Assembly: GCA_041577335.1 (NCBI GenBank)
Contig: JBFGJH010000005.1
Span: 1-64,000 of the forward strand
DNA: 64,000 nucleotides
Reading direction: 5' to 3'
Source: Acidimicrobiia bacterium
GTDB lineage: Bacteria > Actinomycetota > Acidimicrobiia > Spongiisociales > JAENVV01
Shown here: in pieces, positions 1-64,000 of the stretch
How the letters are laid out: every line of letters begins with the position of its first letter
How positions within the stretch are numbered: the first letter of the stretch is position 1
Notes under the pieces: model-generated
The model's input: the letters and a program-made list of their open reading frames with translations, nothing else
The model's database searches: none
What the model was told of the DNA's origin: nothing
Made by a program: the position numbers and the translations under genes

Positions 1-93
1 GAGTGGGAGTACCACCTCGTGCTCGTCGAACCTGAGCAACGAATTGGGGTCGGCGAGCAGAACACAGGTGTCGAGCACGAAAGCGTTGGTCAC
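1..93 (-). CDS. PhoH-family protein with N-terminal PIN domain (PhoH2-like), 5' end only; runs off the window
   Basis: Not in the ORF track. Manual translation from GTG at 93: MTNAFVLDTCVLLADPNSLLRFDEHEVVLPL, matching the PIN-PhoH start (VLDTxVLL.DP....F.EH.VVLP). AAGGGA lies upstream. Confidence 0.85.
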   Translation of the reverse strand, partial: MTNAFVLDTCVLLADPNSLLRFDEHEVVLPL

Positions 94-301
94 GTCGTGG
101 GATCCCTTGGTTGTGTGGCGTCAACCAAACACCGTGGGCGATTGGATTTCAAGGATTTACCCTCTACTAACGGTTGAAGGTTATCCCGCCGGAGGCTATC
201 GCCAGGCCTGGACGCCGCCGATTCGGGCAACTCGCCGCGGCTGAGCCTGCGACCTCTCCTGCGTTCGAGCGTGGATTTCCAACCTCACCCCGGAGGGAGC
301 A

Positions 302-1369
302 TCACGAAGCAAGGAGGTCGTCGAGAGCACTCGTCCATCGACCAATTACCGCATCCCACCCGAATTCTGCCTCTGCGTGGAGTCGGGCGGCTGCTCCGAT
401 AGTGGTGGCAGTCCCTTCCACATAGACCTGTTGTAGAACCGCGGTCAGCTCGTCGGTCGTTTCGGCCACCCACCCGGTCCTGCCCTCTACCACGGTCTCG
501 GGAGCACCCCCGCTCCGGCCGGCAATCACCGCCAGGCCGGAGGCAGCGGCTTCGAGGTACACGATGCCCAGACCCTCGACTTCGAGGCCGGCCCAGCGGG
601 TTCTGGCCGGCATGGCAAAGATGGACATCTCTCGATAGAGCTCGGGCAGGCGCTCCCATGGCACGTTCGTTTCAAACCGAACAGGCACCGCTGCGCCGGC
701 GGCGTGGCGCCGCAGCCGTCGCTCCAACCGTCCGCTGCCAACGATGAGCACTTCCACGGCACTCCCTCCCTGGTGGAGACGATCGGCCGCATCGATGACG
801 CGCTCGTGACCTTTGCGGGCAACGAAGCGACTCACGCAACCGATCACGAATTGCTCGGGCGGTCGTTGCGGCGGATGGAACGTCTCCAGATCGACGCCGG
901 CCCCCAGCCGAACAACCGGTCGATGAGCAGCTGCCTCGACCCGACGGCGGGTGAAGTCGCTCACCGCGAACACAACGTCGGCTCGCACGATCGGATCGAG
1001 CACAGCCTGGCGGATCACCGGAATGCGATCAGGAACGAGGAACTCGGCCCCGTGAGTCATGACCGCGTAAGGCACGCCGGTTGTCTGGGCGATCCTCGGT
1101 CCGAGGAGCGCCAACGGGTGAGGCGCGCCATACACGACGATGTCGGGAGTGAACCGTTCGATTTCGTCGAGTACCCACCGTCGGATGTCCGGCGTCGGCC
1201 ACATGAATCGATGTTGACTACGGCTGATGTGCGGCTCCGGTACCGCGGCGTCCTCGCGTGGAGCCAGGACCTGCACCGGGCCAGGATGGTTGGCAACCAG
1301 ATTGGCGAGGTACTGCTGGATGCCGCCCGGTTTCGGCGGATAGTCGTTGGTGACAAAGAGCGCTCGCAC
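302..1369 (-). CDS. GT4 glycosyltransferase, phosphatidylinositol mannosyltransferase (PimB'-like)
   Basis: N-terminal VTNDYPPKPGGIQ; EGLGIVYLEA (ExxGxxxxE); GRSGGAPETV. Confidence 0.85.
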   Translation of the reverse strand: MRALFVTNDYPPKPGGIQQYLANLVANHPGPVQVLAPREDAAVPEPHISRSQHRFMWPTPDIRRWVLDEIERFTPDIVVYGAPHPLALLGPRIAQTTGVPYAVMTHGAEFLVPDRIPVIRQAVLDPIVRADVVFAVSDFTRRRVEAAAHRPVVRLGAGVDLETFHPPQRPPEQFVIGCVSRFVARKGHERVIDAADRLHQGGSAVEVLIVGSGRLERRLRRHAAGAAVPVRFETNVPWERLPELYREMSIFAMPARTRWAGLEVEGLGIVYLEAAASGLAVIAGRSGGAPETVVEGRTGWVAETTDELTAVLQQVYVEGTATTIGAAARLHAEAEFGWDAVIGRWTSALDDLLAS

Positions 1370-1409
1370 ACCAGAATGGTAGGAGGAGCGCCGCCCTCTT
1401 TCGCCTGGC

Positions 1410-2075
1410 TCAGCCGAAGTCTGCTGCAGCGACGCCGTCCTCGCAGGCGACGGTCGTGATCCACTGGCTGCCGGACGTGGCGAACCGGACTTCGACCTTC
1501 TGTGGGCCGCGGTTGATCACCGTGACCGTGGCTCCGCCGGACGGCGATGCGCCTCCGAATCTCACTTTGTCAACGACGCAGGTAACCGTGACGATGCCGC
1601 CCGAGGACGTGAAACTGAACGGCCCGGTCTCCACGATTTCGCCTTCTCCTGGCAGGGTGGTCGTCGGGCTCGGCTGGGTCGTTGGGGTCGTCGTCGTCGG
1701 CGGCGACGGAGCGGGCTGCGTCTCGGTGGTGGGAGCCGAGGTCGTCGGTGGGGAGGTCGCCGGTGCCACAGTGGTCGAACTGTCTTCGGTCGAGTCCGGC
1801 CCGGAATCGGTGGAGGAGGGACTGGTGAAGCCACCAAATCGGCGATTCGGTGACGTCAGAGGGTCCTCGTCGAGAGGGATGCTCGGTTCGGGTTCCGTGG
1901 GATCGGGAACGGTAACGAGATCGGCGAGTGTCGTCGTCACCGACAAATTGACGACCCGGCCCGTGGGCTGGTCGGTTACCTGGTTGCCCACGAGTGCGAC
2001 GGCTCCGTATCCAACGAAACCGAGAGCGAGCGTAGCGACGAGCCACGCGCCGAGGAGCCCCACCCTTTTGATCAT
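1410..2075 (-). CDS. Membrane-anchored hypothetical protein with a Pro/Thr/Ser-rich linker and a small C-terminal beta domain with two Cys
   Basis: N-terminal hydrophobic helix, PT-rich tract, C-terminal SSGGIVTVTC...VEVRF...VAC; divergent from the response regulator. Confidence 0.7.
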   Translation of the reverse strand: MIKRVGLLGAWLVATLALGFVGYGAVALVGNQVTDQPTGRVVNLSVTTTLADLVTVPDPTEPEPSIPLDEDPLTSPNRRFGGFTSPSSTDSGPDSTEDSSTTVAPATSPPTTSAPTTETQPAPSPPTTTTPTTQPSPTTTLPGEGEIVETGPFSFTSSGGIVTVTCVVDKVRFGGASPSGGATVTVINRGPQKVEVRFATSGSQWITTVACEDGVAAADFG

Positions 2076-2188
2076 GCGAACAGTGTCGCATGATTGGTGG
2101 ATATCGGTGCCAATTCGAGGTTAAATCGGGCCTAAGGCCATCGACCGGATGGCCGAAACTGCCGCGAACCTCCTAGGCTCCCATCATC

Positions 2189-2878
2189 ATGGCAACCATC
2201 GTCGTCATAGAAGACGAAATGAAGGTCCGAGAGGCCATATCGCGAAGCTTGGCAAGCCTCGGACACAGCGTCGAGACTGCTGCGACGGGTATCACCGGCC
2301 TCGAGATGACCGTCAACACTGCCCCCGATCTCGTCGTGCTCGATCTGGGTCTCCCCGATGTGGAGGGAGAAGAGATCTTGAAGATGATCCGAGCGGTGTC
2401 GGCCGTGCCCGTGATCATCGCTACGGCACAGGACGATGAGGCCGAAGTCGTGCGTCTCCTCAACAGTGGGGCCGATGACTACGTGATCAAGCCATTCTCA
2501 GGGCCACACCTCGACGCAAGGATCAGAGCGGTGTTGCGCCGCAACGAGGAGTCGACTGGCGACGGGGCATTGATTGTCATCGGCGACCTCACCGTCGACC
2601 GCCGCGGCCGAACGGCCGAGATGGCCGGCCGAGCGCTTGAGCTGACCCGCAAGGAATTCGACGTCCTCGCCTTCCTCGCCGAGCGGCCCGACACGGTGGT
2701 CTCCAAGCGAGAGCTACTCGCCGAGGTATGGCGGCAACCTTACGGTGGCGCCGACAAGACGGTCGAAGTTCACCTTTCGTGGCTCCGCAAGAAGCTGGGT
2801 GAATCGGCGAGTGAGCCACGCTACCTCCATACAGTGCGCGGAGTAGGCGTGAAACTGCAAGCTCCCGAAGGGCCATGA
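2189..2878 (+). CDS. OmpR/PhoB-family response regulator
   Basis: VIEDE, LDLGLPD, GADDYVIKPF, and winged helix LTRKEF...LRKKL...TVRGVG. Confidence 0.95.
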   Translation: MATIVVIEDEMKVREAISRSLASLGHSVETAATGITGLEMTVNTAPDLVVLDLGLPDVEGEEILKMIRAVSAVPVIIATAQDDEAEVVRLLNSGADDYVIKPFSGPHLDARIRAVLRRNEESTGDGALIVIGDLTVDRRGRTAEMAGRALELTRKEFDVLAFLAERPDTVVSKRELLAEVWRQPYGGADKTVEVHLSWLRKKLGESASEPRYLHTVRGVGVKLQAPEGP

Positions 2879-4137
2879 GATCTGCCGTTGTGTGGCTCGC
2901 AGTTGCGGTCACTTCCATGGTGGTCATGGCTTTCATCTTGCCGCTGGCGCTCCTGGTGCAGGACCTCGCCCATGACAGGGCGATCGTCCGCCTCGAGCGG
3001 GAAGCGCAAACCTTGGCGACCGCCATAGCCATCTTCCAGCCGGAAACCGTCGCCGAAGTCGATCAGATCAGAAACCAATCGCTCGGGCTACAGCCTATGA
3101 CCGTGGTGCTACCAGACGGCGGGGTGTCGGGCCCCGACCCGGCCAGCCAGCGCCTCGTGCTACAAGTCCGCTTGAGTGCCCAGACCGAACGGGGAGAGAT
3201 CGACGGCGGCGAGGCCGTCGCCGTCCCGGTCATCGTTGACGAGTCGGCGTTCGTCGTGACGACCTTCGCGACCGACGCCGAGCTCAGCGAAAACGTCGCT
3301 CGGGCGTGGGTTGTGCTGGCCGGCCTGGCCGTCATCTCGATTCTTCTGGCGGGTCTCATTGCCGCTCGGCTGGGGAACAACGTCGTGACCGCCGTCACCG
3401 AGCTTTCCGGTGCGGCCCGGGCACTGAGCCGCGGCCAGCTGAACGCCCGAGTCACCCCTGCCGGGCCGCGGGAGATCGCCGAAACCGGCACAGCCTTCAA
3501 CCTCATGGCCGAACGGATCTCAGCGCTGATTCGAGGCGAGCGAGAGCAGGTCGCCAACCTCTCGCACCGGCTGCGCACGCCGCTCACATCGCTCGAGCTC
3601 AATGTCGACCAAGTGACGGACGAAGCCACGCGCAACCGGTTGATCGACGACGTCGACGAAATGAAGCGAACAGTTGATGCCGTCATCAAACAGGCTCGAC
3701 GTCCGATCCGTCAGGGAGCCGGCGTGTCTTCAAACCTCGGGCAGATCGTCAAGGATCGCGTTGGATTCTGGTCTCCGCTTGCCGAGGAACAAGGCAGGCA
3801 GTGGAAGGTCAAGGTCGATCCGAACGTCATCGTATCCGTTCCCGAATCAGATGTCGTTGCGGTCATCGACGCGCTGTTGACCAATGTGTTCGCCCATACC
3901 GATGAGGGCGCCGCCTTCGCAGTCAGAGTCACCGAAGCCGGCACCCTGGAGGTCCACGACGCCGGTAGAGGTTTCTCCGCAGCCTTCGTAGAACGTGGCG
4001 TGAGCGGGGGAGGCTCCACGGGGTTGGGACTGGATATCGTCCGCCAGACCGCCGAAGCGGAAGGGGGCTCTCTGTCCGTTGGAACCTCCCCCTTGGGGGG
4101 AGCAAAGCTCTCGGTGGTCTTCACTCCCCAGGGTTAG
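2875..4137 (+). CDS. HAMP-domain sensor histidine kinase
   Basis: Two TM helices, HAMP, H-box LSHRLRTPLT, N-box LLTNVFAH, DAGRG and GLGLDIV boxes; ATGA overlap with the regulator. Confidence 0.93.
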   Translation: MRSAVVWLAVAVTSMVVMAFILPLALLVQDLAHDRAIVRLEREAQTLATAIAIFQPETVAEVDQIRNQSLGLQPMTVVLPDGGVSGPDPASQRLVLQVRLSAQTERGEIDGGEAVAVPVIVDESAFVVTTFATDAELSENVARAWVVLAGLAVISILLAGLIAARLGNNVVTAVTELSGAARALSRGQLNARVTPAGPREIAETGTAFNLMAERISALIRGEREQVANLSHRLRTPLTSLELNVDQVTDEATRNRLIDDVDEMKRTVDAVIKQARRPIRQGAGVSSNLGQIVKDRVGFWSPLAEEQGRQWKVKVDPNVIVSVPESDVVAVIDALLTNVFAHTDEGAAFAVRVTEAGTLEVHDAGRGFSAAFVERGVSGGGSTGLGLDIVRQTAEAEGGSLSVGTSPLGGAKLSVVFTPQG

Positions 4138-4154
4138 CCATTGTCGACAGGCGA

Positions 4155-4580
4155 CTAGTCGTCTGTGGAATCGTCGTCGGCAGAATCGTCGTCGGCAGAG
4201 TCGTCGTCGTCCGAATCGTCGTCGTCGGACGAGTCGTCGTCAATGTCATCGACCGTTGTCGGGACCGAGGTGTCGGTGGACTCCGAGTCATCGTCGTCGT
4301 CATCGGGGATGCTCACATCAGGCATCGAGTCGTCCGGAATCGAGTCGTCCGGAAGGGTCACATCCGGGGTCGAAGAGTCCGGGGTGCTCGTGTCAGGCGC
4401 CGTATCCCCGGGAACCGAGTCATCAGGAACCGAGTCATCAGGAACCGAGTCATCAGGAACCGAGTCGGTCGTCGGCGTCACCTGAGCGGCAACGGTGTTG
4501 GCGCCCTCGATAGCTAGCGCGAATCCGCCGACCATCAAGGCGATCAACACCACCGCTGCAATCGTCAATAGCTTTCTCAT
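4155..4580 (-). CDS. Small exported, very acidic Asp/Ser/Pro-rich repeat protein
   Basis: Signal-like MRKLLTIAAVVLIALMVGGFALA, then (DDSVP)n and (DDDSx)n; GGGAG upstream of ATG 4580. Confidence 0.7.
   Translation of the reverse strand: MRKLLTIAAVVLIALMVGGFALAIEGANTVAAQVTPTTDSVPDDSVPDDSVPDDSVPGDTAPDTSTPDSSTPDVTLPDDSIPDDSMPDVSIPDDDDDDSESTDTSVPTTVDDIDDDSSDDDDSDDDDSADDDSADDDSTDD
4411..4466. repeat. 15-bp tandem repeat GGAACCGAGTCATCA, about 3.7 copies (encodes DDSVP)
   Basis: Exact copies at 4411, 4426 and 4441, partial copy at 4456. Confidence 0.95.
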
Positions 4581-4673
4581 TGCCACTCCCTAAGTCGAGT
4601 ACGGACATCATGCCCCCACCATGGTTGGCAACTGGGCAACGCAAGGTAAAGGGAAGGAAAAAGCGAGGAACGC

Positions 4674-5897
4674 CTAGAAGGCGTCGAGGTGGGCTGCCAC
4701 GCCGTAGCTGTGAAGCCTCGGCCCTTTGGCGCCAATTACGACTTCCGAAAGGCCGGTATTCGGAAGCAGGCCGGTCGCTCGAAACCGCTCGTACGTTCCG
4801 CCGAGCACGGAGACGACATATGCCCTGATCGCCGAACCATGTGACACCACCGTCAGATCACCGGGCTCGTTCGCCACGATCTCGCTGACCGTTGCCTCCA
4901 TCCGTCTGATGAGGTCGTCGACCGACTCCCCCGTTACGCCTCGTCGCTCGTCCGCATCACCTTCGTAGATGCTCTTGAACAGGTCGGGCCAGCCTTCTTT
5001 GATGGCATCGACGCCCAAGTTCTCCCAGAGGCCCATCGACATCTCCATCAGGCCGACGTGACTCGCGGGCGCCGATCCGTTGAGAGCCGACGCTGTCTGA
5101 AGCGCCCGACCGAGCGGCGACGACACCACCCGCCCCGGGTCGCCGTACCAAGAAGCCAGCGTTGTCGCTTGGATCCGACCATGGTCGTTGAGACCCCAGT
5201 CGGTCTGCCCCTGCCAGATCTGACGAACGTTTGCATCTGTTTGCCCATGCCGCACGAGCGTTACCACCCGGTCGCCTGCGACGAGGTCTTTCAACCCTGT
5301 TCCGCGGCCCAGGTGACCGGCATCGTTGTAGGACGCCAGCCGCCATGCCCCGAAGCGATACTCGAACGTTGCCAGGGAGGTGTTGAGGACCGATGACATC
5401 TGCCGGTTGGGAAAGGACATGCCCCAATGGCTCGACACCAACGACCAAATCACCCCGCCGTGAGTGACGACGAGAGCCGACTGCTCGTCGTCGAGTTGTC
5501 CGGCAAGAGCATCGAATGCGGCCTGGACACGGGCGGAGAAGCCCCGGAGCGTCTCTCCTGTCTTTCCGAGCGGCACAGCTTCGCCTCGGCGCATGGCCAA
5601 AACGGTCTCCTGGTCCTCGGCCCACACTTCTTCGTGGGTCCGGCCGGCCCAGTCCCCTACGTCGATCTCACGCCAAGCGGGATTGGGGACAGCATCGACA
5701 CTGGCAAGCTCGGCGGTCTCCTCTGCCCGGGCGAGGTCGGAGCTGATGACCAGGTCGAATGGGTCGGAGGCGAACCGAGCACGCAACGCGCGGGCCTGGT
5801 CCTTCCCGGTATCTGAGAGTTCACCGGCAAGATGGCCCTGCCACATACGAACGGCGTTGTGGGTGGTCTCGCCGTGTCTCAGGAGAGTAATCCGCAT
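4674..5897 (-). CDS. Histidine phosphatase (phosphoglycerate mutase family) with two tandem domains
   Basis: Two RHG motifs (LLRHGET, LVRHGQT), each followed by SSxLxRA and VxHG; start at ATG 5897, 7 nt from TACCTT. Confidence 0.88.
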   Translation of the reverse strand: MRITLLRHGETTHNAVRMWQGHLAGELSDTGKDQARALRARFASDPFDLVISSDLARAEETAELASVDAVPNPAWREIDVGDWAGRTHEEVWAEDQETVLAMRRGEAVPLGKTGETLRGFSARVQAAFDALAGQLDDEQSALVVTHGGVIWSLVSSHWGMSFPNRQMSSVLNTSLATFEYRFGAWRLASYNDAGHLGRGTGLKDLVAGDRVVTLVRHGQTDANVRQIWQGQTDWGLNDHGRIQATTLASWYGDPGRVVSSPLGRALQTASALNGSAPASHVGLMEMSMGLWENLGVDAIKEGWPDLFKSIYEGDADERRGVTGESVDDLIRRMEATVSEIVANEPGDLTVVSHGSAIRAYVVSVLGGTYERFRATGLLPNTGLSEVVIGAKGPRLHSYGVAAHLDAF

Positions 5898-5931
5898 CGG
5901 CGCAAAGGTAGCCGCCGGCATGGAGTAATCC

Positions 5932-5965
5932 GAAAAGCGAGGGGGCCGCCACGGCGGCCCCCTCG
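5932..5965 (-). terminator. Intrinsic terminator after hppA
   Basis: Perfect 12-bp stem CGAGGGGGCCGC/GCGGCCCCCTCG with a 4-nt loop, followed by CTTTT on the minus strand. Confidence 0.8.
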
Positions 5966-5987
5966 ACGGTACTTCGGGTCGGCGCGC

Positions 5988-8051
<2,064 letters not shown>

Positions 8052-8176
8052 GTAAGCGATTCTCCCGTGTCTGGAAACCGGCGGCAGTATACGCAGGGGA
8101 TTCGCGCACTCGAATTTGACGGGCTCGCGGAGGGAAGCCTTACATGCTCCTTTCCCCTCCGGGAGGACCCACCATC

Positions 8177-9397
8177 GTGATTCGACGTCCCGTGCTCGCC
8201 GTCGTTGTGATCGTCCTGGCTGCCACCGTGGCATGCTCGAGCGAGCCTGAGGCAACGGAACCTTCCACGGCTGCGACGACGCTTGTCCCCGCCTCCACCG
8301 AGCCGGCGCCGACAACGACGGCTCCACCCACCGTCACGATCCGCGGCGCGTCATTCCGCGGCGACCTGAGCGACCAGCTGGTTGCGATCTACTCGGTGGC
8401 GATGGGCATGCCGGGTGAGTTGAGAGCCGACGACCTGCTGGTCGAGCACATTTCGTCAGCGGGCCTGGCTCCGCAAGACAGAGATATATCGGTCGAGTTC
8501 TCCGCGGCCGGGGCATTTGAAAAGAGAGTGGGGGTCGTCGTCGCCGGGGACGATGTGATTCTTGCCACCCGCGAGATCGACGGCACCGATTGGACCATCA
8601 TCGGCGCTTCCCTTCCCAGCTTGGGCCTCGAGCCGTGGTTCGGGGCCGACCCCCACCAACTCTTCATCATCGGATCCGATGCCAGGACCCCCCAAGATCC
8701 CCTCATGCTGCGGGCAGACTCGCTCCACATCGTGTCGGTCGCTCCGGACGGCTCATCCGCATCGATCGTGGGCATTCCGCGCGACTCTTGGGTCGAGACG
8801 CCGTATGGCGGAAGTAACAAGATCACCAACATCATGGCGGGCCGTGGCCCCGAAGTGGTCACCGAAGCGGCTGAGGACAGGTCGGGGGTCGAGTTCGATG
8901 GCTACATCGTGACCGCTTTCGCCGGTTTTGTCCGGCTCGTCAACGACCTCGGCGGGCTGACCATCGACATACCGTTTGCCATGAACGAGCCCAAGTCAGA
9001 TGCGTACTTCGACGCCGGAGTGCAGATGATCGACGGGTCCCAGGCGCTGGCCTTCGCACGCAACCGTACCTTGGCAGGAGGCGACTTGACTCGTTCCTTC
9101 CATCAGGGCGTGCTCATGCAATGGGGCCTCCTTGCCCTCCAAGAGCAGGGACCACTGGCGATCCCCCTCTTTCTCGACGCGCTCGACAAGCACACCTTCA
9201 CCAATCTGACGGCCGAGCAACTCATGCTCGTGACAGCAGCAGCTCTCGCCCAGGAGGATCCACTGCAAGTCCCCAATCTGGTGGTTCCGGCGTCGGTCGG
9301 CTCGGTCGGATCGGCGTCGGTGGTCTTCTTGGGTGACGGTGCCACAGCGGTCTTCACAGATCTCCACGACGGAGTTCTCGACTCAGCTCCCGAGTGA
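8177..9397 (+). CDS. LytR-CpsA-Psr (LCP) family lipoprotein
   Basis: Lipobox-like TVAC; IIGSDAR, RADSL, IPRDSWV, KIT, ALAFARNR, GDLTR. GTG start after GGAGG. Confidence 0.85.
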   Translation: MIRRPVLAVVVIVLAATVACSSEPEATEPSTAATTLVPASTEPAPTTTAPPTVTIRGASFRGDLSDQLVAIYSVAMGMPGELRADDLLVEHISSAGLAPQDRDISVEFSAAGAFEKRVGVVVAGDDVILATREIDGTDWTIIGASLPSLGLEPWFGADPHQLFIIGSDARTPQDPLMLRADSLHIVSVAPDGSSASIVGIPRDSWVETPYGGSNKITNIMAGRGPEVVTEAAEDRSGVEFDGYIVTAFAGFVRLVNDLGGLTIDIPFAMNEPKSDAYFDAGVQMIDGSQALAFARNRTLAGGDLTRSFHQGVLMQWGLLALQEQGPLAIPLFLDALDKHTFTNLTAEQLMLVTAAALAQEDPLQVPNLVVPASVGSVGSASVVFLGDGATAVFTDLHDGVLDSAPE

Positions 9398-9536
9398 ACA
9401 CCAGTCACGGCGACGGCGGCACGAAGGAGCGCAGGCATACGGTCGGTGCCCCGGCTGATCAACGCCCAACTCGACGAGCGTGAGTTCGATGATGGCCGTT
9501 GGCGGCCGTCAGCAACTAGCGTGAGTCCACACGACT

Positions 9537-12500
9537 GTGCAAACCCAAGACTCAGAGACAGCCATCGAGGAGCTCCTCGAACACCTTGCCCAACCGAGCG
9601 GTTCCGCTCCCGGTGTGTTGGTCGACTTCGCACGCAGCTACTTCCGGCGTGTCCCGGCTGACTACCGAGCGAGTGTCTCCGCCGATCTGCTCTGCGGCCA
9701 GGTCCGATCGGTGTTCGAGTTTGCTCGCTTGCGGCGCGGTCACGACGTAGCCGTGCGAGTCTTCACGCCCGACCTTGCCGTACACGGGTATCAAACACCG
9801 GGGAGCGTCGTCGAGGTCATCGCCCCCGACATGTCGTTCTTGGTGGACTCGGTGACCAACGAGATCCGCGAACGAGGGCTCACGATCGAGCAGGTGATTC
9901 ACCCTGTGATGGGCGTGATCCGCAATGCCGCCGGCGAGCTCGATCAAGTGCTTCCTGCTCGAAAGACCGATCAACGTGAGTCGGTACAGCACTACGAAAT
10001 CGAAAGCCGTCTTTCGCCTGAAGAGGCGGACGACCTTGCGGCAGGAATTCGTGCCGTGCTCGGCGACGTTCGGCTGGCGGTTCGAGACTTCGAGCCGATG
10101 CGGCAGATCATCACGCGCATGGTCGAGATCACGCGACGGGGAACAACCAGATATGACACCGAAGAGGTCGCCGAGAGCGTCGACTTCTTGGAGTGGCTGC
10201 TCGACGACAACTTCGTCTTCCTCGGATACCGGGAGTACGCGATCAGCGCGACTGATCGAGGCCCGGCACTCGCGGCGATTCCCAACAGCGGGCTGGGCAT
10301 CCTCGCGAGGCACGGAGACTCGCAGGTGTCATCACCTGTTCTACTCGCCGACCTCCCGCCGGCTCTGCAGGAACGCTACGAGACCGGGTATCTCGTCGTC
10401 GTGACGAAAACCAATGCAGTATCACGAGTCCATAGGCGCGCCAAGATGGACTACATCGGTGTCAGGGTCATCGACGATGACGGCTCGGTAGTCGGCGAGG
10501 CCCGGCTTCTTGGTTTGTTCACATCAAAGGCCTACATGACGCCTGCCGAGGCGATCCCCATCCTTCGTCGCAAGCTTCTTCAGGTGCTCGAAGCCGAGGA
10601 CGTGATGTCGGGTTCACACCTCCACAAGGAGATCGTGCAGATATTCGACAGCTTCCCCAAAGAAGAGCTCTTCGCCACCCCCCAAGAAGACATCCGCCAG
10701 AGCATCGTCGGGCTCGTCAATCTGCAGGAACGAGAGCAGGTGCGGCTGTTCGTGAGAAAAGATCTGTTGAGCCGCAACATTTCCCTGCTGGTGGTCGTGC
10801 CTCGCGACCGGTTCGACGCTGACCTGCGGATGGCGATCCACGACCACATCAAGAGGCGATTCGATGGCGCAAGCGTCGACTATCGGTTGGCGCTCGCTGA
10901 GACGGGAACCGCTCGCGTTCATTTCACAGTGTGGTTGGGCGACGCCCAGTCGCTCGAAGTGCCATTCGAAGAGTTGGAATCCGAGATCCTGAAACTGAGC
11001 AGGACATGGGAAGAGGACATCGAAGAAAGGCTCGTCGACAGGCTGGGCCCCGATCGTGGCCTCGAGCTGGCGCGCCGCTGGAATCACCGTTTTCCCTCGT
11101 ACTACCGGTCGTCGACCGACCACGCCGTGACCGTAGGCGACATGCTGCAGCTCGATGAGCTCGACAGCAGCAACGAATCGCTCGTTGTCGGGGTGCAACA
11201 GGAGCAGAGCGTCACCGAGTCACTGACCAGGGTGGCGGTCTACAAATCGGGCGCCAAGTTGGAGCTGTCGGCGATCATGCCGACGCTTGAGCACTTCGGC
11301 CTACGCGTCGTCGAGGAAGTACCCACCCGACTCCACGGCGATCCCACGATGTTCATACACGACTTCGGCGTTCTCGGTGCCGATGGCGTGCCACTCGACG
11401 TGGATCGTTGCGGCCGCCGTGTGGCCGCCACGGTGAAAGCGGTCCTCGCCGGGGACGCCGAATCAGACACGCTCAATCCGCTCATCATTTCCGGCGGGCT
11501 CGACCACCATCAGGTGGCGATCCTGCGCGCCTACCGGGTGTACTGGCAGCGAGTCGGAACGGGCTTCACCAACGCCTACCTGGATAAGGCGTTTCTTGCC
11601 CACCCTGAGATCGCTGCCGACCTCGTCCGATTGTTCGAGGCACGGTTCCGCCTTGACGAAGAGAGCTGGAGGGAAGAGGGGGAGCTCGTCAACCGGATTG
11701 CCGTCGCGCTCGACGATGTTCAATCCCTCGACCACGACCGTATTCTCCGGGCGTTCTTGGGCATGATCATCGCCACCGTCCGCACCAATGCTTTTCAGCC
11801 GAATCGCAGCCGCCTCGTGCTCAAATTCGATTCGGCCAAGGTGCCTGGTATGCCGGCGCCGGCGCCGGCGTTCGAGATATTCGTCTATGCACCGGATGTC
11901 GAAGGCATCCACCTCCGGGGCGGCCGCATCTCCCGCGGGGGCCTTCGCTGGTCGGTCAGGCGTGAGGACTATCGCTCCGAGGTGCTTGGCCTCATGAAGG
12001 CGCAGATGACGAAGAATGCCGTCATTGTCCCGACGGGAGCGAAGGGCGGGTTTGTGCTGCGTCGATCTGAGGGGGACTCGCCCAGCCATGACGAAGTCCG
12101 GGCCGCGTACGCGACTTTCGTGCGTGGCCTCCTCGACGTCACCGACAACCTCGTGGCCGGGGCGGTGGTACATCCGCCGGACGTGCGAGTCCATGACGAC
12201 GCCGATCCGTATCTGGTGGTCGCTGCCGACCGGGGCACCGCCACCTTCTCCAATCTGGCCAACGACATCGCTGCGGAATACGGCTTCTGGCTCGACGACG
12301 CATTCGCATCGGGAGGCTCGGAGGGATACGACCACAAGGCACTCGGCATAACCGCCAAGGGGGCATGGGAGTCAGTCCGTCGCCACTTCCGCGAAGAGGG
12401 CATCGACCCTGAGACCACCCCTTTCACGGTGGTGGGCATCGGAGACATGTCTGGCGACGTGTTCGGCAACGGCATGCTGGAGACCGACCAGATGCAGCTC

Positions 12501-14324
12501 ATCGCAGCGTTCGACCATCGGCACGTCTTCATCGACCCGAATCCCAATCCCACTGCATCACACGCAGAGCGGCGCCGGCTTTTTGAACAGCCCGGCAGTT
12601 CCTGGGAGGACTACCAACGGGCGGTCCTGTCGCCGGGCGGGGGTATCTACCCTCGCACAGCCAAACAGATCGAGCTGAGCGCAGAGGCTCGCGCCGCATT
12701 GGGGACCGAGGCAACTCGACTCACACCTGCCGAGCTCATCCGGGTAATCCTCCGGGCGCCCGCGGACCTGTTGTGGAACGGTGGCATCGGCACCTACGTC
12801 AAGGCCACCAGCGAGACCCACGATGAAGTCGGCGACCGCACCAACGAGGTCGTCAGAGTGAATGGGTCGGAGCTCAGATGTCGCGTTGTCGGCGAGGGCG
12901 GCAATCTCGGGCTCACCCAGAGGGGAAGGATCGAGTTTGCCCGGGCCGGCGGAAGGATCTTCACGGACTTCATCGACAACTCCGGTGGCGTCAATTGCTC
13001 GGATCGCGAAGTAAACCTGAAGATCCTGCTGAACATGGCGGTGGAGGCAGGCGAGCTCGAGGTGGCTGCCCGGAACCAGCTCATCCAAGAAGTGGCCGAC
13101 GATGTGGTCGAGCGCATCCTCTATGACAACTACCTCCAGGCTCAGGTGCTCGTGCAGGAAAGCGACGGTTCGGCCAGCCGAATCGAGGCATACGAGGATC
13201 TGATGACGATGTTGGAGTCCGACGGGGTGCTGCATCGAGAGTTGGAGCTGCTCCCCTCCTCAGACGAGATGGTGGAACGGTCTCGTGCGGGCCTTGGATT
13301 GACCGGGCCCGAGCTGTCGGTGCTCTTGACCTATGCCAAGCGGGCGTTGCGGGACGCCCTCATCGATTCCGAAACATTGGGCGCCCCCGAGCACTCACAA
13401 CAGCTCGCCGGGTACTTCCCCCGTCCGGTCAGCGATGCTTTTGCCCATTTCATCGCCGCTCACCCGCTTCGCCGTCAGCTGATCGCAACCATCGTCGCCA
13501 ACCAGGTCGTGAACTCCGAAGGTATCACCTTTGTCTCGCGGCTCATGGCGGAGACGGCGGCATCGGCCCCTCGCGTGGTCACCGCCTACCAGGTTGCCAG
13601 GGCAGTGACGGACGCATCAGAACGATGGCAGAGCATCGAAGCCATGTCGGGGAAGATCCCACCGGATATCGAGCGTGAGCTCCTTGCAGACGTGGACTCG
13701 CTCGTCGAGTCGGTAGCTCGCTGGCTGCTCTTTCATCCTCAGCCCGATCCACCGAGCGAAGCCACGGCTCGTCTGCGGCCGGCATTCCGAGAACTGACAT
13801 CGATGCTGGCGGAGGTCGGCCCGGCCACCTGGAGCGAAGCATGCGAAGAGGAGCGGCGCCGCTACATGAACAAAGGAGTGCCCGACGATATGGCGGCGTG
13901 GCACGCGTATCACGCCGACCTCGTCCACGCACTGGACATCGTCGAGGTGGCGGCACGGACCGAACGGTCGTTGCGGGATGTTGCGGCCGTCTTCCTCCAA
14001 CTTGGCGCGGCCGCAGAAATCGAGTGGCTCGAATCTCAGCTAGACACCATCCCGGCTTCATCGCGCTGGCACAGGCCAGCGATCCAGACGATCCGCGACG
14101 ACCTGGTGCAATTGCGCCGGGAGCTCGCCGAAGGGGTGTTCGCCGAGGCAGAGGGCCGAGAGGCCCGCGACGCTCTCGACCACTACCTCGTCTCTCGGAT
14201 CTCGGCGCTCGGGCGGCTCACCCGCTATGTGCACGGCCTTTCGGCCGAAGGGGTCCGAGATGTCTCGTCGGCCCTCGTAGCCGTTCGCCACATACGAAGC
14301 CTGTTGCGCGAGGAAGCGTCGTAG
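9537..14324 (+). CDS. gdh: Large NAD-specific glutamate dehydrogenase
   Basis: 1595 aa; RGGLRWS, KNAVIVPTGAKGGF, DPYLVVAADRGTATFS, GYDHKALGITAKGAW, GIGDMSGDVFGNGM. Confidence 0.97.
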   Translation: MQTQDSETAIEELLEHLAQPSGSAPGVLVDFARSYFRRVPADYRASVSADLLCGQVRSVFEFARLRRGHDVAVRVFTPDLAVHGYQTPGSVVEVIAPDMSFLVDSVTNEIRERGLTIEQVIHPVMGVIRNAAGELDQVLPARKTDQRESVQHYEIESRLSPEEADDLAAGIRAVLGDVRLAVRDFEPMRQIITRMVEITRRGTTRYDTEEVAESVDFLEWLLDDNFVFLGYREYAISATDRGPALAAIPNSGLGILARHGDSQVSSPVLLADLPPALQERYETGYLVVVTKTNAVSRVHRRAKMDYIGVRVIDDDGSVVGEARLLGLFTSKAYMTPAEAIPILRRKLLQVLEAEDVMSGSHLHKEIVQIFDSFPKEELFATPQEDIRQSIVGLVNLQEREQVRLFVRKDLLSRNISLLVVVPRDRFDADLRMAIHDHIKRRFDGASVDYRLALAETGTARVHFTVWLGDAQSLEVPFEELESEILKLSRTWEEDIEERLVDRLGPDRGLELARRWNHRFPSYYRSSTDHAVTVGDMLQLDELDSSNESLVVGVQQEQSVTESLTRVAVYKSGAKLELSAIMPTLEHFGLRVVEEVPTRLHGDPTMFIHDFGVLGADGVPLDVDRCGRRVAATVKAVLAGDAESDTLNPLIISGGLDHHQVAILRAYRVYWQRVGTGFTNAYLDKAFLAHPEIAADLVRLFEARFRLDEESWREEGELVNRIAVALDDVQSLDHDRILRAFLGMIIATVRTNAFQPNRSRLVLKFDSAKVPGMPAPAPAFEIFVYAPDVEGIHLRGGRISRGGLRWSVRREDYRSEVLGLMKAQMTKNAVIVPTGAKGGFVLRRSEGDSPSHDEVRAAYATFVRGLLDVTDNLVAGAVVHPPDVRVHDDADPYLVVAADRGTATFSNLANDIAAEYGFWLDDAFASGGSEGYDHKALGITAKGAWESVRRHFREEGIDPETTPFTVVGIGDMSGDVFGNGMLETDQMQLIAAFDHRHVFIDPNPNPTASHAERRRLFEQPGSSWEDYQRAVLSPGGGIYPRTAKQIELSAEARAALGTEATRLTPAELIRVILRAPADLLWNGGIGTYVKATSETHDEVGDRTNEVVRVNGSELRCRVVGEGGNLGLTQRGRIEFARAGGRIFTDFIDNSGGVNCSDREVNLKILLNMAVEAGELEVAARNQLIQEVADDVVERILYDNYLQAQVLVQESDGSASRIEAYEDLMTMLESDGVLHRELELLPSSDEMVERSRAGLGLTGPELSVLLTYAKRALRDALIDSETLGAPEHSQQLAGYFPRPVSDAFAHFIAAHPLRRQLIATIVANQVVNSEGITFVSRLMAETAASAPRVVTAYQVARAVTDASERWQSIEAMSGKIPPDIERELLADVDSLVESVARWLLFHPQPDPPSEATARLRPAFRELTSMLAEVGPATWSEACEEERRRYMNKGVPDDMAAWHAYHADLVHALDIVEVAARTERSLRDVAAVFLQLGAAAEIEWLESQLDTIPASSRWHRPAIQTIRDDLVQLRRELAEGVFAEAEGREARDALDHYLVSRISALGRLTRYVHGLSAEGVRDVSSALVAVRHIRSLLREEAS

Positions 14325-14422
14325 CCCTGCGGCTGGTGGTGCCAATCTCCTCCGACGATGCCGGCGTCCCAACTCGAAGGCGGCAACCGCGACGCTCACG
14401 ACCAAACCGACTGTCCGAGGCA

Positions 14423-14458
14423 GAGCCATCGGTCCCCGTGCTTCGGGTACTCCGTCCC
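14423..14458. promoter_or_regulatory. Two DevR/DosR-like boxes upstream of nfnA
   Basis: GAGCCATCGGTCCC (14423-14436) and GGGTACTCCGTCCC (14445-14458), 22 bp apart, both resemble GGGAC-N4-GNCCC. Confidence 0.35.
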
Positions 14459-14511
14459 TGACATTTCGGGGTCCCCGACGGGCAAACTTGATTTGATGGA
14501 ACTCCCGCGAG

Positions 14512-15378
14512 ATGACTTTGTTTGACATCCTCGAGGCTCGAGATCTCGCGCCACAGGTCCGCTATCTGCGCGTGGCCGCTCCCAAGATCGCCCGGCGGCG
14601 GAAAGCTGGGCAATTCGTGATCGTCCGAGCCTCTGCCGATGGAGAGCGGATCCCTCTCACGATCGCCGACTCGAACGTCGATGATGGCTGGATTGCTCTC
14701 GTCGTGCAGGCGGTCGGGAAGAGCACCAAGCGACTCAATGCACTGACCGCGGGCGATTCAATCGCCGACGTCGCCGGGCCGCTGGGAATGCCCTCTCGGA
14801 TCGAGCGGTTCGGCACCGCAGTATCCATCGGAGGCGGCGTCGGCACCGCAATCGCGTACCCCACTGCGGTTGCCCTCAAACAGGCCGGCAATCACGTCAT
14901 CTCGATCATTGGAGGTCGCAGCAGGCCCTTCGTGCTGCTCGAAGAGGAAATGCGCGCGGCCTGTGACGAGGTCTATCCCACCACCGACGACGGGTCCTAC
15001 GGCTACCACGGCTTCGTCACCGACAAGCTGAACGATTTGATCAACGAGGGCCGAGAGCTCGACTTCGTGCTGGCGATCGGCCCCATTCCCATGATGCAGG
15101 CGGTCGCAGAATCGACCCGCCCGCACGGCATCGAGACCGTTGTGAGCCTCAATCCAATCATGGTCGACGGGACCGGCATGTGCGGCGGCTGTCGTGTGGC
15201 GGTGGGCGGCCAGACCAAGTTCGCATGCGTCGACGGGCCCGAATTCGACGCCCACGAAGTGGATTTCGATCTTCTCGCCAAAAGGAACCGAGCATATCTC
15301 GGGTTCGAACGCCGACGGAGCGCCGAGCTGGACGACTGCGCTATTCCGCCAGGTCTGCCCACGAGGTCGTCACCGTGA
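14512..15378 (+). CDS. nfnA: NfnA/SudB-type FAD/NAD-binding [2Fe-2S] subunit
   Basis: AGQFVIVR, GERIPLTIAD, GGGVG, C-terminal MVDGTGMCGGCRV...FACVDGPEFD. Confidence 0.9.
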   Translation: MTLFDILEARDLAPQVRYLRVAAPKIARRRKAGQFVIVRASADGERIPLTIADSNVDDGWIALVVQAVGKSTKRLNALTAGDSIADVAGPLGMPSRIERFGTAVSIGGGVGTAIAYPTAVALKQAGNHVISIIGGRSRPFVLLEEEMRAACDEVYPTTDDGSYGYHGFVTDKLNDLINEGRELDFVLAIGPIPMMQAVAESTRPHGIETVVSLNPIMVDGTGMCGGCRVAVGGQTKFACVDGPEFDAHEVDFDLLAKRNRAYLGFERRRSAELDDCAIPPGLPTRSSP

Positions 15379-16886
15379 ACGAGCTCACTCGCCGCGAGCG
15401 GCTGGCAATCGAACGCCAGGCGATGCCCGAGCGAGACGCCGACGAACGCCGCACGGATTTCTCAGAAGTGAATCTCGGGTTCACGGCGGGCCTGGCAATG
15501 CTGGAGGCGCAACGGTGCCTCATGTGCCGCCGGCCGGTGTGCATCGAAGGCTGCCCGGTGGGAGTCAAGATCACCGACTTCATCGAGCTGGTCACCGACG
15601 GCGATTATGCAGGCGCAGCGGCAGTCATCAAGGAGGACAACTCGCTTCCGGCGGTATGCGGACGCGTCTGCCCCCAAGAAAACCAGTGCGAAGGTGCATG
15701 CGTCCTGGGCAGGAAACATCGTCCGGTCGCCATCGGAGCCTTGGAGCGGTTCGTGGCGGACTACGAACGCACCCAGGGGCTGACGTCCGTTCAATCACCA
15801 CCGATCAAGACGGGGAAACGAGTAGCGATTGTGGGCAGCGGACCTGCCGGTCTGGCGTGTGCAAGCGATCTCGCCAAATTGGGCCACAGCGTGACGGTAT
15901 TCGAAGCACTTCACGAGCTTGGTGGGGTCCTCGTATATGGCATCCCCGAGTTTCGCCTCCCCAAGGAGATCGTGCAGGCGGAGATCGTCCAACTCGAACA
16001 GCTTGGTGTGGAGTTCGTGACAAACGCCGTGATCGGGATGATGGACACCCTGGACGATCTGTTCGACGAGGAGAACTTCGACGCCATCTTCGTCGGGGTC
16101 GGCGCCGGGCTGCCACGCTTTCCCAACATCCCGGGACAGAACCTCATTGGCGTCTATTCGGCCAACGAGTTCCTCACCAGAGTCAATCTGATGAAGGCGT
16201 ACCAAGAGGGGTCGGAAACGCCGGTCTACGACGTGAGCTCCAAGCGGGTTGCCGTATTCGGTGGGGGCAACACAGCCATGGATGCCGTGCGCACCGCACT
16301 CCGACTCGGCGCCGACGTGGCCACGATCGTGTACCGGAGGTCAGAAGACGAGATGCCGGCCCGCCAAGAGGAAGTGAACCACGCTCGAGACGAAGGAGTT
16401 CAGTTCCAGTTGTTGGCGGCGCCCGTCGAGTTCCTTGGTGACGATGACGGATTCCTCACGGGTGTTCGGCTGGTGCGTATGGAGCTCGGCGAGCCCGACG
16501 ACAGCGGGAGAAGACGGCCGGCACCAGTCGTCGGAACCGAGTGGGTGGAGGCTCTTGATGTAGCCGTCGTTGCTCTCGGCAACAGCCCGAACCCGCTCCT
16601 GCCGAAGACGGCGCCGGATCTCCGCCAGACGCGGTGGGGAACCCTGGTGGCTGACGCCGAGACGGGACGAACAACGAAGAAGGGCGTCTTCGCGGGCGGG
16701 GATATCGTGACCGGCGGTGCCACCGTGATCCTGGCGATGGGCGCCGGAAGGAGGGCGGCGGCCTCCATCAACGACTACCTCGAGACCGGCGTGTGGGACG
16801 ACCACGCCGGGCCTGGGCAGGAGTCGGAGTCCTCGCAGGCGGCGGTGGCCGGATCGGTCACCTCTGCCGATGCGCCACCGGAGTAG
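15375..16886 (+). CDS. nfnB: NfnB/SudA-type NADPH-dependent flavoprotein (glutamate synthase beta-like), two [4Fe-4S]
   Basis: RCLMC...CIEGCP, CGRVCPQENQCEGAC, GSGPAG, YGIPEFRLPK, GGGNTAMD, GGDIVTGGATVILAMGAG; GTG 15375 overlaps the nfnA stop. Confidence 0.9.
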   Translation: MNELTRRERLAIERQAMPERDADERRTDFSEVNLGFTAGLAMLEAQRCLMCRRPVCIEGCPVGVKITDFIELVTDGDYAGAAAVIKEDNSLPAVCGRVCPQENQCEGACVLGRKHRPVAIGALERFVADYERTQGLTSVQSPPIKTGKRVAIVGSGPAGLACASDLAKLGHSVTVFEALHELGGVLVYGIPEFRLPKEIVQAEIVQLEQLGVEFVTNAVIGMMDTLDDLFDEENFDAIFVGVGAGLPRFPNIPGQNLIGVYSANEFLTRVNLMKAYQEGSETPVYDVSSKRVAVFGGGNTAMDAVRTALRLGADVATIVYRRSEDEMPARQEEVNHARDEGVQFQLLAAPVEFLGDDDGFLTGVRLVRMELGEPDDSGRRRPAPVVGTEWVEALDVAVVALGNSPNPLLPKTAPDLRQTRWGTLVADAETGRTTKKGVFAGGDIVTGGATVILAMGAGRRAAASINDYLETGVWDDHAGPGQESESSQAAVAGSVTSADAPPE

Positions 16887-16966
16887 GTCTCGGGCTGTGG
16901 TCATTGATGCGCCCACTCGTCTGACACCTGGCGTTTCTTGACCCAGGCGGCCCCTACGCTCCTTCC

Positions 16967-19222
16967 ATGGAGTTGAACGAAGTCCTCGCCACCTGGGCAG
17001 ATTCGCCTGACCTCGATGGCGAGCTCGTTCACGTTGAGACGCTCCGAGAATCGGGTGCCATTTCTGGAGACCTTGTCCGGCCCCTACCAGACGAGTTGAC
17101 CGCCGTCCTCGACGACGCCGGCATCGAAAGGTTCTACCGACACCAGGCTCGGGCCATCGATTCGGTTCGGAGCGGCAACCACACGGTGGTGGTGGCCGGC
17201 ACCGCCTCGGGCAAGACCCTCTGCTATCAGCTCCCCATCGCCGAGCGCATCCTCGACAACAAGCGGTCCACCGCGCTGCTCCTCTTCCCCACCAAGGCGC
17301 TGGCTCAAGACCAGCTTCGCTCGATCGGGCAGTTGGGAGCTCCCGATCTCGTGGCCGCCACCTACGACGGCGACGCCGATCGCGAGGACCGGGTGTGGGT
17401 GCGGCGCAACGCCAATGTGGTGCTCACCAACCCCGACATGCTCCATTTTGGGATCCTGCCCAACCATGGCAAGTGGGCCGACTTCATGCTGCGGCTCAAA
17501 TACGTCGTGATCGACGAGATGCATATGTTGCGAGGCATCTTCGGGTCGCATGTGGCGCTGATCCTGCGGCGGCTGCGGCGCATCGCCGCCCACTATGGCG
17601 CCTCCCCCACCTTCATCTTCACGAGCGCCACCATCGGCAATCCAGGCGATCTGGCTACCGCCCTTTCCGGGTTGGACGTCGCAGTCTGCGAGGGTGATGA
17701 CTCGGCCAAGGGCGAACGGCTGGTGGCCCTGTGGAATCCCCCCCTCGACGAGGACGATCCTGGGATTCGGCGGTCGGCGATGGCCGAAACCACCGACCTG
17801 TTCGTGGACCTGATTCGCAACGATTTGCACACGATTGTCTTTTCTCGGTCGCGCAAGGCGACGGAGTTGATCTACCGGTGGGCGCGAGACCGGGTGGGCC
17901 TCGAAAGGCGCGATCGCATCGCGCCGTATCGCTCGGGGTACAAAGCGTCGGATCGTCGGGAGACAGAACGAAAGCTGTTCTCAGGAGACCTCTTGGGCAT
18001 CACCGCCACCAATGCGCTGGAACTCGGCATCGATGTGGGGGCGCTGGACGCTGCCATCGTCAACACCTTCCCCGGAACGATCTCGTCCTTCCGTCAGCAG
18101 GCGGGCCGGGCCGGGCGAACTCAGAAGCAGTCCTTGGCGGTGCTGGTAGGCGGCCAGGACAACCTCGACCAGTACTTCATGACCCACCCGCGGGAGTTGT
18201 TCGAGCGAACGCCTGAGTCGGCAGTCATCAACCCGGACAATCCCACAGTGGTCGAGGCTCACGTCGCCTGCGCGTCGTACGAATTGCCTCTGGAGCTTTC
18301 CGATCGAGACTATTTCGGGGCCAACACCGAAGAGGCGGTGGCCACGCTCGCCGCCGAGGGTCACCTGGTGGCGAGGAAGGGCCGCATGATGTGGAGCAGG
18401 TCGGTTTCGCCGGCTGGCCGGGTCGGGATCCGCACGTCCGGGTCGGTGACGTACACCATTCACAACGAGGCCGACGGCGAGACGATCGGCACGTTCGAGG
18501 AGTCACGCGTGTTCCGCGAAGCCCACCCCGGGGCGGTGTATCTCCACCAGGGAGAGACGCTGGTGGTGGAGGCGCTCGACCGTGACCGTCATGAGATTCG
18601 AGTGCGTCCGGCGGCCATCGACTACTACACGCAGGCCCAACAGGAGACGTGGCTCGAGGTCCTGGCGATCGACGCTGAGACGTCGGTCGGTCCCGCCAAC
18701 GTCTACCTCGGGTCAATGCAGGTGGAAGAACATGTCGTCGGCTACAAACGGAAGAAGATCGGCAGTGGCGAAACCCTGGCCACCGAATACCTCGACCTCC
18801 CCCCGACGTCATATGTGACCCAAGGCGTCTGGTACACCATCGCAGATTCGGTGATCGACCGACTGGATCTGCCCCTGGATGAGCTGCTGGGCACGCTCCA
18901 TGCCGCCGAGCACGCGGCCATCGGCATGCTTCCGTTGTTTGCGATCTGCGACCGCTGGGACATCGGTGGTTTGTCGACCAACTATCACCCGGTGAGCGGC
19001 ATGGCGACGATCTTCATCTACGAGGCATATGCCGGCGGAGCGGGCATTTCGCCAATGGCATTCGAGGTGGTCCGGGACCACCTCGTGGCGACGAAGGAGG
19101 CGATCGCGGCGTGCCCGTGCAAGGTCGGTTGCCCGAGCTGCATCGTGTCCCCCAAGTGCGGCAACTACAACGAACCGCTCTCCAAGCAAGGCGCCGTCCG
19201 CCTGCTCGACGCTCTCATCTGA
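16967..19222 (+). CDS. DEAD/DEAH-box helicase with DUF1998 (MrfA/SftH/Hrq1-like)
   Basis: GTASGKT, PTKALAQDQ, DEMH, SAT, TNALELGIDVG, QQAGRAGR, C-terminal CPC..GCPSC..SPKCGN. Confidence 0.95.
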   Translation: MELNEVLATWADSPDLDGELVHVETLRESGAISGDLVRPLPDELTAVLDDAGIERFYRHQARAIDSVRSGNHTVVVAGTASGKTLCYQLPIAERILDNKRSTALLLFPTKALAQDQLRSIGQLGAPDLVAATYDGDADREDRVWVRRNANVVLTNPDMLHFGILPNHGKWADFMLRLKYVVIDEMHMLRGIFGSHVALILRRLRRIAAHYGASPTFIFTSATIGNPGDLATALSGLDVAVCEGDDSAKGERLVALWNPPLDEDDPGIRRSAMAETTDLFVDLIRNDLHTIVFSRSRKATELIYRWARDRVGLERRDRIAPYRSGYKASDRRETERKLFSGDLLGITATNALELGIDVGALDAAIVNTFPGTISSFRQQAGRAGRTQKQSLAVLVGGQDNLDQYFMTHPRELFERTPESAVINPDNPTVVEAHVACASYELPLELSDRDYFGANTEEAVATLAAEGHLVARKGRMMWSRSVSPAGRVGIRTSGSVTYTIHNEADGETIGTFEESRVFREAHPGAVYLHQGETLVVEALDRDRHEIRVRPAAIDYYTQAQQETWLEVLAIDAETSVGPANVYLGSMQVEEHVVGYKRKKIGSGETLATEYLDLPPTSYVTQGVWYTIADSVIDRLDLPLDELLGTLHAAEHAAIGMLPLFAICDRWDIGGLSTNYHPVSGMATIFIYEAYAGGAGISPMAFEVVRDHLVATKEAIAACPCKVGCPSCIVSPKCGNYNEPLSKQGAVRLLDALI

Positions 19223-19223
19223 C

Positions 19224-19270
19224 GAACCCAGGGTTGAACCCGGGGTTCAGCGTTTCAGATTTGCAACGCT
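19224..19270 (+). repeat. REP-like palindromic element, left copy
   Basis: Tandem GAACCC(A/G)GGGTT x2, then CAGCGTTTCAG...AACGCT; inverted homologue at 20608-20642. Confidence 0.65.
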
Positions 19271-19381
19271 CAGCCCTCAGAACGGGCTTCGGGGATGAGC
19301 CAGAACGACGTCGCGCTCTACCAGCGCCAATATGGCGTCGGTCGGCACCGCACCAGTGGTCCGGTGAAGGGCGTGCGTCCG

Positions 19382-19780
19382 TCAAGCGGTGGCAGCGCCG
19401 AAGGAGCCGGGAAGGGGCTCTTTCTTCCAGCGACCGTAGGCGATGTACGCCAGGATCGCCCCCAAGAGGATGTTCTGGGCGAAGTTGCCTTCGCCGCTGG
19501 TGATATGCCAGATCGCCGCACCCGCCATAACGAGAATGAGGCCAACAGCCGCCAATACGGTGAGCTCTGGCCGGATCTTGGTGAGACCCGGCAGGATGAG
19601 CCCAAGGCCTCCGAGGATCTCGGCGATGCCCGAAACCAGGTGAAGACCGTCCGACAACTCATACATCCACTCCATCGGACCTGGCAAACCCTCCGGGACG
19701 ATGAAGTGCATGATCCCCGTCGCTACGAAATAGACACCCATAACGATCTGGACGATCCACAAGGTTCGGTTTGCGTACAC
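19382..19780 (-). CDS. DoxX-family membrane protein
   Basis: LWIVQIVMGVYFVATGIMHF, GIAEILGGLGLILP, LAAVGLILVMAGAAIWH. Confidence 0.88.
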   Translation of the reverse strand: MYANRTLWIVQIVMGVYFVATGIMHFIVPEGLPGPMEWMYELSDGLHLVSGIAEILGGLGLILPGLTKIRPELTVLAAVGLILVMAGAAIWHITSGEGNFAQNILLGAILAYIAYGRWKKEPLPGSFGAATA

Positions 19781-19935
19781 GGCGCCTCCACTGGGTCTCT
19801 CGACTCGTTTCGATAGTTGATCCTATCAACTACCTCCGATCCCAGAGGGAACTGTCCTCGCCCCGATGGTCGCGACCAAAGCAGTGGGAGGACCGTCGGG
19901 GGTCCTCCCAGCAATTCACCGGGTCTTGCAGCCGT

Positions 19936-20469
19936 TCAGTAGAGCGTCCCCAACACGTAGCCCGACCCGAACCCGCTGTTGTCGACTGCGCCAATCAAAC
20001 CATGGCCGGACGCACCTGCGAAGACGCCCGTGCCATCGACGACCGTGTAGATCAGCTCCACGTTGCTCTGCCACACGCCGACATCGAGATCACCCGCAAA
20101 CCTGAAGCCCCCGTGGTACGCGAGCGTGAGGACATCGCCATCGGGTGTGGTGAACGTGTGCATCCCAGATCCAATCCTGCCGGTCGCTCGGCCAGGGTTG
20201 AACGCCAGCCAGGCACTGCAGTGTTCATTCTCGAATGACACTGACCCGGTGTAGTACGGCGTTTGGACCCATCCGTCGCCGGCGTTCTGGATGATCCACT
20301 GGAAGCCGTCGGGGCAGCGCGCTGCTACCGCATCGGGGTCGTCGTTGAATCCAACCGTCGGCCCTTGAAACATGGACCAGAGCTCATGTGAGTCGGCGGC
20401 AGTGGCCGGTACGGCTGCCATGAGCAGTACGGCGAGCGCAAGAATCATGCCACGAAATGCTGTGCGCAT
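19936..20469 (-). CDS. Secreted beta-rich hypothetical protein
   Basis: Signal peptide ending ATA-A; GGAGG before ATG 20469; C-terminal VVDGTGVFAGASGHG. Confidence 0.75.
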   Translation of the reverse strand: MRTAFRGMILALAVLLMAAVPATAADSHELWSMFQGPTVGFNDDPDAVAARCPDGFQWIIQNAGDGWVQTPYYTGSVSFENEHCSAWLAFNPGRATGRIGSGMHTFTTPDGDVLTLAYHGGFRFAGDLDVGVWQSNVELIYTVVDGTGVFAGASGHGLIGAVDNSGFGSGYVLGTLY

Positions 20470-20607
20470 TCTCGGCCTCCCTTCATGAGGAATGCTCAAA
20501 TGGGGGGACCTCGCACCAGCTTCGCCGATCGTCGGTCGGAATGCCAGAGGCGAAGGTCCTGATGCAACTCTCGCTCGCCGCGAGATCCCGCCCCGACTGC
20601 TTGCTCC

Positions 20608-20642
20608 AGCGTTTCAGGAATGCGGCCCTGAACCCCGGGTTC
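20608..20642 (-). repeat. REP-like palindromic element, right (inverted) copy
   Basis: CTGAACCCCGGGTTC (20628-20642) is the exact reverse complement of 19236-19250; weaker similarity continues about 20 nt. Confidence 0.65.
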
Positions 20643-20648
20643 GAGGTC

Positions 20649-21035
20649 CTAGTTACGCAGCAGCTCGACCGGCTCGAATTCGGCGGCGGCGGTCCGTTCC
20701 AGATTCACCGTTCCCAACACCGGCACGGTCGTCTCGTAGCGGACTGTGACCACAACGGTGCGGCCGCGGTAGGAGGCATCAGTCGGGCAATCGCAGCGCA
20801 GGAGCACCGCGCTGTTCGCAACAGCCAGCGCCCGGGCGTGCTCGGCCGGAGCCCGGCCGCCTCCCAGCGGTGGAAAGGTGGCAGGCGCCGCCGCCAGCGC
20901 AGCCGCTTCTGCGGCAGCAACGGCTCGTTCCGAGGCAGTCGCGGCGCCCGCCAGCGCCACGATGGTGAGCACAACCACGACAAGCACTGCCATCGTGGCA
21001 GCCACGATCAGCGACACCGACCCGCGCTCGGTCAC
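20649..21035 (-). CDS. TadE/TadG-like minor pilin (Rv3654c-like)
   Basis: ERGSVSLIV prepilin-like start, A..AAEAAALAAA, A..LA.AN...L..C. Confidence 0.8.
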   Translation of the reverse strand: MTERGSVSLIVAATMAVLVVVVLTIVALAGAATASERAVAAAEAAALAAAPATFPPLGGGRAPAEHARALAVANSAVLLRCDCPTDASYRGRTVVVTVRYETTVPVLGTVNLERTAAAEFEPVELLRN

Positions 21036-21391
21036 AATTCGACCCGCATCACCGATCGTGCCCGCAAGGTCACTGACAGGCCGATGATGCCAAGCCGATG
21101 TGGCACGCTGACCTCGACGATGGCGTTTGCGCCAACTGAGCTGGGACGGGTCACTGAGACGCGCGCCATCCCAGCATCCTGGGAATCGAGCAGCGACAAC
21201 GTCGCTTCGACGGCGCGAACTGTGTCCGGGGTGGTCGCGGCCACCCGCACCCCTTCCCTCGCTGCGTGTGACAGCTCGAGCTGAGTGCGGGCGACCACGG
21301 TCACCTCGGCGATCGCAAGCAAGATCAGCACTACGGCAGGCAAGATCAGGACGAACTCGACGACTGCAGAGCCCTGCTCACGACCGGTCAT
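21032..21391 (-). CDS. tadE: TadE-family pseudopilin
   Basis: EQGSAVVEFVLILP and AAREGVR; ATG overlaps the pilin stop. Confidence 0.88.
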   Translation of the reverse strand: MTGREQGSAVVEFVLILPAVVLILLAIAEVTVVARTQLELSHAAREGVRVAATTPDTVRAVEATLSLLDSQDAGMARVSVTRPSSVGANAIVEVSVPHRLGIIGLSVTLRARSVMRVEL

Positions 21392-21594
21392 CAGCCGGTC
21401 ACGAATCCGATGACCTTGCTCAGCACGGAACTGAACAGGCTGGAGATGAGCCCATCCGTGCTCATCCAACCGATGAGCACGAGGGCGATGGCGGCGGCAG
21501 CCAGGATCACGAGCACGTATTCAACGGTGCCTTGGCCGGCGTCGCCGCCGGTTTGGCGCAGCCGCTGCCGAGCCTGATCGAGCATTTCGAGCAT
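21391..21594 (-). CDS. flp: Flp-type pilin (DUF4244-like)
   Basis: 67 aa; DAG-QGTVEY (G|xxxxEY) followed by a hydrophobic helix; AGGAG RBS. Confidence 0.88.
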   Translation of the reverse strand: MLEMLDQARQRLRQTGGDAGQGTVEYVLVILAAAAIALVLIGWMSTDGLISSLFSSVLSKVIGFVTG

Positions 21595-21645
21595 TTGCTC
21601 TCCTTCTCTTGTGCTGACGGCCGGCCAGCGGCGGGAGGAAGTAGG

Positions 21646-22287
21646 TCATGGGACCGGCACCACCGGGCCCAGCAGTCGCCGCGCCGAATCGAGTACAGAC
21701 GGGCCAACCGTCAACACCACGAACCCGGGAAGGATCAGAAGCGCGAGGGGAATCGTCAGCTTCACCGGCAGCCTCCGTGCCGCCTCGAGCCCGGAGGCCC
21801 GCTCCTCGTCGCGACGTTCGGTGACAAAGCTCTGCACAGCCGCAGAGATCGATGCACCGGTCACCTGTGCCCGCGCCAGTAGCAGCGTGAGGCGCCCGAG
21901 CCGCCCCTCGTGATTGCGAAGTGCTTCCGCCATGCCAATGTGCGCACCGCTTCTGAGGAGCTCTGCGAGCTCCGCCTGCATCGTTGGCCCCACTCGCTCC
22001 GAGGCCACGCGGAGGGCGGCAGGCAATGGCAATCCGGCCGAGAGCGAGATCAGCAGCATTTGCGCCGTCAATGAGACATCGCCGTCGGCCCGGGCGTCTC
22101 GAACCTTTCGATGCCGATGTTGTCGCAGCAAGACCGCCGCCGCCCATACAGCCCCGCCGAGCACGGTCAGCGGGGCGTCGATGACCAGGCCGGCTCCGCC
22201 TAGAACGACTGCGAAGGGCACGGACGGCCGGTGTTGGCGGATCAACATCAACACCAATGTCACGCCGGCGACCATGGCCACATTCAT
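21646..22287 (-). CDS. tadC: TadC / T2SS-F family membrane protein
   Basis: LSAGLPLPAAL, ARRLPVKLTIPLALLILPGFVVLTVGP. Confidence 0.88.
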   Translation of the reverse strand: MNVAMVAGVTLVLMLIRQHRPSVPFAVVLGGAGLVIDAPLTVLGGAVWAAAVLLRQHRHRKVRDARADGDVSLTAQMLLISLSAGLPLPAALRVASERVGPTMQAELAELLRSGAHIGMAEALRNHEGRLGRLTLLLARAQVTGASISAAVQSFVTERRDEERASGLEAARRLPVKLTIPLALLILPGFVVLTVGPSVLDSARRLLGPVVPVP

Positions 22288-22952
22288 GCGAGGGACCTCC
22301 GCAGCATGTACATCACCGTCCCCGAGCCTGCGGCTACGAGGGACAGCCCGACCGTGATGATTCCGACGCCAACGCCTGATCGGAGGAGAGGACCGAGTCT
22401 CCCCGACGCAAAGCCCAATGCCAGAAACACGATCGGGATGCCTCCGACGATCCACGCCGAGATCCGAGCTTGCGCCGTGGCCGCGCGGCGTTCACGAGCC
22501 AGGTCAGCATCCTCAGATGCAATCTGGGCAAGACTGTCGAAGACGGCGGCGACTCGACCACCCGTGAGCCCGGCAGTGTGGATTGCCGACCCGACGATGA
22601 CTCCGTATCGCGGCAGCCGAGTCTCGAGCGCTTCGGCAATGTCTGCCATCGGTGCGCCGACCCGAGCGAGTCGCACCGGTCCCGCCAAGTCGAGACCGGG
22701 CGTGCGGTCGGCAGCGGACTCGAGGGCAGCGCGGAGGTTGCCGCCTGCTCTCAGCTCCGAGGCTACTGCCTGGAGGTACACCGCTTCCTCGGGCTCGAGC
22801 CGATGCCGGTGCCTCATGCCCACAGCTACGACGCCCACCGCCACCACTCCGGCAGCGAGCGGCTTCGCTATTGCCAGCACCAGCAGCCCCACCTCGACGC
22901 CGCTGACCCGACGGGCGAGCAATCCGCACGCCACCACACCTGTCACGACCAT
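22284..22952 (-). CDS. tadB: TadB / T2SS-F family membrane protein
   Basis: ASELRAGGNLRAAL, AATAQARISAWIV. Confidence 0.85.
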   Translation of the reverse strand: MVVTGVVACGLLARRVSGVEVGLLVLAIAKPLAAGVVAVGVVAVGMRHRHRLEPEEAVYLQAVASELRAGGNLRAALESAADRTPGLDLAGPVRLARVGAPMADIAEALETRLPRYGVIVGSAIHTAGLTGGRVAAVFDSLAQIASEDADLARERRAATAQARISAWIVGGIPIVFLALGFASGRLGPLLRSGVGVGIITVGLSLVAAGSGTVMYMLRRSLA

Positions 22953-24004
22953 GAGGCCACCGTGGTCGTTGCCTCAGAGGAGACGCTCGCCACCTCGGTC
23001 ACGAGCCGTTTCCCGCCGGTCCGAGCGACCTGGACCACCAAATCGATGGCGGAGCGGAGCTGGCGGCGGACCGCGTGCTCGCCCACCCGCGATGACCCAC
23101 TCAACGCCAGCGTCTCAACCCGCCACAACGCCTCGTCAGGGCTATTGGCGTGAACGGTGCTCATGGAGCCTGCGTGACCCGTGTTCAGAGCACCGATCAT
23201 GTCGAGCGCTTCGGGCCCGCGCACCTCGCCGACGATGATGCGGTCGGGACGCAACCGCAGCGCCGATCGAACGAGCTGCTGGAGGGTCACCTCACCCGCT
23301 CCTTCGGAGTTGGCAGGTCGAGCCTCGAGCGCGACAACGTGCCCGCGCATCTGGAGCTCGGCCGCATCCTCGACGGTCACGACCCGGTCGCCGGCATCGA
23401 TCTCGGCCGAAAGAATGTTCAGCAGGGTCGTCTTGCCTGCACCGGTGCCGCCCGATACGAGGATGTTCCGGCGGTCTCGCACGGCCGCGCGCAACAGATC
23501 CCGGATCTCGGATGACACGGAGCCGGAATTGGAAAGCTGATCGAGATCTCGAACGGCCTGAGTGAAACGTCGCACCGCCACGATCGGCCCGCCGACGGTG
23601 ATCGGCGGAACCACTGCGTGGAGCCGGCTCCCGTCCGCCAGGCGTGCGTCGACCATCGGGCTCGAGCGATCGATCCGCAGGCCCAATGGAGCCAGCACCC
23701 GTTCGACCGCAGCGACGACGGCCTCATCGTCGGCGAACGAGATCGACGTTCTGGTCAACGTGCCTTCCCGCTCCACCCACACCTCCCCCGGCCCGTTCAC
23801 GAGCACGTCGGAAACGGCCGGATCTCGCAGCAGCTGTTCGAGCGGGCCCAAACCGACGAGAGCGTCAACAGCGGCCCGCGCCACCTCCGCACCAGCCAGG
23901 GGAGCTTCGTCTCTGGCAATACGCTCTGCGGCCGCCATCAAGGCTTGGCGCTCCAAGGGAATGTCGGCATCGAGCAGTCGGTCGACGATGCGACGCGTGC
24001 TCAC
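22943..24004 (-). CDS. cpaF: Tad pilus assembly ATPase CpaF/TadA
   Basis: GLGPLEQLL.DP.VSDVLVNG, SGGTGAGKTT, EDAAEL, LRLRPDRIIVGEVRG, NTGH.GS..T.HAN. Confidence 0.95.
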   Translation of the reverse strand: MSTRRIVDRLLDADIPLERQALMAAAERIARDEAPLAGAEVARAAVDALVGLGPLEQLLRDPAVSDVLVNGPGEVWVEREGTLTRTSISFADDEAVVAAVERVLAPLGLRIDRSSPMVDARLADGSRLHAVVPPITVGGPIVAVRRFTQAVRDLDQLSNSGSVSSEIRDLLRAAVRDRRNILVSGGTGAGKTTLLNILSAEIDAGDRVVTVEDAAELQMRGHVVALEARPANSEGAGEVTLQQLVRSALRLRPDRIIVGEVRGPEALDMIGALNTGHAGSMSTVHANSPDEALWRVETLALSGSSRVGEHAVRRQLRSAIDLVVQVARTGGKRLVTEVASVSSEATTTVASWS

Positions 24005-24558
24005 CAGGCCATCTCCCAAGCCCGCCGCCACGCTCGCACCCAACGGCTACCCGGCACCGACCTCCCCGACAACAGCCCCACCACGGTCCGCCGGCTCGGC
24101 GAAGGCAACGTGATGGCAGCGCCCGACCCGTCCGACGTTGCCAACCCGGTCGCTTGCGAAACGAACGGCGCAGTCAAAGGCTGTCCGTATTCGTAGGGCA
24201 ATATCGGAACGACCGGGATCACCGGCCAGCGACCGGCCAACCGGCGCGGTTGATTTCGCTCCGAAGGGAGCCTGACCACGAGGTTGGGCCACCCTTCCCC
24301 CAACGCCTCGATGACTTCCAGCGCGTCTGCGAGGTCAACTCCGCCGTTCTGCAATACCGCAATACCGGTCCGTTGTGGGCTCAGCTCGATCCGGCGGGGC
24401 CCCGTGGCGACGAGGTCGGCCAATGACCCTGGCGAGGGGTAGCGGGGGCCGTGACGATCCGCATCGACGACCAGCGCCGTCTCAGAGGCCGCAGCCAGGC
24501 CGAGCGGGGCGAGCGTGGACAGAAGCGAGTCGGCCGCGGTCCAACATGCAACGATCAT
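24001..24558 (-). CDS. Degenerate CpaE/Ssd-like (MinD/ParA-fold) protein
   Basis: First gene of the tad operon; STLA..LA...ALVVDAD and LVVRLP recall MinD/ParA, but the P-loop GKS/T is missing. Confidence 0.6.
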   Translation of the reverse strand: MIVACWTAADSLLSTLAPLGLAAASETALVVDADRHGPRYPSPGSLADLVATGPRRIELSPQRTGIAVLQNGGVDLADALEVIEALGEGWPNLVVRLPSERNQPRRLAGRWPVIPVVPILPYEYGQPLTAPFVSQATGLATSDGSGAAITLPSPSRRTVVGLLSGRSVPGSRWVRAWRRAWEMAW

Positions 24559-24667
24559 GGGCGGAACGTACGGAAAAGACACCCCGTCGCCTAGGCCTTG
24601 CCCCTGCCCAAGTGGTGTCGTATAAGAGAAGGTTCGAGGCAGTCACCGGATCCGCACCGGCGGTCGC

Positions 24668-25498
24668 TCAGTCGCTGACGCGCCGATACAGTCGCACCGC
24701 CAATGGCGCGAAGAGGAGCATCAGCCCAGCGGTCCAAGCCAGGGATTGCACTATCAGAGAGCCTTGGCTCAGGCCGATCTGCGTGACTGCCTGTTCAGGC
24801 AACATCAGCGAGCGCGCTGTGTTGGCAAGGATGGTGATCGGTTGGTTGTCAGCAAACACCTGCAGCCACGACGGCATGGTGCTCGTCGGCACAAACACCG
24901 AGGAGGCGAACACCAATGGGAACAGTGGGAGAAAGCTGGCAACCTGAACCGCCTCGGAGTCCTTGATGGCGAGCCCAAGACAAGCCATCCCCCAAGACAT
25001 CGTGTAGGCAAACGCAAGGACGATCGCCAGGCCCAGCATCATCTTCGGAAAACCCTGTCCAAACCGCCAACCCATCGCGTAACCAACCGCCAACATGAGA
25101 AGGTTGACCCACAGCCCTCGGAAGAGATCGGCATTGGTGCGGCCTGCCAAAACGGCCGAACGAGCAATCGGGAGCGACCTGAACCGATCAATGACACCGG
25201 CACCCAAATCCTCGGTCAGCCCGACCGCCGTCTGGCTGGACCCGAATACCGCCGACTGCACGAGAATCCCCGGGATCAACCAGTCGATGTAACTCCCGGC
25301 GGCTGCGGCGGGTCCCGCATCCGAAACGGCACCACCGAAGACATAGTTGAACAGCACCAGGAACATCACGGGCTGAATGGTTGCGAATACGAGGAGCCGG
25401 GGAAGGCGAATGTTCCGGAGAATGTTTCGTCTCGTGATGATCGAGGTCTGCCTGACGGTGGCCTTCACGCTGGGCCGACGAGATATGGCGGCGGTCAT
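24668..25498 (-). CDS. ABC-2 type exporter permease (DrrB-like)
   Basis: QPVMFLVLFNYVFGGA, G.IDRFRSLPIARSAVL.GR, FASSVFVP..TMP.WLQ. Confidence 0.92.
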   Translation of the reverse strand: MTAAISRRPSVKATVRQTSIITRRNILRNIRLPRLLVFATIQPVMFLVLFNYVFGGAVSDAGPAAAAGSYIDWLIPGILVQSAVFGSSQTAVGLTEDLGAGVIDRFRSLPIARSAVLAGRTNADLFRGLWVNLLMLAVGYAMGWRFGQGFPKMMLGLAIVLAFAYTMSWGMACLGLAIKDSEAVQVASFLPLFPLVFASSVFVPTSTMPSWLQVFADNQPITILANTARSLMLPEQAVTQIGLSQGSLIVQSLAWTAGLMLLFAPLAVRLYRRVSD

Positions 25499-26475
25499 TC
25501 CTTGGTTCTCCTTGCGGGTTCGAGATCAGCGAAGTCACCCTCGGATTCTTCGCTAGCCCTTCCGGTGAGCGAAAGGAACACATCGTCCAAGGTCGGCTTT
25601 CTGAGAGCGATGTCGGTGGGGCGGACCTTCGCCGCATCGAGCTCGCGAACAACCTGAGTGAGCGTATCGACGCCCCTAAGAGCCGGAATGTGAAGCGAGT
25701 TTGAGACAGACTGTGGTTCTTCACCCGCCACGTTACGAAGCACTTCGATCGCCAGGGTACGGTCGGCAGCCTCAACGCTGAGCTCGACCACATCACCGCC
25801 CATGCGGTCCTTGAGCTCGTCGGAGGTGCCCTCGGCAATGAGCCGGCCTTGGTCGATGACCCCGATTCGGTCGGCGAGTCGGTCGGCTTCATCGAGATAT
25901 TGGGTCGTCAACAACAGCGTCGTGCCCTCGGATACGAGGTCTTCGATGATGTCCCACACTTCCAGGCGGCTCCCCGGGTCGATCCCGGTGGTTGGCTCAT
26001 CGAGGAACAGGATCTCGGGGTGCCCGATGATGGCTGCGGCCACATCGAGCCGCCGCTTCATTCCACCGGAGTACGTCTTGACCTGTCGGCTGGCGGCCTC
26101 AGTCAGCCGCATCTTCTCGAGGATGTCGATAGCCCGGCGATGGGTCTCCTCTCCGCTCAGGTTATAGAGGCGTCCCACCATCTCCAGATTCTCGAGGCCC
26201 GTTTGGTAGCCATCGACAGCTGCGAACTGACCCCCAAGGCCGATCTTGTTCCTGACTGCCATCGGTTCGTCGACCACGTTGATTCCCCCCACCACGGCCA
26301 CACCTGAGGTTGGTCGCGATAACGTCGCGAGGATCCTGATCAGAGTCGTCTTACCGGCGCCGTTCGGCCCGAGGAGCCCGTAGACAATCCCCGGCTCGAA
26401 TCGAACCGAGACACCGTCGAGGGCATGAACCTCGCCGAAGTATTTCGTTAGATCCTGGGTTTCCACCGCGTACAA
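25495..26475 (-). CDS. ABC exporter ATP-binding subunit (DrrA-like)
   Basis: GPNGAGKTT, YSGGMKRRLD, LDEPTTG, TTQYLDEAD, PTLDDVFLSLTG. Confidence 0.95.
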   Translation of the reverse strand: MYAVETQDLTKYFGEVHALDGVSVRFEPGIVYGLLGPNGAGKTTLIRILATLSRPTSGVAVVGGINVVDEPMAVRNKIGLGGQFAAVDGYQTGLENLEMVGRLYNLSGEETHRRAIDILEKMRLTEAASRQVKTYSGGMKRRLDVAAAIIGHPEILFLDEPTTGIDPGSRLEVWDIIEDLVSEGTTLLLTTQYLDEADRLADRIGVIDQGRLIAEGTSDELKDRMGGDVVELSVEAADRTLAIEVLRNVAGEEPQSVSNSLHIPALRGVDTLTQVVRELDAAKVRPTDIALRKPTLDDVFLSLTGRASEESEGDFADLEPARRTKE

Positions 26476-26605
26476 CGTGGGGCCTTTCGCCGACCGAACC
26501 GATCATGTTACGACCGATCAACGAAGTCGCTGCTCCCTTCTCGCAGGTCTCACACACCTTCGCGAAGTTCACTGAGCTAATCACGACCAGCAGTAGACTG
26601 TGGCT

Positions 26606-27412
26606 ATGCCTCAATCAGGGCGTGGGGCCGCCTTTTTCGACCTCGACAAGACCATCATCGCCAAGTCTTCGACTCTGGCTTTCGGAAGACCGTTGTACAA
26701 AGCCGGATTCCTGAACCGACGCTCGTTGCTCAAGGTGGGCATCGCCCAGCTCGTCTACATGATGTTCGGCGCCGATCACGATCAGCTCGAGAAAGCTCGC
26801 CAGGAAATGACCAGCCTCACCACAGGGTGGGACCAGCGTGATATCGAAGAGCTGGTAACGGAGACGATGGACGAAATCGTCGCGCCACTCGTCTTCGAAG
26901 AGGCCCTGGCGATCATCGACGAGCACAAGCGGGCCGGCCGCACGGTCGTCATCATCTCGTCGAGCCCGTATGAGGTCGTGAAGCCGCTCGGCGCCTACCT
27001 TAACGTGGACGAGGTCATCGGAACGCGGTCCAAGGTCGGCCCCGACGGGAAGTACACCGGGGAGCTGGAGTTCTATGCATATGCGGAAGGCAAGGCCGAA
27101 GCCATTCGCGCCATGGCCGAACGCGATGGGATCTCCCTCGCCGACTCATATGCGTACAGCGACTCCGTCACCGACCAACCCATGCTCGAAGTGGTCGGCC
27201 ATCCCGTCGTCGTGAATCCCGACAGGGAACTCAAAGAACTTGCCGACGAACGCGATTGGCAGGTGATGTACTTCGCCAGGCCGGTGTCACTCCGCAGCCG
27301 CATCGCCGACCTTCCCCGACCCGATCCCAAAGTCAGCGGCGCGGCACTGGTCGGCGTCGCAGCAGCCGCCATCCTCCTGTGGATGCGCCACACGAGAAAG
27401 CACGTGTCATGA
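26606..27412 (+). CDS. HAD-IB family hydrolase (Rv3661/CicA-like)
   Basis: AAFFDLDKTIIAKSS, YAYSDS.TD.PMLE.VGHP..VNPD, C-terminal TM; ATG 6 nt after TAGACT. Confidence 0.93.
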   Translation: MPQSGRGAAFFDLDKTIIAKSSTLAFGRPLYKAGFLNRRSLLKVGIAQLVYMMFGADHDQLEKARQEMTSLTTGWDQRDIEELVTETMDEIVAPLVFEEALAIIDEHKRAGRTVVIISSSPYEVVKPLGAYLNVDEVIGTRSKVGPDGKYTGELEFYAYAEGKAEAIRAMAERDGISLADSYAYSDSVTDQPMLEVVGHPVVVNPDRELKELADERDWQVMYFARPVSLRSRIADLPRPDPKVSGAALVGVAAAAILLWMRHTRKHVS

Positions 27413-28494
27413 CCGATACTGCCAACCGCACAGCCACTGGAAGGCGAACCTACCCGGGGATCTCACCGACCACCTGGGAGCATCCAACCGATCGGGCCGC
27501 TCTGGCGGCCCTGCGCGCAGTCCCCGGTTTCGACATCGTGCTCAAACGGCTCTTCGCCGTGATCGGCGAGAAGAGCCTCCGCATGTATCACGAAGCCAAC
27601 ACCATCAAGGTCTCGTCACAGCAGTTCGGCAGGCTCCACGAACGATTCCTGGAATGCTGCGAGATCCTCGACGCCGACAAAATCCCCGACCTGTACGTAA
27701 CGCAGTTTCCGCTGCTCAACGCGATGACAATCGGCCTCGACGATCCCTTCATCGTGGTCAACACCACCACCGCCGAGATCCTCGACGACGACGAGCTGCA
27801 TTTTGTCCTCGGCCACGAGCTCGGCCATGCCATGTCGGGCCATGCCCTGTACAAGACGATGCTGGCATTGCTAATGCGCTTGACCCTGTCCGGGATCCCA
27901 CTCACCCGCCTGGTCTTCTTTGGCGTGATCCTGGCGCTGCGCGAATGGGACAGGAAGTCGGAGCTGTCAGCCGATCGGGCTGGACTGCTGTGTATCCAGG
28001 ACCCCGAGACTGCCTACAACACGTTCATGAAGATGGCCGGCGGGACCCGGACCGACGAGATGAATCTCGACGCGTTCCTGGAACAGGCGGCCCAGTTCGA
28101 GCAATCCGATACCTGGTCGGACAGCCTGGTCAAGCTCCTCAATACCCGCTTCATATCCCACCCGTTCTCCGTGACTCGGACGGCTGAGATCATGCGATGG
28201 ATCGACAGTGATGACTACGCAGCGGTGCTGAGAGGCGAGTACCGAGATCGCGACAACGATGATCCCGATTTCCGCCAGGACGTCCGCACCGCGATGGCCG
28301 CCTACCGCGAGCGTATGGCCAAATCAGACGATGCGCTCGCGCAGACCTTGTCCGACTGGACCGAGCGAGCAACAGGCGCCGCCAAGGACATGAAAGGCCG
28401 GATGCGCAAGCCCAACGCCTCCGAAGACCTCGAGGACTACGCCTGGGAGCCCTTCGACGTCGACTTCTTCGAAGAGGACGAACCCGAGGGGTGA
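27409..28494 (+). CDS. M48-family zinc metallopeptidase
   Basis: WEHPTDRAAL, HELGH, ELSADRAG, SHPF...R; ATGA overlap with the HAD gene. Confidence 0.92.
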   Translation: MTDTANRTATGRRTYPGISPTTWEHPTDRAALAALRAVPGFDIVLKRLFAVIGEKSLRMYHEANTIKVSSQQFGRLHERFLECCEILDADKIPDLYVTQFPLLNAMTIGLDDPFIVVNTTTAEILDDDELHFVLGHELGHAMSGHALYKTMLALLMRLTLSGIPLTRLVFFGVILALREWDRKSELSADRAGLLCIQDPETAYNTFMKMAGGTRTDEMNLDAFLEQAAQFEQSDTWSDSLVKLLNTRFISHPFSVTRTAEIMRWIDSDDYAAVLRGEYRDRDNDDPDFRQDVRTAMAAYRERMAKSDDALAQTLSDWTERATGAAKDMKGRMRKPNASEDLEDYAWEPFDVDFFEEDEPEG

Positions 28495-30038
28495 CCGACA
28501 TGGACGAGCCGCAGGCTGGAGCTGTCGGTGTCGTCGTGCATGAGCCCCGCGCAGCGTTTGCGCCATCATTGCCGAGGCCTGCTCCAGAGCACCGGCCGTT
28601 CCTCGCGGTCGTCGGGCTGGCGATCATTCTCGGTCTGTCTGGCTGCTCGTCATCGGACCCGGTGGCTGCCGCCGAAGACGTAGCGTGGGCTAGCGAAGCC
28701 TCAGCCTATTTCGAAGAGCTGTCCGTGGCATACCGCGACCACGACGACTATCGGGTGCTCGATTTCCATACGCCGACAGCCGAGGTCGAGAAGTGGCGAG
28801 GTGATCTGCGGGGCGGGGGCAGAGTATCGGATGTGCTTCGATGGAACTCGGGGGACTTGAGCCAGAACCTCGAAGCCTCCTACCTGAGTGGAGAAGGCGC
28901 ATTGACCCTCGTGACCCTGTCGAGTTCCGACGAGCGCGCTGCGGTGCTCTATCGGATGGACGGTGGCCTCATCACACACGAAATCGTGTTCGATCTGGCT
29001 CAATCGCTCGACCGGAGTCTTCGCAAGGACCCTCTCATCCTCGATGGGTACCAGCGTCTCTACGCCGACTATCAGACAGCATGGTCGAGCCTCGACGTGG
29101 CGGGTCTTTACAAACCCGGCGCCGTCATCGTGGATTCAATTCTCGGCATCGAAGCCTCACCCGAGGTCGTTTCCAATCCCGACAGCCGGCACGGGCGACC
29201 AGCCATTGCGGCCCACCCCGACGGCGCAGTCATCTATCTCGGGCCCAGTGACTACGGGACGGATCCACAGCGCGCGATTGCGGTGTACGAAGTAGCCGAC
29301 GGCGAGGGGTGCTCGCGACTCATGGCAGTGAAATGGGAGCTCGCCGACGGCCTGATCGCCGACGAGGAGCGCTACCACGAGGCCGACTCGATGCGGGAGT
29401 GCGCCACCGAGCCCCTTCCCGAAGGGTGGTGGACCGGGCTCGATCTCCCCATACCGAGCGACGAGGTGGTAACGGGAAGCCTCGATACGCCCGAAGGACA
29501 GACCATCGTGGTTCACAACGGCACCCCGCGCCTGGAGGCGCTGGTCAGCGAGGGGCTGATCCAGTTCGCCTTGAACGGACTCGCCGAGCCTCGGTTCGAC
29601 GCACTGACCTTCGAGCCGACCAGACAGTGCGAATCGCGAACCGGCCGGGTCATCGAAACGAACGGTTTCCGGGAGCTGTTCTTGTGCATCTACGAAAGCG
29701 ACCTATGCCCGCGCGCCGGCCCATGCGACCGCCCGGCACTGACGGCTCGGATGGCGGTCTTGCATGAGCTTGGGCATGCATGGATGATCGATCATGTCGA
29801 TGGGGCAACGCAGGCTCTCTTGCTGGAATCATCCGGCCGGCTCTCATGGAGAGATCCCGACGTATCGTGGGAGCAACGAGGGGTGGAATACGCCGCCGAA
29901 GTCTTGGCGTGGGGACTCGCCCCTGAAGAAGTGACCATGGTGCGCATCGGCTCGCCGCCGTGCGAGGAGATGACAGAGGCCTTCGCCATGCTCACTGCAA
30001 CGACGCCGTCACGGACAGGTGGTGGGTGCACCGGTTGA
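28491..30038 (+). CDS. Hypothetical lipoprotein with NTF2/SnoaL-like segments and a C-terminal HExxH domain
   Basis: Lipobox LSGC; DGGLITHE and DGLIADEERY strands; VLHELGHAW followed by VEYAAE. Confidence 0.65.
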   Translation: MTDMDEPQAGAVGVVVHEPRAAFAPSLPRPAPEHRPFLAVVGLAIILGLSGCSSSDPVAAAEDVAWASEASAYFEELSVAYRDHDDYRVLDFHTPTAEVEKWRGDLRGGGRVSDVLRWNSGDLSQNLEASYLSGEGALTLVTLSSSDERAAVLYRMDGGLITHEIVFDLAQSLDRSLRKDPLILDGYQRLYADYQTAWSSLDVAGLYKPGAVIVDSILGIEASPEVVSNPDSRHGRPAIAAHPDGAVIYLGPSDYGTDPQRAIAVYEVADGEGCSRLMAVKWELADGLIADEERYHEADSMRECATEPLPEGWWTGLDLPIPSDEVVTGSLDTPEGQTIVVHNGTPRLEALVSEGLIQFALNGLAEPRFDALTFEPTRQCESRTGRVIETNGFRELFLCIYESDLCPRAGPCDRPALTARMAVLHELGHAWMIDHVDGATQALLLESSGRLSWRDPDVSWEQRGVEYAAEVLAWGLAPEEVTMVRIGSPPCEEMTEAFAMLTATTPSRTGGGCTG

Positions 30039-30168
30039 TGCCGACCAGGTCGCCCGCCGTAGGCAACTTGTGACCTTGGCCTCTGCCGCCGATACGACGC
30101 CCGTGCATACCCTGATTACCTAGCCGCCCGGTGCCACCGGTCGGGAGCCACCTCGGGAAGGGGTAGTC

Positions 30169-31398
30169 ATGCGACATCGACTGTTTGTTCTGACGCTGTT
30201 CCTTGCGTTGGGGAGCCTGGTGGCCACGGCCGCGGCCGCGGCCCCTGTCACTCCTTTGGGTACGTTCTTGGATGACAATGACAACATCCACGAGCCGAAC
30301 ATCGAAGCGCTCGCCGAGGAAGAGATCACCAAGGGGTGCGGCGTCGACCTGTATTGTCCCGCCGATTCGGTGCGCCGCGACCAAATGGCCTCGTTCCTGG
30401 CCAGAGCACTCAACCTGGCCCCATCCACGATCGACGCATTCGTCGACGACAACGGCAACATCCACGAAGCCAACATCAACGCCCTCGCCGCCGCCGGGAT
30501 CACCACCGGATGCAGCCCAGCCACCAACGAATACTGCCCCGCCGATTCGGTGCGCCGCGACCAAATGGCCTCGTTCCTGGCGAGAGCGTTGGAGCTGACG
30601 CCGCTACCGCCACCATCGGTTGACGAAGCCAACGTCGGCCGAGTCTTCTTCTTCCTCGACCAGCCGGACGGGGGCCCATTCTTGGCCACTGCCGCCCGAT
30701 ACGCAGCCGAAGAGGTGACCCCAGACGGTGCAGTCGACCTGCTGCTCGCCGGCCCGAACGATGGAGAGTTGGCCCAAACGCCCGCCTTCTCATCAGAGAT
30801 ACCGGCCGGGGTAGTCCGCAATGACACGGTGGTTGTCGCCGGCGACACAGCCACGGTGGACCTGTCCGAGAACTTCGACGACGGAGGCGGTACCTTCACC
30901 ATGACTGGTCGGCTCGCCCAGCTGACTTTCACCCTCACGGCTTTCGACTCCATCGACTTCGTGAAGTTGGAGCTCGACGGAGCGCCGGTGACAGTGTTTT
31001 CGTCGGAGGGATTGATCATCCCCGACGAAGGCCTCGACCGAGCCCACTACCTCCCTACGTTGACCGACCCGATAGGTGCCGGCATCGTTGCCGAGCTCAG
31101 CCCGGAGAGCCCGGCATGGTTCGAATTCGTGGAGAGCCCTGTGGAAGTTCGGGGCCTCAGTCGGACATTCGAGGCAACCGTGGAATATGCGCTGTTCGAC
31201 AACGACGGTACGGAGCTGGCGTCGGGCTTTGCCACCACGGGCGGGGGCGGCCCAGAGTTCGGGCCGATGTCCATCGACATCACGTACTCGGTTTCCTACC
31301 CGCAGGTGGGAACGCTCCAGCTGTGGTGGGATCCGCCGATCGACGGTGACCCTGGTTTCGCAGACCTTCGCGAGACCGCGGTGTGGCTCATGCCCTGA
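30169..31398 (+). CDS. Secreted SLH-domain + GerMN + Gmad2-like Ig protein
   Basis: Signal peptide; two SLH repeats (F.DD..NIHE.NI.ALA...IT.GC...YCP...VRRDQMASFLARAL); GerMN (ATVDLS..F..GGG...LAQL.FTLT.F); G...TFEATV. Confidence 0.85.
   Translation: MRHRLFVLTLFLALGSLVATAAAAAPVTPLGTFLDDNDNIHEPNIEALAEEEITKGCGVDLYCPADSVRRDQMASFLARALNLAPSTIDAFVDDNGNIHEANINALAAAGITTGCSPATNEYCPADSVRRDQMASFLARALELTPLPPPSVDEANVGRVFFFLDQPDGGPFLATAARYAAEEVTPDGAVDLLLAGPNDGELAQTPAFSSEIPAGVVRNDTVVVAGDTATVDLSENFDDGGGTFTMTGRLAQLTFTLTAFDSIDFVKLELDGAPVTVFSSEGLIIPDEGLDRAHYLPTLTDPIGAGIVAELSPESPAWFEFVESPVEVRGLSRTFEATVEYALFDNDGTELASGFATTGGGGPEFGPMSIDITYSVSYPQVGTLQLWWDPPIDGDPGFADLRETAVWLMP
30358..30581 (+). repeat. 44-bp perfect direct repeat within the SLH repeats (30358-30401 and 30538-30581)
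   Basis: CCCGCCGATTCGGTGCGCCGCGACCAAATGGCCTCGTTCCTGGC occurs twice, 180 bp apart. Confidence 0.95.
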
Positions 31399-31480
31399 GG
31401 CCGGACCTCCGATCGGCCGATCCGCCGAGGGTGAGCGCTTGCCCGCAGTCGCACCCACCCTCACGGTCGAACTTGTCTTG

Positions 31481-32767
31481 CTAACGGATCGTGAACTCGC
31501 TCGTCTGCGGATTGAGATGATCGAGCTTGAGGGCGCCGGCCGTCGCTTTCCCGCTGAAGCGGAAGACGTTCAGCCCCTCGGTGATGTTGGTCTCGTAGAT
31601 GAAGTTGTTGTACCAGTAGCTCGACCATGCTCCACCGAGATCGATGGGATCGATGGCCGGCGGATCGGAATACGCCAGCTCCACCGGATTGGCCGGATCG
31701 GTGAAGTCGACGACGCTCGTGCCGGATTGGTAGTTCCCGCTCACGAGGATGTAACTGCCGTTCGGCATAGGAACGATGTTGTAGTTGTGAATCGTGCAGT
31801 TCTCTGTAGCCGACTGGTTCCTGGGGAGCGTCCACATCCCGAGCAAGTCGCCCGTATCGGCATCAAAGAACAACGCCGACTTGTCGATGTCGTCCGTTGT
31901 CTCCAGGCAGAACGGCGCCACGCCCCCGCCCGGCTCGTGACCGAACACGATGACCTCGCCGTCCCAGGTGAAGATGGCCGAGTGCCCAATGCCGACTCCG
32001 TCGATCGATCGCGAATAGATGAGCTGCGGGTCGTCCAGTGACCCGGCGAGGCTGAAGACGCTGAATCCGTCATCTCCGGCGCAGGCAGCCTTCATCACAT
32101 CGCCGAGGATGACGCCCGTGTCATGGCAGTCTCGGCCGCCGGCGTCGACGAATCGCAAGTAGGAAGCGGCGGCCGGATTGCTGAGCGGGACTTCAAGGAT
32201 GTCGAGGCCGGGGCAGGCGCCGCTTGCCGAGCTGTTGTAAACGAGCAGCCGGTTGTTGGCGAGATCTGGCACGCCCGTTGCCGTGTGCGATCCACATTCC
32301 GTTTCGACGGCCGCAACGAGCTCGGGGTCCTCCAAATCGCTGATGTCGAAAATGTGGACACCTTCGAATCCAGCCGGGACCGTCGTACCGTCGCAGTCCT
32401 GCGTTCCGGATGCCGGCGAGTTCCAAGATCGCACCAGGACGTTTTCCCATACGATGACGTCACCCTGGTTGCCGTTGCAGCCTGTGAAGGAGACGTGCTT
32501 GGGATTGCCCGGAGCTGAGATGTCGCGGATGTTGAACCCCTGCCAGTTGCCTTGGAAGGCATACTTTCCCCAGAAGGCGATGTCGGTATGAACGCTAGGA
32601 GGGCCGTAGAAGAGACTGGCCGGCTCTTCTATGTGACCCATGGGGTGGAGGTTCTTCGTTCTTGGATCGTCGTCGTGGTCGGCACCGGCGGTGCCAACCG
32701 GGGCGAGTGCCAGCACGATTGTCGTTAGGACCGTGATGAGTGATAGGCGACGCTTCGTGAGGGACAT
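31481..32767 (-). CDS. Secreted LVIVD-repeat beta-propeller protein
   Basis: Signal peptide; TDIAFWGKYA, I.DIS..P repeats, CGSHT, CHD, CTIHN, YQSGTSVVDFTDP.NP, G.WSSYWYN. Confidence 0.85.
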   Translation of the reverse strand: MSLTKRRLSLITVLTTIVLALAPVGTAGADHDDDPRTKNLHPMGHIEEPASLFYGPPSVHTDIAFWGKYAFQGNWQGFNIRDISAPGNPKHVSFTGCNGNQGDVIVWENVLVRSWNSPASGTQDCDGTTVPAGFEGVHIFDISDLEDPELVAAVETECGSHTATGVPDLANNRLLVYNSSASGACPGLDILEVPLSNPAAASYLRFVDAGGRDCHDTGVILGDVMKAACAGDDGFSVFSLAGSLDDPQLIYSRSIDGVGIGHSAIFTWDGEVIVFGHEPGGGVAPFCLETTDDIDKSALFFDADTGDLLGMWTLPRNQSATENCTIHNYNIVPMPNGSYILVSGNYQSGTSVVDFTDPANPVELAYSDPPAIDPIDLGGAWSSYWYNNFIYETNITEGLNVFRFSGKATAGALKLDHLNPQTSEFTIR

Positions 32768-32926
32768 GGAGCTACCTCTTTTCTCCGTTGCTCTGGTCCC
32801 GAACCTACTCCACTCGCCGGCTGCGGGCTTGAACGAGTTCGGTACACCGCCCTCGAAACGACTTGGATCCCACCGCACGACGCCGCCGCCCCAGAAAGGG
32901 AGCGGAAGATGATTCAACGAACAGCG

Positions 32927-33403
32927 TCAATCCGGGTCGACAAGTGCGATCTTGACGACCACCAATTCGGGCATGGCTGCCCGTGCATCACGCTCGTTGA
33001 CGCGGCCGTCGGCTTCGAAGGTGATCCCATATGCCCTGGCGTCGCGTCGCCGGTGCTCGAGGAACTCAATGAATACGGGCAGCTGGCGCATGTCGCCCGC
33101 GAAGACCTGCGCCTCGCCCGTAACGCGCTTGCCGGCCAGCCGCAGGTCGACCTCTGGGTTGGCAATCATATTGCGCCACCATTTCCGGAACCGCTTGGTC
33201 ACGAAGAGCACCGTGTTGCCATCTCGGTAGTAGGTGACCGGTGTCGTGTAGCGACGCCCCGTGGTGCGGCCCGTGACCGTTATCAGGGCCAGCGTTGAGC
33301 CGAGCATCCGCTGGATACCTGGCGTCCGCAATAGCAACGTGATGGTCCGATTGAACCATGGCGGTATCGTCACGTTTGGTACGACTGCTGTGCTGTTACT
33401 CAT
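32927..33403 (-). CDS. Deazaflavin (F420)-dependent nitroreductase family protein (DUF385-like)
   Basis: LITVTGRTTGRRYTTPV, WWRNM.ANP.V. Confidence 0.85.
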   Translation of the reverse strand: MSNSTAVVPNVTIPPWFNRTITLLLRTPGIQRMLGSTLALITVTGRTTGRRYTTPVTYYRDGNTVLFVTKRFRKWWRNMIANPEVDLRLAGKRVTGEAQVFAGDMRQLPVFIEFLEHRRRDARAYGITFEADGRVNERDARAAMPELVVVKIALVDPD

Positions 33404-33423
33404 GCCTTTCCCCTCACTGCGAC

Positions 33424-34638
33424 TCACTCCACCGTGACGGCGACGATGACTGTCTCCAGCGGTGGGGCGTCTTCGAATAGCCGCTCATAGTGGAATTCCA
33501 GTGCGACCGTCCCCGGTTGGATTGCCTCGAACTCGTAGCAAAACTCGCCCGGCGAGCCGGCCAGCTCGGAGGTCGGCTCGTAGCTCGGCTCGTGTAGGAG
33601 CTCGAGCACCGGCATGTACATCGAGTGGACCATCCACGTGTAGCCGGTCGTAACGTTGCCCGGCAGGAAGACTTTCAGCGTCTGGCCGGCCTGCATGGTC
33701 ACCGTCTGGCCGTCGGCGTCGCTGAGCACAATATCGGGTGCTCGGTAATACAGCGGGACCTCAACGCCCGGTCCGCTCCCGAACTGTCCCTGCCACATCA
33801 TGAGGCTGAGGTCGTAGAAACCGGACGGATGTCGGCGGACGTCGGCGGGGTCGAGAACGACCTTATACTCGAATTCCGTCCACTCTTGCTCGCCCGAGAT
33901 CTCGTCCCACACCTTGTCGTAGATGATCACTCCGTCCCAGTCGACGACATCGAGCGTCACCTCGTCGGCCGAAGGCGCCAGCATCCCGGTGACCGTGAAC
34001 CCCGCTGATACCGTTTCTCCCGCTGCCGGTGATTCGATCATCACCTCAGGGCAGAGATCCCAGAACGCGTCTCTGGTCAAGGGGTCGCTGATGTCGAGAC
34101 CTTCGTTGGAGAAAACGTCGACCGGCTCGCCATCGATTGCCAGCCGCACTGCGTGCACTTCGTCGAACTGGGTCGCGGTGAAGACCAGCTGAGCGAGCCT
34201 CGCTCGCATCGTGAACGTACCGGCACCGTCGTCGAACTCTCGAGAGACGTCGACAGTGGCCACCCCGTCGTCGACGGTGACGCCGAGAAGCTCAGTGTCA
34301 CGAGGGATCTCCGTGCCGAAGCCGATGCCGGCTTCGGTGAAGGACTCCCCTTTCAGCACCATGTCGAGGCCCTCGCTGACGTCGTAGGGCTGCCCGGGAG
34401 CGAGCCGGCGATGTACGGGAGCGAGGAACGGCCCGGCACTCTGAAGACGCATCAAATAGCTGACCGTGGCCTCTTGCGGCGGGGGCTCCGGCTCCGCCGG
34501 CTCCGTTGTCGGCGTCTCGGTGGTCTCGGCTGTGACGGGAGGCATGGTGGCGACCGTGTCGATTGGCTCGCCGGCATCACTGCCGCATGCCGCGAAGATC
34601 AACGCCAACACGACCATCATTGGTCCGATCCGTGCCAT
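33424..34638 (-). CDS. Lipoprotein with GerMN + Ig-like + C-terminal chagasin (I42 inhibitor)-like domain
   Basis: Lipobox FAAC; GerMN motif; C-terminal L.GNVTTGYTW...GSPG...F.A...G...L.F.Y.R.FE. Confidence 0.8.
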   Translation of the reverse strand: MARIGPMMVVLALIFAACGSDAGEPIDTVATMPPVTAETTETPTTEPAEPEPPPQEATVSYLMRLQSAGPFLAPVHRRLAPGQPYDVSEGLDMVLKGESFTEAGIGFGTEIPRDTELLGVTVDDGVATVDVSREFDDGAGTFTMRARLAQLVFTATQFDEVHAVRLAIDGEPVDVFSNEGLDISDPLTRDAFWDLCPEVMIESPAAGETVSAGFTVTGMLAPSADEVTLDVVDWDGVIIYDKVWDEISGEQEWTEFEYKVVLDPADVRRHPSGFYDLSLMMWQGQFGSGPGVEVPLYYRAPDIVLSDADGQTVTMQAGQTLKVFLPGNVTTGYTWMVHSMYMPVLELLHEPSYEPTSELAGSPGEFCYEFEAIQPGTVALEFHYERLFEDAPPLETVIVAVTVE

Positions 34639-34733
34639 CGCCCACCTCCTCTGCAACGAGGCTCAGTGGTGACAGCCTCGCGCCGGAGCTCCGAACGCGG
34701 TAGAGGCGGAGGCCCTATCCCCCCAGGCCGCCG

Positions 34734-37028
34734 TCAGGCCTGCGAGTGAATGGCCGCCCATACGCGAGATGGCGTCAGCGGCATGTCGATGTGATCGATG
34801 CCGAGATGGCGAACCGCGTCCACGACCGCATTCTGGACGGCCGGCGTAGATCCGATGGTGCCCGACTCGCCGATGCCTTTCACGCCCAGTGGATTGAGCG
34901 GCGTCAACGTCTGCGTGTGATCGATCTCGATGCTGGGCACGGTCATGGCACTCGGAATGAGATACGAGGTCAGGTTGCCGGACATGAGATAGCCATCGTC
35001 GTCGTAGATGACCGCCTCCGACATTGCCTGGCCGATGCCGATGGCGACTCCCCCGTGAACCTGACCGTCAACGACCATCCGATTGAGGATGTATCCGCAG
35101 TCGTCCACGGCGATGTGGCGGAGAAGCTCGACGTTGCCGGTGTCGGTATCGACTTCGACCACCGAGATGTGAGTGCCGAACGGGTAGCTCTCCGATGCCT
35201 GCTTGAACTTGCCAAGCGCCTGGAGTCCCGGCTCTTCTCCTTCCCGCGGCTCTTCCGCTGCAGCAAGTGCCGCGACTTCCGCCCACGTCAACGCCGAGTC
35301 GGGCACTCCCGCCACCCCGAGACGTCCGCCATCGAACAAGACGATGTCGTCCGTGCTCGCTTCCAGTTGGTTGGCGACGAGCCGGCGCGCCTTGTCGAGC
35401 ACCGCCTCCCCCGCCACGAGTACCGACGAACCACCGATTTGTGTTGAGCGAGAGGCCATGGTGCCCCCGCCTCGTTTCACATATCTGGAGTCGCCCTGAA
35501 CGAAGTGGATGTTCTCGGTGGCGATCTTCAACTGCTCCGACAGGATCTGGCGGAACGTGGTCTCGTGGCTTTGCCCATGCGACAGCGTCGGTACGACCAT
35601 CGTTGCGGAACCATCTTCGTTGATCGTCACCCGGCTGGAGTCGATCGTTCCCAATGCGGTGATTTCGACGTAGGTCGAGACGCCGATGCCGAGCTGAATC
35701 GATGAGTTGTCGGCGCGGCGTTGCGCTTGCTCGGCTCGGAGGTCGTCATATTCGGCGATGGCCAAAGCCCGATCGAGGGCAGCCTGGTAGTTGCCCGAGT
35801 CATAGGTCACGCCGGTCGAGGTTCGGTGCGGAAACTGGTCGGCGCCGACCATGTTCTTCTGACGCAATGCCACCGGGTCCATGCTGAGCTCGGCGGCGAG
35901 CATGTCGATGAGGCGCTCCACCATCGCCGACGCCTCCGGCCGGCCGGCACCGCGGTATGCATGGTTGGGCACTGTGTTGGTGACCACACTCTTGGCCGTC
36001 AGAGAGATCTGTGGGACGTTGTACACGCCCGACGCCATATCCTGGGTCAGGTAGGGCTCGGCCGCACCCCACATCCCATACGCGCCGCCGTTCTTGAGGA
36101 TCTCACCCTTGATCCACAAGATGGAGCCGTCTGCGGTCGCACCAATGGAGACATTCTGGATCTGGTCTCGGCCGTGACACATGTTCGTCAGGTTCTCGAT
36201 CCGGCTTTCGATCCATTGGACTGGATGATCGAGCCTCTCGGCGATTGGCACCAAGACGATTTGTTCGGGATATGTGTAGATCTTGGCGCCGAAGCCGCCC
36301 CCCATGTCGGGCACACGGACGCGCACGTCCTCGTAGCCGCGGCCCAACACTTTGGCGACCGTCATTCCGGCGTCGTAGACGTTCTGGCTTCCGAGCCAAA
36401 GCTCGATGCCGTCATCAGAAGGCACCGCCATTGCGCTGTTCGGTTCCATGGGCACCGCCGCCAGGCGCTGGTTGATGAGCCGAGCGCTCACCACGACATC
36501 AGCGGGCGCCAGGTCAGCCGCGGAGGTGACGGGACCCTTCTCCCACACGACGTTGGAGGCCAACTCCTCGAACAGACGCGGCGCATCGGGAGCCAGGGCG
36601 TCGTCGATCGTCGCCACGCTGTCAATGAGCTCGATGTCCGGCCAGACCGCGTCGGCAGCGTCGGCGGCCTGCGCGGCGGTCTTGGCGACGACAACAGCCA
36701 ACGGCTCACCCACGAACCTCACCTTCCCCGATGCCAGCAGGGGACGGGCATTGGCTTCGTCGAGCCCGTTGCCGGCGGCGATCTTGTTGTATGAGAAGTC
36801 GTTGGCCGTGAAGACCGACACCACACCGGGCATCGCCGCAGCCTCGTCGGTGTCGATGGCGACGATCACTCCATGGGGCACCGGTGAACGAACGAAATGG
36901 GCAACGTAGCCGCCCGTCTCGATGTCGTCGAGGTATCCGCCCTCGCCTGTGATGAACCGGGGGTCCTCCACCCGCTTGACCGCTCCACCGAGGATGGAGC
37001 CTTGCCGCGTAATGCGCATATCCGTCAT
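34734..37028 (-). CDS. Xanthine dehydrogenase-family molybdopterin-binding large subunit (form II CoxL-like)
   Basis: [41 protein letters not shown]...GIGQA, KGIGESG. Confidence 0.93.
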
Positions 37029-37037
37029 GTCGGCAGG

Positions 37038-37577
37038 TTACCCGTCGAGCGATTCGTCACCGCTGCCCGGCGCGTCCACCGGCGCCGGAGCCGATCGAGA
37101 ACGGGGCCCGGCCGCCCACAACGCAACGAGCGCAAGGGCCACCGACAGGAGGGCCACCGCGATCCAGATGGATTCAGACTTGTTGAACCCAAGGACAACA
37201 GCCTCGTCTACCGGCTCACCGACCAACAGGTTTGGACCCTCGTCGATTCCCAGCAGGCTCGGTGCTACCCCGAGATCGAGAAAGGTCACGGGCCGAGACG
37301 TCATCGAGTCATCGCCGACGAGCGCTTCGAACACGACGACCCGATTCGACTTCGCGGTGGTCACCATGCCACCGAAGCTTCCGTCGGCCCGCCGAGCCAG
37401 GCTCACCGTTTCTTGTTGTCCGCCAGGATCGATCACGTGGGCCACAACCGTGTCGGCAGGCGCCTCAACCTGCAGCTGGACGTCGATGGTGCCGTCATTG
37501 TTGACCGTGGCCGAAGCCGCGGCATCGCCAAATCCGCCCCCCAACGCCACGGTCATGAGGAATATGGCGGCGAGCAT
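37038..37577 (-). CDS. Hypothetical exported protein with a C-terminal membrane anchor
   Basis: N-terminal hydrophobic segment and C-terminal TM helix; ends 9 nt before the molybdoprotein start. Confidence 0.65.
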   Translation of the reverse strand: MLAAIFLMTVALGGGFGDAAASATVNNDGTIDVQLQVEAPADTVVAHVIDPGGQQETVSLARRADGSFGGMVTTAKSNRVVVFEALVGDDSMTSRPVTFLDLGVAPSLLGIDEGPNLLVGEPVDEAVVLGFNKSESIWIAVALLSVALALVALWAAGPRSRSAPAPVDAPGSGDESLDG

Positions 37578-37717
37578 GTTCACAGGTAGACCATACCGGC
37601 GCTGTGGATTTGGATGGCCCATGCCCCCGCCGATGAGCCGTTCCAGATTTTTTGGGAATGATCACCGGTGATAATGCGCTGCACAACCGGACACCACGGC
37701 TGACAGGATCAACAACC

Positions 37718-38410
37718 ATGGCTCTCTCTCAATTCGAGATCGAACAGCTCATCGAGCGCGACAAGACGCATTCATGCGACGCCGCACCCGGAGCGTGTGT
37801 GCACCTGGCGGGAATTGCCTCGTTGCCGTCGCGCTTCGGCGACTTCCAAGCTGCCGCGTTCTACAACAACATCGACGACAAAGAGCACGCCGCTTTCATC
37901 AACGGGGACATTTGTGGCTCCGAAGCTGTTCCTGTGCGCATCCATTCCGAATGCCTCACCGGCGACGCCATCGGATCGCTCCGTTGCGACTGTCGCGACC
38001 AGCTGGAGTCGGCTCTCAAGCACATCGCCGGACTGTCGTGCGGCATCCTGCTGTACCTCCGCCAGGAAGGGAGAGGCATCGGCCTCACCAACAAGATCAG
38101 GGCGTACGGCCTCCAGGACTTGGGCTTCGACACAGTCGAGGCCAACCATGCGCTTGGGTTCCCCGACGACTCGCGGGACTACACGGTGGCAGCCCATATG
38201 CTGAGAGCGCTCGACGTGAAGTCGGTGCGGCTCATGACCAACAACCCCAAGAAGATCGCCGGGCTCGAGGCGAACGGAATCATCGTCACAGAGCGGATTC
38301 CCCATGTCATGGTCGCCAACGAATTCAACCGCGACTATCTCCAAACCAAAGCGGCCAAGTCCGGTCACCTGCTCGAGCGCGACGAGCAGTCCGAGGCGAT
38401 CGTCGCCTGA
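37718..38410 (+). CDS. ribA: GTP cyclohydrolase II
   Basis: VRIHSECLTGD..GS.RCDC..QL, YLRQEGRGIGL.NK, MTNNPKK, YL.TK..K.GH.L. Confidence 0.95.
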   Translation: MALSQFEIEQLIERDKTHSCDAAPGACVHLAGIASLPSRFGDFQAAAFYNNIDDKEHAAFINGDICGSEAVPVRIHSECLTGDAIGSLRCDCRDQLESALKHIAGLSCGILLYLRQEGRGIGLTNKIRAYGLQDLGFDTVEANHALGFPDDSRDYTVAAHMLRALDVKSVRLMTNNPKKIAGLEANGIIVTERIPHVMVANEFNRDYLQTKAAKSGHLLERDEQSEAIVA

Positions 38411-38422
38411 CGTCGAGGTCGG

Positions 38423-38836
38423 CTATCGCTGGAGGTTCTCGGTGGTGAACGCGCCAAAGTACTCCTGGTCGAACCAGGCGGTCTCGACGAGGGCGGCGTA
38501 CTCGAAATAGCAGGCGTCCATCATTGGGACGAGCACGGATTCGTTGCTTCCAGGGATTGGATGAGCACCACCCCCGAACTCGATGCCGTCTTCCCGCCAG
38601 TTGAATTGCTCGTCGACCACGACGCCTTCGATGTCAGCCATGCAGTCGAGCGACGCGGTCACCGCCTCCTCAACCTCAATGGGGGTAACGACGTTGTCTG
38701 CCAGCGCCGACTGTTGTGGAGCCGGAACCACGCCTCCGTATTGGGTCTCGAGGAGAAAGCCGAAGGATTCAACATGCTCTGGCGGTACGCACGCGCTCAA
38801 GAGCACCATGGAGAGGACCAAGAACAGTGTTTTCAT
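38423..38836 (-). CDS. Hypothetical lipoprotein
   Basis: MKTLFLVLSMVLLSAC lipobox; TACTGT 6 nt upstream. Confidence 0.7.
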   Translation of the reverse strand: MKTLFLVLSMVLLSACVPPEHVESFGFLLETQYGGVVPAPQQSALADNVVTPIEVEEAVTASLDCMADIEGVVVDEQFNWREDGIEFGGGAHPIPGSNESVLVPMMDACYFEYAALVETAWFDQEYFGAFTTENLQR

Positions 38837-38969
38837 GGAGCGACAGTACGGCCGCCGCAACCCGAGCGAGTAGAGCCGAAAGAGAGCATCAGTCGGGCTA
38901 TTCGGCGGCCTTTCCCAACCGGATGGGCGGCCGGTTGGGCAGCGTCATCGGCAGGGCTACGCTATCGCC

Positions 38970-40376
38970 ATGCCGGAGCCACGGACACTCTTTGAAAAGG
39001 TGTGGACCGACCATGTTGTGCGCCACCCTCCCGGTGAGCCGGCGTTGCTGTACATCGACCTCCATCTGGTTCACGAGGTGACCTCGCCGCAGGCCTTCGA
39101 CTCGCTGCGGCTCGCCGGGCGAACGGTTCGCCGCCCTGACTTGACAGTCTCCACCATCGATCACGGGGTGCCCACGACTGACCGGGCATTGGGTATTCGC
39201 GACCCACTGTCGAAAAAGCAGATCGACACCCTCGTGTCCAACTGCGAAGAAAACGGCATCACCCTGTTTGGCATCGATGACCCTCGCCAAGGCATCGTCC
39301 ACGTCATCGGCCCCGAACAGGGCATCACGCAACCCGGAATGACGATCGTGTGCGGCGATTCCCACACGGCTACCCACGGCGCCTTCGGAGCACTGGCGTT
39401 CGGGATCGGCACCTCCGAGGTCGAGCATGTTCTCGCCACCCAGACGCTTCCCCAGCAGAAACCCAAATCGATGGCCATCACCGTCGATGGTCGGCTGGCG
39501 CCGGGCGTCACGGCCAAGGACATCATTCTCGGCATCATCGCCCGCATCGGAACCGCCGGCGCCACCGGACATGTGATCGAGTACCGAGGATCTGCCATCG
39601 AGTCGCTGTCGATGGAGGGCAGGATGACGATCTGCAACATGTCGATCGAGGGTGGGGCCCGGGCCGGCCTCATTGCGCCCGACGAAACGACCTTTGTCTA
39701 CCTCAAGGGCCGGCCGGGAGCGCCGAAAGGCAGCGCCTGGGATGCAGGAATTGCGTATTGGCGGTCGCTGCCAACCGACGACGGCGCCCCGTTCGATGCC
39801 GAGTTGTTCATCGACGCCGCTCAACTGGAACCGTACGTCTCGTGGGGGACCAATCCGGGCCAAACCGTTCCGGTCTCATCTGTGGTGCCTTCCCCCGACG
39901 ATGCCCAAGACCCGATAGAACGCGATTCCATCGTCCGCGCTCTCGAATACATGGATCTCGAGGCGGGCACGCCGATCACCGACATCGCAATCGACCGTGT
40001 CTTCTTTGGTTCTTGCACGAACGCACGGATCGAAGACCTGCGCGAAGCAGCCAACATCGTCGACGGGAAACGGGTCGCCTCCACGGTTTCGGCCATGGTG
40101 GTGCCGGGATCCGGACTGGTGAAACTGCAGGCCGAGGAAGAGGGCCTGGACCTCATCTTCAAGGCCGCCGGATTCGAGTGGCGCGACGCCGGATGCTCCA
40201 TGTGCCTTGCCATGAATCCCGACGTGCTCGCACCCGGAGAGAGGTGCGCCTCCACCTCCAATCGGAACTTCGAGGGCCGCCAAGGCACCGGCGGGAGAAC
40301 CCACCTGGTCAGCCCGGTGATGGCGGCTGCCGCGGCAATCGCCGGACATTTCGTCGACGTCCGAGACCTGGCATGA
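38970..40376 (+). CDS. leuC: 3-isopropylmalate dehydratase large subunit
   Basis: [48 protein letters not shown]. Confidence 0.98.
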
Positions 40377-40864
40377 GTGAGCCTATGCGAGATCGCCCAG
40401 GCATTCCGGCGACGTACGGCATCAAACAGGGCCCCGATGGCATGCTCGAATGGGGACGGGTGACCGCAGCTGTCGACAGCAGCGACATCTACTGGGTTGC
40501 CACCAAGAGCCGCAGCGGCGCTCCCCATCTCGTTCCCATACACTCGGCGTCCATCGGCGGCATCGTTCACCTGTCCGGCGATCCGTCGACGAAGTGGTAC
40601 CGCAATCTGGCCGACGATCCAACCGTACAGGTGGGAGTGGATCATGGTGGATTGCAGGTGATGGTGCGCGGCGCAGCGCGGCTCGACACCCCATCACCGC
40701 AACGGTGGTCCGAGATAAACGCCAACCTCGCCACCAAGTACGAGTGGCAGTTCGACGGGGAGCCAATTGCGGTCTGGGTCGTGAGCCCTCGTACCGTCAT
40801 TGCCTTCAATCCTGCCGAGTTTGCCGACTCACCAACTCGCTTTTCCTTCGAGGACTCACCATGA
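40373..40864 (+). CDS. Pyridoxamine 5'-phosphate oxidase-like (split-barrel flavin/F420-binding) protein
   Basis: From ATG 40373: YWVAT....G.PH.VP, WYRNLA.DP.V, KY, SPTRF.F; ATGA overlaps with leuC and leuD. Confidence 0.82.
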
Positions 40865-41451
40865 AACCGATCTCGGTGATCACCGGCTCGATGGCTCCAT
40901 TACCCCGCGCCAATATCGACACCGACCAGATCATGCCTAAAGAGTTCCTCAAACGAGTCCAGCGAACCGGGTACGGGCAATACGTGTTCGACCAATGGCG
41001 TAAGGACCCCGAGTTTGTGCTCAACCGGCCCGAGTATCAGGATGCCAAAGTGCTCGTAACCGGGCCCAACTTCGGATCAGGCTCCTCTCGGGAGCATGCC
41101 CCGTGGGGCATCCAGGATTGGGGATTCGACGCCGTCATCGCCCCGTCATTTGCAGATATCTTCTTCACCAACTGCACCAAAATCGGACTGCTACCAGTGG
41201 TGCTGTCCGAGAAAGAGGTCGACTATCTCATCGAGCTGGCTCAGCTTGAACCAGCTGCCCAACTCACCGTCGATCTTTCCGAGCAGGCGGTGACCGCCGA
41301 CGGATTTGAGGCGTTCTTCGAGATCGATCCCTACACCAAGCACCGACTCCTCCATGGCCTCGACGACATCGGCCTGACGATGAGCCACGAGGCCGAGATC
41401 TCTGCTTTTGAGCAAACGAGGCCGGGCCACAAGCCGAGTCTCTCTCGGTAG
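40861..41451 (+). CDS. leuD: 3-isopropylmalate dehydratase small subunit
   Basis: NIDTDQIMP..FL, NFGSGSSREHAPW, SFADIF..N, GLDDIGLT. Confidence 0.97.
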   Translation: MKPISVITGSMAPLPRANIDTDQIMPKEFLKRVQRTGYGQYVFDQWRKDPEFVLNRPEYQDAKVLVTGPNFGSGSSREHAPWGIQDWGFDAVIAPSFADIFFTNCTKIGLLPVVLSEKEVDYLIELAQLEPAAQLTVDLSEQAVTADGFEAFFEIDPYTKHRLLHGLDDIGLTMSHEAEISAFEQTRPGHKPSLSR

Positions 41452-41478
41452 TCAGGCAGAATGCGAGGAGCCGGCTGA

Positions 41479-41494
41479 TCGAACGTGTGTTCGA
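41479..41494. promoter_or_regulatory. LexA SOS box
   Basis: TCGAAC-GTGT-GTTCGA, immediately upstream of a TACACT -10 and the radical SAM start. Confidence 0.88.
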
Positions 41495-41510
41495 CTACAC
41501 TGCAGCTGCG

Positions 41511-42527
41511 ATGTCGAATATCCGATGGAAGCTCGCCGATTCCGATCAGCCCCAGTTGGCGATGTTCGGTCGAGCTCGGCGCCACGTGGGCAGGGGCGAG
41601 TACCGGGGACTCGAGTTTCTCGAAGTGGAAACCAAGAAGCTGATCACCAAGACGCCCGGCGGCCCCCGCTACGGCTTTGCGTACAGCATCAACGCCTACC
41701 GGGGTTGCTCTCATGCCTGCACATATTGCTTTGCTCGGCCCACGCACGAATACCTGAACCTGAACGGGGCCGAAGACTTCGAATCCAAGATCGTTGTGAA
41801 GACCAATGCCATCGAACGCGCCCGTCATGAGATGGCGCCGGCCCGGTGGGCGGGTGAGCTCATCGCGATGGGAACGAACACCGACCCGTACCAGCCGGCC
41901 GAGGGGAAGTATCGGCTCACCCGGGGCATCCTCGAGGTGATGGTCGAATACGGCAACCCCACTGCCATTCTCACGAAGTCACCGCTTGCCCTGCGCGACA
42001 TCGAGATGATCAAGGAGCTGAGCATGAGGGCCGACGTTCGGGTCGACTTCTCGGTTGGAACCCTCGATGACGAGGTTTGGAAGGCAACCGAGCCCGGTAC
42101 TCCCCATCCTCGCCGGCGCATCGAGGCAGTAGCCAGATTCCGGGAGGCCGGCATCCAATCTGGCGTATTGATGGGGCCCATCCTTCCGGGCCTATCAGAC
42201 AGTCCCGAGCAGCTCGCAGAGGTCGTCGAAGCAGCCGCGGCGGCCGGGGCCGTCTCGATTGGAGGCATCCCGCTCCACCTCAAGGGCTCCGTCGCTCAGC
42301 ACTATTACGACAAACTCGACGAGTTTCGGCCCGACCTCATCCCTCGCTATCGCCGCCACTTCGCAGGTCGCGGCGAGGCACCGAAGGAATACTCGGATCG
42401 TATCTTTGCCACCTTGAAAGAGCTCGAGAAGGGGCGGACTCCCGATCGCCTTGATCCGGTGGACGACGCGACGAACCCCCCAGCAGGAGAGCCACATGGC
42501 TACAACCAGCTGAACTTGCCCGTGTGA
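41511..42527 (+). CDS. Rv2578c-family (SplB-like) radical SAM protein
   Basis: SINAYRGCSHACTYCFAR, GTNTDPYQPAE, LTKS, EPGTP.P..R; preceded by an SOS box. Confidence 0.92.
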   Translation: MSNIRWKLADSDQPQLAMFGRARRHVGRGEYRGLEFLEVETKKLITKTPGGPRYGFAYSINAYRGCSHACTYCFARPTHEYLNLNGAEDFESKIVVKTNAIERARHEMAPARWAGELIAMGTNTDPYQPAEGKYRLTRGILEVMVEYGNPTAILTKSPLALRDIEMIKELSMRADVRVDFSVGTLDDEVWKATEPGTPHPRRRIEAVARFREAGIQSGVLMGPILPGLSDSPEQLAEVVEAAAAAGAVSIGGIPLHLKGSVAQHYYDKLDEFRPDLIPRYRRHFAGRGEAPKEYSDRIFATLKELEKGRTPDRLDPVDDATNPPAGEPHGYNQLNLPV

Positions 42528-42540
42528 AGCGGTCGCTTCG

Positions 42541-43332
42541 CTAGTCGACTGTGGAGGACGCATACGTGAGCGACTGTCCGCTCCTGGAATTCAGGATGAG
42601 CGTTCCATCTACCAGCCGCACGCGGAATCCGTCGCCCAGCACGCCGACCACCAGCGAATCCTGGACGGCGAGATCCGAGGGGCATTCGCCCTCGGCGGTG
42701 AGCGTGGGAAACAAGAGCTCACCTCCGAATACACTCCACGTGCCTCGCAAGTCTCGACATCCGGTCGAAGCCACCACGTCACCGGCTCCGCTCAACCGCA
42801 GCAGTGCCGGTTCACCACCCGGATCCGTGGCCCCGTCGCCGGAGCCCAGAGTGACCAGCCGCCATTCGATGTCGACAAATGCCCGCTCGTCCACGCCGGC
42901 GACCGAATGGAATCGGAGGCTGGTCCCTTCTCGGCCTGTCAGCACGAGCTTGCCGTCGGTCAGTTGAACGCGATCTACGCGGCCGAGTGCTGCGAAATAG
43001 CGTGCTTCGGCTTTCATCACAGGCGGGGGACCGCAATCGACGGCGGTCGAAGCTACCTCGTCGATCATGGCGACTCCGTCGACAAACGAAGCGTCGCCCC
43101 CGTAGGAGTTGCATCCACCCGACCCGCCCACCTGGTCGCCGCTCACGACCAACGTGATTGGGTAGCCGTCCAAGGGCTCGACGGGAAGGCCGAAGCTTTC
43201 GCTGCTCTCCAGCTCCCACGTGCCCAGCAAAACGTCGAGTGACGGCACCGAAGCCATGGCCGGGGCCGATTCGGGAACGGACGTACAGGCCAAGAGAAGT
43301 GCCAGCGCTCCAGCTACGAGCCTGATTGTCAT
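42541..43332 (-). CDS. Lipoprotein with two META domains
   Basis: LLAC lipobox; W.L...G.GGCN.Y.G...T...C and W.L...STGCR...T...C. Confidence 0.85.
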   Translation of the reverse strand: MTIRLVAGALALLLACTSVPESAPAMASVPSLDVLLGTWELESSESFGLPVEPLDGYPITLVVSGDQVGGSGGCNSYGGDASFVDGVAMIDEVASTAVDCGPPPVMKAEARYFAALGRVDRVQLTDGKLVLTGREGTSLRFHSVAGVDERAFVDIEWRLVTLGSGDGATDPGGEPALLRLSGAGDVVASTGCRDLRGTWSVFGGELLFPTLTAEGECPSDLAVQDSLVVGVLGDGFRVRLVDGTLILNSRSGQSLTYASSTVD

Positions 43333-43449
43333 AGCTTTGCGACGCTAGCCGGCCAGAGCCGGTTCCCGGCGCGACATATTCTTGGGCCTGCAGCAAGAGA
43401 AGGCCCAATGCGGGGCCGCATCACCCCTTTCATCGCATAACATCCACCC

Positions 43450-44241
43450 ATGGAATACTCGCCGATCTGTCCCGCGCCCGTGCGCCGAGCCGTGATGGTG
43501 CAACAGTGGCAAGAGCTGACGATGCTCCATTGGCCGATCGATCCTGCCGCCCTCGCTCAGGCACTGCCGCCTGGCATCGAGCCGGACCTGTATGACGGAA
43601 AGGCCTGGATTGGGCTCGTGCCATTCTCGATGCGGAACATCAGACTGCCGTGGGGGCCACCACTCCCCTGGTTGTCGTCCTTCCCCGAGACCAACGTCCG
43701 CACGTATGTCACGGGGGCTCGCGGGCCAGGCATCTACTTCTATTCGCTCGATATCACCAGGCTGGTACCGACCCTGGTGGCCCGCTACACCTATCGCCTG
43801 CCATACATGTGGGCGAAGATGCGGATGGCACGAACGCCGGGCAGGGTGTTCTATGAAGGTCGGCGGCGCTGGCCGGGCCCAATCGGGGCGAACAGCCGTG
43901 TGCACGCCGATATCGGCCGGGCCATCCCTCATGAAGAGCTCACCCAACAAGACATCTTCTTCACAGCTCGGTGGGGTCTCTACTCAACCCTCGAGCGCGG
44001 GCTCGCCTATGCGCCGGTTGAACACGAGCCCTGGCCGCTCCATCGAGCCACCGCTCTCGATGTTGAGGAGAACCTCATCGAAGCCGCCGGGTTCCAACGA
44101 CCGGACCGCGATCCGATCGTGCACTACTCGCCAGGGGTGACCGTTCGCATCGGAATGCCTGGGCTCGTGGAAGCACCGGTGAGAGTATCGATGCGCTCGC
44201 GGCTGCGCGTCGGCAGTCGTGCCGAGCCGGCCTCGGTCTGA
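43450..44241 (+). CDS. YqjF / DUF2071 family protein
   Basis: M.Q.W..L..LHW, D.YDG.AWIGLVPF.M, FPETNVRTYV, H.PWPL. Confidence 0.92.
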   Translation: MEYSPICPAPVRRAVMVQQWQELTMLHWPIDPAALAQALPPGIEPDLYDGKAWIGLVPFSMRNIRLPWGPPLPWLSSFPETNVRTYVTGARGPGIYFYSLDITRLVPTLVARYTYRLPYMWAKMRMARTPGRVFYEGRRRWPGPIGANSRVHADIGRAIPHEELTQQDIFFTARWGLYSTLERGLAYAPVEHEPWPLHRATALDVEENLIEAAGFQRPDRDPIVHYSPGVTVRIGMPGLVEAPVRVSMRSRLRVGSRAEPASV

Positions 44242-44820
44242 TCAGGCGCGGCGGAACACCACGTCGCCTGGCTCGACGCGAAAACGGTGACCGATATCAC
44301 CGAGCGAGAGCACAAAACCCCGGGTCCCGTCCTGAAGAAACGAGCGATGGTCGGCAACCCGGTCGTCGTCGGCGGCGGGGTCGCGCAGCAGGAACTTGGT
44401 GAACGGCACACACGGCCGGGCAACCGCGGCCGCCTGAAGGGGATGTTGCCCTGACCCCGTTTCGACCATCAGGCCGCCGGACAGCTCGGCTTCGGTCACC
44501 CTCCCGCGATGATCGACCAGGATATTCTCGGCGGCGATGCCCAGCGGTGCCCACCCAAACTTGTTCTCCATCGCCTCGTAATGACCGGTGAAACCAATCG
44601 ACAGCTGCCGTCCCGGCTGGAATTGGCGAAGCCCGGGATGGTCCTCGTGGTGAAAGTCCAGCACCGCCCCGCTACCGGTGATGCCTACCGCCCCGGCCCT
44701 CGACAGCCACAAGGCCTCCACCGGGCAGATCAAGTCGGCGTCGTACAACGAATCGTGGACGACCTCGGCCGCATGGATCTGCGTTTTGATCACCGGGCCC
44801 AGCCGAACCCATTCACTCAT
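44242..44820 (-). CDS. Hypothetical protein, MOSC-like
   Basis: RQLS, AENILV, ARPCVPF, RGF...V..GD.V resemble the MOSC pattern; coupled to the upstream gene. Confidence 0.6.
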   Translation of the reverse strand: MSEWVRLGPVIKTQIHAAEVVHDSLYDADLICPVEALWLSRAGAVGITGSGAVLDFHHEDHPGLRQFQPGRQLSIGFTGHYEAMENKFGWAPLGIAAENILVDHRGRVTEAELSGGLMVETGSGQHPLQAAAVARPCVPFTKFLLRDPAADDDRVADHRSFLQDGTRGFVLSLGDIGHRFRVEPGDVVFRRA

Positions 44821-45622
44821 GCCATTCCTCCGGTCCTCCCGAGCCTCGTGCGATCATCAGATCTTTCAGAGTATCGGGCCGATCGGTGATGAGCCCGTCA
44901 ACTCCCATGTCGAGAAGGCGGATCATGTCGGCGCGCTCGTTGACTGTCCAAACATGAATCTGTTTGCCCGAGGCGTGGGCCGCCTCGATCAAGCGTGATG
45001 TGAGCACCCGTGTCCTTCCGTATGTTTCCGGGATCTGGAGTGCGTCGGCGCGAACCTTCAGTGGGCGGCCGAGCCGGGCGGCGCCCATGGCGGCGAGCGT
45101 CTCGCGTGGTCCCGACGAGGTTGCCACCCGCCCGCCGGTCAGCTTCCGAAACCGGCGGATGCGAGCATCCGAAAACGACCCGACGATGACCCGATCCCAG
45201 AGATTCAGGCGGTAGACCACCTCCACCAGCAGCTGCTCAATGCCAGATTGCTTCAGGTCGAGTGTGAGCAGCGTGTTCGGAAAGGTGGTTGCCAGCTCTT
45301 CCAAGGTTGGTATTCGCACCCCCCGCCCTCTGTGAGGGAAGTGATGGATGGGATCGAACCGGTATGCAGCATCGCACTCGCGGAGCTCATCCCAAGTCCA
45401 CTTGGAGATCCTGCCGTGGTGGTCCGTGGTGCGGTTGAGTGTGTCGTCGTGAAAAAGCACGACCTTCCCGTCGGACGTGGCGTGAAGATCTGTTTCGAGG
45501 AACCGGTATCCGAGATCGATGGCACCCTGGAAGGCGACCATCGTGTTTTCGGGCCAGAGCTCGCGCGAGCCTCGGTGCGCCAGCGCGATAGGCCATTCGT
45601 GCGTCAAGACTTCCCTGGGCAT
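44813..45622 (-). CDS. Glycerophosphodiester phosphodiesterase
   Basis: AHRG...PENT..AF, ETD.H.T.DG..V.FHD..L.RTT, WTVN, GVDGLITDRP. Confidence 0.95.
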   Translation of the reverse strand: MPREVLTHEWPIALAHRGSRELWPENTMVAFQGAIDLGYRFLETDLHATSDGKVVLFHDDTLNRTTDHHGRISKWTWDELRECDAAYRFDPIHHFPHRGRGVRIPTLEELATTFPNTLLTLDLKQSGIEQLLVEVVYRLNLWDRVIVGSFSDARIRRFRKLTGGRVATSSGPRETLAAMGAARLGRPLKVRADALQIPETYGRTRVLTSRLIEAAHASGKQIHVWTVNERADMIRLLDMGVDGLITDRPDTLKDLMIARGSGGPEEWHE

Positions 45623-45654
45623 GCCCGGCAGTGTATTCCAGGTAGATTCGCCTG

Positions 45655-46284
45655 ATGATCAGACGCGTATTCCTCGATTCCGCCACCGTAGTACGAGAAG
45701 CACTTGGCCAGCCCACGATCTCCGACCACTGGAACGACGACAGCGCCCTCGCCGGTTATCAGGTCAGCGGCCTCGCCGGACACACGGCGCGGGCGATTCT
45801 GACGCCGCTGTCTTACCTCAATCTGCCTGCCCCCAGCGACCGACCGGTCGGGCCCGCCGAGTACTTCACGCTGGGCTTGGGCGACCTCGATCCCATCGCC
45901 AGTCCGGAGCATGCCGGTGCTCGCAGGCGAGGGGCCGAAGCCGCCGCGGGTGGCCCCAGCCACTTGACCGGACAGGTTGTCACCGCGCTGATCGAGCTCC
46001 ACGAGCTCCTCGAGGTGACCGAGCCGGATCGACTCGTGACGGTCTTCTCCGGCCGCTGCATGACCATCGACGACTACCTCATCACCAGGATCGTCGAGAT
46101 TGTCATCCATCTCGACGATCTTGCATGCAGTGTCCCCGACCCGCTTCCCGCTCCCCCCGGCGAGGCCGTTGACATAACGCTGGCCACCGCAGTCGAGATC
46201 GCTGCCATCCGACACGGCCACACCGCCCTTCTCAGAGCCCTCACACGTCGCGAACGAGTCGCCGAATACCCACACGCCTTCTGA
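45655..46284 (+). CDS. Maleylpyruvate isomerase N-terminal (DinB superfamily) protein
   Basis: W...S.L.G..V..LAGH, TRIVEIVIHLDDL. Confidence 0.85.
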   Translation: MIRRVFLDSATVVREALGQPTISDHWNDDSALAGYQVSGLAGHTARAILTPLSYLNLPAPSDRPVGPAEYFTLGLGDLDPIASPEHAGARRRGAEAAAGGPSHLTGQVVTALIELHELLEVTEPDRLVTVFSGRCMTIDDYLITRIVEIVIHLDDLACSVPDPLPAPPGEAVDITLATAVEIAAIRHGHTALLRALTRRERVAEYPHAF

Positions 46285-46362
46285 TCCAGATCTCCCTGCG
46301 GAGTCGGGAACCCATCGATCCATGGCCGACGTCTCATCCGCAATGACCATGAGGGAGATACC

Positions 46363-47130
46363 ATGCGCAAGAGGATCATCGGATTGGCAGCCATATTGGG
46401 CGTCATCGGTAGCGCGTGCGGCGCGGCGGCCGCCCAGCCCCAGCAGGCTGTGTCGACAGGAGGAATCGTGGCTGCAGCTCAAGGAGAATCGCCGTCTGTG
46501 ATGGCACCGGGGATCTCCGTACAGGGAACCGGCATCGTCAGCGGTATCCCTGATGTGCTCTCGATCACAGTGGGAATCCAAGTGACCAACACCACCGTGA
46601 AGGGGTCCCTTGATGCGGCGGGAACCGATTCGCAGGCGCTCCTGGCCGTGTTCGATTCCTACGGCATCCCGAAAGACAAGGTCCAGTCAGGACGACTCTC
46701 CGTCTATCCCCGGTATGACTACAGCGGAGAACAAGAGCGAATCGTCGGGTACCAGGTCTCCACGACCTACACCGTGCAGATGGCCGAGATCGACCGAGTG
46801 GGCGAAATGCTGGATGAGGCAGGAGACGCCGTCGGCAACAACTTGATTGTCCAGTCGATCGGCTTCTCACTCGAGGACGATGCCGACCTGCTGATCAGTG
46901 CCCGGGACGCCGCCTATGCCGACGCTCGAGCCAAAGCCGAACAACTCGCCGCGCTGGCCGGTGTCACCCTCGGCGCTCCCCAGTGGATCAGCGAGGGCAC
47001 CACCGTCGCTCCCCCGGTCGTCTTCGCCGGACGGGCCGCAGCTCTTGATGAGGCCGCCGCGATCGGCGTGGAAGCCGGCTCCACCGATGTGCGAGTCACC
47101 TTGGACGTCGTTTTCTCGATCGGGAACTGA
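46363..47130 (+). CDS. SIMPL (DUF541) domain lipoprotein
   Basis: GSAC lipobox; ISV.G.G.V...PD, A..DA..KAE.LA...GV.LG....ISE. Confidence 0.92.
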   Translation: MRKRIIGLAAILGVIGSACGAAAAQPQQAVSTGGIVAAAQGESPSVMAPGISVQGTGIVSGIPDVLSITVGIQVTNTTVKGSLDAAGTDSQALLAVFDSYGIPKDKVQSGRLSVYPRYDYSGEQERIVGYQVSTTYTVQMAEIDRVGEMLDEAGDAVGNNLIVQSIGFSLEDDADLLISARDAAYADARAKAEQLAALAGVTLGAPQWISEGTTVAPPVVFAGRAAALDEAAAIGVEAGSTDVRVTLDVVFSIGN

Positions 47131-47144
47131 GCTCTTAAACGTCA

Positions 47145-47172
47145 AGTGGGAGAGCCCGAAGGCTCTCCCACT
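47145..47172. terminator. Hairpin terminator between convergent genes
   Basis: Perfect 12-bp stem AGTGGGAGAGCC-CGAA-GGCTCTCCCACT. Confidence 0.8.
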
Positions 47173-47193
47173 CATCGTGGTTTGTTTTTGGTC

Positions 47194-47613
47194 CTAGCTT
47201 CGGTACCAGACAGAACCTGCGTGGACCGAATCAGTCAACGTGCCTTGGCTCGAGAAGAACGTCACTGTCGCCGTTCCGAACGATGATGCGGCACCGTCGC
47301 AACGCAACGTGAATGTGACCGTCATCTGGACCCCCGTGGGATCTCCGGTGCCGGTACCCGATATTCCACCGCCTCCGCAGAACGGAGAAGAGTCATCGGC
47401 GATCGACACGAGCGAGAGGCGAACCGGCCCCGAGGTCGTCTGCCCATCAGGCAACAGCCGACGAGGACTGATCGACAGGCTCAGGTTGCTGCCATCCGAG
47501 AGATCCACCGCTGACCAGTCGCCTCGAAACGACTGCGGCGAGGCTCCTGCTACCGGAGCCAACGTTGCCAATGCCATCGCTACAGCCGCGACGACGATCA
47601 AAGCTCTTTTCAT
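47194..47613 (-). CDS. Small secreted hypothetical protein
   Basis: MKRALIVVAAVAMALATLAPVAGA signal peptide; two Cys; beta-rich. Confidence 0.72.
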   Translation of the reverse strand: MKRALIVVAAVAMALATLAPVAGASPQSFRGDWSAVDLSDGSNLSLSISPRRLLPDGQTTSGPVRLSLVSIADDSSPFCGGGGISGTGTGDPTGVQMTVTFTLRCDGAASSFGTATVTFFSSQGTLTDSVHAGSVWYRS

Positions 47614-47666
47614 TCCCAACCCCCGTATGTCTCGGTCAATTACAAACCGAAAGATACGTCACGGAG

Positions 47667-47724
47667 GGTGACTATGTGGTGACTATTTATTGAGCCGTTA
47701 AGCTTTTGTTAAGGACTAGTCACC
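47667..47724. promoter_or_regulatory. Cluster of 11-bp-periodic direct repeats (putative transcription factor sites)
   Basis: GGTGACTAT at 47667 and 47678; GTTAAG at 47697 and 47708; inverted TAGTCACC at 47717. Confidence 0.55.
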
Positions 47725-47731
47725 AATGGAT

Positions 47732-48142
47732 TCAGTCGGAAACGAGATAGACCGTCAGAGATAGCTTCCCGTCGCCGCCCTTGCCGAGCGCCACGCCGAT
47801 GGAGTCGTTGAGAAACAACATAGCCTCGGCGGCGGTTGCGAAAGTGAGCAGCTCGCGTGGATGCGCCACTCCCTGCTCCTCGCCGGCCAGGGAGACACCG
47901 GAAGCCGAATAGGAGACCTTTTCGCGACCTGATCCGATGACGCCGCGGATGTCGAGATCCATCGTGCCGTCGCTACGCACTGTGGCATAGTCCACTCCCT
48001 TCACCGGGCGCTCACCGTCCCAATGCACGCTCGTCGCAGTGCCTTCAAATGGGAAATCGATGCGCATGCCCGCCGGCGTATTCCCGATGATCGACATGCC
48101 GAGGTCGGCGGATATGACGCAGAACTCTTCGAGATGGGGCAT
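47732..48142 (-). CDS. DUF3237-like beta-barrel protein
   Basis: G.TP.G.R, G.D...VR.DG...LD.R..I, F.TA......LN. Confidence 0.75.
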   Translation of the reverse strand: MPHLEEFCVISADLGMSIIGNTPAGMRIDFPFEGTATSVHWDGERPVKGVDYATVRSDGTMDLDIRGVIGSGREKVSYSASGVSLAGEEQGVAHPRELLTFATAAEAMLFLNDSIGVALGKGGDGKLSLTVYLVSD

Positions 48143-48176
48143 CCGTGAGACTCCTCAGATTGGCTTGGGTTGGACC

Positions 48177-48702
48177 CTACCGCTCTGGACAGTCCGCCGA
48201 TTGCGACGGCGGCCAGGTGGCATGGTCGTTCACCCACACCACTTCCCCGTCGTCGTCGGTCTTGCCAGAAGATCGGAGACCGAGCCTGGTGGCGACGGCG
48301 TGGGAAGCGGAGTTGTCGGGATGAATATGAGCGAGGAGCGCCGTAACGCCATTGCCCTCGAGCCATTCGCACACCGCCCGGGCAGCCTCGGTCGCCAATC
48401 CTCGGTTCTGCCATTCCAGGCCGATGACCCACGCCAGATCAGCGCCTGCCGGGCGGACCGTCGCTTGAACGATCCCGATCGTGACTCCCTGCAAGCGCAC
48501 CACCCACGTGAGCCATGCCTCCTCATCGTCGCCGGACCCCGCCGGCATCCGCTCGAACCTCGTCCGCAGGACATCGCGGGGTGAGCTCGGCCCCACCGAT
48601 GAACTGGAGCATTGCCGGATCATCGAACACTCCGACGAGCGAGCCGGCATCGTCCAGCGTGATCGGGTCGAGCCCCAGCCGGGGCGTGTCGAGCCTCTCC
48701 AT
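48177..48702 (-). pseudogene. RimJ/RimL-type GNAT acetyltransferase with a frameshift near 48578-48581
   Basis: N-half [13 protein letters not shown]...FIGGAELT in one frame; C-half RDVLRTRF...WQNRGLATEA...IHPDNSASHAVA..LG in another. Confidence 0.8.
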
Positions 48703-48743
48703 TCGCAGCACGTCGGGATTCTTGCACGCCAGCATTTGGTTCT

Positions 48744-48772
48744 TTGACGAACGAACGTTCGTTTCATATGAT
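48744..48772 (+). promoter_or_regulatory. paaA promoter (TTGACG-N17-TATGAT) with a palindromic operator in the spacer
   Basis: Perfect palindrome AACGAACGTTCGTT at 48750-48763; ATG 6 nt after the -10. Confidence 0.8.
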
Positions 48773-48778
48773 GCGATC

Positions 48779-49702
48779 ATGGAGCAAGCAGCCCTTTTTC
48801 AGCAGGTCATCGACGATGAGCAAAAGATCGAGCCGCGAGACTGGATGCCAGACGGCTACCGGCAAACGCTCATTCGGCAGATCGCCCAACACGCCCACTC
48901 CGAGGTGATCGGCATGCAGCCCGAGGGCAACTGGATCACCCGAGCGCCGAGCCTGAAACGAAAAGCGATCCTGATGGCCAAGGTCCAGGACGAAGCCGGG
49001 CACGGGCTGTATCTCTACAGCGCAGCAGAGACGCTCGGAGTCACCAGGGACGAGGTCGTCGACAAGCTCCACACCGGCCGGCACAAATACTCCTCGATAT
49101 TCAACTACCCCACCGTGACGTGGGCCGACATCGGCGCCATCGGTTGGCTTGTAGACGGCGCCGCGATCACCAACCAAGTGATGCTCACTCGTTGCTCATA
49201 CGGTCCCTACGCCCGCGCCATGGTCCGGATATGCAAGGAGGAGAGTTTCCACCAGCGGCAGGGATACGAGATCATGCTGACGCTTTCAAAGGGCACTCCG
49301 GCGCAAAAAGACATGGCGCAAGATGCCCTCGACAGGTGGTGGTGGCCCTCCCTCATGATGTTCGGGCCTCCCGACGCTGACTCCACCCATTCGGAACAGT
49401 CCATGGAATGGAAGATCAAACGGGTGTCGAATGACGACCTGCGCCAGCAGTTCATCGACATGACGGTCCCCCAGGCCGAGTACCTCGGCCTGGCCATCCC
49501 AGACCCCGATCTCGCCTGGAACGAATCGCGCGGTCATTACGACATCGGGCCTATCGACTGGGACGAGTTCTGGGAGGTTGTCGCTGGACGAGGTCCCATG
49601 AATCAAGAACGCATCGATCACAAGAACCAGGTGTGGGACGACAACGCATGGGTGCGAGAGGCGGCATCGGCGCACGCCCGCAAACAAAGGAAGACTGCCT
49701 GA
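48779..49702 (+). CDS. paaA: Phenylacetyl-CoA epoxidase subunit A
   Basis: [46 protein letters not shown]. Confidence 0.97.
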
Positions 49703-50034
49703 TGGTGTACGAAGGTCATGGCGCCCCAGACGACGCCCCAACGGACGGGAGCGGCACCAGCGAGTGGCCACTCTGGGAAGTGTTCATCCGTGCCCGGCGC
49801 GGCATGTCCCACATCCATGCCGGAAGCCTCCACGCACCCGACAGCGAAACTGCTCTGCAAAACGCCCGGGACGTGTACACCCGCAGACGGGAAGGAACGT
49901 CGGTCTGGGTGGTCCCATCAACTGCGATCGCAGCCTCCGACCCCCATGACGAGGGCCTGCTGGCGTCCTCGGATGACAAGCCGTATCGGCACCCGACCTT
50001 CTATGAGATCCCTGAAGAAGTGGGGCACATGTGA
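49702..50034 (+). CDS. paaB: Phenylacetyl-CoA epoxidase subunit B
   Basis: WPLWEVF.R, GSLHAPD...AL.NARDVYTRR.EG.S.WVV, DK.YRHP.FY. Confidence 0.96.
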   Translation: MVYEGHGAPDDAPTDGSGTSEWPLWEVFIRARRGMSHIHAGSLHAPDSETALQNARDVYTRRREGTSVWVVPSTAIAASDPHDEGLLASSDDKPYRHPTFYEIPEEVGHM

Positions 50035-50774
50035 GCGCCCTCTTCACCTACCTGCTGCGCCTTGCCGACGATCGACTGATCCTGTCCCATCGCCTTGGCG
50101 AATGGTCGTCGCGGGCGCCCGACCTCGAGGAGGATATTGCCCTCACCAATATCGGCCTCGACCTATTGGGTCATGCCCGCTCGCTCTATCAATACGCAGC
50201 CGAGGTAGAGGGGGCAGGACGAGACGAAGACGCTCTGGCGTTCCATCGAGACGAGAGGGAATTCTTCAACCTGGTGCTGGTAGAGCAGCCCAACGGATCT
50301 TTCGCCGACACGATCGCCCGTCAGTTCCTTTTCGACGCGTTCCAACTCCCCCAGTGGAAGGCGCTGATGGGCAGCTCGGACGAACGCCTCGCGGCCATCG
50401 CTGCCAAGGCCCACAAGGAAGCCCAATATCATCTCCGCCACTCCCGCAGCTGGGTCGTCAGGCTGGGAGACGGAACCGACCTTTCTCACGACCGCATGCA
50501 GAAGGCACTGGTCAAGGTCTGGCGCTATTCAGCCGAGCTGTTCTGGAGCGATGAGATCGAGGACTCGCTGCCGGGAGTTGCCGTGCTACCCGAGACGCTT
50601 CGTTCGGAGTGGCAGGCGACGGTCACCGCTGCCATCGCCGACGCGACGCTGACTGTCCCTGACACGCCATCCACGCTTCTCTCGGGCCGAACCGGCATCC
50701 ACAGCGAGCCGCTCGGGCGGATCTTGGCAGAAATGCAATACCTGCCTCGGATGCATCCGGAGGCGGTGTGGTAA
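50031..50774 (+). CDS. paaC: Phenylacetyl-CoA epoxidase subunit C
   Basis: LRLADD.LIL..RL.EW...AP.LEEDIAL.NI.LD..G.AR, AIA.K..KE..YH, EMQYL.R.HP...W. Confidence 0.96.
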   Translation: MSALFTYLLRLADDRLILSHRLGEWSSRAPDLEEDIALTNIGLDLLGHARSLYQYAAEVEGAGRDEDALAFHRDEREFFNLVLVEQPNGSFADTIARQFLFDAFQLPQWKALMGSSDERLAAIAAKAHKEAQYHLRHSRSWVVRLGDGTDLSHDRMQKALVKVWRYSAELFWSDEIEDSLPGVAVLPETLRSEWQATVTAAIADATLTVPDTPSTLLSGRTGIHSEPLGRILAEMQYLPRMHPEAVW

Positions 50775-51229
50775 CCGAGGCGCAGGCATGGGAGGTTGCC
50801 GCCACCGTGGTGGACCCCGAGATCCCCGTCCTCACGATCGCCGACCTGGGCATCCTTCGTGAGGTTCACGTCGAAGGCGACAGTGTCGATATCGTCATCA
50901 CGCCGACGTATTCGGGATGCCCGGCCATGGACCAGATCCGCCAGGACATCGAAGCGGCTTTCCGGGCTATCGGCCTGGGCCCCGTCACGATATCCACCAA
51001 ACTTTCGCCTGCGTGGACAACCGACTGGATGTCGCCGGAGGGCAAGGCGAAGCTCAACGATTTCGGGATCGCCCCACCTCGAACAGGATCTGACGAGCCG
51101 ATCCTGTGCCCGCAATGCTCGGCAGGTGGCAGCCGGCTGGTGTCGGAGTTTGCATCGACTGCGTGCAAGGCCCTGCGGGTTTGTCAAAGCTGCGGCGAGC
51201 CTTTCGACCATTTCAAAGAGCTCCGATGA
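50768..51229 (+). CDS. paaD: Phenylacetyl-CoA epoxidase subunit D
   Basis: DPEIPVLTI.DLG, TPTYSGCPA, PAWTTDW, CP.C...ST.CKA...C..C.EPF..FK. Confidence 0.96.
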   Translation: MVTEAQAWEVAATVVDPEIPVLTIADLGILREVHVEGDSVDIVITPTYSGCPAMDQIRQDIEAAFRAIGLGPVTISTKLSPAWTTDWMSPEGKAKLNDFGIAPPRTGSDEPILCPQCSAGGSRLVSEFASTACKALRVCQSCGEPFDHFKELR

Positions 51230-52287
51230 CCGACATCACCTTCCACGAACTCAAAGTGAATGCAGTGACCCCGCTCACCGCCGATGCGGTTGCGATCGCC
51301 CTGGAAGTGCCACCCCATCTCGAAGACCTCTTCGAGGCCCGCGCCGGACAGCACGTGACCGTGCGCGCCGCCATCGATGGTGAGGACGTGCGGCGCAGTT
51401 ATAGCTATTGCCGCAAGCCCCGCCGCGGCTTCATCGACATCGGCGTCAAACGGCTTCCAGATGGGAAATTCTCGACCTTTGCCACCTCTCAGCTGAAGGC
51501 GGGCCACACTTTGGAGGTTGCCCCTCCAGCCGGAGAGTTCACGCTGCCGCCTGCCGATGGCCCTCGCCATATCGCCGCGATCGCGGCCGGAAGCGGAATC
51601 ACGCCGGTGAAGTCACTCATCGAGACGGTGCTCTCCGACGAGCCAGGAGCCACAGCTACTCTCGTGTACGGCAACAGAACGCCCGCGACGGTCATGTTCC
51701 TCGACGACCTCGCCGACATCAAAGACCTCCATCCCGACCGGTTCCAGCTGATCCATGTGCTGTCTCGCGATCCGGGGGCGTTGCCGCTGTTCGCGGGTCG
51801 GATCGATCGGGAGCGGATCGCGGAACTGCTCGACGTGCTGATCGATCCGGGGCAGGTGGACGAATGGTATCTCTGTGGCCCCTACGACATGGTCACCGGA
51901 GCACGTGCCACTCTCATCGAACGAGGCGTTGCCGCCGATCGGATCCATGACGAGTTGTTCTTCTCGGGCCCGATCGACATCCCCGAGCCACCACCGGAGG
52001 ACGAAGAAGGGACCGTTCTGCTTCGCTTTCTCGCCGACGGGATCACCTCCGAGGTGAGGATGCGACCCGAGACCGCCATCTTGGACGCTGCCCTGTCGGT
52101 GCGACCCGAAATGGCTTACTCGTGCCGAGGCGGAATGTGCGCCACCTGCAAAGGCAAGGTGCTCGAAGGTTCTGCCGCCATGGACAAAAACTACGCCCTC
52201 ATCCAGGCAGAGACCGATGCCGGGTTCGTGCTCACCTGCCAGGCCCACCCCACAGCAGACGCCGTGTTCGTGGATTACGACGCGTGA
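51226..52287 (+). CDS. paaE: Phenylacetyl-CoA epoxidase reductase (FAD, [2Fe-2S])
   Basis: RRSYS, AAGSGITP, LCGP..M, YSCRGGMCATC...LTCQ. Confidence 0.95.
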   Translation: MTDITFHELKVNAVTPLTADAVAIALEVPPHLEDLFEARAGQHVTVRAAIDGEDVRRSYSYCRKPRRGFIDIGVKRLPDGKFSTFATSQLKAGHTLEVAPPAGEFTLPPADGPRHIAAIAAGSGITPVKSLIETVLSDEPGATATLVYGNRTPATVMFLDDLADIKDLHPDRFQLIHVLSRDPGALPLFAGRIDRERIAELLDVLIDPGQVDEWYLCGPYDMVTGARATLIERGVAADRIHDELFFSGPIDIPEPPPEDEEGTVLLRFLADGITSEVRMRPETAILDAALSVRPEMAYSCRGGMCATCKGKVLEGSAAMDKNYALIQAETDAGFVLTCQAHPTADAVFVDYDA

Positions 52288-52844
52288 CCCAGACCAGTCG
52301 CCAAGATGTGATCGACGCGGCGGGGCGTCTTTTCGCCAAGCGTGGCTACCACGGCACGTCGATGAGGACGCTCGGCAAAGAGCTTGGCCTGGTTGGATCA
52401 TCGCTGTACTCACACGTCGGCAGCAAGGAGGAGCTGCTGGTCGAGGTAGTGCGACACGGCGCGGCGCTGTTCGAGGCCTCCGTCGACAGAGCCCGGGCTG
52501 GCGGAGGCGACGGAGCCACCCAACTACGCAACCTCATCACCGGCCACCTCGACGTGGTGCTCGACAACCGCGACGCGGCGTCGACGTATCTCAACGAGGC
52601 CTCGGTGCTGGACGCTGATCATCGCAATCAGGTACGCGCCGAACGCAACCGATACGAACAGGCGTTCCGGGAGGTCTTCGACCTCGGCACCAAGGACGGT
52701 TCGCTTCCGAAGGCCGCAGACCCCAAACTCGCTGCCATTTTCACGCTATCGGTGCTGAACGCGGTCCCGCGGTGGTACCGGCCGCTTGGGCCCCTCGACC
52801 GGACAGACCTGGCAGACGAGATCTTCAGCTTCGTGACCCGCTAG
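52284..52844 (+). CDS. TetR-family regulator (likely PaaR-type repressor)
   Basis: A..LF...GY.GTS...L...LG....SLY.H..SKE.LL; GTG overlaps the paaE stop. Confidence 0.88.
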   Translation: MTQTSRQDVIDAAGRLFAKRGYHGTSMRTLGKELGLVGSSLYSHVGSKEELLVEVVRHGAALFEASVDRARAGGGDGATQLRNLITGHLDVVLDNRDAASTYLNEASVLDADHRNQVRAERNRYEQAFREVFDLGTKDGSLPKAADPKLAAIFTLSVLNAVPRWYRPLGPLDRTDLADEIFSFVTR

Positions 52845-52914
52845 CCCAGTCGTTCGACCACAGAATGGAGCGCCCGGGTACGGAGAGGTGGCAGGGGCCG
52901 CTAGGTTGCGGTGA

Positions 52915-53592
52915 ATGGATTTCACGCTCACAGCTCCCGACGGATCCGACTGGACCTTGTCGGATCATCTTGACGCCCCGGCGGTTCTGTTCTTCCTGAG
53001 GGGAGACTGGTGAGCGTATTGCAACGGCCAGCTGGTCAGCTTGGCCTCCCGACACGAAGACTTCCTCGCCGCCGGGGGCCGGATCTTTGGCATCGTTGTT
53101 GACAGCCCAGCGCAGAATTCGGCGCTGATCCAGAAGCTCAGCCTGCCGTTCCCGATCTTGTCCGATCCCGACCGAGGTGAGGCAATCAGCCCGATGGGAT
53201 ACAGCAACGCCACCGACCCTCGCAACATAGCCCTGCCGGGCACGGTGATCATCGGCACCGACGGGGCCGACGCCTTTCGCTGGGAGTCACGGGACTTCGC
53301 AGACCGCATCCCGGAGGACGACGTGATCGCAGCGCTCGAACGTATCGGGGGTCCGGCAACCTCTCAAGAGCCACCCACGCTGGGCCCGGCAGAGCCCGGC
53401 CCCAAGGCACTGCCGTTCGAGCAGATGGGCCCCTACTTCCGAGGTGCCCGCTTCGCTGCGCAAGCCCTGGGGCTACGGCACAAGGACGCCTACCCCGATA
53501 TCAAAGACGACAGTAAGGCCTACATCGCCGAGATGGATCGCTACCTCGCTGCGTACAACGCCCTCAAGGAGTCACGGGCCAACAAGACCTAA
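52915..53592 (+). CDS. AhpC/TSA (peroxiredoxin-like, thioredoxin-fold) selenoprotein with a UxxC motif
   Basis: ATG 52915 reads MDFTLTAPDGSDWTLSDHLDAPAVLFFLRGDW-TGA(53011-53013)-AYCNGQL in frame with track ORF 53041..53592 (L.FP.LSDP...PGT.II..DG). Confidence 0.88.
53026..53046 (+). promoter_or_regulatory. Putative bacterial SECIS hairpin
   Basis: GGCCAGCT-GGTC-AGC(T)TGGCC; 8-bp stem with one bulged U, starting 12 nt after the UGA; loop begins with GG. Confidence 0.75.
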
Positions 53593-56500
53593 ACCTCGAT
53601 GGGTACGTGCGGCGTATCGCCCCGCCGCTTGTGCCACTGGTCCCACAAGACGAGCATCGACGGCAGCAAGAGCAGCGACGTCAGGAGCGCAAAGGCGATG
53701 GCGTAGAACGTCACAGCTCCGAACTGGCGGAACGGCGTGAGGTTCGACGTCACCAAAGAGCCGAAGCCCGCCATGGTCGTCATCGCCGAGCCTGCCAGTG
53801 CTCCTCCCGTGTGGAGGGTTGTCGACCGGATGGCGCTCTCCGTGGTTTCATACCGCACGCGGTCCTCTTGGAATCGGTGCGTGATGTGGATGGTGTAGGG
53901 AACACCAATTCCAATGGCCAATGCCGAGATCGTCGCCGTCACCGGGCCAAACGGGATACCGGTGAGGGCCATCATGCCAAAGGTCAACAGGACCACCAGG
54001 CCAACGGGCAGCATGGTAATGACACCCAGCAAAGGCTGACGCGACTCGATCCAGAAGTTCACTACCAGGAGCAGCGTCGCCGCTGCCAGGGTGATGAGCA
54101 GCGACTGCAACTGCGACTCCTGGAGTGACTTCACGACGACATCTCCGATGATGTCGTTGGAGGTCGGTACGGCCGACCCGTCCTGGGCGGTGACCGGCGC
54201 GAACGCCTCGCGCAGATTGGTGTTGAGTTCCCCGGCACGCGCATCGCCGGCTTGGGTGCTGATGCTCCACAGCGAGGCATCCCCATTGACAACGGCGGCA
54301 AATCCCTCGGGGTTCGCCTCTTCGACGAGGCCGTAGATGGCTCCAACGTCGGCGTCTGCGGAGACGCGGAGATCCGCTCCCAGCCCGGCGTCAGCCGCGG
54401 CGATCGCGACTGACTCGTTGTAGCCCGGAGACTGCGGGTTCACCATGTTGCCGATCACGGACAGAACCGAGTCCGCCGATGCCGACCCGCCAAACAGCAC
54501 GACGTCCTCGGTGTCGGCCAGATTCTCGAGAGCATCGACCTGAGCATTGTGGAATGCAGCCGTCTCCACATCGCCCTTCACGAGCACGCTGGTCGACTCG
54601 CCGAACCCCCCACCAAACTCTTCGGTGAGGAGATCGAGCGACTCGAGCAACGGATTGTCACTCGGCACGAAGTCGGTGAACGAAAACTCGGTGGACAGCT
54701 GTTGCCGCCCGTACTCGCCGACGCCCGCAAGGACGAGCCCGACGATGACCACCGGAATGGCGGCGTGAGTTGCCAGCTTGGCTGTCGGTCCAACAATCTT
54801 CGGCAGGTAGACGAGGATGCCGCCGACAGCTGCGCCGATGAACATGAAGATGATGAGGCCCACCGGCTGGAAGCTGTCGCCAAAAGGTGTCTCGTTCAAC
54901 GAGGAGTCGAGGAACGCCGACACTGCGTAGACGAAGACACCGCCGATGATTCCTGCCAAAACTGCACCGACGAGGGAGCCGCTGGCTTCGGAAGCAGCAC
55001 CCAGTGCCGCCTTCGGCAACCGACCTGCTCTTTCAGCCCGGCGATCGAGGAGCTCTCGGACCGCAGGCACGAAGGTCAACATCAGAACGAACGATGCAAC
55101 AATGCCGACGGCCGCCAGGATTCCAAAATCCTTCAATGCCGGCACCGGGCTGACCAAGTTGGTCAGGAACCCGACGGCGGTCGTCACTGTGGCGAGCACG
55201 AGCGCAACACCGACCGTCTTGATCGCCGCCTGGATGGCGTTGTCAACCGACTCGTGCCCTACCTCTTCTCGGTATCGGAACGTCATGTGGATCCCGTAGT
55301 CGACACCGAGGCCGATGAGGAGGATCGGCAGGATCTGGACGATTTGGTTGAAGTCGCCGATCACGCCGAGGTATTTCGGGCCGAGCAGCACCCCCGCACC
55401 CTGCATGAACCCGATCGCCAAGAAAATCGTCACGAGCGTGAGCGCCGTTTCAGCACCGGTACGCCGCGCCGCCAGACCGATGCGATTGCGGTACCAGAAG
55501 TTGAAGAGAAGGATCACGAGGATGATGGCGCCGGCGAGGCCGAACATACGCCCGATCTCAGCTGTGGCATCGCCGCCGGAGGCGAAGATCAGGCCGAACG
55601 AGAATGCCTTGGCCTCGAAGCCTTCGGGCAGGTCGAGCCCGGCGAGCTGATCGGCCAACGCCTGCTGGCGCAAACCGAAGGCTTCCTGCTCGTCCGCGGG
55701 TGCGTCGGTGAGGAACACGAGCATCAGGCCATGGCTCGCCGTGAGAGCGTCCATATCGCGATCCGCACCGAGAAGATTCGATACGACACCCGCCTGCTCC
55801 GCCGGGATGAATGCGAGCCCGTCGCGATAACCGGCTTTCAGCTCTTCGGTCGTTGGAGCCACGGCCGGAGTGAAACCGACGGTGATGCCATCGACGTCGA
55901 CCCCGGTCAGCATGTCGGCCAGGGCCGCTTCCTCGTCTGCGGTCAACGGTTCGGTGAGATTGGCAACCACCAAGCCCTTCGAGGCAACGTTGGCAACCCG
56001 GTCTCGGTCACTTGCCATGAGAAAGTCGAGGAATGGCGCCACATCCGCAGGCAAGAATGCCAGCCGGTCGGCGTACAGGGTCTTGAAGTCCTCCCCGGTC
56101 GCGCCCGGATCGAGAACTCGGGCCGAGAAGGGAGTGGACAGGCCGGCGACCGCAGATGCGAGCTCGGCGACTTCGTCGGGCGTGGCAGGCTCGGAGAGGT
56201 TGACGGTGATCAGGCCTTTGGCGGCCGTGGCAGCCTCGAGATCGGCGTCGTTGGAAACCAGGAACGGGAGGAAGCCAGCCACCTCTGGCGGGAGATCGGC
56301 CTGGCCTCCGAGATATGCCTGCTTGATCGCCTCCGTGTCAGCATCGGCCGGTAATGCCCCTTGGGCGATCGCGACGTCGACCGGGAGAAGGAACGTGGTG
56401 ATCGGCGACTGATCCGGAACGTCCAGGAGCTTCTCGCCGATCGACGAAAATACAGCTTGCTGCACCGCGTTGCTCGTTTGCAGGCCTTCGGCCGTGAAGA

Positions 56501-57113
56501 CGTCGCCATCTCCAGCATCGACGACGATCTGGATCGTTGGCCCCTGTCCGGGTGCTGACGCCAGCGGAGCCATGAACGAGACAAAGGGGCCCTGCGGCGA
56601 CTCGGTGTCGAGCTTCGCCGCAGCTGGTGACTCGAAGACAGCCTGCTGGATGGCATTCACGGCCTCCAGGCCCTCGGGTGAGACCACATCGTCACCAGAA
56701 ACGACGACTCGCACCGTCGGGTTTCCCCCCGCTTGGCCTTCGAGGGGCGCCAAGAACGATACGACCGCCCCAGTGCCTTCCTGCTGTTGGAGGTCGGCAG
56801 CCACCTCGCTCGATTCGATGGTCGACGAGATCTGCTGGACCGTCTCGAGGCCCTCCGCGCTCAAGACATCTCCGTCGTCGGTGGCGACAATCACCTGAAG
56901 CACCACGCTTGACGATTCGTCACCGAAGACCTCGCCGATTTCCTCCGCCGCCGTCAGCTCTTCTGCATCAGGCGCAAACCCCTCGTTGGCATCGGCCATG
57001 ACAATCTGGCTCGAGAACGACGCCACGATGAAGGTTGCCGCGATCACCGCCACGATCGTGATGATTGGATGACGACGGACCGAGATGGCGAGCAGATTGA
57101 TGACGGACTTCAC
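53589..57113 (-). CDS. MMPL/RND-family transporter with a greatly expanded first extracytoplasmic loop
   Basis: TM1, large loop, ILLIGLGVDYGIH, ATVTTAVGF, second half GIGVPYTIH, SAMTTMAGFG; 1174 aa. Confidence 0.93.
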   Translation of the reverse strand: MKSVINLLAISVRRHPIITIVAVIAATFIVASFSSQIVMADANEGFAPDAEELTAAEEIGEVFGDESSSVVLQVIVATDDGDVLSAEGLETVQQISSTIESSEVAADLQQQEGTGAVVSFLAPLEGQAGGNPTVRVVVSGDDVVSPEGLEAVNAIQQAVFESPAAAKLDTESPQGPFVSFMAPLASAPGQGPTIQIVVDAGDGDVFTAEGLQTSNAVQQAVFSSIGEKLLDVPDQSPITTFLLPVDVAIAQGALPADADTEAIKQAYLGGQADLPPEVAGFLPFLVSNDADLEAATAAKGLITVNLSEPATPDEVAELASAVAGLSTPFSARVLDPGATGEDFKTLYADRLAFLPADVAPFLDFLMASDRDRVANVASKGLVVANLTEPLTADEEAALADMLTGVDVDGITVGFTPAVAPTTEELKAGYRDGLAFIPAEQAGVVSNLLGADRDMDALTASHGLMLVFLTDAPADEQEAFGLRQQALADQLAGLDLPEGFEAKAFSFGLIFASGGDATAEIGRMFGLAGAIILVILLFNFWYRNRIGLAARRTGAETALTLVTIFLAIGFMQGAGVLLGPKYLGVIGDFNQIVQILPILLIGLGVDYGIHMTFRYREEVGHESVDNAIQAAIKTVGVALVLATVTTAVGFLTNLVSPVPALKDFGILAAVGIVASFVLMLTFVPAVRELLDRRAERAGRLPKAALGAASEASGSLVGAVLAGIIGGVFVYAVSAFLDSSLNETPFGDSFQPVGLIIFMFIGAAVGGILVYLPKIVGPTAKLATHAAIPVVIVGLVLAGVGEYGRQQLSTEFSFTDFVPSDNPLLESLDLLTEEFGGGFGESTSVLVKGDVETAAFHNAQVDALENLADTEDVVLFGGSASADSVLSVIGNMVNPQSPGYNESVAIAAADAGLGADLRVSADADVGAIYGLVEEANPEGFAAVVNGDASLWSISTQAGDARAGELNTNLREAFAPVTAQDGSAVPTSNDIIGDVVVKSLQESQLQSLLITLAAATLLLVVNFWIESRQPLLGVITMLPVGLVVLLTFGMMALTGIPFGPVTATISALAIGIGVPYTIHITHRFQEDRVRYETTESAIRSTTLHTGGALAGSAMTTMAGFGSLVTSNLTPFRQFGAVTFYAIAFALLTSLLLLPSMLVLWDQWHKRRGDTPHVPIEV

Positions 57114-57181
57114 GGCGACCTCTCAAGTGAAATATTTCTCAAGAAGGCTGGATGCTATCGGTAGCCGCAGCAGATGTGTAA

Positions 57182-58258
57182 TCAATCAACGAAGACGCCG
57201 AGTTCGGCCAGGAGCCGGCGGTTCTCGTCAGGGGTCCCGACGGTCACCCTGACGTGGGCCGGACCGATCGGACGGGTGATGATTCCGCGAGTGAGCAAAC
57301 GTTCAACGATCCCCCGCCCATCGCCGAACGGACCGGTCATCACGAAGTTCGTCTGTGAAGGGGCGTAGGGAATGCCCCGATCCGCAAACGCCGCCTCGAG
57401 GCGGGATCGCTCGGCGTCATTCTCTACGACCCGAGCTGCGACGAGATCCTGATGCTTCAGGGCCTCGACGGCGGCAGCCTCGGCAAGCACGCTGACCACG
57501 AACGGCGCCTGGGGTTTGGAGATCTCCGCCATCGTTTCCGGTCGACCGACCGCGTAACCGACCCGCAACCCAGCCAGGCCATAAACCTTGGAAAAGGTCC
57601 GAGTCCAGACCACGTTGGGCAGCTCCATCGCCAGGTCCAAGGCAGGCTCGAACCGTGGATCCGTGGCGTACTCGCCATACGCTTCGTCGATCACCACCAA
57701 CACCGTATCGGGCAGAGCCCGCACGAACGCCTCCACGTCATCGCTCCCACAGATCGTGCCACTCGGATTGTTGGGGTTGCACAAATACACGATGGTCGTA
57801 TCGGCTCGGACGGCATCGCGCATGGCATCGAGGTCATGGGCGGCATTGGCGTCGAGAGGGACCGGAATCGGCTCGGCGCCCGCCACATCGGTGGCGATGG
57901 GGTACATCGCAAACGAAGGCCACGCAAACACCGCCGAAGTTCCCGGCCCGCCCACAGCTAGCGCCATTGTCCTCAACACCTCGGAGCTGCCCGCCCCGAC
58001 CCACACAGAGTCACGGTCGACACCGAGGTGCGTCGCCAGTGCCGACCGGATGGCAAAGTAGTCGTTGTCCGGATAGCGATTCAGGTCGCCGATACGTGAT
58101 TCGATGGCCTCGAGGACCGGCTCGAACGGCGGGTATGGACACTCGTTGGAGGCGAGCTTGATGATCGACTCGAGGCCGTATTCGCGCATCACGGCATCCA
58201 TGTCTCGACCGGCTTCGTACCGGCGAATACCTTGAACTTGTGGACGAATTCGCAACAT
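57182..58258 (-). CDS. hisC: Histidinol-phosphate / aromatic amino acid aminotransferase (HisC/Pat family)
   Basis: KLASNE, NRYPD, CNPNNPSG, DEAY.EY, RTFSKVYGLAGLRVGY; start re-called to ATG 58258. Confidence 0.85.
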   Translation of the reverse strand: MLRIRPQVQGIRRYEAGRDMDAVMREYGLESIIKLASNECPYPPFEPVLEAIESRIGDLNRYPDNDYFAIRSALATHLGVDRDSVWVGAGSSEVLRTMALAVGGPGTSAVFAWPSFAMYPIATDVAGAEPIPVPLDANAAHDLDAMRDAVRADTTIVYLCNPNNPSGTICGSDDVEAFVRALPDTVLVVIDEAYGEYATDPRFEPALDLAMELPNVVWTRTFSKVYGLAGLRVGYAVGRPETMAEISKPQAPFVVSVLAEAAAVEALKHQDLVAARVVENDAERSRLEAAFADRGIPYAPSQTNFVMTGPFGDGRGIVERLLTRGIITRPIGPAHVRVTVGTPDENRRLLAELGVFVD

Positions 58259-58320
58259 GTGGCAAGGGTAGACCACCTGGGCCGGCGTCATCGGGCAGTG
58301 CGGTCCGCGATACTTGACCC

Positions 58321-60381
58321 ATGCGCCAGATACTCGACATCGACGGCACACTCGCACCAGACGCTCGCTCCTTCTCCGATGCGCTGGTTGCGGACATGTA
58401 TCGCCTCATGGTGCGGACACGCGCCTATGACCGACAGGCGATGGGGCTACAACGGCAGGGAAGAATCGGCACGTATCCGCCGTCGGAGGGCCACGAAGCC
58501 GCCCAGATAGGCGCAGTCTTGGCGTTGGGTCCCGACGACTGGGTGTATCCCGCCTATCGGGAGCACGGCGCGGAGCTGGCGATGGGCATGCCAATCGAAG
58601 TGATCCTGTCCTATTGGAGAGGCCTGCCCAACCCCGAGTGGAACCCACACGTCTACCGAGTCGGCACGCTCGCCGTCCCCATCGGGAGCCACCTGCCACA
58701 TGCCGTAGGTCACGCGTACGAAGCACGCCGGGCAGGACGCTCTATCGTCACGATGTCGTTCATGGGAGACGGCACAACGTCCTCGAATGATTTCCATTCG
58801 GCCCTCACGTTTGCGGGCGTATGGAAGACACCGTCGGTGTTCGTCTGCCAAAACAACCAGTGGGCGATCTCGACGCCGGTGGCCCGCCAAACCGGAGCAG
58901 CTCACCTCGTCGACAAAGCCATCGGCTACGGGATCGAGGGTGTCCGGGTGGATGGCATGGACGCACTGGCCGTCTACGAAGCAGCATCGGAGGCGGTAGC
59001 CCGAGCCCGGGACGGCTCAGGACCGACCTTCATCGAAGCGGTGTGCTATCGACTGGGGCCGCACGCCACAGCCGACGATCCCAGTTTGTATCGAAGTGAC
59101 GATGAGGTGGAGCAGTGGCGGCCACGAGATCCGCTGACGCGCATGCGCCGCCTCATCGATCGGCGCGGGCTGGCGGTCGACACGGGCCACGTGGAACACC
59201 AGACCACCCAAGAGGTGCAAGAAGCAATCGCCAAGATCGAACAACGGCCACAGCCCGCTCGCGGGGACGCCATTCGGCACGCCATGGTCCGAATTCCTCA
59301 ACCAATGATCGACCAGATGCACAAGGCCGAAGACGCCCGCGACGAAGAGCGGACCGACTACGGCATCGACGAGCTGTGGCCCCATGCGGAGGATCCGCAC
59401 CCCGTCGGATCGGTACGGTCGATGACCATGGCGGAAGCGATCTCCGCCGCCATCACCGAGGCGATGGACAGCGATGATCGAACGGTTGTGCTCGGCGAGG
59501 ACGTCGGCGCCACCGGCGGCGTATTCCGCATCACCGCGGGCATGTTGGAGAAATATGGATCAGAGCGAATCATCGATACACCTCTCAACGAGTCGGGGAT
59601 CATCGGCACGGCCATCGGCATGGCGTTGGGCGGAGGACGGCCCATCGCTGAGATTCAGTTTGACGGCTTCGTCTATCCCGCCATGGACCAGATCGTCAAT
59701 CACCTGGGCCGGCTGCGATACCGAAGCCGCGGCGCCCTGGCGGTCCCCGTCGTCGTCCGGATGCCCAACGGAGCGGGCATCGGGGCACACGAGCACCACT
59801 GCGACTCCCCGGAGACGTACTTCGTGCACACACCCGGCATCGTGGTCGTGGTCCCATCGAATCCTGTCGACGCCAAAGGGCTGCTGGCGGCCGCGCTCGA
59901 GTCGGACGACCCGGTGATGTTCTTGGAGCCCAAAGTTCGCTATCGCTCGCCGCGGGGCGAGGTACCAACCGATCGGTACACAATCCCGCTCGGCAGGGCA
60001 GCCATCGTCGACGAGGGATCTGACGTGACAGTCGTGACGTACGGCGGCATGGTGTTGCCGGCGCGCAAGGCGGCCGCCGAGGTCGACGCCTCCGTGGAGG
60101 TCGTCGACCTACGAACGCTCTATCCGTGGGACGAACAAGCGGTGCTCGGATCTGTCGCCAAAACCGGGCGACTCGTGTTGGTTCAAGAGCCGCCCCAGAC
60201 AGCCGGCATGGTCGCCGAGGTGGCCGCCGTGGTCGCCGAGAAAGCCGTCTACGATCTCGCCGGCCCCATTGTCCGTGTCTGCGGGTTCGACACGCCGATC
60301 CCCCATTTTGCTGTGGAAGAGCACGGCCTCGTCGACGTCGCCGACATCGTTGCGGGAATCCATCGGGCGTTGGCCGGCTGA
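58321..60381 (+). CDS. Fused 2-oxo acid dehydrogenase E1 alpha+beta (PdhAB/BkdAB-like)
   Basis: Alpha: LQRQGR, GHEAAQ, GDG...NNQWAIS, YR...H...DD. Beta: GEDVG..GGVFR, DTPL.E.GI.G, EIQF, EHH. One continuous ORF. Confidence 0.93.
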   Translation: MRQILDIDGTLAPDARSFSDALVADMYRLMVRTRAYDRQAMGLQRQGRIGTYPPSEGHEAAQIGAVLALGPDDWVYPAYREHGAELAMGMPIEVILSYWRGLPNPEWNPHVYRVGTLAVPIGSHLPHAVGHAYEARRAGRSIVTMSFMGDGTTSSNDFHSALTFAGVWKTPSVFVCQNNQWAISTPVARQTGAAHLVDKAIGYGIEGVRVDGMDALAVYEAASEAVARARDGSGPTFIEAVCYRLGPHATADDPSLYRSDDEVEQWRPRDPLTRMRRLIDRRGLAVDTGHVEHQTTQEVQEAIAKIEQRPQPARGDAIRHAMVRIPQPMIDQMHKAEDARDEERTDYGIDELWPHAEDPHPVGSVRSMTMAEAISAAITEAMDSDDRTVVLGEDVGATGGVFRITAGMLEKYGSERIIDTPLNESGIIGTAIGMALGGGRPIAEIQFDGFVYPAMDQIVNHLGRLRYRSRGALAVPVVVRMPNGAGIGAHEHHCDSPETYFVHTPGIVVVVPSNPVDAKGLLAAALESDDPVMFLEPKVRYRSPRGEVPTDRYTIPLGRAAIVDEGSDVTVVTYGGMVLPARKAAAEVDASVEVVDLRTLYPWDEQAVLGSVAKTGRLVLVQEPPQTAGMVAEVAAVVAEKAVYDLAGPIVRVCGFDTPIPHFAVEEHGLVDVADIVAGIHRALAG

Positions 60382-60385
60382 CCCC

Positions 60386-60925
60386 ATGGCTCAGCGTGTC
60401 TCCGTATTCGGTTCATCGTCGCCGAGGCCCGGAGATGATCTGTACGCATCGGCACTCGAGCTCGGCACCCGGTTGGCGACGGCGGGGTACGTTGTCGTCA
60501 CCGGCGGCTATGGCGGGCTCATGGAGGCGACGTCGCGAGGAGCAGCCGAGGCCGGTGGACATGTCGTGGGCGTGACCGCACCAGCACTCTTCCCCAACCG
60601 GGCCGGCCCGAACGTATGGGTGTCGGAAGAGTCGGCACACGCTACGTTGCTGCAACGCATCGACTGCCTCGTCGAGATGAGCGCCGCGGCGATTGTCCTG
60701 CCCGGCTCGATCGGTACCCTCGCCGAGCTCGTCGCATTCTGGAACCATGCCTTCGTCGCCCGATTCTCGGACTCGCCGCCTCGTCCTCTCATCGCCGTCG
60801 GGGAACCATGGCGCTCGCTGGTTCCGACGCTTGCCGCAACGCTCGACACCGACGGGAGCCTGGTGACTCTGGTCGACGACGAGCAGACAGCGGCCAATGA
60901 ACTGACGAAACGGCTGCCGGGCTGA
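60386..60925 (+). CDS. LOG-family nucleotide-binding protein
   Basis: VSVFGSS, TGGYGGLMEA.S.GA, LPGSIGTLAEL. Confidence 0.88.
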   Translation: MAQRVSVFGSSSPRPGDDLYASALELGTRLATAGYVVVTGGYGGLMEATSRGAAEAGGHVVGVTAPALFPNRAGPNVWVSEESAHATLLQRIDCLVEMSAAAIVLPGSIGTLAELVAFWNHAFVARFSDSPPRPLIAVGEPWRSLVPTLAATLDTDGSLVTLVDDEQTAANELTKRLPG

Positions 60926-61000
60926 CATAGGCGACCTGCATCCGCCGACCGGCGGAGAAGCACATCAGGTCCCAGATGGCCGGTAAACTTCCTGGCGCTC

Positions 61001-61894
61001 ATGGCAAACAACCACATCCTTGCGGCCGGCGGCATCGTATGGCGACGCGGCCAATCGGGCGTTGAGACTCTCCTTGTCCACCGCCCCAACTACAACGACT
61101 GGGCCTTTGCAAAAGGGAAAGTCGACCCTCACGAGTCGGTGCGAGAAGCCGCTCGCCGAGAGGTGTTCGAAGAGACAGGCCTGAGGACGATCCTCGGTCC
61201 TTACCTCGGCTACTTGGAGTACGTCACCGACGCCGGCAACGACAAAACTGTCCACTATTGGGCAATGAAGGCGGTCGGCGGGCGCTTTCGACCCAATTCA
61301 GAGGTGGACAAGGTCAGGTGGCTGTCCACCGATGAAGCCGCCAAGAACATGACCTACAAGCGCGATCGGATGTTCTTCCTCGGCCTTGGAGCCAAATGGT
61401 GGAAAGCCCGTCCGCAAGTACTGCTCCTCCGCCATGCCTACGCCGGCCGGCGCTCGGGGTCGGCAGGCGACGATCGGAAACGGCCACTGTCCGTGCGCGG
61501 CAAGGAACAGACCCTCCAAATCGCCGACTCGTACGCCGACCTTGGGATCAGCAGGATTGTTTCGAGCCCCTACGACCGGTGTGTGCAGACGGTTGAGCCA
61601 CTGGCGGAGGCCATCGGGCTCGAGATCGAAACGCACGAGGCGCTCGCTGAAGGTGCCGACGTCGCCGATACGGCCAAGCTGTTGCGCAAGCTGGCAAAGA
61701 AGCAATCGCTGGCTGTCACTCACGGTGACAACGTCTTCGACGTGCTCACCTATCTGTCCGATCGGGGCATGACGCTACCTCCGATCGTCAACGCCAAAAA
61801 GGGATCAACCTGGGTGCTCATCCCGGATAAGGACCGAAACTTCGTTTCGAGCACCTACTGGCCACCACCGCCTAGGCCTCATAGGAACCGGTGA
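61001..61894 (+). CDS. mutT1: NUDIX hydrolase fused to a histidine phosphatase domain (MutT1-like)
   Basis: HRP.Y.DW...KGK, Nudix box AARREVFEETG, RHA.AG.R, SSP..RC.QTV.PLA. Confidence 0.88.
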   Translation: MANNHILAAGGIVWRRGQSGVETLLVHRPNYNDWAFAKGKVDPHESVREAARREVFEETGLRTILGPYLGYLEYVTDAGNDKTVHYWAMKAVGGRFRPNSEVDKVRWLSTDEAAKNMTYKRDRMFFLGLGAKWWKARPQVLLLRHAYAGRRSGSAGDDRKRPLSVRGKEQTLQIADSYADLGISRIVSSPYDRCVQTVEPLAEAIGLEIETHEALAEGADVADTAKLLRKLAKKQSLAVTHGDNVFDVLTYLSDRGMTLPPIVNAKKGSTWVLIPDKDRNFVSSTYWPPPPRPHRNR

Positions 61895-64000
61895 GGGCCC
61901 GTTCCACCAGAGCGGCTTGCTGCTCGCCATGAAGTTGCTGTGAGCCGGTCGCCGGGGATGCCGACTCCGCTCGGCCGGCGTAGCCGAGTTTTTGGCCAGT
62001 GAGCTGTCGCAGCATGGGTCGCACATAGTTCCACGCACCCATATTGGCGGGCTCTTCCTGGGCCCACCACAGGTCGACGTCCGCGCCGTGCGATTCGAGC
62101 ACAGCCGCGACTTCATCGGCAGGCAGCGGATATAGCTGCTCGAGCCGCACGACCGCCACGTTCACCCCCAACTCCTCGCGCCGCGCAACCAGGTCGTAGT
62201 AGACCTTGCCGGAGCAGAGCACCATTCGGCGAGCCGACCCGAAGTCTGGGTCGGTCAAGACCGGTTGGAACGCACCGCCAGTGATCACCGAGGTTTCCGA
62301 GAATGATGGGCGGGTCCGAAGAAGGCTCTTGGGGGTGAAGATGATCGCCGGCTTCTTGGCCGACGACTTCACCTGGCGACGCAGCATGTGGAAGTAGGAA
62401 CCTGCCGACGACGGCACCAAGACCCGCCAGTTGTTCTCCGCCGACGACTGCAGGTACCGCTCGATGCGAGCTGACGAATGCTCCGGGCCTTGACCTTCGA
62501 AGCCATGCGGCAAAAGCATCACCAGGCTGGAACGCTGGCCCCATTTGTCCTCACCGGCAGAGATGAACTGATCGACGATCACTTGGGCGCCGTTGGCGAA
62601 GTCGCCGAACTGCCCCTCCCACATCACGAGCGCGTCCGGTGATTCGATCGAATAGCCATATTCGAAGCCCACCGCGGCGAACTCGCTGAGCAAAGAATCG
62701 ACGATCCGCAGGCGGGCGCGGTCGGCGTAGAGATCTTGCAGCGCCAGCCAATCCTCTCCGGTGTTGAAGTCGGTGAGGGCGGCATGCCGATGCGAGAACG
62801 TGCCGCGTTGCGAGTCCTCGCCGGCGAGACGGACCCAGTGGCCCTCAGCCTTCAACGAGCCCATCGCCAGAGCTTCGGCGACCGCCCAATCAACATGCCC
62901 TTCCTCCAGCATCTTCTGGCGGCTTTCGACAATTCGCTCGAGCTTGGGGTGGACCGTGAAACCATCGGGAAGCGTCGAGATTGCGCCGATGATCTCCTCA
63001 ACGATGGCCGGACCGATGGCAGTGACCCCATCGGCCTCAGCAACGTCTTGCGGGGCGGTGGAAGACGGTCGGGCGGGGGTTTCCCGTGTCTCCTCGAACG
63101 CCCGGCTGAGCAGGGTTCGGAACTCCTCCAGCAGCTGTTCGCCCTCTTCCAGAGAAAGCACCCCGGTGTTCACGAGGCGTTCGAGATAGAGCTTTCGGAC
63201 CGACCGTGTGGCGTCGATGATCCGGTACATGATCGGTTGTGTGAAGGACGGCTCGTCGCCCTCATTGTGGCCACGTCGTCGGTACGCGATCATGTCGATG
63301 ACTACGTCTTTGTTGAAGGCCTGGCGGAAGGCAAAGGCAAGCCGGGTCGCCCGAACCACCGCTTCTGGATCGTCGCCATTCACGTGAATGATGGGAGCGG
63401 CCACCGTCTTGGCGACGTCTGTGGCATAGAAGCTCGACCGGGCATCGAGGGTCGAGGTCGTGAAACCCACCTGGTTGTTGATCACCACGTGAACGGTTCC
63501 ACCCGTGCGATACCCGCGCAGCTGCGAGAGGTTCAGCGTCTCGGCGACCACGCCCTGGCCGGCAAACGCCGCGTCGCCGTGCATCAACACCGGGAGCACC
63601 TTGTGGTGCCCGTAGCTGCCATGACGCTCTTGCTTCGCCCGGGCGATGCCTTCCAACACCGGGTCGACGGCCTCCAGGTGACTCGGGTTGGCGGCGACAC
63701 TGACCTCGATCTTCTTCCCAAACGGGGTCTCGTGGATGCCGGTGGCGCCGAGGTGATACTTCACGTCGCCGGATCCCTGGGTCAGGTCGACGTCCATGTC
63801 ACCTTCAAACTCACGGAACACCTTGGCATAAGACTTCCCGATGATGTTGGCCAGGACATTGAGCCGCCCTCGATGCGCCATCGCCATGGCGACTTCTTCC
63901 ATGTCGTCGTCGACGGCTGCGGTCAGCAACGTATCGAGCAGTGGAATGAGGCTTTCTGAGCCCTCCAGGCCGAAACGCTTGTGGCCTATGTACTTCGTGT
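61872..64000 (-). CDS. kgd: 2-oxoglutarate dehydrogenase E1 / multifunctional Kgd, 3' part; 5' end lies outside the window
   Basis: KRFGLEG, MAHRGRLNVL, GDVKYHLG, HGDAAFAGQG, WEGQFGDFANGAQ, GQGPEHSSAR, QEEPANMGAW. Confidence 0.95.
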   Translation of the reverse strand, partial: TKYIGHKRFGLEGSESLIPLLDTLLTAAVDDDMEEVAMAMAHRGRLNVLANIIGKSYAKVFREFEGDMDVDLTQGSGDVKYHLGATGIHETPFGKKIEVSVAANPSHLEAVDPVLEGIARAKQERHGSYGHHKVLPVLMHGDAAFAGQGVVAETLNLSQLRGYRTGGTVHVVINNQVGFTTSTLDARSSFYATDVAKTVAAPIIHVNGDDPEAVVRATRLAFAFRQAFNKDVVIDMIAYRRRGHNEGDEPSFTQPIMYRIIDATRSVRKLYLERLVNTGVLSLEEGEQLLEEFRTLLSRAFEETRETPARPSSTAPQDVAEADGVTAIGPAIVEEIIGAISTLPDGFTVHPKLERIVESRQKMLEEGHVDWAVAEALAMGSLKAEGHWVRLAGEDSQRGTFSHRHAALTDFNTGEDWLALQDLYADRARLRIVDSLLSEFAAVGFEYGYSIESPDALVMWEGQFGDFANGAQVIVDQFISAGEDKWGQRSSLVMLLPHGFEGQGPEHSSARIERYLQSSAENNWRVLVPSSAGSYFHMLRRQVKSSAKKPAIIFTPKSLLRTRPSFSETSVITGGAFQPVLTDPDFGSARRMVLCSGKVYYDLVARREELGVNVAVVRLEQLYPLPADEVAAVLESHGADVDLWWAQEEPANMGAWNYVRPMLRQLTGQKLGYAGRAESASPATGSQQLHGEQQAALVERALTGSYEA

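Follow-up and report, generated by a model that had tools for sequence, protein, structure and literature searches.

A very probable UGA-encoded, peroxiredoxin-like UxxC selenoprotein with a conserved helical tail in an Acidimicrobiia lineage

In the stretch of DNA analyzed here (64,000 nucleotides of an Acidimicrobiia bacterium, referred to as the window), a plain list of open reading frames places the start of one gene at TTG 53041 and assigns it a product of 183 amino acids. The same frame extends upstream through a single TGA to an ATG at 52915, and this raises the question of whether the TGA is decoded as selenocysteine (Sec) and which kind of protein would then be made. An earlier note on this DNA had proposed a hidden selenoprotein, and its basic readings (ATG 52915, TGA 53011, the motif W-U-A-Y-C and a TAGGTT hexamer 7 nt upstream of the start) were all recovered in the sequence. 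The features of the locus are as follows:

52915..53592, + strand: full gene of the predicted peroxiredoxin-like UxxC selenoprotein, 225 amino acids (translation with TGA as U, Pfam, alignment, model)
52902..52907, + strand: TANNNT -10-like hexamer TAGGTT with a 7-nt gap to ATG 52915, consistent with a probably leaderless mRNA
53011..53013, + strand: in-frame TGA, very probably read as Sec33 (TGA/TGC pattern among homologous loci)
53020..53022, + strand: Cys36, second residue of UxxC, invariant in 33/33 alignment rows and aligned to the peroxidatic Cys of peroxiredoxins
53026..53046, + strand: putative bacterial SECIS hairpin with the loop GGUC 20 nt after the UGA (bSECIS constraints, pairing, synonymous freeze)
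52915..53355, + strand: thioredoxin/peroxiredoxin-fold domain (residues 1-147), in which Pro108 takes the place of the peroxiredoxin Arg and the motif D127-x-A-D-R131 is conserved
53416..53586, + strand: hairpin of two C-terminal helices (168-188, 194-224), the predicted interface of a dimer (model; no Pfam match)

With TGA translated as U, the frame runs from ATG 52915 to the stop codon TAA 53590-53592 and yields a 225-residue product with U33 and C36. It cannot begin further upstream, because an in-frame TGA (52912-52914) immediately precedes the ATG. The Pfam profile AhpC-TSA (PF00578) spans residues 2-117 across the internal TGA (E 4.6e-22, 78.7 bits vs. a cut-off of 26), which bears out the AhpC/TSA N-terminus suggested earlier, and the closest named locus belongs to an Acidimicrobiia MAG (59% identity). 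A promoter scan found no sigma-70 -35/-10 pair upstream of the gene. Among the 47 homologous loci examined, 45 had an assignable start. A TANNNT hexamer was located 4-9 nt before this start in 26/45 loci (0.7% background), an SD-like word was detected in 14/45, and one locus had both. These signals support the upstream ATG as start, and the mRNA is probably leaderless.

If the TGA were a true stop or a pseudogene lesion, only the 183-residue product from TTG 53041 would be made. It is in line with this reading that the N-terminus is absent from 119 of the 120 best protein-database homologues (among 150 profile hits, 14 extend over the motif region as well as the tail) and that the hairpin downstream of the TGA is not significant when taken alone. 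However, truncation is the usual output of gene callers at a UGA, the 32 codons upstream of the TGA are conserved and in frame among the homologues, the start signals are found at the upstream ATG, and a product starting at TTG 53041 would be devoid of the active site. Moreover, it is implausible that one lesion should recur in 47/47 loci across several families, and we consider a true stop highly improbable. With Sec at this codon, a systematic annotation error is corrected, the 119 database homologues being stored without their active site.

Comparison of codon 33 among the homologues bears directly on its decoding. This codon was TGA in 30/30 loci returned from 61 genomes of the order (a 31st match, in genome G006, had no locus). 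When L048 and 16 class-wide loci were added and 14 loci repeating counted genomes were omitted, TGA was present in 47/47 loci on the Acidimicrobiia side. In five more distant genomes outside these 47 loci (G149, G203, G527, G634, G668), a TGA was listed within the match. The Rubrobacteraceae side comprised family f32 and four loci titled Rubrobacteraceae, the tree positions of which are interspersed with those of f32. Here, 14 of the 28 loci carried TGA, nine TGC (Cys), three a Ser codon and two an Asp codon. Thus, the alignment of homologues that had been recommended as a check returned TGA or Cys, with a few Ser or Asp. The tree comprised 36 rows; 13 of those without TGA formed one clade (95/95), with one apart, and all were placed within TGA-bearing branches. 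This topology suggests that the non-TGA forms are losses from a Sec-containing ancestor, the tree being rooted at its midpoint only. Since five homologues carry Ser or Asp at position 33, this residue is not essential everywhere.

In several unusual homologues (L098, L099, L100, L104, L106, P0138, P0147, P0165), Sec33 is replaced by Ser or Asp, or Cys36 by Asp; where known, their genomes bear selA. Locus L084, in which TGC is combined with an unimpaired SECIS, resembles a recent change from Sec to Cys.

A sequencing error at position 53011 had been named as a possible refutation. In the assembled contigs of 4/4 public runs, one of which is a possible source of the window, no other letter was found at 53011-53013. 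Among 22 runs listed, none was an RNA data set with a match, which carries no information on expression. Many foreign contigs match only 52985-53065, which corresponds to the codon plus the hairpin.

Decoding of TGA as Trp (code 4) has been reported for some Eggerthellaceae (PMC13462651). For the present gene, such decoding would be compatible with the W found at this position in one full-length database homologue (P0003, a protein record) and with the fact that no tRNA-Trp(CCA) was found in the 91%-complete assembly. On the other hand, TGA terminates 1357 of 2094 long coding-like ORFs of this genome and is its main stop codon, the sequence past TGA is non-coding-like, as it is after TAA and TAG, and the sole tRNA with a TCA anticodon is tRNA-Sec. 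The sense-codon homologues, when read in the DNA, had Cys, Ser or Asp, never Trp. The Trp reading is largely refuted, and we assign it a negligible probability.

The hairpin that the earlier note had described 12 nt past the TGA is present: TGA 53011-53013 is followed by 12 nt and then by a 21-nt hairpin (53026-53046) with the loop GGTC at 53034-53037. The TTG codon at which the plain ORF list starts the gene sits in the stem of this hairpin. According to the available text of a 2026 review (PMC13188914), the bSECIS model involves a loop of 3-9 nt with G in the first two places, a stem of 4-16 bp, a distance of 16-37 nt from the UGA and an energy of at most -7.5. The present element, with a 4-nt GGUC loop, eight pairs, a distance of 20 nt and -12.0 kcal/mol, lies within these limits. 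In E. coli fdhF, the loop is also GGUC, as the earlier note had stated and as agrees with the fdhF sequence, and it is located 18 nt after the UGA.

When the 60 nt from the TGA were folded, stability was no better than that of shuffled sequences (z 0.41). A similar rule also assigns a SECIS-like hairpin to 3% of the ordinary TGA stops of this genome (41/1361; 7/1361 with a GGU loop). The hairpin alone is therefore weak evidence, and its stability was rejected as an argument and replaced by conservation. Judged from the aligned sequences, conservation lifts the hairpin above chance. Over 31 aligned copies, 89.9% of the cells were paired, a value that was reached by 0/500 shuffles, while slid structures gave 6-48%. 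The outer pair was broken in 19/31 rows and all five two-sided changes fell on one pair. The synonymous fixation index was 0.56 over the eight hairpin codons vs. 0.04 over 72 others (p 4e-4; 28 sequences, kin not independent), and codon use within the hairpin was almost frozen (CAG 28/28, CTG 26/28, GTC 26/26, AGC 24/26). On the Acidimicrobiia side, a strict apical stem was detected in 38 of the 47 TGA loci. The nine failures comprised two loci with a G-U pair, six members of a shifted-hairpin clade (five of which show an AGUU loop at +16) and one divergent locus. On the Rubrobacteraceae side, the strict stem was found in 12/12 TGA forms tested vs. 6/14 non-TGA forms (the pattern did not pick up L103 and L105). 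It can be seen that a natural series from Sec to Cys, Ser or Asp exists, in which the SECIS decays in parallel.

Sec decoding also involves a dedicated machinery. The genome that contains the window (G000, 90.75% complete) carries selA and an adjacent selB on contig C3, selD with its own in-frame TGA on C64, and tRNA-Sec with a TCA anticodon on C87, the only TCA-anticodon tRNA of this genome. Thus, the search for selA, selB, selC and selD that had been suggested as a check was positive throughout. Among 61 genomes of the order, selA exceeded the cut-off in 54/61 and selB in 55/61 (tallies that include the unpublished G036), and selA did so in 260/401 genomes of a phylum sample. This sample was evenly drawn, over-weights small classes and includes the unpublished G061, G106, G146, G177, G372 and G390. 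These frequencies contradict the statement of the earlier note that Sec recoding is uncommon in Actinobacteria; in this lineage, recoding is ordinary. The selenoprotein family itself is present in 35/401 phylum genomes, and selA was found in 34 of these 35. For distant genomes carrying the family the count was 32/32, and for gene-bearing relatives within the order selA was over the cut-off in only 26/30; G010 is 54% complete, G017 is 69% complete, and in G056 selA is in two pieces. In G001 (same genus, 98% complete), no match to selA or selB was found, and this genome carries tRNA-Sec, a TGA-containing selD and the TGA form of the selenoprotein gene. The selA/selB absence would fit one missing contig; it may reflect an assembly gap or a recent loss. 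Sec use in Acidimicrobiia has been reported for Actinomarina (available text of bioRxiv 10.64898/2026.04.03.716425), and in 2006 Actinobacteria were called rich in selenoprotein families, a count that included Symbiobacterium. Machinery, homologue codons and hairpin conservation all support Sec recoding, and on this sequence evidence we consider it almost certain that UGA33 is read through as Sec.

The same genome contains twelve further TGA Sec candidates, most of them with a GGU- or AGU-loop hairpin 16-22 nt after the UGA. A motif-only scan for Sec sites was too noisy and was replaced by coding-potential and hairpin scans, which can miss sites near gene ends.

Nine candidates with the TGA at redox-Cys positions: SelD (C64:8351, + strand), FdhA, two TlpA/ResA-like, SelL-like, Rv2466c-like, AhpD-like, OsmC-like and SelW-like proteins
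TGA sites of these nine: C46:14545 (+), C69:2959 (+), C57:10547 (-), C74:10990 (-), C9:37961 (-), C14:46951 (+), C32:5919 (+), C50:17225 (-), C64:8351 (+)
Three remaining candidates: one CC/Se-motif-like and one radical-SAM-like protein, and one with a Tat signal that falls into no family

Eleven other sites were inspected and rejected as ordinary stops (C63:15913, C63:9193, C32:14775, C8:57880, C74:15127, C55:18663, C66:10786, C33:34970, C21:28258, C98:543, C101:5523). The Rv2466c-like candidate is a UxxC form within the mycothiol-dependent nitroreductase family. At C17:11366 (+), a radical-SAM-like protein (L076) ends in C-U-A-E-P and has a strong hairpin; it may be a "CUAEP-tail radical SAM" protein. 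Locus L072 (C1:127626 and 127752, +) is a small gene with two in-frame TGAs 42 codons apart and a weak NF041239 match. The product of the Tat-signal candidate (L073/L131; C34:15931-16809, -) carries a signal of the twin-arginine-like type; the in-frame TGA of the gene falls in the motif F-x-F-U, and neither Pfam nor NCBIfam gave a match. Its sole homologue found in 60 relatives (L132; G052:C152) is 58% identical with TGA at the same codon, and in both genes a hairpin is located about 18-19 nt downstream of the TGA. Judged from these sequences, L073/L131 is possibly an uncatalogued exported selenoprotein; the available text of the 2026 review (PMC13188914) makes no mention of twin-arginine or Tat.

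To define the protein class, we modeled the 225-residue product with AlphaFold from a 33-row alignment (pLDDT 95, pTM 0.90). The model consists of a thioredoxin/peroxiredoxin domain (residues 1-147), a Pro-rich linker and the helices 168-188 and 194-224. The product lacks an N-terminal extension that could serve as signal peptide. When residues 1-147 were searched with Foldseek, the best structural matches were BCP and AhpE peroxiredoxins. Superposition with AhpE gave Z 18.2 and rmsd 1.6 over 142 aligned residues vs. Z 13.8 and rmsd 2.3 over 132 residues for ResA/TlpA. In alignments to 2cx3, 2ywn and AhpE, the peroxiredoxin Pro corresponds to Arg29, the Thr/Ser to Sec33, the peroxidatic Cys to Cys36 (invariant in all alignment rows) and the Arg, which has a catalytic role in peroxiredoxins, to Pro108. 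Thus, from the peroxiredoxin pattern (PxxxT/SxxC plus Arg) the fold and the peroxidatic Cys are retained, but Pro, Thr/Ser and the catalytic Arg are not. Pro108 is nearly invariant among the alignment rows and presumably represents the thioredoxin cis-proline. Because U stands in place of Thr/Ser and Pro108 in place of the catalytic Arg, the product, as judged by its residues, is peroxiredoxin-like in fold, yet no true peroxiredoxin. The term peroxiredoxin-like used in the earlier note therefore holds for the fold but fails for the catalytic triad (Arg29, Sec33, Pro108). In NCBIfam no model exceeded its cut-off: peroxiredoxin models scored 20.6 of 260 and 20.4 of 140, and the best match, the SelL-related NF040769, covered residues 2-87 (E 9.6e-11) with 41.6 bits at a cut-off of 120. 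PF00578, the UxxC motif and homology to a published member place the product among the peroxiredoxin-like thiol:disulfide oxidoreductases.

The same selenoprotein might mainly reduce peroxides, with Sec33 or Cys36 attacking the peroxide. This possibility gains from the higher rank of the BCP and AhpE structures over ResA/TlpA and from Cys36, which occupies the peroxidatic Cys column and is retained when position 33 is Ser or Asp. However, Arg29 and Pro108 at the peroxiredoxin Pro and Arg positions and NCBIfam peroxiredoxin scores far below the cut-offs argue against it, and we regard a peroxide reductase as rather unlikely. As main activity, thiol-disulfide exchange is somewhat favored over peroxidase activity by the sequence motifs.

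The C-terminal tail is conserved throughout the family (Y174 and R188 in 33/33 rows; G177, A178, F180, A181 and A184 in 30-32/33), and a Pfam search with residues 145-225 returned no match. In the database protein P0168, the helical hairpin precedes the thioredoxin domain. This rearrangement indicates that the tail behaves as a module. For modeling of a dimer, a Cys homologue with 43% identity over 201 amino acids (P0122) served as stand-in with our own alignment. Its two-copy model reached a score of 0.70 vs. 0.01 for the best control, and the dimer-score mark was attained by 20/30 solved pairs and 1/23 single chains. The runs shared at least 98% of the contacts with pLDDT values of at least 92. 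In this model, the C-terminal helices form the interface and touch the active-site loop; in query numbering, the interface corresponds to positions 167-207, 126-130 and 34-35, next to Sec33. The model supports hairpins forming a four-helix-bundle dimer against the active site, and dimerization through the C-terminal hairpin appears likely. This predicted dimer is a new addition and offers a testable role for the unexplained tail.

Upstream of the gene, the stretch 48,800-52,844 (+) comprises an ordinary phenylacetyl-CoA epoxidase cluster with paaC, paaD and paaE, followed by a TetR regulator; the two ORFs ahead of these paa genes resemble paaA and paaB by eye. Downstream, a convergent gene (53589-57113, -), the stop of which overlaps the selenoprotein stop codon, encodes a 1174-residue MMPL/RND transporter with a long insert between its two MMPL halves. 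A functional link to these neighbors was rejected: in the 1.5-kb flanks of the homologous loci, the TetR gene of the paa cluster was matched beside 0/46 other loci and the MMPL gene beside 2/46. No flanking protein cluster occurred in more than 9/47 loci, and the neighborhood is not conserved.

Taken together, we consider it highly probable that UGA33 is Sec-decoded; the peroxiredoxin-like product most likely acts as a thiol:disulfide oxidoreductase and likely forms a hairpin-paired dimer. According to this scenario, a stand-alone gene would be transcribed into a probably leaderless mRNA, and SelB with Sec-tRNA would bind the hairpin 20 nt past the UGA, an established mechanism that we infer for this gene. 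The product would be cytoplasmic. Judged from the UxxC motif and the retained Pro108, attack by Sec33, as selenolate, on a disulfide or a related oxidized substrate is most likely. Resolution by Cys36 would leave a selenenylsulfide, from which a cellular reductant would regenerate the enzyme. In the model, the C-terminal hairpins of two copies most likely form the four-helix bundle against the active-site loop, which may shape the substrate pocket.

A wider proposal is advanced tentatively. The protein might represent an unnamed peroxiredoxin-like selenoenzyme subfamily that carried Sec from its root and is confined to Sec-using Actinomycetota. Its two-copy four-helix bundle would cap the UxxC motif and create a pocket dedicated to a single substrate, an arrangement that differs from the open thioredoxin sites and from common peroxiredoxin dimers. 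Counting this protein, about 13 selenoproteins of a sediment Acidimicrobiia lineage would be truncated by standard gene calling, including a probably exported family without Pfam or NCBIfam match.

The gene is no new selenoprotein type and involves no new recoding mechanism. Peroxiredoxin-like thiol:disulfide oxidoreductases with PF00578 and UxxC or UxxU are a predicted selenoprotein family (available texts of PMC9312934 and PMC13188914), graded in the 2026 review as predicted with high confidence, without experimental verification (PMC13188914), and counted in 28 organisms (PMC5029168, available text). In the literature available to us, with subscription papers outside its scope, we found no paper on the tail or hairpin, the dimer, the activity or Acidimicrobiia members. 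The text of BSepDB makes no mention of Actinobacteria, Acidimicrobiia, Prx, AhpC or peroxiredoxin, and the database itself may hold members. Against this background, two points are added, both modest and testable: the dimer model and a selenoproteome hidden throughout the order.

Compared with known systems, the product shares with true peroxiredoxins (BCP/PrxQ, AhpE) the fold over residues 1-147 and Cys36 at the peroxidatic Cys. In contrast to these enzymes and to the Sec-peroxiredoxins with TxxU, its Sec occupies the Thr/Ser position, and other residues stand where the triad has Pro and Arg. The SelL-related NF040769, its best NCBIfam match, likewise has a CxxC-type motif without the peroxiredoxin triad, but the match stays below the cut-off and a closer SelL-like candidate exists elsewhere in the same genome (C57, 85.1 bits). 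PRX_like2 (cd02970) presumably also combines a CxxC-type motif with the lack of this triad, as in our protein. The Geobacter and Desulfotalea members printed in 2006 (PMC1794560, available part) end after the thioredoxin domain without a hairpin, unlike the query. The closest published relative is the Rubrobacter xylanophilus member, which appears under the family heading in Zhang et al. 2006 (PMC1794560, supplementary file 4), so that, according to this part of the source, the subfamily is predicted as an actinobacterial selenoprotein already in 2006. That prediction, made from one Rubrobacter, is here widened to a whole Acidimicrobiia order. The product of locus L095 reads by eye like the printed protein, and its identity to the query is 35% (residues 3-220). 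R. xylanophilus belongs to another class of Actinomycetota, but its protein shows by eye the same RGDW-U-xYCNGQLVS and D-F-A-D-R motifs and the same Y-x-R-G-x-x-F-A helical tail (PMC1794560).

Follow-up and report, generated by a model that had tools for sequence, protein, structure and literature searches.

The porter module of RND transporters is defined as β1-α1-β2-(X)-β3-α2-β4 (PMC8277102). HpnN carries one such module per loop, interrupted at β2-β3 by helical domains described as unrelated, and in AcrB the DN and DC docking domains occupy the β2-β3 site of PN2 and PC2 and the porter fold itself has been suggested as their origin (PMC8277102), a one-level precedent for a porter domain within a porter domain. 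The substrate cavity of HpnN, NPC1 and Patched is described as lying between the two sandwiches, with the insertion bearing partner-binding functions (10.1101/352443). In MmpL3, TM4 and TM10 each bear an Asp-Tyr pair (PMC10171966). Cluster I MmpLs are described as having a second loop enlarged by an unrelated insert. Recursive insertion, in which an inserted domain is itself a host and the outer domains are discontinuous, has been defined by the pattern A1-B1-C-B2-A2, and Si3 of cyanobacterial RNA polymerase, an elongated region with a recursively self-inserted SBHM domain, is given there as a 6-level nesting (PMC13114784); its SBHM-2 to -5 are discontinuous and its length is 150 Å (PMC10895346).

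The window analysed here is the whole stretch formed by the first 64,000 nucleotides of contig JBFGJH010000005.1, from an Acidimicrobiia bacterium. On its minus strand, at 53589..57113, it encodes an RND transporter (MMPL Pfam; HAE3/HpnN/NPC1-like) of 1174 aa with 14 predicted transmembrane helices. The protein has a core of two repeated 6-TM units, TM1 and TM7 each being followed by an outer loop, and loop 1 is homologous to loop 2; RND structures match its model at Z 30-36 across 500-790 residues, and predicted secondary structure and fold matches place a porter module in each loop. TM1 comprises residues 16-36 (57006..57068, minus), and the loop following it is acidic (D+E 16%, K+R 3%), from which we infer that it is extracytoplasmic. 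The second loop (residues 806-1000; 54114..54698, minus) holds one porter module (PD2), as the first-pass annotation had stated: profiles of the A and B repeats described below found no repeat in it, and hhalign gave one alignment between its own profile and the single-copy first loop (probability 94.9, E 4.7e-8). The acidic ion-relay residue that the RND superfamily carries on TM4 or TM10 is present in the TM4 Asp-Tyr motif, found in 78/78 homologues counted, of which D605 (55299..55301, minus) is the likely proton-relay residue. TM11 has Thr-Thr in 74/78 homologues. In TM10, P1072 (53898..53900, minus) stands at the site of the second Asp of mycobacterial MmpL3 and, same as in HpnN, no acidic residue is found there; homologues have Pro-Phe (44/78) or Pro-Tyr (32/78) at this site, with 2/78 unmatched, so that the paired Asp-Tyr motifs of MmpL3 are absent. 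No promoter or terminator consensus was found within 57050-57400.

The first-pass annotation had called the protein an MMPL transporter. That name holds for Pfam MMPL (PF03176; 113 bits against a gathering cut-off of 20.5), a broad family that includes HpnN (PMC10942540) and is shared with the mycobacterial MmpLs (HAE2), but the protein is nearer the HpnN/NPC1/Patched type than the mycobacterial MmpL; the Pfam Sterol-sensing and Patched models also matched above their cut-offs. The RND core is common to HAE3-type proteins (HpnN, BstA; TIGR00921), and TIGR00921 gave the best NCBIfam match, yet at 209.4 against a curated cut-off of 351.9. All the other family models likewise scored below their cut-offs, both those of MmpL3 type (NF052608, 21.6 against 1400; TIGR00833, 134.9 against 874.7) and those of HpnN (119.4 against 751.85; 87.4 against 1100). 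The best sequence match was HpnN (5khn, E 2.2e-11; Z 30.4 against the model, rmsd 4.7, 634 aligned), whose alignment shares the TM4 Asp-Tyr, the lack of a TM10 acid and the Thr-Thr of TM11. The best whole-model fit was NCR1 (8qee; Z 36.4, rmsd 3.6, 743 aligned), and NPC1/NCR1 and Patched also gave the best single-module fit, helical part included. NPC1, Patched and Dispatched are, however, eukaryotic, have one module per loop and share only 10-17% sequence identity, and a fold shared with NPC1 and Patched does not show sterol transport. Squalene-hopene cyclase (TIGR01507) matched in 0/41 genomes, in a search in which no control genome passed the cut-off either.

Three A modules followed by three B modules had been proposed after TM1, at 55599-56906 (residues 70-505), and local alignments bear this out. 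The order is A1A2A3-B1B2B3, all on the minus strand: A1 (residues 70-125; 56739..56906), A2 (132-185; 56559..56720), A3 (192-246; 56376..56540), a single short linking helix, h0 (247-258; 56340..56375), B1 (259-334; 56112..56339), B2 (339-414; 55872..56099) and B3 (421-503; 55605..55853). Identical residues numbered 23/51 for A1-A2 (z 15.3), 17/53 for A1-A3 (z 11.9), 25/52 for A2-A3 (z 16.2), 31/68 for B1-B2 (z 18.7), 29/69 for B1-B3 (z 14.3) and 31/69 for B2-B3 (z 17.2); all six alignments (z 12-19) beat the best of 500 shuffles, whereas the nine A-B pairs all gave z ≤1.3. A is the first half (β1-α1-β2) and B the second half (β3-α2-β4) of one porter module, and B1 and B2 also contain a helical hairpin. 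An assembly artefact or a recent repeat was ruled out: there are no long DNA repeats inside the loop, third codon positions are identical in just 31-44% of aligned codons between copies and thus saturated, so that the repeats must be old, and 34 distinct three-copy loops are known.

The first-pass annotation paired these halves as A1/B3, A2/B2 and A3/B1, and we consider it very probable, from predicted structures, that the loop folds accordingly into three nested domains: basal D1 (A1 and B3), middle D2 (A2 and B2) and innermost D3 at the tip (A3 and B1). When AAA (66-250) and BBB (256-512) were supplied to ESMFold2 as separate chains, the score was 0.81, against 0.00 for the best of 3 controls; the mark used is reached by 116/157 solved and 2/215 mismatched pairs, counts that are only rough for an alignment of our own. 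The runs shared ≥97% of contacts with partner pLDDT ≥87, and the best 25 of about 580 contacts were all nested, 15 being A2/B2 (e.g. 136:382), 8 A3/B1 (e.g. 196:302) and 2 A1/B3 (74:464, 72:466). The full-length AlphaFold2 model (pLDDT 81.3, pTM 0.66) gave the same pairing, since single-domain chains fell on nested ranges of it: MmpL11 D2 on 193-334 (Z 8.2, rmsd 2.0, 80 aligned), four ribosomal chains on 129-417/419 (Z 6.0-6.5), and both the Patched ectodomain (Z 9.3, rmsd 3.2, 144 aligned) and TM1266 (74/80 residues) on 65/70-507. On its own, A3-h0-B1 was predicted at pLDDT 94.7 and pTM 0.88, with NCR1/NPC1 and Patched lumenal modules as best matches (Z 10.1, rmsd 3.1, 135 aligned). The two predictors are not independent, because both were fed the same 32-row alignment, and resemblance to porter modules of solved structure might underlie the ESMFold2 score. 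Foldseek with a single module gave no match at E ≤0.001, the single-copy loop profile found nothing significant among solved-structure sequences (best E 0.09), and an ESM Atlas sequence look-up returned only leads under 0.9. In the predicted module the start and end lie at one pole and the β2-β3 insertion site at the other, so that an inserted copy would sit atop its host; the linkers are Gly/Pro-rich. Linker lengths covaried weakly (rho 0.59, A2-A3 against B1-B2), driven by 1-residue differences among kin.

The homologue survey revealed forms with one, two or three copies. With 6 truncated rows (P0014 and P0030 among them) excluded, the set comprised 150 distinct complete loops, of which 112 were AB, 3 AABB and 34 AAABBB, with only A detected in the remaining one, and none had unequal multiple copies. 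Independent expansion of A and B was rejected, the sole unbalanced multi-copy proteins (P0014, P0030) lacking the N-terminus. More than three copies were not found among 112 representatives, 75 database hits and 301 genomes of the order. The gene family is present in 241/301 of these genomes, which fits a housekeeping envelope role. The multi-copy form arose once, within a single family in which 18/22 genomes retain three copies; a sister genus of that family (G005) and all other families searched have the single-copy form. In a quick tree, in which the base of the multi-copy clade was not resolved, two-copy proteins (a class of three sequences) emerged twice inside the three-copy clade. P0031 retained A1,A3/B1,B3, having lost A2 and B2, and P0032/P0033 retained A1,A2/B2,B3, having lost A3 and B1; only under nesting do both reductions amount to the loss of one whole domain. 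Two-copy forms are disfavoured as ancestral intermediates, P0031 lying among three-copy proteins with starred branches and P0032/P0033 being devoid of h0, a helix common to one- and three-copy forms that marks, at the A-B junction of single-copy relatives, the site occupied by the nested copies. A profile of 67 single-copy relatives ranked A1 top in 22/26 and B3 top in 26/26 three-copy proteins, and in the protein described here A1 is likewise the A copy most similar to single-copy A. The suggestion that the domain was inserted into itself twice is sound as topology and not as the sole history, since duplicating the A and the B units in tandem, in matched numbers, would yield the identical order.

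B3 retains the long α2 and the hydrophobic sheet face seen in single-copy relatives. The open sheet face is hydrophobic at 83% in D1, at 73% in 37 single-copy rows and at 40-42% in D2/D3, and the D1 face residues V71, Q73 and L463 occur in 32/32 rows. The hydrophobic face is kept in the basal copy only, suggesting that the outer copies act as a stalk or tether and do not lengthen a tunnel, an assignment we regard as evenly poised. It is probable that a hydrophobic component of the envelope is exported between D1 and PD2 with proton coupling. Our leading interpretation, held with middling confidence, combines three nested domains with these two roles: basal D1 with PD2 would form the path along which a proton-driven exporter moves lipid, and D2 and D3 would form a non-conducting stalk keeping a partner-docking tip off the membrane. 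Single-copy forms suffice in G005 and in all other families searched, and three-copy proteins have twice shed a copy, so that such a stalk is not needed everywhere. More tentatively, the family might work as a telescoping RND transporter, tuning the reach of an envelope-lipid exporter by gaining or shedding whole self-nested modules (1, 2 or 3); its tip would dock an acceptor or a layer of the wall at a distance that differs between lineages, and selection for paired halves would keep changes at two separate sites of the gene matched.

Each half being a β-α-β unit, parallel (A1/B1, A2/B2, A3/B3) or sequential (A1+A2, A3+B1, B2+B3) pairing is formally possible, and the evidence for nesting is predicted; we nevertheless judge these orders highly improbable, given that A1/B1 or A3/B3 fit 0/25 of the best 25 contacts, that the second predictor also gives nested ranges and that independent sequential domains, not seen in either prediction, would not demand equal numbers of A and B. 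The loss of A3 and B1 in P0032/P0033 would, moreover, disrupt two parallel domains, and the halves closest to the single-copy form are A1 and B3. Nested pairing could, on the other hand, be real yet near-neutral, the β2-β3 site tolerating anything and the extra copies, once fixed in the family ancestor, being retained solely because an unpartnered half would misfold. The prevalence of the single-copy form (112/150 loops, and one genus of the same family), the two independent reductions and the disappearance of the conserved face from the distal copies all agree with this, as does the lack of any correlate in SLH content or gene neighbours, no dedicated partner gene having been found among the conserved neighbours of 42 loci. 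We nonetheless find neutrality doubtful, because 18/22 family genomes keep three copies despite saturated third codon positions, A3-h0-B1 is mostly retained although one contiguous deletion could remove it, and the D2 and D3 halves have column identities (0.41-0.47) near that of D1 (0.50).

A functional alternative to the non-conducting stalk is that the outer copies lengthen the transport path, perhaps paired across an oligomer, and carry substrate to a distant acceptor layer. Module geometry gives head-to-tail stacking, HpnN is described as a dimer (PMC8277102), and the open face of D2/D3 is still hydrophobic at one end (V137/L381, V197/L301). Against this, D2 and D3 lack a partner sheet within the chain because PD2 is single, and the open faces of both are variable and for the most part polar, which makes a longer path unlikely. 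Neither does the reach of the structure favour it: the porter domains of MmpL3 project 35 Å (PMC10171966), from which we estimate that three modules would rise about 10 nm at most, if straight. The same estimate weighs against the earlier proposal of a stalk spanning a thick wall or S-layer, a proposal that finds no support in SLH content either, which does not track copy number. SLH matches, which cover SLH-type proteins only, occurred in 16/21 family relatives and 10/19 other genomes, with none in three-copy G011, G012 and G015 or two-copy G006 (genomes 65-90% complete) and 20 in single-copy G005.

Predicted nesting of this kind sets the transporter apart from the described systems. The insert consists of two further copies of the host module, in contrast to the unrelated domains of HpnN, and it is the first loop that is enlarged, by its own module, unlike in Cluster I MmpLs. 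In AcrB the nesting is of one level, strongly rearranged and completed by the neighbouring subunit, whereas here there are two predicted levels with recognisable sequence repeats (31-47% identity) and variable copy number. Our literature searches found no RND example of self-nesting at such depth, in line with the first impression that the architecture had not been described; recursive self-insertion as such is known from Si3, which resembles the transporter loop but is unrelated in fold and function, cytoplasmic, and branching, not plain AAABBB.

Because its members have one, two or three copies and two of its reductions removed different matched halves, the family is a clean example from nature of how a domain multiplies within itself, a series that makes testable the origin of nested repeats and the tolerance of unbalanced intermediates, as well as a question of folding, since some 300 residues separate the first half from the partner that it must await. 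In RND biology, the series is relevant to the way in which lipid exporters whose porter domains are short reach their acceptors, which is an open question for MmpL3 (PMC10171966), and for protein design it provides a module that can be stacked, its two ends sharing one pole. A further insert, separating the two halves of the RND core, is the extra pair of predicted transmembrane helices between TM6 and TM7 (about residues 710-772; 54798..54986, minus), carried by a subset of the multi-copy clade.

The RND transporter gene (53589-57113, minus strand; 1174 residues) matches Pfam MMPL; its product reaches none of the NCBIfam cut-offs. Alignment of loop segments showed that the loop following TM1 contains three copies of a module A and then three of a module B, as the first-pass annotation had read it, with A-A and B-B alignments at z 12-19 against 500 shuffles and A-B alignments at z ≤1.3. 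The copies share 31-47% protein identity and their third codon positions are saturated. The second loop, also correctly described there as single-copy, consists of a single module, which in profile comparison is homologous to the first loop of single-copy relatives. Profiles of A and B gave no further significant match elsewhere in the window's own genome, which carries two more MMPL-family genes (C39, C111) and a SecD-like gene (C31), all devoid of A/B repeats. Some members of the multi-copy clade have two extra predicted TM helices between TM6 and TM7 (54798-54986), with a spacing of about 209 residues versus 152-153 in the others; the insert is even bigger in the homologue P0030.

An RND porter module is described in passages of PMC8277102 as beta1-alpha1-beta2-X-beta3-alpha2-beta4, X being a frequent insertion site. 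In the AlphaFold2 model, A is a beta-alpha-beta unit and B a helical hairpin followed by beta-alpha-beta, and the isolated A3-h0-B1 segment (h0, the short helix joining A3 to B1) was predicted to fold with pLDDT 94.7 and matched, by structure comparison, modules of NCR1/NPC1 and Patched as well as MmpL11 D2. From this secondary structure and these matches, A plus B is, as modelled, one porter module. When AAA and BBB were given to ESMFold2 as two chains, the score was 0.81 (best control, 0.00), the mark being attained by 116 of 157 solved pairs and by 2 of 215 mismatched ones; at least 97% of contacts were common to the runs, with partner pLDDT ≥87. All 25 contact pairs listed were nested and in antiparallel register. 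Small single-domain chains, whose matches at Z 6-9 served as boundary probes only, aligned on the AlphaFold2 model at 193-334, 129-417/419 and 70-507. Both predictors, which share one 32-row alignment of three-copy proteins, thus bear out the proposed pairing A1/B3 (D1, basal), A2/B2 (D2) and A3/B1 (D3, tip), and we consider the predicted nested triple-module architecture very probably real and well supported.

Among 150 distinct loops with both TM1 and TM4, counted with profiles made in this analysis, 112 were AB, 3 AABB, 34 AAABBB and 1 A-only; six N-truncated rows, two of them unbalanced, were excluded. Of the 22 host-family genomes, 18 carry the three-copy form, 16 of them counted by handle and 2 assigned on full-length matches; one has two copies, two have one, and one, 69% complete, gave no match. 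The gene family is present in 241 of the 301 genomes of the order, where the 224 matches outside the host family all had E ≥1e-30, the three-copy form scoring <1e-190. The unpublished genome G036 enters only the host-family, order-wide, SLH and hopene-cyclase tallies and is the sole basis of no claim. The single-copy orthologue at L035:797-2074 (host-family genome G010, 54% complete) stops after about 428 codons and may be split or frameshifted. In some single-copy relatives (loci L024, L033, L074, L077-L079, L082-L086 and L088; proteins P0056, P0082 and P0083) the stretch from the first loop to TM4 is longer by about 40-65 residues, and in P0082 and P0083 this extra sequence is hydrophobic; a membrane hairpin may have been gained here a second time, independently. 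In L028/L090 the excess is about 130 residues. P0180 (487 residues, tandem repeats of about 48) matched the loop profile at E 3.6e-6, probably by chance, and gave no match to the A or B profiles.

In a quick tree of 64 sequences, which covers the protein from roughly TM2 onwards, a branch with SH-aLRT 99 has every multi-copy protein to one side, and the two-copy forms fall at two places within that clade. Repeat positions were orthologous in 31 of 36 comparisons across six subclades, and the other five were all A3/A2 or B1/B2 swaps, the pattern to be expected of D2 and D3 as sister domains. The two-copy P0031 keeps A1, A3, B1 and B3, so that an A unit is missing at one place and a B unit at another; P0032 and P0033, which keep A1, A2, B2 and B3, have lost one contiguous block that includes h0. 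Parallel pairing of the halves would account for the reduction in P0031 but not for that in P0032 and P0033, whereas under nested pairing each of the two is the loss of a single domain. The AAABBB order itself may stem from true self-insertion or from matched tandem duplications.

The transporter lacks the TM10 feature of MmpL3, and NCR1/NPC1/Patched fit the transporter model at lower rmsd than MmpL. The available text of PMC8277102 offers a precedent with one porter-derived level, the AcrB docking domain, and that of PMC13114784 and PMC10895346 one for recursive nesting, of SBHM domains in cyanobacterial Si3. A full-text literature search, with subscription papers mostly outside its reach, turned up no account of an RND loop nested in itself at more than one level; the ECOD insertion supplement is only incompletely searchable, so a porter-in-porter entry may have gone unnoticed.

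A1 was nearest to single-copy relatives in 22 of 26 three-copy proteins and B3 in all 26. With sheet faces assigned via predicted contacts, the open face of D1 is conserved and mostly hydrophobic, and that of D2 and D3 polar and variable, with a shorter alpha2. According to parts of 10.1101/352443, HpnN, NPC1 and Patched hold their substrate cavity between two sandwiches and their insertions bear partner-binding functions. D1 together with PD2, the single porter module of the second loop, would form the putative transport route, driven via D605 of TM4. A search of 41 genomes, run without a positive control, matched no hopene cyclase, which makes some other hydrophobic envelope component the likely substrate. 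D2-D3 could be a stalk or tether, a role we rate at about an even chance. Near-neutral retention of the extra copies, with almost all relatives managing on a single copy and the third copy lost on two occasions, is a live reading, albeit one we hold to be rather improbable. The suggestion that a stalk spans a thick wall or S-layer found no support: SLH content did not correspond with copy number in 41 genomes, and a straight triple stack would reach an estimated 10 nm or so at most, going by the 35 A projection of the MmpL3 porter domains reported in portions of PMC10171966. SLH-domain matches number 30 in the window's genome; over the order as a whole SLH presence is patchy, with matches in 27 of 41 genomes.

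Housekeeping genes surround the transporter; hisC lies close by at 25 of 42 loci, and the neighbours at these 42 include no dedicated partner gene. A conserved upstream block (57182-63998), common to one- and three-copy loci, includes a hisC-like aminotransferase and ORFs that we take, by sequence, to be a fused E1 alpha-beta 2-oxoacid dehydrogenase, a NUDIX plus histidine-phosphatase protein and 2-oxoglutarate dehydrogenase look-alikes. At 48515-53592, a gene run (presumably phenylacetate-catabolism-like), a TetR regulator and a peroxiredoxin-like gene that overlaps the transporter stop by 4 bases converge on the transporter's 3' end; among the loci compared, these genes adjoin it in multi-copy loci only.
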